Below are positions 1-29,411 of a stretch of DNA of 29,411 nt, in pieces. The DNA is from a virus (taxonomy: Duplodnaviria; Caudoviricetes): IMG/VR virus record IMGVR_UViG_3300022930_000026, positions 1 through 29,411 of that record. One strand, given 5' to 3'. The notes beneath the pieces are model-generated. The model worked only from the letters and a program-made list of their open reading frames with translations, had not been told where the DNA came from and made no database searches. Numbering within the stretch: position 1 is the stretch's first letter; the number at the start of each line of letters is the position of its first letter. Position numbers and translations under genes: made by a program.

Positions 1-351
1 ACCGTCTAATTCCTTGCGTATTTCACGGTTGTTTATTATTTCATTACGTTGTTCTTGCGTAAGCTTGTTTACCGCTGTTGTATGCTTTGTAGTGGCTTGC
101 GAAAGCTTGTTTAATTGTTCCTCCTGCTTTTTATAATCGGCTTGAAGTTGCTTGATAATCCTCTGGCTTTCCAAAAGCTTCTTATTCATATCATTGTTGG
201 ACAATGTAGGCATAGAGAAACTCTTTGAAAAGTTCTTTGCATTCTTGGAGCTGTCAATTAATTGCTGGTCCAATAATTCAAGGTCACCAATCAATTTATA
301 TACTTGTTCCCTTGCTACTTCCTCAACTACCCTGTTTAATGTACCAGCCAT
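1..351 (-). CDS. Probable tape measure protein, N-terminal part (runs off the window)
   Basis: Not in the ORF track. ATG at 351-349 overlaps the upstream TAA (TAATG). The frame is open to base 1 (MAGTLNRVVEEVAREQVYKLIGDLELLDQQL...KLSQATTKHTTAVNKLTQEQRNE...). Coiled-coil-like and located after the tail genes. Confidence 0.65.
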   Translation of the reverse strand, partial: MAGTLNRVVEEVAREQVYKLIGDLELLDQQLIDSSKNAKNFSKSFSMPTLSNNDMNKKLLESQRIIKQLQADYKKQEEQLNKLSQATTKHTTAVNKLTQEQRNEIINNREIRKELDG

Positions 352-1010
352 TATTTTTCTGTTTTAGTCTTTTTAATGGTATCTTTTACTTGTTTCTCAA
401 TTGCTACAAATTCCAACAATGAGGTCTTTTTTGGATTAATCCTGTCAATTTTCAGTATCCTTTGGTAAGTCAATAATATAGAATTAAAGTTTAATGAAAC
501 ATTATCATTCTCATCGATTTCCTTTTCTTCAACTTCCGGATATATTTCCGCCTGTAACGAATCTATTGTAGTCTGCAATGCGTTAATCTCATTTCTCACA
601 TTTTCAAGTTCTTCAATCAATTGTTTTTCCTTATCCAGATAAAAACCCCAACTCTCTAATTCTGCAATCAATCCGTCAAATGTTTCCTTGGCAATTAGAT
701 TTAATGTAATTCTATTGTATAGCCTATCAACTATGATTGAACCATAATGTACTTGCAAGTTTAGCTCTTCCTTGTATGAAAGCAAATCGAACTTATTTAC
801 CATCGTTTCCTCGCCTCGCAATTGAGAAAACTCCTTGTTTATTTCCTCCATTTTGGAAGCAAGTTTTTCATTTGATGTAGATGGTCCTGATTTAATCAGA
901 TACTTTAAATCCTTTGTTGCCATTATCTGGATATAATTCCAAATACTTAACTCGTTGCAATCTTTATATAGTGTGGTTTTCCTTAAACGTGTTTTTCCAG
1001 TAATTCCCAT
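351..1010 (-). CDS. Putative tail assembly chaperone / helical tail-module protein
   Basis: 219 aa, helical, directly upstream of and coupled to the putative tape measure gene. Function inferred from position only. Confidence 0.4.
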   Translation of the reverse strand: MGITGKTRLRKTTLYKDCNELSIWNYIQIMATKDLKYLIKSGPSTSNEKLASKMEEINKEFSQLRGEETMVNKFDLLSYKEELNLQVHYGSIIVDRLYNRITLNLIAKETFDGLIAELESWGFYLDKEKQLIEELENVRNEINALQTTIDSLQAEIYPEVEEKEIDENDNVSLNFNSILLTYQRILKIDRINPKKTSLLEFVAIEKQVKDTIKKTKTEK

Positions 1011-1465
1011 ATCTTAGGTATGATTATTTCGTTATTTACATAATTCTGATTTTCTTCGTACAATCCGAATATATCCTTGTACTTATCATCCAATTTACCA
1101 ATCTCACCACCAGCCGAACTCCTTATTATAACATCTCCTGCGATATTGAACATTCTCAAACTATTGAAAAAATAACCATTTATGTAAAGGTTAGGAGCAT
1201 TAGGATTTCTTATTGAGTTTGGCGTTAATCTTTGCTTCCAACTTATATAAGCCCGTGCTTGTCTTGGTGTCTTAAAAAAAGGGTCTTCCGTATAAAGCGG
1301 TCTAATATCCTGATTCTTATTTGTCTTACCATCATATAATTGCCCTTGCTGTAATGATATTACTTTTGCTGAATTGGCAAACAATGAATCTGAAATAGTT
1401 TCGGGTATTTCATCGTAGGCTTTCCTTAGATTGTCCAATAAATCCTTTACCGTTACATCTGCCAT
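983..1465 (-). CDS. Putative neck/tail-completion protein (HK97 gp10-like)
   Basis: 160 aa. The NLYINGYFFNSL segment resembles the L-x-x-T-G-x-L/F-x-x-S motif of HK97 gp10-type proteins. Lies in the tail module. Confidence 0.45.
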   Translation of the reverse strand: MADVTVKDLLDNLRKAYDEIPETISDSLFANSAKVISLQQGQLYDGKTNKNQDIRPLYTEDPFFKTPRQARAYISWKQRLTPNSIRNPNAPNLYINGYFFNSLRMFNIAGDVIIRSSAGGEIGKLDDKYKDIFGLYEENQNYVNNEIIIPKIWELLEKHV

Positions 1466-1478
1466 ATAATTTAAAATG

Positions 1479-1512
1479 AAAAAAGGAATAGGAAATAACT
1501 CCCATTCCTTTT
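1479..1512 (-). terminator. Intrinsic terminator
   Basis: Stem aaaaggaat (1481-89) / attcctttt (1504-12), with a U-run on the minus strand, just downstream of the 1536-2150 gene. Confidence 0.6.
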
Positions 1513-1535
1513 AGGTTTCTGAAATAATAACCAAT

Positions 1536-2150
1536 CTATATAACTGCTGTGATACTTTTTTGAATCCAAGTTGCAACCCCTGTTTTTGTGTATTCCAATC
1601 CACCACCCGAAATACTCGGACAGTAAACACTAAATCCATTTGGATATATTGCATTTGGATAATTACTGTTTAATGAAGCCAAGCTTAAAGCTGATGTAGT
1701 GGCGTTTAAGACTCCATTATCAGGATTTAAAAATTCGGCTTGCCAATATCCCAATCCAACAAATGTAAACCTTACTCCTTTTCCAACTGCTATAGCAACT
1801 TCATTTGTGAATGTTTGAAACTTTGCTATCGAAAGGTTATTAGTATTAGCTACATTGGCCCTAATTGTGATATTGGCTACAGCAAAAACAATAACTTCTT
1901 TTCCAATTACAGAAGTAGATGGCAAATATCCTACACCACCATTGAAAGAACACATATTAATGTCATTCGGCAATTCTGATGGAGTCGCACTTAAAGCAAC
2001 GTTTCCTTGAACTTTAATAGGCGCTTGTTGATCTACATAGTCAGCAACCAACTTCAAGGCGCTTCCCTCGTCTTCTGGCGTAAGACTTCCTGGCAAAGCC
2101 TTATCAGTGATTAATTCATCAATATCATTATTTAATTCATTCCTTGTCAT
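1536..2150 (-). CDS. Putative virion accessory / tail decoration protein
   Basis: ATG at 2150 (alternative TTG at 2153). Helical N-terminus (MTRNELNNDIDELITDKALPGSLTPEDEGSAL) followed by beta-rich Gly/Ser/Thr domains. Immediately downstream of the major tail gene. Confidence 0.5.
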   Translation of the reverse strand: MTRNELNNDIDELITDKALPGSLTPEDEGSALKLVADYVDQQAPIKVQGNVALSATPSELPNDINMCSFNGGVGYLPSTSVIGKEVIVFAVANITIRANVANTNNLSIAKFQTFTNEVAIAVGKGVRFTFVGLGYWQAEFLNPDNGVLNATTSALSLASLNSNYPNAIYPNGFSVYCPSISGGGLEYTKTGVATWIQKSITAVI

Positions 2151-2323
2151 CAAGTAAACTTTTAAGGTTTGTAAATCTTATTTGAAAAATGTGTATCGAT
2201 GCCTTCACCAACATTTATCGCATCAATCAAATAAAATTGATTGTTTTGAAAGTCCGCACCTGATGCCAAATACCTTTAGTTAAAAGGTGCGGAAAATTCT
2301 ATTGAGTGAACCCCAATTACTTA
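2151..2323 (-). promoter_or_regulatory. Structured intergenic RNA after the major tail gene (candidate recoding or coupling element)
   Basis: Stems read by eye: tccgcacct 2253-61 / aggtgcgga 2285-93; caatcaa 2224-30 / ttgattg 2237-43; attgag 2301-06 / cccaat 2312-17; long-range caagtaa 2151-57 / ttactta 2317-23. Confidence 0.5.
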
Positions 2324-3277
2324 TGCAACAACTGTAACCCTTGTAGTATTTGACTTATACAACCTGTTACCTTTTTTAATGATACCGGTTGTAAATGCCA
2401 CGTTGTTCAAACGCAAAGTCAAAACTTGACCGGCAGTAAGGGCTGATGCAACAGCACCTGTATAGTTAAGCGTTGTAGTATCTTGGGTTATCGTACTAAA
2501 AGCAACAACAACACCGTCTTTTGTAAGCTGTAAATCAGCTGGTAACAACCCTCCTAAATCAATTGATTTTTTATCCGCGGCCGTTTTAACTGAAAATATA
2601 ACCGTTGTATCTGTTGCCCCTGGAATAACTTCAAATACTACCTTAGCATCATTCACACCATCTAAGCTTGCATTTCTGATATTGTGTTCAGATGCAACTG
2701 CCCAACCCGCTTCCATATCGAACTCATCACGGTAAAGTTCCTGCAACCATATTCTTGTAAAGGCGTTATCAGCTCCGATAACTTGCTTGTAAGCATCTTT
2801 TCCGAATTGACCAACTGTAAACCCTTTTACGATAGTATTAAGACCTTCTCCGCTTGTGTTGAAGATAATAGAGTTTGCCGAATCCAAGTAAATCACATCG
2901 TAAGAGCCGAATGATTCCAATGTAGCCATAGCCATATCGAAATATAAACCGTTTCTGAATGTGAAAGCAAATGTTCTTGGAGATTTTCCGGTAGTAGTGA
3001 TAATGTTTGTACCTGCATCAGTTGTTTGATTATCGGCTGCCGTCAAATCCTCAACCGCTACAACTTTTGATAATACAACCGCTTTACCTTCTTGCTGTAA
3101 GGTTTGCATATAAGCCAAACTAAAAGCCTCTTCCAATAATGTACCCTGAGGCAACAAAATGATAGTTGATATTAATTTAATGTTGAAGGGGCAGTTATGC
3201 GTTCCCGTTCCCTTGATTCCTGATTGACCGCAATTTATCTTGTAAATTTGGTCTAATAATCCTTGTGATATTGCCAT
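2321..3277 (-). CDS. Major tail (tube) protein
   Basis: 318 aa, beta-rich, N-terminal C...GTG...C segment and an Ig-like C-terminal part ending RVTVVA. Positioned after the head-tail joining genes. Confidence 0.7.
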   Translation of the reverse strand: MAISQGLLDQIYKINCGQSGIKGTGTHNCPFNIKLISTIILLPQGTLLEEAFSLAYMQTLQQEGKAVVLSKVVAVEDLTAADNQTTDAGTNIITTTGKSPRTFAFTFRNGLYFDMAMATLESFGSYDVIYLDSANSIIFNTSGEGLNTIVKGFTVGQFGKDAYKQVIGADNAFTRIWLQELYRDEFDMEAGWAVASEHNIRNASLDGVNDAKVVFEVIPGATDTTVIFSVKTAADKKSIDLGGLLPADLQLTKDGVVVAFSTITQDTTTLNYTGAVASALTAGQVLTLRLNNVAFTTGIIKKGNRLYKSNTTRVTVVA

Positions 3278-3281
3278 TTCT

Positions 3282-3434
3282 TTAATTTATTAAATGTTGT
3301 TTTTTCATGTAGTCGATGGAATCCTGATTTTCAAGTTCTATCTTTTCGCCTTTCAGATACTCTTTACCTTTCAAAGTAAATTCATTCTTGACTGTGAACG
3401 ATTTGGTTTCTGATTGTTTCTTAACCTTTGCCAT
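3282..3434 (-). CDS. Small hypothetical protein (50 aa)
   Basis: Not in the track. MAKVKKQSETKSFTVKNEFTLKGKEYLKGEKIELENQDSIDYMKKQHLIN; fills the gap between two tail-module genes. Confidence 0.75.
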   Translation of the reverse strand: MAKVKKQSETKSFTVKNEFTLKGKEYLKGEKIELENQDSIDYMKKQHLIN

Positions 3435-3445
3435 AAAGCTTTATT

Positions 3446-3988
3446 TTAACAGCAACAAGTTTCATTTACTGAAAAACTTACTGCCAGATTGAACTTAAAT
3501 ACGTGGTATGGTTGCATATCGTTCTTCTGTTCGTAATTGATGCCATTTAAAGCCCTTTCATAACCCGAATCTATAGAAGTTACAGAAACATTGTCAAAGC
3601 CTGTTAAAAGTTGCTCTACGTCCGTTTCAACTTCCATATCAGCACGATGGTTAATTGATGGTTTGGCTTTTCTTAAATCAACAATGAATATCAATTCCAA
3701 ATCAGTCTTGAACCATCCCTCAACATCCCTTTTCTTCTGTGATCGATTAAGAAAAAAGAATTTTGATTTGTTAGAAACCGCTACATTTTCATAATCTGAC
3801 CCCTGTTTGAACCTTTCGGCCGTCTTGAATCCATCACGATTTATAACATAACACCTTCCAATGCCGTCAAGGTTTGTTTTTTCATCCGTACCCATTACCC
3901 ACAAAGAACTTAATTCTGAATGCAAAGTGTTTTGCATCTTTTGGATTGTTGCATCCAAACTAACCGGATTTGATTTTGTATAATTCAT
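3446..3988 (-). CDS. Putative tail terminator / tail completion protein
   Basis: 180 aa alpha/beta protein just upstream of the major tail gene; synteny. Confidence 0.5.
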   Translation of the reverse strand: MNYTKSNPVSLDATIQKMQNTLHSELSSLWVMGTDEKTNLDGIGRCYVINRDGFKTAERFKQGSDYENVAVSNKSKFFFLNRSQKKRDVEGWFKTDLELIFIVDLRKAKPSINHRADMEVETDVEQLLTGFDNVSVTSIDSGYERALNGINYEQKNDMQPYHVFKFNLAVSFSVNETCCC

Positions 3989-3989
3989 A

Positions 3990-4655
3990 TTACCAAAGAT
4001 CAGAACGCCCTCTTAATGTTGGAGCAGAAAGGTTATTTCCATCGCCTGGAATAATATTAGGGTCTTTATAAGTCGGAAACAAAACGTTTATAGCATTTGT
4101 TACAGCTGCCTCATAATTATCCAAAGTTCCTTTTCCAATTGAACGTCCATACTCATTTTTGATTCCATCTAACTCATACTTCATTATATCGTAGTTCATT
4201 CCTAAATTGGTTTCGGTTGAATTGCTTCTATTTGTTGTAAGAAACATTCTCAAACACTTTGAAGCCATGCACCAACCAATGCTTTCATCAAAAACAGATT
4301 GTTTCGCCTCAATCACACCGCTATATTCCGTTGCATAACTCAAGCTTTTAACTCCTTGAATTTCTGCATAGTTGGCAAGAACATTAGTGTCAAATATCTT
4401 TGCTAAAACCTCAATAACAACCTCACGCTTCATCTTTAATAGCTCGGCATTCAATTCAGAGTTATCAGTCAAGTCATTCTCCAAACAGTAATAAACATTT
4501 TCTACAATTGCCGTACTATGAAATGATTTGTATTGACGTGTTGACGTGCTTTCAAGGTTTTCATCGCTAATTGTCAAATTCAATGAAGCAATTGTAGATT
4601 GATTCCAACCTATTCTGTCTATTAAAGTCTGTATTGCCGTTTCATTGTATAACAT
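3990..4655 (-). CDS. Putative head-tail adaptor/connector
   Basis: 221 aa, helical, two genes downstream of the major capsid gene; synteny. Confidence 0.45.
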   Translation of the reverse strand: MLYNETAIQTLIDRIGWNQSTIASLNLTISDENLESTSTRQYKSFHSTAIVENVYYCLENDLTDNSELNAELLKMKREVVIEVLAKIFDTNVLANYAEIQGVKSLSYATEYSGVIEAKQSVFDESIGWCMASKCLRMFLTTNRSNSTETNLGMNYDIMKYELDGIKNEYGRSIGKGTLDNYEAAVTNAINVLFPTYKDPNIIPGDGNNLSAPTLRGRSDLW

Positions 4656-4676
4656 TGATGAATATTATATGGGTTT

Positions 4677-5123
4677 TTATTCTGATTTGGATACTCGGCC
4701 CGAATTAACCAATGATTTCAAACGTGATGCGTCAAAATGGCTTACATCTGTTCCAATTTCGTAAACGTTAGGTTCTACTCCTGCGATTCTGTATTGTGGC
4801 GCATCCTTGAATGCCCTTACAACAATATAAACACCATCGTTTTGGTTATTTGAAACGCTAAATGAAGGCTCTAACGATTCTGTTTTTTCAATACCTAAAT
4901 TTTGATCTAAAATAGGCATATTTGACAAATCATTTTCGTTCGGATCTTGTTGCTTTTGAATAGCTTCTACAACTTCAATATTGTTTACATTTTCGCCCAT
5001 ATTGTTCTCGAATTTTTGTTCAACATTTTCCGAAAACTCGTTTTGTAAATCAACCTCAGAAGCATTTACTGCATCCGAGGTTTTTTCTGCTACGTTTTCC
5101 TGTATTTTTGCAGGTCTTCCCAT
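4677..5123 (-). CDS. Hypothetical head-module protein
   Basis: Starts MGRPAK, then an acidic low-complexity linker and a compact C-terminal domain (YIVVRAFKD...YEIGTDVSHFDASRLKSLVNSGRV). Follows the capsid gene. Confidence 0.55.
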   Translation of the reverse strand: MGRPAKIQENVAEKTSDAVNASEVDLQNEFSENVEQKFENNMGENVNNIEVVEAIQKQQDPNENDLSNMPILDQNLGIEKTESLEPSFSVSNNQNDGVYIVVRAFKDAPQYRIAGVEPNVYEIGTDVSHFDASRLKSLVNSGRVSKSE

Positions 5124-5134
5124 AGTTTTACTTT

Positions 5135-6217
5135 TTATCCGTTATCTTGGGTTGAATCTAACAAGTAAATAGCATCTGGATTGTCGATAACTGGCACAAC
5201 ACGAGATTGTGAGTTTGTTACCTCCATTAGTGACGGTCTATTCATACGGTATTTAGATACCAACATAAAATCATCAACTGTTTCGTAAACTACTCCTGCA
5301 ACCGGATGATCTTGTTCGGCCAATCTGGCATAAACATAGCTTCCTAAATCGTTAGTTGTTACGAATGCAACTGATCCAGCTTTCCAAGGTTTAATGTTTG
5401 TGTTGACTCCATTTCTTTGTAGTCTAACAGAACGGTCAATGATTACTAAATCAGCACCGAATTCATCTTTGAAAGCAGAAAGGAATTGAACTGTTGTAGG
5501 CACTGTTAAAGTAGTTCCAAAATTTCCAATTGTAGTAGCATATAAAGCTTTACCTTCCGCAGATGCTTTAACTCGGTTGAAAGTTGGCCTATCCATCATA
5601 ATAGTTACAATGGTGTTTCCATCCAATTCAGCTTTGTCAAATACTTGTTGCATATCGGTTAATGGAGTTGCAGTAGCCGTATCATCCCAGGAAATTGTAC
5701 TTTCAAATTTGTTTGCATCAAGGAAACCGTAATTTACTCTAACTGCCGTACCAACCGTTTCCGTATTTGTTACTTCAACAATTCCAGAAGAAAGTCCTTC
5801 CAAGAACATCGCTTCAAGTCTTTCGTATTGACCGCCAATAACCATTGGAGTATCAGCAAATAATTTAGCCAAAGCCTCAGTATTTCTACCCAAAGCAACC
5901 AAAGTATTCAAGTCTGTCAATTCTTTTTCTCTCAAAGCCAACTCCATACCCATTTTAGGAATGTCACCAGAAGCTTTTCCTAAAGATGGTCTTGTTTTTA
6001 ATGGAATAGAAGAATCCATTGTGATTAAATCAGCGGCAACTAATTGGTTGTTTACCGAAAGAGTTTCCCATTTACCATCTACAGAGAAATTCTTTTTAAG
6101 GAATGTTCTAAATAGGTAAGTTGGCAGTTTCTTTTCATCATTGTAACTTTCTACGATTCTTAATGTAAGACCTGGAAAGTATTCTGCGAGCCATGCGGCA
6201 AATATTGATTGTTCCAT
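5135..6217 (-). CDS. Major capsid protein (lambda gpE-like family)
   Basis: 360 aa. Segments AADLITMDSSIPLKTR, GDIPKMG, ERLEAMFLEGLSSG, WDDTATATPLTD and VPVIDNPDAIYLLD fit gpE-type capsids. Order is scaffold-decoration-capsid. Confidence 0.88.
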   Translation of the reverse strand: MEQSIFAAWLAEYFPGLTLRIVESYNDEKKLPTYLFRTFLKKNFSVDGKWETLSVNNQLVAADLITMDSSIPLKTRPSLGKASGDIPKMGMELALREKELTDLNTLVALGRNTEALAKLFADTPMVIGGQYERLEAMFLEGLSSGIVEVTNTETVGTAVRVNYGFLDANKFESTISWDDTATATPLTDMQQVFDKAELDGNTIVTIMMDRPTFNRVKASAEGKALYATTIGNFGTTLTVPTTVQFLSAFKDEFGADLVIIDRSVRLQRNGVNTNIKPWKAGSVAFVTTNDLGSYVYARLAEQDHPVAGVVYETVDDFMLVSKYRMNRPSLMEVTNSQSRVVPVIDNPDAIYLLDSTQDNG

Positions 6218-6222
6218 AATTT

Positions 6223-6870
6223 TTAGTCAGCTCTTTGGTCAATTAGTGGCATTGCCGTTTTGAATGCTGATGCAATTGTTGCAAAATCATTAGGCGCCGC
6301 TACTGGGTTAATAGTTCCTCTTACCATAATTCCTGCAAATGGTCGCAAAGTTGGAATAGTTGAAATCAAAACACCTGCGTAAGTGTGACCACCTGGCAAT
6401 GCTTGATAAGTTGATGTTGCATTAACTGTAGCAACAGGCACCAAAAATCCAGATCCTACTGGTCCAAGTTGTGCAGATAAAGAATCAGCGGCAACATAAC
6501 CACTTCCTTTATTTACAATTGTTACGGTTGTTACCGCATTACTCGATACAACAATAGTTGCTGTTGCGCCCGTTCCGCTTCCGCCTGTTAGTGGAACTGC
6601 TGTGTAAGTTCCGTTGGTATAGGCACTTCCGCCTACAACTGTTCCAAGTGTGGCAATTGCCCCAAGCCCGTTAATTGGCATTGGCTTATGATAACCAGTT
6701 GCCGTTTCATTGATGATTACGTGTCCGGCTCTAATGACTGGATTTGGAAACCCCGTAACATCTAAACTTCTACCGCCTCTTATTGATTGAAAATTATCGA
6801 CAATTACTACCGAGTCTTTTCCATCATTGTAGGTTGCAGAGGCATTGTTTAAATTGATAATGTCGCTCAT
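6223..6870 (-). CDS. Head decoration protein with an inserted Gly/Thr-rich beta domain
   Basis: Lies between scaffold and capsid. Core segments GGRSLDVTGF...VIRAGHVII and YAGVLISTI...AGIMVRGTIN flank a ~80-aa G/T/V-rich segment. Confidence 0.7.
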   Translation of the reverse strand: MSDIINLNNASATYNDGKDSVVIVDNFQSIRGGRSLDVTGFPNPVIRAGHVIINETATGYHKPMPINGLGAIATLGTVVGGSAYTNGTYTAVPLTGGSGTGATATIVVSSNAVTTVTIVNKGSGYVAADSLSAQLGPVGSGFLVPVATVNATSTYQALPGGHTYAGVLISTIPTLRPFAGIMVRGTINPVAAPNDFATIASAFKTAMPLIDQRAD

Positions 6871-6882
6871 CGTTTAATTTTT

Positions 6883-7518
6883 TTAGATTCCTATGCTTTG
6901 TGCAAGTTTGTCAACATCTTCTTTAGATGCTTGTTTTGTTTGTCCTACTGGTGGTGTATTTCCTCCCCCTGGAATTTCGCTTCCTGCTACTGGCGCAACA
7001 ATTTTATTTGTTTCAGCAAAGGATTTGTATTCAGTTGCAAGTGTTTCTACTGCCGTTTCAAATTCATCATCCGAAGTAGGAATGCTTTTGTTTAATATAA
7101 ACTCTGGAACTCCTTTTAATCTTTCGTCTTTTCTGAATCTTTCAGACAAACTTTGTGTCTTTTGTTGAGTTTCAAAACCTATAATTTTAGTTTCTAATTG
7201 CCCGAATTTGGCTAACATCATCTTTTCAAATGATGTCATTCCTTCCGTATCAATTTCCTCTAACTCTTTTTGGGTCTTGTCCTCTGGTTTTGGTGCTGGT
7301 GTTAATTTCTTAACTGCATCCGTTACCCTTTGATCAGCTTCCCTCACAGCTTCTAAAACTACATCTTCCCTGTCATCAACATAAGCGTCAATATCAGTAT
7401 CGTTGTCAATCTTAGCCGCCCATTTGGTCGCTAAATTATCTTTGAAAGTTTTCGAAATTGACTTACCCTTGAATTTTGCTTCAATTGCAGTCAGAACCAA
7501 CCCTTTTTCAACAGCCAT
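6883..7518 (-). CDS. Capsid scaffolding protein
   Basis: 211 aa, charged coiled-coil with EADQRVTDAVKK, a Pro/Gly-rich linker and a short C-terminal helix. Upstream of decoration and capsid. Confidence 0.72.
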   Translation of the reverse strand: MAVEKGLVLTAIEAKFKGKSISKTFKDNLATKWAAKIDNDTDIDAYVDDREDVVLEAVREADQRVTDAVKKLTPAPKPEDKTQKELEEIDTEGMTSFEKMMLAKFGQLETKIIGFETQQKTQSLSERFRKDERLKGVPEFILNKSIPTSDDEFETAVETLATEYKSFAETNKIVAPVAGSEIPGGGNTPPVGQTKQASKEDVDKLAQSIGI

Positions 7519-7609
7519 AATAATGTGTTTTTAGTTATTAATGATGTAAAATTAGATAGTATTTGTTATTTATTGAAAATTATCGAACCTTAGTATATAT
7601 ATTTTATTA

Positions 7610-7617
7610 TATATTTG
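7610..7617 (+). promoter_or_regulatory. Bacteroidota primary-sigma -7 box for the plus-strand genes
   Basis: TATATTTG matches TAnnTTTG, 25 nt before the ATG at 7643. Confidence 0.55.
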
Positions 7618-7642
7618 CAGTATAACATTAATATTTATATAT

Positions 7643-7852
7643 ATGGAAACGAAACCTTTAAGTAATTCAGAAGTGGTTGCAGAATTAAGAAAAGAAACTA
7701 AAGCTTATGTAGGCATTATGCTTCAAAGCGCATTTAGTGAAAAATGTATCAGGATTGAAAATGACCTTTGCAAGCCAATTACGGTTATTAAATTCTTTGA
7801 AAAGTTTGGATATAAAGGAACTTGGAATAGTTTCACTAAATCAGAAAAATAA
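7643..7852 (+). CDS. Small hypothetical protein, possibly HTH-like
   Basis: 69 aa with its own promoter box and an AT-rich start context. The HTH resemblance is weak. Confidence 0.6.
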   Translation: METKPLSNSEVVAELRKETKAYVGIMLQSAFSEKCIRIENDLCKPITVIKFFEKFGYKGTWNSFTKSEK

Positions 7853-8200
7853 ATGAAGTTATCAGTGAAAATTAAAAAGGCTTTGGCTAAATGGTTGTTT
7901 CCTTACTTAATGGAATTATTGCCAAAACCTGATAAATTTTGTTTGCCTGATATCCCATCTCCTAGAATACCAAAAATTGAAGAACATAATATTATACAAT
8001 TACGTTCTGAAATATATTTATCCGATTATGACTATGCTATAGGAAGATAAAAATCTATAATAGAAAATAGAACAAGAGATTTTTGTAATGCTGTTAGACC
8101 ATATATTCAAACTACATTTGAAAGCAATAAAAATAGTCCATTACACGAAAATAGAATAACACTAACTCTTTACATAAAAGAAAAAGCCTCATTAATTTGA
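7853..8200 (+). pseudogene. Hypothetical gene interrupted by an in-frame TAA at 8048-8050
   Basis: After ...DYAIGR* the same frame continues for 49 codons (KSIIENRTRDFCNAVRPYIQTTFESNKNSPLHENRITLTLYIKEKASLI) to a TGA at 8198-8200 inside the terminator. Confidence 0.65.
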
Positions 8201-8211
8201 GGCTTTTTTTT
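8181..8211. terminator. Bidirectional intrinsic terminator
   Basis: aaaaagcctca-ttaatt-tgaggcttttt, a perfect stem with A/T tails, between convergent genes. Confidence 0.85.
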
Positions 8212-9622
8212 ATTCTACAATGTCTATAATTTCATCGGGTTGTTTTTGCTTATTAATCAAATCTAAAGTCCCATCGGCATCATCTGTTAATCCAGCCATT
8301 TGAATACTTGTCTTATGATCTACAACAGGCAAACCTCCATTAGCTTTCTGTGCGTTCTCAATCCTCTCTAATTCATCGTCAATTTGGAAGTATCCAAACT
8401 CCGGAGTTATCTCTAATCTTTCGCCTCCCTTGTATTCTGATTCTACTTTAGGTATTGCACTCGTTAGGAAGTTGCATCGCCTTTGGACTCCTAAACCATA
8501 TTTACCATCCTGCAAGTCCTTTGCTTTCAAATGAGCGTCAAACATCATTCTTTTTAATGCTGCACCGGATACATCACCTAATTCTTTCATTGCCTCAAAT
8601 GATATGTTTGGAGTTTGGCAACCAGTAAATATAAATTCAACTAACATCTTCTTTTCAAGTTCGATACTTTCAGTTGCGTTGTCTGGAGTAATGTATTCTA
8701 TTGTTGCCCCGTTTTTACCTTGAATAACCTTTCCTGCCTCACCTTTTGAAGACCATCCGTCAATATCTCCAGAAGCAAATAGAATTGGAGAACCGCTATA
8801 ATCGTTTGTATCAGCAAAGTTTGATAAAAGAAATTCCAACCTTTCAATTAATGGCTGTACTATTTCCCAAAGTGTTGTATTAAGATTGTAGTAAATAACT
8901 GGAATCTTTCCATAAGCCAAAGCCGTTGCTTCAAGTTTTTCCGAAACTATTACCAATTCCCATTCTCTACCATTTGTTTTTTTATGCCTACGTATTTCAG
9001 TAGTCGTATAAATATCCAAATGTTGGGTTTCCTCTTTAGCGATCTTTGTTTTATAACCAAGTCCGAACGCCATTAAATCCCCATTCTCATCAAATACAGG
9101 AATCAAATCGTAACCATCAGACGGCTTGCATATCCTTGAACGCCATTCGTAAACACCAGCTACTTCACTTTCCTTTCTATACCATATTTCAGCACATTCA
9201 GTTTCGCTATACATTGCTCTTACAATTTCAGTATTCTTCCAATTCATTTTGTTTTCACGGAATATCTCTAAAATCTTATCATAAAGTTTCTGTTCTTTTT
9301 CTCCATCAGGTTTAGCCTTGTAAGTTAACTTTCCTCCTGTTGTGAATGCAGTAGCACGACTTACCAATAATTGTTGAATAGGCAAAGGTAAACGATTCTT
9401 CTTTACAGTATGAGGCATTAGCCTTTTCCCTTCCGGATCACTTGGATCTGGAACCTGAATCTGTTTGTTTGGCCTTTCAACCGAACTATTAACTTTATGA
9501 TACTTTGGATTATATTCCTTGAATGCTTTCCAATCAAAGCAAGTATTATGATATTCTGTATATATCCTAGGTATAAGCGTATTTGGACTTGAAATAAGGT
9601 CCTTAAATTCTGCTAAAGTCAT
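8210..9622 (-). CDS. Portal protein (SPP1 gp6-like)
   Basis: 470 aa. Segments NRLPLPIQQLLV, KIPVIYY, LIERLEFLLSNFADTNDYSGSPIL, TPNISFE and VSGAALK are typical of SPP1-type portals. Confidence 0.92.
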   Translation of the reverse strand: MTLAEFKDLISSPNTLIPRIYTEYHNTCFDWKAFKEYNPKYHKVNSSVERPNKQIQVPDPSDPEGKRLMPHTVKKNRLPLPIQQLLVSRATAFTTGGKLTYKAKPDGEKEQKLYDKILEIFRENKMNWKNTEIVRAMYSETECAEIWYRKESEVAGVYEWRSRICKPSDGYDLIPVFDENGDLMAFGLGYKTKIAKEETQHLDIYTTTEIRRHKKTNGREWELVIVSEKLEATALAYGKIPVIYYNLNTTLWEIVQPLIERLEFLLSNFADTNDYSGSPILFASGDIDGWSSKGEAGKVIQGKNGATIEYITPDNATESIELEKKMLVEFIFTGCQTPNISFEAMKELGDVSGAALKRMMFDAHLKAKDLQDGKYGLGVQRRCNFLTSAIPKVESEYKGGERLEITPEFGYFQIDDELERIENAQKANGGLPVVDHKTSIQMAGLTDDADGTLDLINKQKQPDEIIDIVE

Positions 9623-9638
9623 ATCGTAAAGTTTTTTA

Positions 9639-9646
9639 CAAATTTA
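9639..9646 (-). promoter_or_regulatory. -7 promoter box for the portal gene
   Basis: Minus-strand TAAATTTG, 16 nt upstream of the portal ATG. Confidence 0.5.
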
Positions 9647-9688
9647 TACTAAAATATTTTATATTATCGAATTTAATTTATAAGCAAT

Positions 9689-9725
9689 AAAAAAGCCGTT
9701 TCTCCTTTTTATCGGGAACGGCTTT
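9689..9725 (-). terminator. Intrinsic terminator ending the accessory block
   Basis: Stem aaagccgtt (9692-9700) / aacggcttt (9717-25), with a U6 tail on the minus strand. Confidence 0.75.
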
Positions 9726-9776
9726 CTCAATCTTAAAACACCAAAACAAAATATCTTTACAAATGTAGTCTTTATT

Positions 9777-10034
9777 TTAATCTAAACAAATCCAAACAGT
9801 TTTATACCAAACCCCATCTTCACCATAAATTTGTCCTGTTTCCAAATTATCATACCAACAAGGCATTTTAACACCTGTTCGTTGATCTGTTGAATTGTAA
9901 TGCCAACTGAATCCAGAATCATCAGAAATATAACGCTTTCCCTCAATCGTACAATTGCATTCAACTTCTTTTACTGGATCATCACTAGAACAACTTGCGA
10001 CAATCAAAACGAATAATAATAATATTTTTTTCAT
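9777..10034 (-). CDS. Small Cys-containing lipoprotein
   Basis: SPII signal MKKILLLFVLIVAS-C followed by SSDD (acidic, like a Bacteroidota lipoprotein export signal). Four further Cys. Confidence 0.8.
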   Translation of the reverse strand: MKKILLLFVLIVASCSSDDPVKEVECNCTIEGKRYISDDSGFSWHYNSTDQRTGVKMPCWYDNLETGQIYGEDGVWYKTVWICLD

Positions 10035-10046
10035 TGTATTTTATTT

Positions 10047-10358
10047 TTAATTAATTGTTACGCGATACTTGTTTTTTAATATCTTCAAAACATTGGTTTT
10101 GTTTAACGCTCCAATGTAGATACACTTTTCGTTTATAGTGATTTTCTTTTTCTTCTCATAGAATCCCTTTTGCAAATCAGTAATGTTTATTTCCTGACTG
10201 TCAAATACCGCTGGCTTTATTTGCTGAGTTTCCATATTGTACTCGAAAAGCTTGTGACCTTTGTTAAGTTTTAAATTACCTAACAATACTTTTTGCTTTT
10301 GGATTTCAGTTTGTTTTACAATTTCTGTTTTATCCTGATTTTCTAATTCTGTTTTCAT
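10047..10358 (-). CDS. Hypothetical phage protein
   Basis: 103 aa ORF with an ATGA overlap with the upstream gene. Confidence 0.7.
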   Translation of the reverse strand: MKTELENQDKTEIVKQTEIQKQKVLLGNLKLNKGHKLFEYNMETQQIKPAVFDSQEINITDLQKGFYEKKKKITINEKCIYIGALNKTNVLKILKNKYRVTIN

Positions 10359-10585
10359 ACGGTTTGTTTTGAGTTAATAATTATTTCATCGATCAATTTT
10401 ACTTCCGTAGCATTCAAATCAGTTCTTTGCTTTAAATATCCTATTCCGTGCTTTACTGCAAGAAAATGAAGTTGAAGCAATGACTGCATACTATTTTGTT
10501 TTAGAATCAGCTTTTGTTTGAATCCTGGCATCCGGCCGTAAATTACGGTAGATTGTATTTCTGTTTTTAAAGTGTCTATTAGCAT
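10355..10585 (-). CDS. Hypothetical protein
   Basis: 76 aa, tightly packed in the operon. Confidence 0.6.
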   Translation of the reverse strand: MLIDTLKTEIQSTVIYGRMPGFKQKLILKQNSMQSLLQLHFLAVKHGIGYLKQRTDLNATEVKLIDEIIINSKQTV

Positions 10586-10588
10586 AAG

Positions 10589-10933
10589 TTAGTTTTTCAT
10601 ATAATAATTCACATAACCTTCTTTTTTTCCATTGATAGAGCTTACCAAGTCACCCCAACCACGCCAACTAAAACCTATCTTAATTCCATCTGAAAAAACA
10701 AAAGTGTTATCATTACAAAATTCATCAGCACAAGTTTTGGTTAAATCATTTAATTCAATAAATTTTCTAATCAATTGGATGTAGGGTTTAGTATGTTCCT
10801 TAAATAATTCAAAGTATTCATCCCAAAGCATAGCATTTAAACCTCCCGATATGATACTATAACCCTCTGATGGATATTCTAATACTTCATTTGAAATATT
10901 ACATTTTAATCCATTTATCTCTACCTCTCTCAT
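10589..10933 (-). CDS. Hypothetical phage protein
   Basis: Start revised to MREVEING (ATG at 10933) because the upstream DNA holds a separate ORF. Conserved-looking FSWRGWGDL...YVNYY C-terminus. Confidence 0.7.
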   Translation of the reverse strand: MREVEINGLKCNISNEVLEYPSEGYSIISGGLNAMLWDEYFELFKEHTKPYIQLIRKFIELNDLTKTCADEFCNDNTFVFSDGIKIGFSWRGWGDLVSSINGKKEGYVNYYMKN

Positions 10934-10937
10934 TATT

Positions 10938-11084
10938 TTAAAATTTATGATTATACGCCAAATTAAATGCAAACACATCCATCATTCCACAACTTACTTG
11001 ATACTCAAAAATATCATATCTTTTTCGGTTGAACAATTGCCACCATCCTAAAACTAATTGCTGAAATATATTTAAGTTTTCCAT
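10938..11084 (-). CDS. Small hypothetical protein (48 aa)
   Basis: Not in the track. MENLNIFQQLVLGWWQLFNRKRYDIFEYQVSCGMMDVFAFNLAYNHKF; fits between its neighbours with 2-4 nt gaps. Confidence 0.55.
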   Translation of the reverse strand: MENLNIFQQLVLGWWQLFNRKRYDIFEYQVSCGMMDVFAFNLAYNHKF

Positions 11085-11086
11085 AT

Positions 11087-11302
11087 CTATTTCAATAAGC
11101 TAATATTTTCAACAACTGTAGAAACCCTTGTATATATTTCTTTTTGAAGTACAAAGAAGGCATACTTAATTTTCTCTTTATACTCGTTTTCTGTGTCATT
11201 TTCAGTTCCGCCATATAAGTGTAAATAAATTTCTTGTACTTCTTTAAAATAAACTGATAAATCTGATGTAGACACTTCGTTTAATAATTTTTGTAAATAC
11301 AT
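11087..11302 (-). CDS. Hypothetical protein
   Basis: 71 aa ORF in the packed operon. Confidence 0.6.
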   Translation of the reverse strand: MYLQKLLNEVSTSDLSVYFKEVQEIYLHLYGGTENDTENEYKEKIKYAFFVLQKEIYTRVSTVVENISLLK

Positions 11303-11312
11303 TATTGTTGTT

Positions 11313-11621
11313 TTAAAAATTATGTTGTGCTTTAGTTTTTTTACACAATGAATCTTTTGATCGCTTCATTATTTTACCATCCATATAACAACCGCATTCT
11401 ATATTAATTGAGTTTGGTTTATTATTTACAATAGTATCTTCAATAATTTTTTTAGATTCTTTATATGCCTTTAGCATTGGCTTTTCTGCCCCATCATTTT
11501 TATTTCGTAAATATGACTTAAGAAAATTCTCCACTAATTTTGAAACTTCTTTCTTTTTTGAAGCCGGAACCTTTACGCTGAATACTTCCGTTGGCTCATT
11601 GTACTTTGATAATCTTGCCAT
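11313..11621 (-). CDS. Putative ribbon-helix-helix-like DNA-binding protein
   Basis: N-terminal MARLSKYNEPTEVFSVKVPASKKKEVSKLVENFLK has a strand-then-helix pattern. The C-terminus has Cys/His residues. Confidence 0.45.
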   Translation of the reverse strand: MARLSKYNEPTEVFSVKVPASKKKEVSKLVENFLKSYLRNKNDGAEKPMLKAYKESKKIIEDTIVNNKPNSINIECGCYMDGKIMKRSKDSLCKKTKAQHNF

Positions 11622-11622
11622 C

Positions 11623-11841
11623 CTAATTAATTTTAAATGATGAGTTGTAATATCTTTCGAGCTTTGATTTTATACGCTCGTTTACCTCTTTTCTTTCGGT
11701 ATTGTGAGCATATCCCACACACCTACACTTTTTGCTTCTGATGTACTGTGTGTGAAGTAAAATAAGCCTTTCGCACTCCCCAATCAAAAGCAATATCTTA
11801 ATAGCCTTTTCGTGCTTGTCTATGGTTTCGGTTAGGTTCAT
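11623..11841 (-). CDS. Hypothetical protein
   Basis: 72 aa with a TAATG overlap with the upstream gene. Confidence 0.65.
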   Translation of the reverse strand: MNLTETIDKHEKAIKILLLIGECERLILLHTQYIRSKKCRCVGYAHNTERKEVNERIKSKLERYYNSSFKIN

Positions 11842-12137
11842 TATTCAGTTGCTTTTTTTATTAATTGTTTAGCCTTTAAAAACAATTCACACTTGTATTC
11901 TGTGGCATTTTCATATTCAAACTCCTTAATAAATAAATTAAGGATTTCCAATAATTCAGGAGCTGATGCCATTAGTTTTGCGTTTGATTCTAATTCTTTA
12001 AAAGCCATAATCTGTTTATTCCGTTCATAACTTTCAAGTTCACAAACTAATTTACCTTCTTCGTTTCTAATCTCAAACAAAGTAGAGTTTCTTTTTTTTG
12101 AAATCCACCTATGCCTTGTTCCTTTAAATTGTCCCAT
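11841..12137 (-). CDS. Hypothetical phage protein (NAxLxAxAPELL type)
   Basis: ESNAKLMASAPELLE is a motif common in small phage early proteins. Confidence 0.75.
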   Translation of the reverse strand: MGQFKGTRHRWISKKRNSTLFEIRNEEGKLVCELESYERNKQIMAFKELESNAKLMASAPELLEILNLFIKEFEYENATEYKCELFLKAKQLIKKATE

Positions 12138-12158
12138 GATATTTTGTTTTTTTAAGTG

Positions 12159-12245
12159 TTATTGATTTTCATTTTGATCTGTCCAATATTCTAAAATAGG
12201 CTTTCCGAATATTAGAATGTGAATTGTTTTTAAAAGGTATTTCAT
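12159..12245 (-). CDS. Possible 28-aa peptide
   Basis: MKYLLKTIHILIFGKPILEYWTDQNENQ; fills the intergenic gap, with an A-rich upstream context. Confidence 0.4.
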   Translation of the reverse strand: MKYLLKTIHILIFGKPILEYWTDQNENQ

Positions 12246-12262
12246 AGCAATTTTTTATTAAT

Positions 12263-12679
12263 TTAGAAGATATTTGAACAACAGCACATATATATTTTCC
12301 ATAGAGTACCACCTGATTCCACTGATGTGAAACTATCTCCTCTGGTTGAAATGGTTAAAATACCCACGTGCCATTCACCTTTGTGAAACATCACCACTTC
12401 CCTGGTCCATACACCTCCACCATGATAAACCGATGGATTCATACATCCAATGTCACCCTCTTTGGCTAAATTTTCTTTAACATTGTGATCGCCTTGATGT
12501 GGATTTGTAACTGTTTCTAAATCATGGTATAGATCACCTAAAGCACTTTCGGTTGCAAGTTCCTGCGGTGTTTGCGTGGTTCCAAAAGCTGACGCTTCGA
12601 CTTTAGTTGTTTCAGCTGAATCATTAGAGCAACTAAACAATGTTAATCCCAAAGTAGCTAATAAAATAAATTTCCTCAT
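12263..12679 (-). CDS. Lipoprotein
   Basis: SPII signal MRKFILLATLGLTLFS-C followed by SNDS. C-terminus MCCCSNIF. Confidence 0.8.
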   Translation of the reverse strand: MRKFILLATLGLTLFSCSNDSAETTKVEASAFGTTQTPQELATESALGDLYHDLETVTNPHQGDHNVKENLAKEGDIGCMNPSVYHGGGVWTREVVMFHKGEWHVGILTISTRGDSFTSVESGGTLWKIYMCCCSNIF

Positions 12680-12732
12680 AATATAAAATTTGTTTGTTGC
12701 CTACTCTATTAGGTTTTCGGCTACCCCGTTTT

Positions 12733-13017
12733 TTATTTTGCTCTTTTAGAAAGTTCGTTTACATCAATACCCCCACTTTCACACTCAATAATTGCTACGC
12801 AAAATCTGTTTCTGCTTTGCTGGCTTCTTATTAGGTTAGTTAAATTAGCATAGTTAAAAGATTTCTCTATTCTTTTGTTGTTTCCGTCGTAAATTAAAAC
12901 CGTTTTAGGCTCTAATCCAGTTTCTAGTATTCCATTATACAAAGCTTTAATATTTGTATAGTAGTAATTATCTAAACCGTCTTCGCTTGTTGTGATTGTA
13001 AAAATTGATGTTGACAT
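12733..13017 (-). CDS. Hypothetical protein, first gene of the accessory operon
   Basis: 94 aa, preceded by a promoter box. Confidence 0.7.
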   Translation of the reverse strand: MSTSIFTITTSEDGLDNYYYTNIKALYNGILETGLEPKTVLIYDGNNKRIEKSFNYANLTNLIRSQQSRNRFCVAIIECESGGIDVNELSKRAK

Positions 13018-13050
13018 AATTCCTATTTTTTAATTGTTGTTATCTGAGTA

Positions 13051-13058
13051 CAAATATA
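13051..13058 (-). promoter_or_regulatory. -7 promoter box for the accessory operon
   Basis: Minus-strand TATATTTG, 33 nt upstream of the ATG at 13017. Confidence 0.65.
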
Positions 13059-13144
13059 AGGTAAACTTTATTATTTAGTATACTTAATTAAAATTATTTT
13101 TGTTTTATTTTGTGATTACCAATAAACACAAGACTTTACAAAAT

Positions 13145-13175
13145 AAAAAAACCGAACTATTTTACTAATTCGGTT
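13145..13175 (-). terminator. Intrinsic terminator after terL
   Basis: aaccgaa (13150-56) / ttcggtt (13169-75), with a U-run on the minus strand. Confidence 0.65.
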
Positions 13176-13249
13176 GCTAATTTTAAATATTTGGTCTACA
13201 ATTTTACGGGGGTTAAACAAAATAAAATAAAGTTTACGATATGTTTTTA

Positions 13250-14773
13250 CTATAAGAAACCACCCGCCCAACTTTGGCTATTATTATGGGTTAAATCCTT
13301 GCCGAAATACTCAACAATTCCAGTCAAAGCATCCTCTGCATCATCAGAAGTATTTTTACCTGATTTAAGGTAACCTTTCACGTGTTTAGCGAATAAAGGC
13401 CAACGGGTTTCCCAATCTGACGGCATAAATATTAAGTTTGTTACACGTGCCGCATTGGTATAAATACGTACTATCTTGTTATCTGATTGATGGAAAGGCA
13501 AAAATTGAGTATCATAATTCTTTAATATTCGGGTTTGGCGTTCTACTTCCCTGGAAAAGTTTTCCCCACCGTTGTTACCTTCGATCCTTGCTACTTTTAC
13601 CTTATGCTTTGCCATTTGTAAAGCAGTCATTGGTTCGGTTTCCGTCATTTGCAATGTTGTAAACTCAACATCCTGAACATAGCACCCGCTTTCTGTTTCA
13701 TCGTAAACAACTGAACAAAGCCAATCCTTACCTTTGTCGGCCGTATCAATGTAAGCCTTACGAACCGTTGTATTAGTAACCGGAGCATGTAAATAAGTCT
13801 TGAATTCCGCATACATCAACCCTTCTTTCGGTTGTGGGTTTTGGCGATATTGTGTTTCAAATCCTATCGGATCAGTCAAAGACATTTTATGAAGCTCTTC
13901 CAATGAATGTTTAAAATCCCATAAGGCGTATTCATTTCCATTTTCATCAATCTGGATTGTATCTATAGACAACAACAGCCATTTGTCACGATTAAGCATC
14001 GCTTCTTCAATATTGGTAGTATAACCCTCATTTGCCATTAAATAGCCTGAAAGGTCGTTAGGATGAGTTCTTTGACCCATTACAATAATGGGTGTCAACC
14101 TACTATTTACACGGTTCTTGATTGTGCTATCCCAACGGGCGTTTATCTTATCTCTTTTTAGTTCGCTTTCCGCATCTTCCGGCTTGATTGGGTCATCAAT
14201 AACCAATGCTCCTGAAAAACCTTCTTTGGCCTCAAAGAAATCTAAGTCAATGTCCTCTAACTTATCAGGATCATCAACAGCCCCCGCGCCGAATCCCGTA
14301 ACCTGTCCAGCTGTCGATGTTGCATAGACGCCACCTCCGGCCGTCGTGTACCATTTCTTCTTGGAATCAGACCCGTATTTAATTTTTACATCTGGAAACA
14401 TCATTTGGTATTCTTCTGTCTTTAGAATGTCCCTAACGGCTTCCGAATTATCTAATGCAAGGGAATCAGAAAAAGAAAGATGAATGTATCTTGATCCTGG
14501 ATTTAGCGATAAACCGCTTGAAATAAAGTTTTTAACAGCAATCTCCGTTTTAGAATATCGAGGCGCTATGTTGATTATAACCTTTGATAATTGACCTGAT
14601 AATACCAAATCTAATACTTCGCATATTCTTTCGTGATGACTATTAACTACGAATTTACGCTTGAATTGAGCCTTAAAGAAAAATCGTGTGTGAAACAATA
14701 AGTTTTGTCTACACATCACGCTCGCTACTTTCAACCGTTTTATATCTTCCAAACGATCTTCACTATACGTCAT
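13250..14773 (-). CDS. terL: Terminase large subunit
   Basis: ATPase motifs INIAPRYSKTE and LVIDDPIK, QRTHPNDL, YRQNPQP, and RNase-H-like nuclease motifs YIDTADKGKD and DDAEDALTG. Confidence 0.93.
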   Translation of the reverse strand: MTYSEDRLEDIKRLKVASVMCRQNLLFHTRFFFKAQFKRKFVVNSHHERICEVLDLVLSGQLSKVIINIAPRYSKTEIAVKNFISSGLSLNPGSRYIHLSFSDSLALDNSEAVRDILKTEEYQMMFPDVKIKYGSDSKKKWYTTAGGGVYATSTAGQVTGFGAGAVDDPDKLEDIDLDFFEAKEGFSGALVIDDPIKPEDAESELKRDKINARWDSTIKNRVNSRLTPIIVMGQRTHPNDLSGYLMANEGYTTNIEEAMLNRDKWLLLSIDTIQIDENGNEYALWDFKHSLEELHKMSLTDPIGFETQYRQNPQPKEGLMYAEFKTYLHAPVTNTTVRKAYIDTADKGKDWLCSVVYDETESGCYVQDVEFTTLQMTETEPMTALQMAKHKVKVARIEGNNGGENFSREVERQTRILKNYDTQFLPFHQSDNKIVRIYTNAARVTNLIFMPSDWETRWPLFAKHVKGYLKSGKNTSDDAEDALTGIVEYFGKDLTHNNSQSWAGGFL

Positions 14774-15266
14774 TGTTCAAGTCTTGTGATATTTGCTTAA
14801 CCTCTTCTTTAGTAACGCCTACGTTTATCGTGACAGCATTGTTTTGCTTGTCTTTTTCGTAGAATCCTAATTTCTTTGCCACCCTATCCTGCGCTGCATT
14901 AAATCCAACTGAACCTATGAACTTCAATACCCTTTGAGCAACTTCGATATTCTTTTTAGTTGATTTTGGATTATTTAGCACAGAAACCTGATGATTGTAA
15001 TTTTCGATCAATTGATAATCTAACTTTAAACTATCCTCAATTGTATGAATGAATACCTTTTGTGTCTTGGCTTTAAGCTCGTCAATATATTGGGTTAGTT
15101 TGGGGTTTTTAAGTAATACCCACGCTTCTTTATTAACTGCATTGTCGGTCATCTTATCTACATTGTAGGCAATCTTATAAGCTTGCATCTGATTACCTAG
15201 CTCTATATACTTCTCGCAAAACTTCATCTGTTTAGGCGTTAAGTTTACTTTATTGTACCCTTCCAT
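14763..15266 (-). CDS. terS: Terminase small subunit
   Basis: N-terminal LTPKQMKFCEKYIELGNQMQAYKIAY...AWVLLKNPKLTQYIDEL is typical of TerS. Overlaps the terL start. Confidence 0.88.
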   Translation of the reverse strand: MEGYNKVNLTPKQMKFCEKYIELGNQMQAYKIAYNVDKMTDNAVNKEAWVLLKNPKLTQYIDELKAKTQKVFIHTIEDSLKLDYQLIENYNHQVSVLNNPKSTKKNIEVAQRVLKFIGSVGFNAAQDRVAKKLGFYEKDKQNNAVTINVGVTKEEVKQISQDLNNDV

Positions 15267-15319
15267 TTACCCAGTGTTTTAGTTATTTTTTATAATTTAC
15301 TTTTTATAGTAAACTTTTA

Positions 15320-15327
15320 CAAATGTA
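15320..15327 (-). promoter_or_regulatory. -7 promoter box for terS-terL
   Basis: Minus-strand TACATTTG, downstream of a terminator and 53 nt before the terS ATG. Confidence 0.5.
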
Positions 15328-15384
15328 CTTCTTTTTACTTTTACTTTATATCTGATTTTTTTAGCTCTAATATATCCAAAAACG

Positions 15385-15418
15385 AAAAACCCTAAACATT
15401 TTTATTTGCTTAAGGTTT
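15385..15418 (-). terminator. Intrinsic terminator
   Basis: Minus-strand RNA AAACCUUAAGCA-loop-UGUUUAGGGUUUUU, 12 bp including G-U pairs. Confidence 0.6.
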
Positions 15419-15442
15419 ACTTTATTCGATTATCTTATATTA

Positions 15443-15655
15443 CTATTCCGATAGTTTTTTTATAATTAATGATTGCGCTTTCACCCTGCTTTCCAACGCA
15501 TCATTTTTATCCTGCATCTTTTTTACTTGACGCTCCAAGATTAAATTGTGATTTGTCAATACCTGGCACTTGCCTATTAATACAAGAACAGTAACAAAAA
15601 ATGCTAATGCAAGTATTATAAGTATTATTACTATTGATCCGCTTATTTCTTCCAT
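15443..15655 (-). CDS. Membrane-anchored coiled-coil protein
   Basis: Single N-terminal hydrophobic helix (IVIILIILALAFFVTVLVLIG) followed by a heptad-like helix. Confidence 0.65.
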   Translation of the reverse strand: MEEISGSIVIILIILALAFFVTVLVLIGKCQVLTNHNLILERQVKKMQDKNDALESRVKAQSLIIKKLSE

Positions 15656-15657
15656 GT

Positions 15658-15915
15658 CTATTTTATGTTTTCAAGGTTATACGCTTTTAGTATTGATTCT
15701 TTTACTTTGTCAAATGCGTTTCTTTCGGAAGAATAGAAATACGTCAATTCACAATCAACAGATTCACTCGCTTCTCTTAGAGCTTGTTTTACGTGCATAT
15801 TTGCAAATTCAATCATACAAATTATACATTCTCCTTTATCCATTGGAGTTAATCTTGAAGAGCTTATTGAAACTCCAATTTGATCTTTTATTAATTCTTC
15901 TGCTGTTGGTATCAT
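15658..15915 (-). CDS. Hypothetical phage protein
   Basis: 85 aa; MIPTAEE...MIEFANMHVKQAL...KESILKAYNLENIK looks like a recurrent Bacteroidota phage protein. Confidence 0.75.
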   Translation of the reverse strand: MIPTAEELIKDQIGVSISSSRLTPMDKGECIICMIEFANMHVKQALREASESVDCELTYFYSSERNAFDKVKESILKAYNLENIK

Positions 15916-15942
15916 TGTTTATTTGTTTAAATGTTGGTTAAT

Positions 15943-16062
15943 CTATTTATAATGGATTGTAGTATATCTTTCAACCCAACCACATCTTAATACTTTCCAA
16001 TGCTTTATTATGCATCCTGAAAATCTATCGTAATGTTTTTTTATAAAAATTGGTTCATTCAT
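15943..16062 (-). CDS. Possible 39-aa protein
   Basis: MNEPIFIKKHYDRFSGCIIKHWKVLRCGWVERYTTIHYK; fills the gap. Confidence 0.4.
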   Translation of the reverse strand: MNEPIFIKKHYDRFSGCIIKHWKVLRCGWVERYTTIHYK

Positions 16063-16087
16063 AACTCAATTGTTTAATGTTAGTGGT

Positions 16088-16324
16088 TTAAACTTCTATT
16101 ACAGAAAAAGGAAGTTCTTCATATATTTTTCTCAATCCTTTCATGTCTTTAGGATAATCATCCGATTTTTGCCATTGAGATTCCCCATTTTTCCTTTCAT
16201 CATCATCCTCACAAATTTCAACCATTTCCCTTTTTACAGCTTCATATTCATTTTCGGAAGAAACTTTAAACTGCTGAACGTCATTGTCGAACATTGAACA
16301 AATTGCTACTACATAATTTTTCAT
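16088..16324 (-). CDS. Hypothetical protein
   Basis: Start revised to MKNYVVAIC (ATG at 16324), which gives an ATGA overlap with the upstream stop. Confidence 0.65.
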   Translation of the reverse strand: MKNYVVAICSMFDNDVQQFKVSSENEYEAVKREMVEICEDDDERKNGESQWQKSDDYPKDMKGLRKIYEELPFSVIEV

Positions 16325-16728
16325 AAAATTGATTTTAATATTACTAATTTTCCTTTTATCACTTTGCTTTCGGCTTGTTGCCATTGCCACTTCATATCTC
16401 TACAGTCTTTTACTGATTCTTCCCCGCATTGACAAAACCCTTTTTCATTTCTTAAACAAGTTACATCTGGCTTTTCAATAGGATTAACGAAATACAATTC
16501 TTTAGACTGTAATAGGCTGTAGAAACTTAATTGGGGATAATCAAAGTATCTTCCTGCTACTGACTTATTCATATAATCTTTGAACCTATAGCAGTTTTCT
16601 AATCTTTCAACATAAGGCTCAACATCAAAAGTAATTTCATCTGCTGTAACTTCTCCGAGTATTTCAATATTTGTTCCGTCATTAATTATTGAAATATCTA
16701 TATACCTATGGTCAAATGAATTAAAATA
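16321..16728 (-). pseudogene. 5'-truncated phage gene abutting the IS end
   Basis: The frame of ORF 16321-16572 stays open for 52 more codons (YFNSFDHRYIDISIINDGTNIEILGEV...RFKDY) up to the IS inverted repeat, with no ATG. It closes at a TAA within the repeat (16741-43). Confidence 0.7.
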
Positions 16729-16751
16729 GGTAAATATATATTATTTTACAC
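16729..16751. repeat. IS terminal inverted repeat (downstream end)
   Basis: 20/23 match to the reverse complement of 19703-19725; the outer 13 bp are identical. Confidence 0.85.
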
Positions 16752-16764
16752 TTAGTAAAACATT

Positions 16765-16795
16765 AAAAACCCCCGAATAATTTTAGAGGGTTTTT
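16765..16795. terminator. Intrinsic terminator after the OMP gene, inside the IS end
   Basis: aaaaaccc...gggttttt hairpin with A/T tails. Confidence 0.65.
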
Positions 16796-16810
16796 ATTTT
16801 ATTTTTTTTA

Positions 16811-17422
16811 TCAAAACTTATATCCTAAACCAAAATATAATATCCTATTATAAGTTGAAACATCATTTTTATATAGATCGTTTAATCCATAGATGTAATT
16901 AGCATCTATAAAAGCGCCTCTGTATATTTCAAATTCTATTCCTGTTGTCAATCCGTAATCTGTTTTTGTAATTTGGTTTGATATATCTAAAGTTTCCTTT
17001 TCATTTATCGATGCAATAGATGCATCTATTTTATAATCAAGTACTGTTCCTATATAACATCCTGCTCGCAATGAAAGTCTATCTGTAAAATAATATTTTG
17101 CGGTGGTAAGTAAATTGAGTTGATTAGAATTATAATCTGCCTTTATTAATACAGGAGCGTCATCTTCATTTTCTCTATATTCGTCTTTGTCTGTTGTATA
17201 TCCAATTTTAATGTAATTTAATTCTGCATTTATTGCAAATTTTGAAAACTTATACTCACCATAAAAACCAAATGAAAAAGATTGCTTTGAATCAACTTTA
17301 AAATAAGAGTCCCTATCAACGGATGTAATTGCAATATATGCTTTTGGGGCAAACTTAAATTGAGAATAGGAAAACGAACATGACATCAAAATAAAGATCA
17401 ATATTATGCTTAATTTTTTCAT
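16811..17422 (-). CDS. Outer-membrane beta-barrel protein (PorT/porin family, OMP_b-brl_2-like)
   Basis: Sec signal peptide, amphipathic beta strands (FSFGFYGEYKF, AELNYIKIG, DYGLTTGIEF, IDANYIYGL) and a C-terminal beta-signal YFGLGYKF. Confidence 0.88.
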   Translation of the reverse strand: MKKLSIILIFILMSCSFSYSQFKFAPKAYIAITSVDRDSYFKVDSKQSFSFGFYGEYKFSKFAINAELNYIKIGYTTDKDEYRENEDDAPVLIKADYNSNQLNLLTTAKYYFTDRLSLRAGCYIGTVLDYKIDASIASINEKETLDISNQITKTDYGLTTGIEFEIYRGAFIDANYIYGLNDLYKNDVSTYNRILYFGLGYKF

Positions 17423-17714
17423 AAAAATGGTGTTTTATTTTATCGCACCATTCCCAAAAGCGAAGTTAGTTTATATTAAAAAAGCGTGGGTCTGTAGCCT
17501 TTATTCAGTCAGAGGCTTCCGACGGCCCACACACAAACAAGTACAACAACACCCACGCCAAAGCGTGAGCATCAGTCTTGTTTAATCGGTGTGTGTGAAA
17601 TTGTCGGAATTCCTGACACGAGTAAACAGCTAACGCTAATATTTTATATCCGATTGATCGGAAACCATTAAAAAGTAATCTAAATCAAGGTAGATGGCTT
17701 GGGGCTATCTCTTG
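17423..17714 (-). ncRNA. Structured 5' leader / candidate cis-regulatory RNA of the OMP gene
   Basis: A long interrupted hairpin at 17483-17637 plus three smaller hairpins, between a -7 box and the OMP start. No sizeable ORF. Confidence 0.65.
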
Positions 17715-17722
17715 CAAATATA
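17715..17722 (-). promoter_or_regulatory. -7 promoter box for the leader and OMP gene
   Basis: Minus-strand TATATTTG, just after the P63C stop codon. Confidence 0.6.
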
Positions 17723-17728
17723 TAAATT

Positions 17729-18721
17729 CTATTCTTTCTTCTTTGGGTTAAAACTCAATCCCTTTTTTAATTTAACATTAAAATCAGATAATTCAATAGT
17801 TCCTTTATCTTCTATTTTCTTTGGCTCAATCATAGATGCGGTTTCATCGTTAAAAAGTTCTTGTTGACCAAATTTTTTATTCCAGAGCTTTTCGAACTGT
17901 TTCCAGTTGTCCGAAACATTCATCAATGTTACCACACTAACTATTTGTTTATTTAGATGATCTATTCCTTCTTCTCGTGTTAAGTTTTGATGTAGTTTGT
18001 GTTTTAGTTTTCCTTTTTCATTTCTACTTGTTCTTTGTAATAAAGCTTGTAATACCCCTTTAGGTAAAGGCTGATAAATGAATTTTTTAGTCCAAGTTCC
18101 TATTATACCAGGCCTACCTGCCTTATTGATCTCAGGAGTAGTAAAATACCAATTATTAAGTCTAAATATTTCCCTGTAAAACTCATCAGGAAATCTTTTT
18201 TTCCATGGTAAAAGTTCTTCACTTATATACCTTTTTAGTATTTTTTGTAATTCATCATTTTCTCTATCATATTGGTATCCTGTAGCTTCATCAACCAAAG
18301 CCATAATACCAATTTTAGAAAGACTCCTTACTAATATCTCTGAAGCCTGAGCTAAAGGTAATTGAGCGGATTTTAATACTTTTTCCTGCCTAGCTTGTAA
18401 ATAAACATCACAAAGTAATGGTATTATTACTGCCTCATATCCTGAATTTGGCTTTCCTTTTATATCCAGATAATCTATCTGTTTGAGCACGCCTCTTAAT
18501 TCCTCATTAATAAAGGGTTGTAGGTTATTTGCATCTATAAAACTAGGCATATTGAGCACCCTTACTTCATCCTTTTTTCTTCCTCTTTTAGTTCTTCCAA
18601 ATGCTCTAAAAACAGCACTACCTGAAATAACTCTTTTTCCGTCCTCTAATACATAACAGTTTAATAGGGACTCTCCAATTACAAGTTCTCCCTCGTGAGT
18701 TGCTTTTAGTAGTTTATCCAT
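17729..18721 (-). CDS. P63C domain protein (phage Mx8 p63 C-terminal family)
   Basis: Hallmarks KATHEGELVIG...CYVLEDGKRVIS and GIMALVDEATGYQYDRENDELQKIL...WKKRFPDEFYREIFRL...KLHQNLT. Overlaps the transposase stop. Confidence 0.88.
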   Translation of the reverse strand: MDKLLKATHEGELVIGESLLNCYVLEDGKRVISGSAVFRAFGRTKRGRKKDEVRVLNMPSFIDANNLQPFINEELRGVLKQIDYLDIKGKPNSGYEAVIIPLLCDVYLQARQEKVLKSAQLPLAQASEILVRSLSKIGIMALVDEATGYQYDRENDELQKILKRYISEELLPWKKRFPDEFYREIFRLNNWYFTTPEINKAGRPGIIGTWTKKFIYQPLPKGVLQALLQRTSRNEKGKLKHKLHQNLTREEGIDHLNKQIVSVVTLMNVSDNWKQFEKLWNKKFGQQELFNDETASMIEPKKIEDKGTIELSDFNVKLKKGLSFNPKKKE

Positions 18722-19640
18722 TTATCAACATTTTATAAGTTATACGATTTTCCATATTCAAAAGTAATTTTGTAAATCTAGTGAATTGTGTTTCTTTTCT
18801 CAAATTGTATCTGAAAACAAATTCGTTTACATATTTCTGCATGTGCTTTCTGCTCCACCAATTATAAATACCGTTGTATCCTCTTTTCAAAATAGACCAA
18901 AATCCCTCTATTGAATTGCTGTGTATTTCTGGATTATCAAAGTCAACATATTGTTTCTTTGAGTGATCAACAATGTGGTGGTCATAATCCGAATGAAGTC
19001 CGTTATATCCCATCCATTCATCAGAAATGAAAACACTGTCCTTTGCAACGTTTCTTCTTATAATTGGCTGTAATGTCTTAGCCTGGGTGTTTGGAACTAC
19101 AAACGCCCTAACATTTCCATCACGTTGCAACAAACCAAGAACCGGAGTCTTATCCTTGAAGCTTCTACCTTGTGACTGTTCAACCTTTTTATCCTTGTGT
19201 CGGTTCTTATTCTTACCGCCTACAAATGTTTCATCAGATTCAATTATACCATCCAACTTATCATTATCATCAAATCCAAAACAGTTTCTGATCCTCTGCA
19301 ACAAAAACCAAGCGGTTTTCTGTGTAACTCCAATTTCATTGCTCAATTGAACCGATGAAATGCCTTTCTTGAACGATGTGCATATCCATATAGCAAGAAA
19401 CCATTTCTGCAACTCTATCTTAGTGTTGTCAAAAATGGTATCCGTTTTAACGTTAAAGTATTTTCCTGTGTTCCTACAACGGTATTTATTACCCTTGCAT
19501 TTGTAAACGCTCGACAAAGAATCAAAAGGGCTTATAACAATTCCCTCCCATCTCAATTCCTCCAAATGATCTATACAGGTTTGTTCGTCAGGAAAAGCCT
19601 TTATTAATTCTAAAACCGTTTTTATATCTTTGTTGAACAT
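18714..19640 (-). CDS. IS1595-family (ISXO2-like) DDE transposase
   Basis: Zn-ribbon-like N-terminus, HTH (GISSVQLSNEIGVTQKTAWFLLQRIR), catalytic ESDETFVGG / SDEW / HSNSIEGFWSILKR and YVNEFVFRYN. Start set at MFNKD (19640), downstream of the promoter box. Confidence 0.93.
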   Translation of the reverse strand: MFNKDIKTVLELIKAFPDEQTCIDHLEELRWEGIVISPFDSLSSVYKCKGNKYRCRNTGKYFNVKTDTIFDNTKIELQKWFLAIWICTSFKKGISSVQLSNEIGVTQKTAWFLLQRIRNCFGFDDNDKLDGIIESDETFVGGKNKNRHKDKKVEQSQGRSFKDKTPVLGLLQRDGNVRAFVVPNTQAKTLQPIIRRNVAKDSVFISDEWMGYNGLHSDYDHHIVDHSKKQYVDFDNPEIHSNSIEGFWSILKRGYNGIYNWWSRKHMQKYVNEFVFRYNLRKETQFTRFTKLLLNMENRITYKMLING

Positions 19641-19662
19641 TTTACCGTTTTTAATAACAGCA

Positions 19663-19692
19663 CAAATATAGTAGATAAATACACAAAACAAA
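19663..19692 (-). promoter_or_regulatory. Transposase promoter (-7 and -33 boxes)
   Basis: Minus-strand TATATTTG (19663-70) and TTTG (19689-92), 18-nt spacer, just inside the inverted repeat. Confidence 0.6.
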
Positions 19693-19702
19693 AATTATTG
19701 TT

Positions 19703-19725
19703 GTGTAATTTTATATATATTTACC
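19703..19725. repeat. IS terminal inverted repeat (transposase-upstream end)
   Basis: Partner of 16729-16751; it also supplies the TAA of the neighbouring phage gene. Confidence 0.85.
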
Positions 19726-20176
19726 TTTGGTATTTGGTTATAGCGGATTCAGTTAGGGTTAAATTTCGTTTGGCTAGGTTTTCAATATATTTTGAATTGG
19801 AATAAATCCTCCAATAATTTGCCTCTTTTATAAAAATATCCGCAACAGTTTCTTGAAACCATCCTTCATTATCATATTCTCTTTTTTCTATCTGAAACCC
19901 CTCAAATATTACATTCTGTAAAGCTTCATCATATCTAACTTTTCTAGTACTATAATTTAACGCATCAGTTGTATTTTGTCTTATTATTGGCTCTTCTAAA
20001 ACATTACCATCTTCATCTACTGGAATAAACATTCCAAGCGTTAAAGGCATTGAAAGAAATTTGGCGTAATTCCAAACTCTTTCTCTAAATTCTTCTGAGG
20101 TGATTTCTTCTTTTAAGAACAAATTGTATTGCTCCAAAACATAATCTACCATTGATTTTAAAATCCTTTTTTCCAT
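19721..20176 (-). CDS. Hypothetical phage protein, C-terminus clipped by the IS
   Basis: 151 aa (NYAKFLSMPLTLGMFIPVDEDGNVLEEP). The final A-GG TAA comes from the IS repeat. Confidence 0.75.
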   Translation of the reverse strand: MEKRILKSMVDYVLEQYNLFLKEEITSEEFRERVWNYAKFLSMPLTLGMFIPVDEDGNVLEEPIIRQNTTDALNYSTRKVRYDEALQNVIFEGFQIEKREYDNEGWFQETVADIFIKEANYWRIYSNSKYIENLAKRNLTLTESAITKYQR

Positions 20177-20181
20177 AACTA

Positions 20182-20283
20182 TTATTTTTTACCAATTATA
20201 CCGTTTGTCAATTGCTCTAAACTCTCATCCTGAATCCTTTTTATTAATTCAGTATCCGTTTCCTTTAAACTGTTATTTTTCAT
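20182..20283 (-). CDS. Possible 33-aa peptide
   Basis: MKNNSLKETDTELIKRIQDESLEQLTNGIIGKK; fits the gap with 2-5 nt spacing. Confidence 0.45.
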   Translation of the reverse strand: MKNNSLKETDTELIKRIQDESLEQLTNGIIGKK

Positions 20284-20285
20284 AA

Positions 20286-20633
20286 TTATTTATGATTTAA
20301 AACTTTGTTCATAATTCCTTCAATTGCTTTTGGATTTAGCCTATGCGCTTCCATCAAACTTGCCAAAAATATCAATTCATCAAGTCTATATTTCGTAATA
20401 AACTCCACAACTTTCTCAACGTGGAAAACACAACTCACAACCATATCCGGATTTTCTTCAAATAAGCGCGTGTATTCCTTTAATTGGATTGGTTCAAGGT
20501 ATTTTGTCACGGCTTGCAGTTTTGGCCTTAATTGACCCTTATAATGCACTGAACCGATCAAAGCCTCGTTCTTTTCCAATGCAAGCTGATTGAATATAAT
20601 TGCCGATAGCACGTCTAATGTTTTACTTTCCAT
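20286..20633 (-). CDS. Hypothetical protein
   Basis: 115 aa helical ORF in the operon. Confidence 0.7.
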   Translation of the reverse strand: MESKTLDVLSAIIFNQLALEKNEALIGSVHYKGQLRPKLQAVTKYLEPIQLKEYTRLFEENPDMVVSCVFHVEKVVEFITKYRLDELIFLASLMEAHRLNPKAIEGIMNKVLNHK

Positions 20634-20645
20634 TTTATTAATTTA

Positions 20646-21056
20646 TTAATCGTTCCATTGTCCGTGCCCATAATCATCCTCATATGGGTCAACGTTATAA
20701 ACTGGTTCATCAAATTCGTCGTAAGCTACGCCATCCATAATCCTATAACCTTCGCTTGTTATTCCTGAAATTCTACCTGAACCAAAAACACTTGGTGCGA
20801 TTTCTCCAAACATTTTATTATTTAGATAAATTTGTCTATGTACTGGCAACGAAGCGAAATCTTCATCAGTCATTTTTCCTTCCCTTATTCTGTTGTTTCT
20901 TTCAACTGTTTGAATGTTATAATTTGGACGTGCCTTTTCTCTTTTTTTAGCTGAACAAGATTTTGAACAACATTTTCCCCAACCTCTTTTTATATCGGCT
21001 GTTTTTGCGTGATACTCATTACCACAATTATCACAATTTCTTTTTATAGTTGCCAT
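20646..21056 (-). CDS. Zinc-finger-like phage protein
   Basis: CDNC...DIKRGWGKCCSKSC N-terminus and an acidic C-terminal tail. Confidence 0.7.
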   Translation of the reverse strand: MATIKRNCDNCGNEYHAKTADIKRGWGKCCSKSCSAKKREKARPNYNIQTVERNNRIREGKMTDEDFASLPVHRQIYLNNKMFGEIAPSVFGSGRISGITSEGYRIMDGVAYDEFDEPVYNVDPYEDDYGHGQWND

Positions 21057-21134
21057 ATTTTGTATTAATATTTATTTTGTAAATGTAAATATAATTTTAA
21101 TATAAACTAATATTATTTTAATTATTTTTAAAAT

Positions 21135-21158
21135 AAAAAAAACCTACTCGAAAGTAGG
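21135..21158 (-). terminator. Intrinsic terminator after ssb
   Basis: Minus-strand RNA CCUACU-UUCG-AGUAGG-U8. Confidence 0.85.
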
Positions 21159-21173
21159 CTTGTGATTATTGGG

Positions 21174-21599
21174 TTAAAACGGAAGGTCAGAAGTGTCATC
21201 CTCAATTTTACTTACTGTTTCATTAATCGGTTCAGATTGTGCAACTGGATTGGCATTACCAACACCCGAAGCATTACTTTCATTTTTTGAACCTAACAAC
21301 TGAATGTTATTTACGGTTATTCCCATCGTTACAATTGTTTCTCCATTTGAATTAACCCAACTTCTTGCATTCGGTATTCCACTAACAAAAACCTGCGTTC
21401 CCTTTTTTAAATAAGGCGCTATTTGCGTTTGATTACCCCATTTTGCACATTCATACCAAGTGGTTTTAGAAACCTTTACACCCTCTTTATTAGTGTAATT
21501 CTCATAAACAGCAACACTAAAGTTTATCACTTGGTTGTTGTTAAAATCTTTCATTTCGGCATCGTTTCCTATATGCCCGATAATTTCTATTCTTTGCAT
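21174..21599 (-). CDS. ssb: Single-stranded DNA-binding protein
   Basis: OB fold (IIGHIGNDAE, FSVAV, TTWYECAKWG, YLKKGTQVFVSG) and an acidic tail DDTSDLPF. Confidence 0.93.
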   Translation of the reverse strand: MQRIEIIGHIGNDAEMKDFNNNQVINFSVAVYENYTNKEGVKVSKTTWYECAKWGNQTQIAPYLKKGTQVFVSGIPNARSWVNSNGETIVTMGITVNNIQLLGSKNESNASGVGNANPVAQSEPINETVSKIEDDTSDLPF

Positions 21600-21631
21600 T
21601 GTCTATTATATTTATTGGTTAATTGTTCTAT

Positions 21632-21826
21632 TTAAAAAAGTGATAATTGTTTTGGTTTTTGCCATTCTGCCAGTCATGTACTCAAATCTATCAAATCAAC
21701 GAAAACGCTATCCGTTACCCAATGACCGCATTTAAAATGGTAAATACTGCCTCGTTTTTCTTTTATCTAAAATACCCTTTCGTTTTTTGGTTCTGGATAT
21801 TTATATAGTTTTCGTTTCTTTGGCAT
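21632..21826 (-). pseudogene. Small gene with two in-frame stops (TAG 21767-69, TGA 21674-76)
   Basis: A single frame reads MPKKRKLYKYPEPKNERVF*IKEKRGSIYHFKCGHWVTDSVFVDLIDLST*LAEWQKPKQLSLF*. It fills the gap between the NinG-like gene and ssb. Confidence 0.7.
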
Positions 21827-21830
21827 AATT

Positions 21831-22499
21831 CTACTCTTTTGGTTTACCGTAAATTCCTATTTCAGTATTAAACGCCTCTCTTAACGCTACTCTTTCTTGT
21901 ATCGAAAATTCTCTGTCTTGCAATTTCAACCATTTTAGTATGCCTCTGCAAACTGATATTTTAATGATTATTTCATCTATCGTAAGATTAATTGATTTTA
22001 TTGATTTTAAAGCCTCAATACGGTCTAAAAATTCATTTCCGTATAATCTTCTCAATCCCTCTTTAAATTCTATTGGCTCGCCTCCTTTTGATCCATTTGA
22101 TGCAAAATCTTGACCCCAAATGTTTAGTAAATGGAATCTCAAAGTTTCATTAGCTCCGATTCCAATAAAATGCCCTGCTGTCATCATTTTCATTGGTTTG
22201 TTTCCGCAAATGCAATTGTGACCTTTATCAAGTTCCCTAACGATATAATTTATTTCTTTTTGCAAATTGGCTTTATATACTGAAAGTGTTTTTTCTTTAG
22301 GAATTAACTTATTTGTTTTACTCACTTTGTTGATTGGCTTTTTCAATTTTAAATCCACACCTTTAACCGCTACTTGGCAGGGATAAGAACAATATTTTTG
22401 TAGTGAATTTTGCTTTTTAAATTGCTTTCCTGATTCTTTTGAATATTCATCACAATTAGGATTATCGCAATGGCGGTGGGTTTTTACTTTTATTGCCAT
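21831..22499 (-). CDS. NinG/Rap-like recombination endonuclease
   Basis: QKYCSYPC N-terminus, then LQKEINYIVRELD...CICG...AGHF...LRFHLLNIWGQ...N, matching the lambda NinG layout. Confidence 0.75.
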   Translation of the reverse strand: MAIKVKTHRHCDNPNCDEYSKESGKQFKKQNSLQKYCSYPCQVAVKGVDLKLKKPINKVSKTNKLIPKEKTLSVYKANLQKEINYIVRELDKGHNCICGNKPMKMMTAGHFIGIGANETLRFHLLNIWGQDFASNGSKGGEPIEFKEGLRRLYGNEFLDRIEALKSIKSINLTIDEIIIKISVCRGILKWLKLQDREFSIQERVALREAFNTEIGIYGKPKE

Positions 22500-22550
22500 T
22501 TTTGGTAGGTTTTAAATTAGGGTTGCATCCGTAAACACAACCCATAATTA

Positions 22551-23120
22551 TTAGACTGCTTTTAAATTATTCAAACCGCCCTCATCCTTTTTTTCGGTAA
22601 ACAAATCATTTGCTCGTTTACCTTGATAAATGAATGCAAAAACCTCTTTTTTCAGTTCCTCACAAATTGCATCGAGTTCGTTGTTAAATTCCTCGTCCAT
22701 TTCTTCATCGTTAAACGTAATTGTTGGAGTTGAGCCAATTGGAACAGTTCCTTTTTCACAAATCAAATTACCTTTAATCTTGATTCCCTCGTATTCGTCT
22801 GAACCAACAAATGAAATTGCCTTTACTTGGCATCTCTCATATTCCTCTAAACAACCGTGAACAGCCTTTTTAAGAGCTTCCTCGTTTTTTCGATTGTTCT
22901 CCCTTGCAAACTCAAATCCTTTCGTCAAATCCAAAGAAACAGCCATAGCCTTGCTGAACTTCTTGATAGTTAATATTAAGTCCTCCGACGGCAAAGAATC
23001 GCTTTCCACGCTTAACAAATCATTCCGCTTGGTCAAATCATACCAATCTACGGTAATCAGGTTTTTGGAGTTGATGGCGATACGCTCCAATCCAAAGTTT
23101 TTAAAATCAATTGGTTTCAT
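22551..23120 (-). CDS. Hypothetical acidic phage protein
   Basis: 189 aa ORF; no recognised motif. Confidence 0.7.
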   Translation of the reverse strand: MKPIDFKNFGLERIAINSKNLITVDWYDLTKRNDLLSVESDSLPSEDLILTIKKFSKAMAVSLDLTKGFEFARENNRKNEEALKKAVHGCLEEYERCQVKAISFVGSDEYEGIKIKGNLICEKGTVPIGSTPTITFNDEEMDEEFNNELDAICEELKKEVFAFIYQGKRANDLFTEKKDEGGLNNLKAV

Positions 23121-23138
23121 AAAAAATATATTTAATGT

Positions 23139-24044
23139 TTATAAATTACTTAAAATTTCCTTGTAACTATTTTCTGAAAAGTTAATTTCTTTTTCGGTTG
23201 GACTTCTTTGTAAATCATTTGTTCCGCAATATCCGTTACAATCCACTAATGGTTCAACTTTGCATTCTGGCATTTCGTCAATACATTTTATTTCGGGATA
23301 ATCTTTATTTTTAACCAAAAACACCAGATTTGCTTTAGGGTTTATTTTAGCTTTTGCGGTCGCTTCCTTGCTTTGGTCTTTTAGCATAGTTACGGGTTCT
23401 CCTGCTAATTTCGTAAGTTGGTGTTCAATTACTGCCATTCTTAAAAACTTGAAATAAAAGTCACGTTTCATTTTTTGCCAATATCCAATACCGCCTTGAA
23501 CGCAACCAGTTCCAAAACAATTATTATTAAGAAATCCTAAATAGTACATCAATGGAATTGCTATAAATTCATTTCTCAAATATTCAATGCAATCTTTTTT
23601 TGATAGTCCGTGAAGCATTAAAGTAAATATCCCTTTAGCGTTTGGATGGTTTTTAACCAACCCAATAACCCTTTTTGATTCTGAAATATCAAATCCAAAT
23701 ACCTGATGAACATAATTAAAATTGTTTTCCTTTTCCCATTTCTCACGAACTAATCTTTTTAATTGTGTAGAACATATTGCACCTGTCGAAACGTTTAAGG
23801 ACTTGAACGCAAACCAAACATCTTGAATTCTTTTATATTCTGAACCAATTCCAGAAATGGTTTCTATTTCTATACCATACCATTTTTGACAATCATCTTT
23901 AAATCGGTAAGTATCTGGATGTTCATTAAATGTATCTATAAAAATAATCCTAATTCTATCATTTCCGAATAATTCAATTGCCAGCCAAATTGCAACGGCA
24001 CTTGTTACACCACCACTCCACCAACAAATTATATCTTTTTTCAT
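23139..24044 (-). CDS. PP-loop adenine nucleotide alpha-hydrolase (PAPS-reductase-like) protein
   Basis: N-terminal WWSGGVTSAVA PP-loop, IDTFNEHPDTYRF, CSTQLKR, Cys cluster NNNCFGTGCVQGG and C-terminal CNGYC. Confidence 0.8.
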   Translation of the reverse strand: MKKDIICWWSGGVTSAVAIWLAIELFGNDRIRIIFIDTFNEHPDTYRFKDDCQKWYGIEIETISGIGSEYKRIQDVWFAFKSLNVSTGAICSTQLKRLVREKWEKENNFNYVHQVFGFDISESKRVIGLVKNHPNAKGIFTLMLHGLSKKDCIEYLRNEFIAIPLMYYLGFLNNNCFGTGCVQGGIGYWQKMKRDFYFKFLRMAVIEHQLTKLAGEPVTMLKDQSKEATAKAKINPKANLVFLVKNKDYPEIKCIDEMPECKVEPLVDCNGYCGTNDLQRSPTEKEINFSENSYKEILSNL

Positions 24045-24050
24045 TTTATA

Positions 24051-24581
24051 CTATTTAAAAAATAAAGGCATTTCCATTTGAGTACTCTTTACACGCCCGA
24101 AAATCCTGATTATCATTTTGTGTTCTCCGTGTTTAAAAATCATATTCAATCCACAAAAGTACTTTGTATTATCATCTGGAATTGTATTTGTTGTAATGAT
24201 TTCCTTTTTTCGTTTGATTCCGTTTTCAATCTGGCGTTGTGTTGGCGTTTTGAGTACATCCAAAAGAAGCTTTGCCCAGTAGCCTAATTTATTATCGAGG
24301 TCAATATGACTTGTTTTATGGTACTCCATTTCTAAAGCCATTTTTTCAAGTTCTGGCAACCCTTGTAAATGACCAAATAAAAACTGTTTTGTTTCTTGAA
24401 TAATTTTAGACGTTATATGATAAGACGTTCGATCAGCATAGAACAAATTATTTGTGAGGTAAAAATCCATCTTTTCAACTAACTTTCCATCCTTATCAAA
24501 TTTAGGCTTTTTATATTTCAAAGTCCATTTTGTTGGAGGCTCGTTAATCACTATTTCCTTAATCAATACTAAATCATTCAT
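24051..24581 (-). CDS. RusA-like Holliday junction resolvase
   Basis: DLDNKLGYWAKLLLDVL...IPDDN matches the RusA D-x-D-N...K-x-x-x-D-x-L...DD catalytic pattern. Confidence 0.65.
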   Translation of the reverse strand: MNDLVLIKEIVINEPPTKWTLKYKKPKFDKDGKLVEKMDFYLTNNLFYADRTSYHITSKIIQETKQFLFGHLQGLPELEKMALEMEYHKTSHIDLDNKLGYWAKLLLDVLKTPTQRQIENGIKRKKEIITTNTIPDDNTKYFCGLNMIFKHGEHKMIIRIFGRVKSTQMEMPLFFK

Positions 24582-25111
24582 ACGCTTGAATTATTAAAAA
24601 GTTGATTTGCTTCATCCATCAAAGAATTGAATACAGTTTCGTGCAATTGCTCTTTTAAAATCTCTACAACGAAATCACATCTTTTCTTTTTCTTTTTATT
24701 TAAAATCGTTCGCCTCTTTTTCAAGCATTCATTAAGATATCCAAACATCCAATGCTTGCCATTTTGTCCCATTGCTTTTATTAGCTTCAATTCGCTTTTG
24801 TCAACATCGTCAATTTGCATTTTTTCAATTGAATTATCATCAAAACCCAATTCTAAAATAGCATCATCAAATGATTTTTTTACAGCATCTTTTTTTGACG
24901 GAATCACTTTAGTAATTTCAACAACCCTTTCAATAATTTTAACAGGTTGGTTTTCTAATAAATGTTTTAATTCGTCAATTTCTGATTTCAATTGACCAAT
25001 CTCAATACCTCGTTCTTGGCAAACTCTGATTAAAAATTTCCAAAGTTCATCATCACTATATTTTCTATAAATGGATAATAATGTTTTGTTTTCGTGTTTT
25101 GATAATTCCAT
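24578..25111 (-). CDS. Hypothetical coiled-coil protein
   Basis: 177 aa with an ATGA overlap with the downstream gene. Confidence 0.7.
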   Translation of the reverse strand: MELSKHENKTLLSIYRKYSDDELWKFLIRVCQERGIEIGQLKSEIDELKHLLENQPVKIIERVVEITKVIPSKKDAVKKSFDDAILELGFDDNSIEKMQIDDVDKSELKLIKAMGQNGKHWMFGYLNECLKKRRTILNKKKKKRCDFVVEILKEQLHETVFNSLMDEANQLFNNSSV

Positions 25112-25116
25112 GATTA

Positions 25117-25458
25117 TTATATTTTAAATCCCATTTTTATTAACTCTTTTTTTTCATGGCTATTGAAGTTGAAACCCTCCAAAACATAACCATCAATATC
25201 AACTGTAAATTTCCTTTCGTTTAGGTTGTTTATCACAAAATAAGTATTTTCCACATCCAAACTTGGAACAACCCAAAAACCTCTCAACTCCCTTATTGCG
25301 GATTGAATTGCAACCGTTACCGAACTTGGATTAATCCCAAAAAACTCTCCTACTTCTTTATTATTCAATTCAGGGTGAGAAATAGAGTATTTGTACAATT
25401 CGATTACATTTATGTTTTTAGGCTTTCCCATCATTTCACTTCTTTTAATAGTTTGCAA
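25117..25458 (-). CDS. Putative HTH DNA-binding protein
   Basis: HPELNNKEVGEFFGINPSSVTVAI is a helix-turn-helix pattern. The start may be the downstream MMGKPK. Confidence 0.6.
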   Translation of the reverse strand: MQTIKRSEMMGKPKNINVIELYKYSISHPELNNKEVGEFFGINPSSVTVAIQSAIRELRGFWVVPSLDVENTYFVINNLNERKFTVDIDGYVLEGFNFNSHEKKELIKMGFKI

Positions 25459-25670
25459 TAATATTTTACAGTCAATGCAACTGCTTCATTTGTTTCTCCA
25501 ACACTAAGCAACTTATCAAATGTTTTTAACTTTCCGTTATTGTTAACTTGTATTTTCCATTTTCCTTTGAAACCAACAGGATAAACCTTTACATTATGCC
25601 TATGAACAAAATATATTTCCTCAGGACTTGCCGTTATTTGATGTGATGAACTCGATTTCTTTTTTGGCAC
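25431..25670 (-). CDS. Hypothetical protein (start uncertain)
   Basis: The GTG start overlaps the upstream gene by 50 nt. The body (VKVYPVGFKGKWKIQVNNNG) is protein-like. Confidence 0.55.
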   Translation of the reverse strand: MPKKKSSSSHQITASPEEIYFVHRHNVKVYPVGFKGKWKIQVNNNGKLKTFDKLLSVGETNEAVALTVKYYCKLLKEVK

Positions 25671-26079
25671 TTTCTAATTCTTTTTGATGTTTAGCCGTCA
25701 AATTTATAATCTCATATTCCAAAAGCTTCTTTTCAGATAGCAATTTTTCATTTGCCTTTGATTCTGTATTGTATAAAGCTACTGAATGCTTTGAAACTGT
25801 TTCTATGTGGTTGATGTATGACTGAACCCTAAATAATGCCTCTAACATTTGATTTAGCAATTTAAGCATTTCGGGTTTATCGGTTGCCTTTGCGTACCAT
25901 TCAGAAAACTTTTCCGTGATGAAAATTAAATCTGTTTGGTTTTTGTCCTCTGCAATCCATTGAGCAGTATCAGCATAATCAAACCTTTTTCTAATTTGCT
26001 CGAAATATTGCTTTTGAGCTTTGATGTTTGCCTTTTCAACTTCGCCAAATTCGCCTCTTTTATTTTCAAGTTCTTTCAT
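25621..26079 (-). CDS. Hypothetical coiled-coil protein
   Basis: 152 aa, directly after the helicase. Confidence 0.7.
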   Translation of the reverse strand: MKELENKRGEFGEVEKANIKAQKQYFEQIRKRFDYADTAQWIAEDKNQTDLIFITEKFSEWYAKATDKPEMLKLLNQMLEALFRVQSYINHIETVSKHSVALYNTESKANEKLLSEKKLLEYEIINLTAKHQKELESAKKEIEFITSNNGKS

Positions 26080-26090
26080 TTGGTTTAGTT

Positions 26091-27050
26091 TTAAAATGGA
26101 ACGGTATCATCATCTTCATCAATTTTATTTCCTGTAAGTTCTTCATATTTTGAGGTTGCATAAACATCATTATTATTTTCGTCTATGTAATAGAATTTTG
26201 CCAAAGTACGATTGAAAAACATTGTCACTTTTCCAACTTTTGCAACGCTTTTAGGCTTTGCCTTTGTAATCATAATATCGACTTCATTTGCCGAACCGTG
26301 TACCCTATGTACCGTTATCATACATTTTCCGTTGTTATACCATTCTGAACCTCCTTTCAAGTCGTAAGGCGTTGGAGCTTTCCTTGAACCATCCTTATCA
26401 GCTTCCGTTTTAGTTGGATGAATAACCGTATGAAAGTGCATTTTGTGGTGTTCTGCCATCAAATTACGGTAACTCAAAACATCTTCTAAATACTTATCAT
26501 CACGTCCGAAAGTTGTTCCATCTGGTGCTATTCCGTGCCTCATGTCTTTCCAACTGTCAATGGTGACTGTTTGTATTCCATCAGTCTTTTTCATTTCTGC
26601 TGCCAAATCCCAAAACTCATAAGGTGTCATTTTTGCTTTTAAATCAGTTTGAACCAATATTTTGAAATGTTCACAAACCCATTGCATATGATGCATAACT
26701 TCATTTTCAGTTATGTAATTTGAATTTATGTAACGTTTGTCGAAAGTCTTTCCCGAAACCTTATGAATCAAAATATCTAATATTTCATTCTTATCGCCAA
26801 CATCAGGAACGAAAAGCAAATGTTTCCACCCCTTGTATAAAGTTGCGTTTAAAAGCATTTCTAAAAGAAACTCCGATTTCCCAGATTGAGGGAATCCGGT
26901 CCAATCTGTAACTCCTGGCAAGCTCATTGTGTAATGCTGATGCAAAGGTGCAAAACCCAAGTAAATACCACGCAACGCCCCTTGTTTATGATATTCCAAT
27001 AAGCTTTCCTGTGCCGATTGTGCCGTTAGTATTTCGTAGCCTTTTATCAT
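26091..27050 (-). CDS. Replicative helicase, SF4 (DnaB / T7 gp4 / Twinkle-like), helicase domain only
   Basis: Walker A WTGFPQSGKSEF, Walker B VTIDSW, VIHPTK, YDLKGGSEWYN and an acidic tail DDDTVPF. Confidence 0.82.
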   Translation of the reverse strand: MIKGYEILTAQSAQESLLEYHKQGALRGIYLGFAPLHQHYTMSLPGVTDWTGFPQSGKSEFLLEMLLNATLYKGWKHLLFVPDVGDKNEILDILIHKVSGKTFDKRYINSNYITENEVMHHMQWVCEHFKILVQTDLKAKMTPYEFWDLAAEMKKTDGIQTVTIDSWKDMRHGIAPDGTTFGRDDKYLEDVLSYRNLMAEHHKMHFHTVIHPTKTEADKDGSRKAPTPYDLKGGSEWYNNGKCMITVHRVHGSANEVDIMITKAKPKSVAKVGKVTMFFNRTLAKFYYIDENNNDVYATSKYEELTGNKIDEDDDTVPF

Positions 27051-27056
27051 TTGTTT

Positions 27057-27764
27057 TTAGTAGTTAATGTGACCGTCTTTTACTTGTGAAATTGGTTTTT
27101 TATGTTCCATAGATGCGTAACGTTCAAATATTTTTGGTCTTGATAAGAATTCTAATGTTACGTACTTGTAATTTGTTTCTCTATGATGATTATCTGAATA
27201 GCAGTTATCAATTACTTTTACAATATCTTCTTTTGAGTACCCGTCTTTTATTCTAAGATTATAAGCCTTTTTTACTTCATCAGTAACCACTATGCTTTTT
27301 TTAGAATAAACTTTATTGAAGTAAGTTTTTAATTTTTCAAAATCAATAACATTATTATTCTTTTTTAAATCTGTTTTATAATCTGGTATTGGTTGGCGAA
27401 TTTCGTCTAATGGATTAGCGATTTCTGACAAATGCATTGGCGAAAAATCGCTAATGGGTGATTTTAAAGGGATACAATACCATTTTGTACGATCATAACC
27501 CTTTTTATTATGGTTTCCAACTTCTAAATAACCAAACTTTACCAACTTATTCAAGCACGTTTTTATCTGACTTTCTGAAAGGTAATCGAATACCTCATTA
27601 AATGCTTTTCCGCTGCTATACATCCAATAATTATCATCGTAAAAATGTCGTTTGTTTGCCTTATTAGTTCCTATCCAAAATTCAATATTTGACAAAATAA
27701 TTGCGGAATCCGTACCAACTTTTTTGGCAACTTCCGTATCGAAATTCATTTTAATAATACTCAT
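27057..27764 (-). CDS. Phage replication initiator protein
   Basis: wHTH-like N-terminus (VAKKVGTDSAIIL...YWMYSS...FDYLSESQIKTCLNKL...DRTKWY), a linker with DNA repeats, and a C-terminal domain (RIKDGYSKEDIVKVID...TLEFLSRPKIFERY). Upstream of the helicase. Start set at MSIIK, after the leader terminator. Confidence 0.8.
   Translation of the reverse strand: MSIIKMNFDTEVAKKVGTDSAIILSNIEFWIGTNKANKRHFYDDNYWMYSSGKAFNEVFDYLSESQIKTCLNKLVKFGYLEVGNHNKKGYDRTKWYCIPLKSPISDFSPMHLSEIANPLDEIRQPIPDYKTDLKKNNNVIDFEKLKTYFNKVYSKKSIVVTDEVKKAYNLRIKDGYSKEDIVKVIDNCYSDNHHRETNYKYVTLEFLSRPKIFERYASMEHKKPISQVKDGHINY
27393..27458. repeat. Three tandem 22-bp iterons (putative replication origin)
   Basis: ttggcgaatttcgtctaatgga / ttagcgatttctgacaaatgca / ttggcgaaaaatcgctaatggg; consensus TTRGCGA-N7-CWAATG; next to an AT-rich tract. 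Confidence 0.7.
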
Positions 27765-27771
27765 AATAAAC

Positions 27772-27880
27772 AAAAAAGCCTTAGGTTTCGTTGATGGTGG
27801 CAACTACTCCCTTAAGGCTTTAGGTAAAAAATGTCTTTAGATTGTGTTAAATCCACCATAGATAACACGTGACAAATATA
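27772..27880 (-). promoter_or_regulatory. Promoter plus two-hairpin attenuator leader of the replication operon
   Basis: -7 box TATATTTG (27873-80); hairpin 27844-68; terminator aaagcctta/taaggcttt (27775-27821) with U6. The two loops are complementary over 7 nt. Confidence 0.7.
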
Positions 27881-27886
27881 AAACAA

Positions 27887-28135
27887 TTATTCCAAATAAC
27901 TAATAGCTTCTTTAATTTCGTTTGCTTTCTGATTTTCATTAACCGAACGCTCGAAAGCTTCCGATACTTTGTTTTCCAGATGGTCCGAATATTTACGGCG
28001 AAGCATATTTAGTATTTGTACAGTTTCCAAATCTGAAAACTCAAACTCTACATCAGATGTTAATGATGCCATCAACTCCGAAACCCTTTTTTCCTGCTGT
28101 TGCTCTGTTGTGAGCTTTTTGAATAGTCCGAACAT
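27887..28135 (-). CDS. Hypothetical protein
   Basis: 82 aa helical ORF. Confidence 0.65.
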   Translation of the reverse strand: MFGLFKKLTTEQQQEKRVSELMASLTSDVEFEFSDLETVQILNMLRRKYSDHLENKVSEAFERSVNENQKANEIKEAISYLE

Positions 28136-28137
28136 GG

Positions 28138-28395
28138 TTATTTGGGTTTCTCCGTTGTTAAAACTTCACTTTTTTTAGTAGTCATAAAGCTAGGGGTTAA
28201 AGGCTTGTTGAAAGATAATAAACAAAGCCAAATTTCTCCTTTAAATAATATCCTTAACCGTTCTTTGAATGATAGTTGCCAACACATTACAACCTCGCCA
28301 TTTGCATCATTATTCTTAAATGCTGGTAACGATAAATATTCAGGTTGATTTTCTGCAAAAGTTACATTTGCCTCTTTAAATTTTTTTGGTTTCAT
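28138..28395 (-). CDS. Conserved-looking hypothetical phage protein
   Basis: MKPKKFKEANVTFAENQPEYLSLPA...CWQLSFKERLRILFKGEIWL is a pattern common in phages. Confidence 0.75.
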   Translation of the reverse strand: MKPKKFKEANVTFAENQPEYLSLPAFKNNDANGEVVMCWQLSFKERLRILFKGEIWLCLLSFNKPLTPSFMTTKKSEVLTTEKPK

Positions 28396-28559
28396 AATTT
28401 TTGATTTTTTAATTGTTTTAATTTTTGTTCACTATCTATAATCACTCCAATAAAAAAGGGATTTCTAGGATGTGTTCTTGCGTGAGATATTCTTTCTTCG
28501 TGCATCTTTTTAACTTTATCAACTCCAAGGTTTTTAATTAAGTGTTTTAATTCATCCAT
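28392..28559 (-). CDS. Small hypothetical protein (55 aa)
   Basis: Not in the track. MDELKHLIKNLGVDKVKKMHEERISHARTHPRNPFFIGVIIDSEQKLKQLKNQKL, with an ATGA overlap downstream. Confidence 0.65.
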   Translation of the reverse strand: MDELKHLIKNLGVDKVKKMHEERISHARTHPRNPFFIGVIIDSEQKLKQLKNQKL

Positions 28560-28561
28560 AA

Positions 28562-28936
28562 TTAATTGTCTTTAAATAAATCTAACGTTGATTCTTTTCT
28601 ACTTGCGTTTTCCGCTTGTTTTCGACTATAAGCAGCCGATATCCATCTTTTCAAATCCCTGCCGTGCGCGACCTTGTTTTTAGCCTTTACAAAGTCATAG
28701 TACAAAATCAAATTTTCATCGCTTAATGTCTTGAAAACAGCGCCGAAAACTCTACTTTCATCCGGCGGATCATTCCCCAAATCAAAATAAGCTTTTTTTA
28801 AATCCTCACTCGTGAAAGGCTTAAATTGAATCGATACCCATTCCCTTGCAAATCCTAAACATTTTAAATAGTAACTCTTGTTACCATTCTTGACAGTTTC
28901 GATTGCTTCTTCTTTGGTTTGGATTGGTTTAGTCAT
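28562..28936 (-). CDS. Hypothetical protein, possibly winged-helix
   Basis: 124 aa; FTSEDLK...RVFGAVFKTL...H...W pattern; overlaps the upstream stop. Confidence 0.65.
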   Translation of the reverse strand: MTKPIQTKEEAIETVKNGNKSYYLKCLGFAREWVSIQFKPFTSEDLKKAYFDLGNDPPDESRVFGAVFKTLSDENLILYYDFVKAKNKVAHGRDLKRWISAAYSRKQAENASRKESTLDLFKDN

Positions 28937-29411
28937 CGCTTAAAATTGTTTCAGAATCATAATCAAATCCGTCCGCCTCCCAAGCAATGCTAAAATCTTC
29001 ATTGGCGAACATTTCAACCAATCCAGAAATTTGAGAAAGCCTTAAAACTTCATCGGCATCCATTCCCAATTCTTTTGCAATCTTTTCAGGACTCCAATTT
29101 CTTTTTTTCAAGTCCACAACAATATCACTCATAGAATCAACACGGTGTTTTCCTCTTGCTCTGTTATGCCTAATTGTTGAAGCAACACGATTATTTTTGT
29201 CGGATTGACTTTCTCTAATTGTAACAACTGGCAAATAACCGTGAACCCTGCTTTGAATGTCGGCACATTCTTTTCCAACTCTGTTACGGTGGAATCCATC
29301 AATAACCTCTCTTGATCCGTCTAAGTTATCCATACTCACAATTGGCTGTGTATAGCCATCATTGGAAATTGAAAGCCTCAAAAGCTCCATTTCGGGAGGT
29401 GCTACTGAGGC
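28929..29411 (-). CDS. ibrB: IbrB/YbdM-like ParB N-terminal-domain protein (5' end outside the window)
   Basis: The frame is open to the window edge (ASVAPPEMELL). Motifs SISNDGYTQPIV, VIDGFHR, ASTIRHNRARGKH, IAKELGMDADEVLRLSQISGL and FSIAW are characteristic of IbrB/YbdM. Confidence 0.85.
   Translation of the reverse strand, partial: ASVAPPEMELLRLSISNDGYTQPIVSMDNLDGSREVIDGFHRNRVGKECADIQSRVHGYLPVVTIRESQSDKNNRVASTIRHNRARGKHRVDSMSDIVVDLKKRNWSPEKIAKELGMDADEVLRLSQISGLVEMFANEDFSIAWEADGFDYDSETILSDD

Follow-up and report, generated by a model that had tools for sequence, protein, structure and literature searches.

The IS1595-family element of the window and its leader stretch

The DNA analysed here, called the window, is a stretch of 29,411 nucleotides that covers positions 1 to 29,411 of an IMG/VR virus record (IMGVR_UViG_3300022930_000026; Duplodnaviria, Caudoviricetes) and in which terminase, portal and capsid genes are present. 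An IS1595-family element spans 16729-19725 and comprises a transposase gene, a P63C gene, a leader stretch and an outer-membrane (OMP) beta-barrel gene, with all genes on the minus strand (Table 1). An ISXO2-like transposase and inverted repeats that enclose the cargo identify it as an IS1595 element with passenger genes. The 8-bp target duplication is not recognizable at this element, where only 2 of 8 positions agree; it is perfect at the IS1595 elements of three other loci (L082, L098 and L131). At one end the element reaches into the stop codon of ORF 19721-20176 (at 19721-19735), and the frame of ORF 16321-16572, judged by eye, continues through 16573-16728 to the other end. Since the duplication is lacking and ORFs overlap or run on at the two ends, the flanks may derive from different genes, as after an adjacent deletion. 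No empty insertion site was found in one DNA sequencing run, a possible source of this DNA. A related IS1595 and P63C element in another viral contig (L007, 3016-6030) has different cargo, an 8-bp duplication and no leader.

The OMP cargo protein has one relative, at 56% identity. Directly past its stop codon lies a hairpin with U-rich arms (16765-16795, minus strand) that by eye looks like a terminator inside the element. Elsewhere in the window, a DUF805b RNA motif at gathering score is placed between two small phage genes (12698-12730, minus strand), and a gene with a PAPS-reductase domain (23139-24044) is found among phage replication genes.

Table 1. Features of the IS1595-family element and of its leader, in window coordinates.
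Feature	Position	Strand	Remarks
Terminal inverted repeat, cargo end	16729..16751	.	identical to the other end at 19/22
Outer-membrane beta-barrel cargo gene	16811..17422	-	203 aa; signal-peptide-like N-terminus; PF13568, PF13505
E/F hairpin adjoining the start codon	17426..17456	-	z -2.43; E UGGG (17456-), F 17432-17426
U6 tract after D	17478..17483	-	read in sequence
SL2, second long stem-loop, predicted terminator	17484..17559	-	z -2.25; C:D closed in 82/82 representatives
Segment B	17563..17570	-	rod partner of C (predicted antiterminator hairpin); 98% of cells paired
SL1, first long stem-loop	17568..17637	-	z -2.69; closed this way in 81/82 representatives
Non-conserved 5' spacer with two local hairpins	17640..17714	-	z -0.95; hairpins absent from 5/5 closest relatives checked
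Bacteroidota sigma-70 '-7' box (TAnnTTTG), likely leader promoter	17715..17722	-	starts 85 nt before A
P63C-domain passenger gene	17729..18721	-	PF10546
IS1595-family (ISXO2-like) transposase gene	18714..19691	-	PF12762
Terminal inverted repeat, transposase end	19703..19725	.	matches the cargo-end repeat

The minus strand of 17423-17714 folds at -85 kcal/mol (z -4.81), and none of 200 shuffles folded as well. The minimum free energy (MFE) structure is a nested rod capped by GCUCACGC-UUUG-GCGUGGGU, as a sequence-only reading of the locus had proposed. For five pairings that reading gave the coordinates of both arms, and all five are exact reverse complements; tagc/gcta and cacacac/gtgtgtg lie where it had placed them. 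The alternative pairing that it had pointed out, GCGUGGGU with ACCCACGC ahead of the U6 tract, is also present, and forcing this pair gives a complete second fold at -70.0 against -84.7 kcal/mol. Two further hairpins that it had noted upstream, at 17649-62 and 17686-714, do exist in the window copy but are not conserved, and this upstream part is no more stable than its shuffles (z -0.95). The plus strand of the same stretch also folds well (z -4.64). Because both strands do so, the strand of the leader was decided from its homologs, in 78/82 of which the sense strand is the more stable one.

The conserved element comprises minus-strand positions 17637-17478 and the hairpin zone up to the ATG. 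What the sequence-only reading had missed is that the 5' half forms a stem-loop of its own, SL1, whose loop is complementary to that of the 3' half. SL1 is closed by segment A (17637-17629) on GAUGCU (17573-17568) and exposes the apical loop L1 (UUCCGAC, 17609-17603). SL2 is closed by segment C (17558-17551) on segment D (17491-17484), and its apical loop L2 (17523-17516) is complementary to L1. Segment E, next to the start codon, has D as an alternative partner, although D:E amounts to only 4 bp in the window copy. From the stop codon of the P63C gene to the start codon of the OMP gene, the only minus-strand match to TAnnTTTG is the one in Table 1, which we take to be the -7 element of Bacteroidota promoters; a SigA call for the Flavobacterium psychrophilum copy confirms this assignment. 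The window holds no second copy of the leader, and no counter-promoter of TAnnTTTG type is found on the plus strand of this one.

A leader family with two conserved folds

The leader had no match in Rfam, either at gathering thresholds or at E 10, for the window or for 20 homolog loci, and this includes C4 antisense RNA, c4-a1b1 and sRNA-Xcc1. Searches of phage and plasmid collections with blastn were also negative for the leader, and scanning viral contigs for exact 16-mers returned six matches, all due to chance. By contrast, blastn against 401 genomes of Flavobacterium, the genus of genome G001, returned 16 places in 13 genomes, of which 13 places in 11 genomes proved on inspection to be true homologs and three to be short chance matches. 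Scanning a class sample, metagenomes and viral contigs for the pattern yielded further copies. With a sequence-only HMM, 148 matches were obtained; removal of the duplicate of the window, nine other duplicates, nine partial copies and 12 without all anchors left 117 distinct copies, from which 82 representatives at <85% identity were drawn. Pattern matches without the 5' half, for example in ribonucleotide-reductase coding sequence (L050, L142), were dropped by this model. A second sequence-only model aligned 68 of the 82 representatives and excluded 14, mostly length outliers. The leader family is widespread in Bacteroidota and absent from Rfam: copies occur in 21/151 genomes sampled across the phylum and in 34/151 sampled in the family, with at most seven matches per genome.

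The copies are built on four short conserved segments, A, B, C and D, followed by a U-rich tract, which has at least six T within 8 nt past D in 59/82 homologs and five or fewer in 23/82. An ATG is present at B in 72/82, but the frames that it opens run for 3-92 codons and are not conserved; a leader peptide was therefore ruled out, and pairing with A explains the ATG. Past the U-tract, GGG is found in 59/62 copies with a nearby ORF, against 12 expected, and this flank covaries with the bases 5' of D (D:E; 0/10000 permutations). The E:F pairing is confined to a subset that includes the window copy (medians -3.2 vs -3.0).

The leader has two mutually exclusive conserved folds, either the tandem stem-loops SL1 and SL2 or one long rod. 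The whole leader folds as a rod with B:C at its tip in the MFE structure of 78/82 representatives; the rod lies below the sum of SL1 and SL2 by a median of 10.6 kcal/mol and, in prefix folding, already wins before D is synthesised. The tandem fold is as regular, with SL2 alone at z<-2 in 81/82. In a MAFFT alignment, 88.6% of the cells of the rod are paired and 26 of its 42 pairs have changed on both sides, with 389 double changes against 119 in shuffles (0/500 shuffles for both cells and score; kinship uncorrected). The corresponding values for the tandem fold, likewise uncorrected for kinship, are 81.8% of cells paired and 218 double changes against 124 (0/500). Across the 68 aligned rows, L1 and L2 occur in about 40 different sequence combinations that keep them complementary. 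When each arm was paired with its own partner and with those of other members, own partners were preferred for b:c (z -22), L1:L2 (-22), a:d (-15), a:b (-10) and c:d (-8.7), while the control arm pairs a:c and b:d gave no such preference. Own arms also pair better than shuffled own arms. The arms of the tandem fold give the weaker signal, own beating nearest neighbour in 45/68. The claim that terminator-like and non-terminator folds exclude each other is thus borne out by the homologs, in which both the rod and the tandem fold covary.

Divergent copies fit this arrangement. In L209, L238 and L241, B, C and D are altered together, and in L105 and L132 (about 2490-2700, minus strand) an extra SL1 hairpin is inserted, so that the SL1 and the rod pairings have separate partners. 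It is important to note that C:D is not the only candidate terminator helix, since the A:D helix of the rod also abuts the U-tract and the B:C hairpin scores as terminator-like on its own.

Cargo genes, mobile elements and the dCas12f-associated subfamily

A TAnnTTTG box is present within 80 nt upstream of A in 50/79 homologs, against one on the reverse strand and 4.6 in shuffles. A same-strand ORF follows in 66/79 (14/53 in controls), mostly 54-79 nt past D, and the downstream proteins have a hydrophobic N-terminus in 53/67 cases, compared with 37/110 of neighbouring ORFs. The proteins themselves are diverse. Pfam matches were obtained for 21/87 downstream genes and belong to unrelated families (TM2, DUF4468, T9SS tail, OMP barrel, Sel1, GmrSD and others), and even close relatives of the window leader are followed by different genes. 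The envelope-protein rule is broken in L046, L136 and L182, where the leader is followed directly by GmrSD-type restriction genes. An IS1595 transposase is encoded near 11/41 copies with enough flank, and at 3 of 18 other IS1595 loci the leader is enclosed by both element ends and a perfect 8-bp duplication; genes of integrases and of phages are also often found nearby. The cis-regulatory position and the mobilisation within a cassette, both suggested for the window copy, are therefore supported by its homologs. Most copies lie outside dCas12f loci, where the leader would be a portable control module that has been linked again and again to new genes for secreted or membrane proteins, on IS1595 elements, integrative elements and phages.

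Leaders of a sister subfamily have a small, divergently oriented hth gene on one side and a SusC-like gene on the other (SusC in 24/24 downstream ORFs tested), and in them a G at the position equivalent to 17559 together with C constitutes the TAM and seed of dCas12f. In L253, L280, L281 and L285 the leader precedes an ECF sigma gene (rpoE) and a 365-aa gene, cut by the locus end in L253; the 365-aa protein of L285 matches dCas12f (PDB 9n9c, E 6e-201). In L281 and L285 the guide RNA behind dcas12f finishes with C and the 7 bases that follow it in the leader, whereas that of L280 does not, and 17/24 guide copies collected start with GCGTG or GTGTG within three bases. Of five published guides, that of Chryseobacterium gleum starts at C, two start with C-like sequence, one starts with the bases directly past C and one is unrelated (PMC13472631). 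Other conserved targets exist, since some dCas12f guides (L280:3275-3380; the AAAAGCCTTCCC type) match no leader collected. With 18 distinct guides tried, a guide match of at least 10 bases was found in 52/65 hth-type and 6/144 cargo-type copies, types being set by the 5' pattern with a few copies misfiled.

An abundant hth-associated ncRNA has been reported, whose 5' end coincides with the guide's 5' edge and whose role and promoter are given as unknown; its authors guess a negative regulator (Hoffmann 2026; PMC13472631). Members of the present family occupy the position of this RNA, between hth and either rpoE-dcas12f or susC and on the same strand as the gene, and their 5' end, preceded by a G as TAM, is similar to the seed of dCas12f guides. 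Guides that start at C likewise start at the reported 5' end of the ncRNA (PMC13472631; preprint PMC12259090). On position and sequence, the published RNA is very probably SL2 of this leader family. The paper describes one RNA; in the family it would correspond to the 3' half of a two-state leader that is driven by a promoter. The main text of Hoffmann 2026 contains no word on attenuation, riboswitches or processing and uses a terminator term once, for a reporter cassette (PMC13472631); the ncRNA goes unmentioned in the companion preprint on the structure. In our literature search this leader was nowhere described, and the term hth-associated ncRNA appeared only in Hoffmann 2026. The novelty is lower than the sequence-only reading had supposed, as the 3' half very likely is the published ncRNA. 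What the sequences would add is the promoter, the missing 5' half, the two-state switch and a much wider cargo-linked branch.

According to the published account, RNA-guided initiation takes place 46 bp from the TAM, a guide match of >10 nt is needed, and rpoE and dcas12f are lowly expressed (Hoffmann 2026; PMC13472631). A start 46 nt after the TAM falls inside SL2, 13-33 nt before D, and in transcripts begun there D is computed to be mostly unpaired in 69/82. The window copy differs from the hth-associated loci in having no hth gene, an IS1595 setting and the extra E/F module. Its best match to the guides is 8 contiguous bases (11/14 overall; the G plus 8 matching bases), short of the >10 nt, so that it probably works without a dCas12f bypass. 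One query for dCas12f found none in five leader-carrying Flavobacterium genomes, in a search run without a positive control. As a side observation, the hth-type leaders L213, L214 and L215 (G312) are interrupted just past GCGTGGG, and the foreign sequence that follows there, at contig ends, is the same in all three. It is probably an insertion sequence for which segment C, the seed of dCas12f, is a hotspot.

Transcription data are available for one copy. The leader of G001 (L219), a hth-type copy with a diverged D, agrees in sequence and susC spacing with Rfp50 (THC0290_N_0788) of F. psychrophilum THCO2-90, a member of the same family that is listed only as an independent transcribed region (PMC9723704). 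Rfp50 starts at a SigA TSS (Guerin 2021; PMC9723704) and its signal is log2 6.1-11.0 in all arrays, against 3.9-6.3 for its susC, which is silent in these data. A second 5' end (10 reads, no sigma motif), missing from the putative-TSS sheet (PMC9723704), maps to the first base of the B:C loop, between SL1 and SL2. The annotated transcript is 519 nt long and extends past the predicted terminator to just before susC, its end is overlapped by an antisense RNA, Rfp51, and the supplements give no coordinate near the U-tract for Rfp50 (Guerin 2021; PMC9723704). Rfp51 could explain the silent susC.

Proposed switch and competing explanations

The stretch in the window is a real, folded and conserved 5' leader of the OMP cargo gene. 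Its layout, a terminator helix with a U-tract and an overlapping alternative helix, is that of an intrinsic-terminator attenuator. As to its function, we favour at about an even chance a model in which a two-state terminator/antiterminator leader releases SL2, which would repress in trans like the CI RNA of phage P4; termination, processing and action in trans are what we infer. In a transcript driven by the promoter, SL1 would form first. Unaided, C would invade SL1 through B as a toehold and produce the rod, which would leave D's 5' half available for pairing with E and open the start region (ON). In a cell that already contains mature SL2 RNA, the loop of this RNA would kiss L1 of the nascent RNA and keep SL1 occupied, nascent C would pair with D, and transcription would stop (OFF). 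The stopped transcripts would be cut between B and C and yield more SL2, a negative feedback under which the cargo could be expressed in a burst upon entry into a naive cell. The OFF state needs a trans factor or a kinetic trap, because the rod is the more stable fold and prevails in prefix folding. It is also conceivable that ON and OFF are assigned to the two folds the other way round. Computed interactions agree with private recognition: SL2 in trans binds its own SL1 with a median of -12 kcal/mol and with more than 5 kcal/mol in 74/82, but the SL1 of another member with more than 5 kcal/mol in only 4/82.

In the hth/susC subfamily, dCas12f-sigmaE would bind DNA at C and start 46 bp downstream, inside SL2, and this start would bypass the terminator since an RNA without C could not form C:D. 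This gives a concrete reason why natural guides use one fixed site: a start there would omit the strand needed by the stop hairpin. It is possible, although we lean somewhat against the statement in its full breadth, that a phylum-wide self-antisense attenuator gates the surface-protein genes of mobile elements, with its loops as a private immunity code, and that dCas12f-sigmaE evolved as a key to it, its guide copying the 5' strand of the terminator and its start 46 bp downstream jumping it.

Same-strand self-antisense control has precedents in IsrK of Gifsy-1 and in SeqA/CI of P4, which resemble the leader in combining antisense unit and target in one transcript, two structures and a short trans-acting RNA (PMC4825925). 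No sequence similarity to either was found, there is no third, seqC-like site, and IsrK activates translation while the predicted effect of SL2 is to promote termination. C4 immunity, too, has its antisense unit and the complementary target on a single transcript, as does the leader family, but the family differs from P4 CI/C4 immunity in having no conserved leader ORF (icd/kil/orf45) and no antirepressor or replication genes downstream. C4 (RF01695) and c4-a1b1 share with it a GG-loop-CC hairpin, a variable address loop of 6-8 nt and an association with mobile elements (Weinberg 2010; PMC2864571). They are proteobacterial, whereas the leader belongs to Bacteroidota and envelope-protein cargo; no separate upstream a1b1 copy was seen beside it. 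In plasmid antisense-RNA attenuators such as pT181 and pIP501, loop-loop recognition sets terminator versus antiterminator. The leader has its antisense unit on the same strand, unlike this type.

The same folds and terminator might act purely in cis, set by folding kinetics, pausing at B:C, temperature or a protein of host or phage; in that case the leader would be a portable dampener of envelope-protein expression and SL2 a stable decay product. The cis rod requires L1:L2 complementarity anyway, copies in one genome share loops, and B:C followed by the U-rich arm resembles a pause site; moreover, neither HTH nor ncRNA was needed in E. coli reporters (PMC13472631). We nonetheless consider this explanation unlikely, if well worth keeping in mind, as complementary loops exposed on separate stem-loops are what kissing in trans requires, the 3' half is reported as highly abundant (PMC13472631), and loops are diverse among cargo-type copies (99/144 not of the common type) but shared among hth-type ones (54/65), with the few misfiled copies noted above. 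An IsrK-like translational switch, in which the rod is silent, a short 5' RNA (SL1, ending at B:C) activates in trans and D:E and E:F gate ribosome access, appears improbable. IsrK has such a polarity (PMC4825925), and the rod as MFE structure, the strong D:E covariation and the terminator-like B:C would suit it. However, the abundant species is reported to start at C and not at A, hth-type copies mostly lack E (GGG in 11/65) and lie 250-900 nt from the gene, and C:D with the U-tract is the most conserved part.

The sequence-only reading had left the choice between a riboswitch or attenuator and a standalone ncRNA. The listing of Rfp50 as an independent transcript (PMC9723704) and the report of an abundant ncRNA (PMC13472631) could mean that SL2 is in the main a small RNA in its own right, directed at other targets or serving as a decoy, with SL1 as its processing or sequestering partner. 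This is quite improbable given the same-strand gene at fixed spacing in 66/79, the covariation with E beside the start codon, and loops that match their own SL1 only. A small RNA probably does accumulate from the 3' half, which makes the idea of a standalone ncRNA half right, but this half belongs to an mRNA leader. The attenuator is likely and the riboswitch is not. For a metabolite-sensing riboswitch speak the terminator/antiterminator layout and the SusC transporters downstream of all hth-type copies tested; a ligand is nevertheless unsupported, because the invariant bases lie within the A, B, C and D helices and serve several alternative pairings, leaving no conserved unpaired pocket, the loops vary, and the cargo-type genes share no pathway, so that we give this reading very little weight. 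Least credible of all is a DNA-level structure, a single-stranded hairpin for recombination or transposition, to which the good folding of both strands and the frequent location inside IS1595 elements might point: G-U pairs are kept on the sense strand (an invariant U-G in B:C; 12% vs 7%), promoter and ORF have a polarity, the F. psychrophilum copy is transcribed, and the leader is not at the element ends.

Under the model that we favour, orthogonal loop pairs could serve as regulatory parts for Bacteroidota. No signal of incompatibility between copies of the same genome was seen, as they often share their loops. Paired leader copies 0.25-1.6 kb apart occur in L062, L089, L109, L126, L115, L238 and L291, and some of them differ in their loops.
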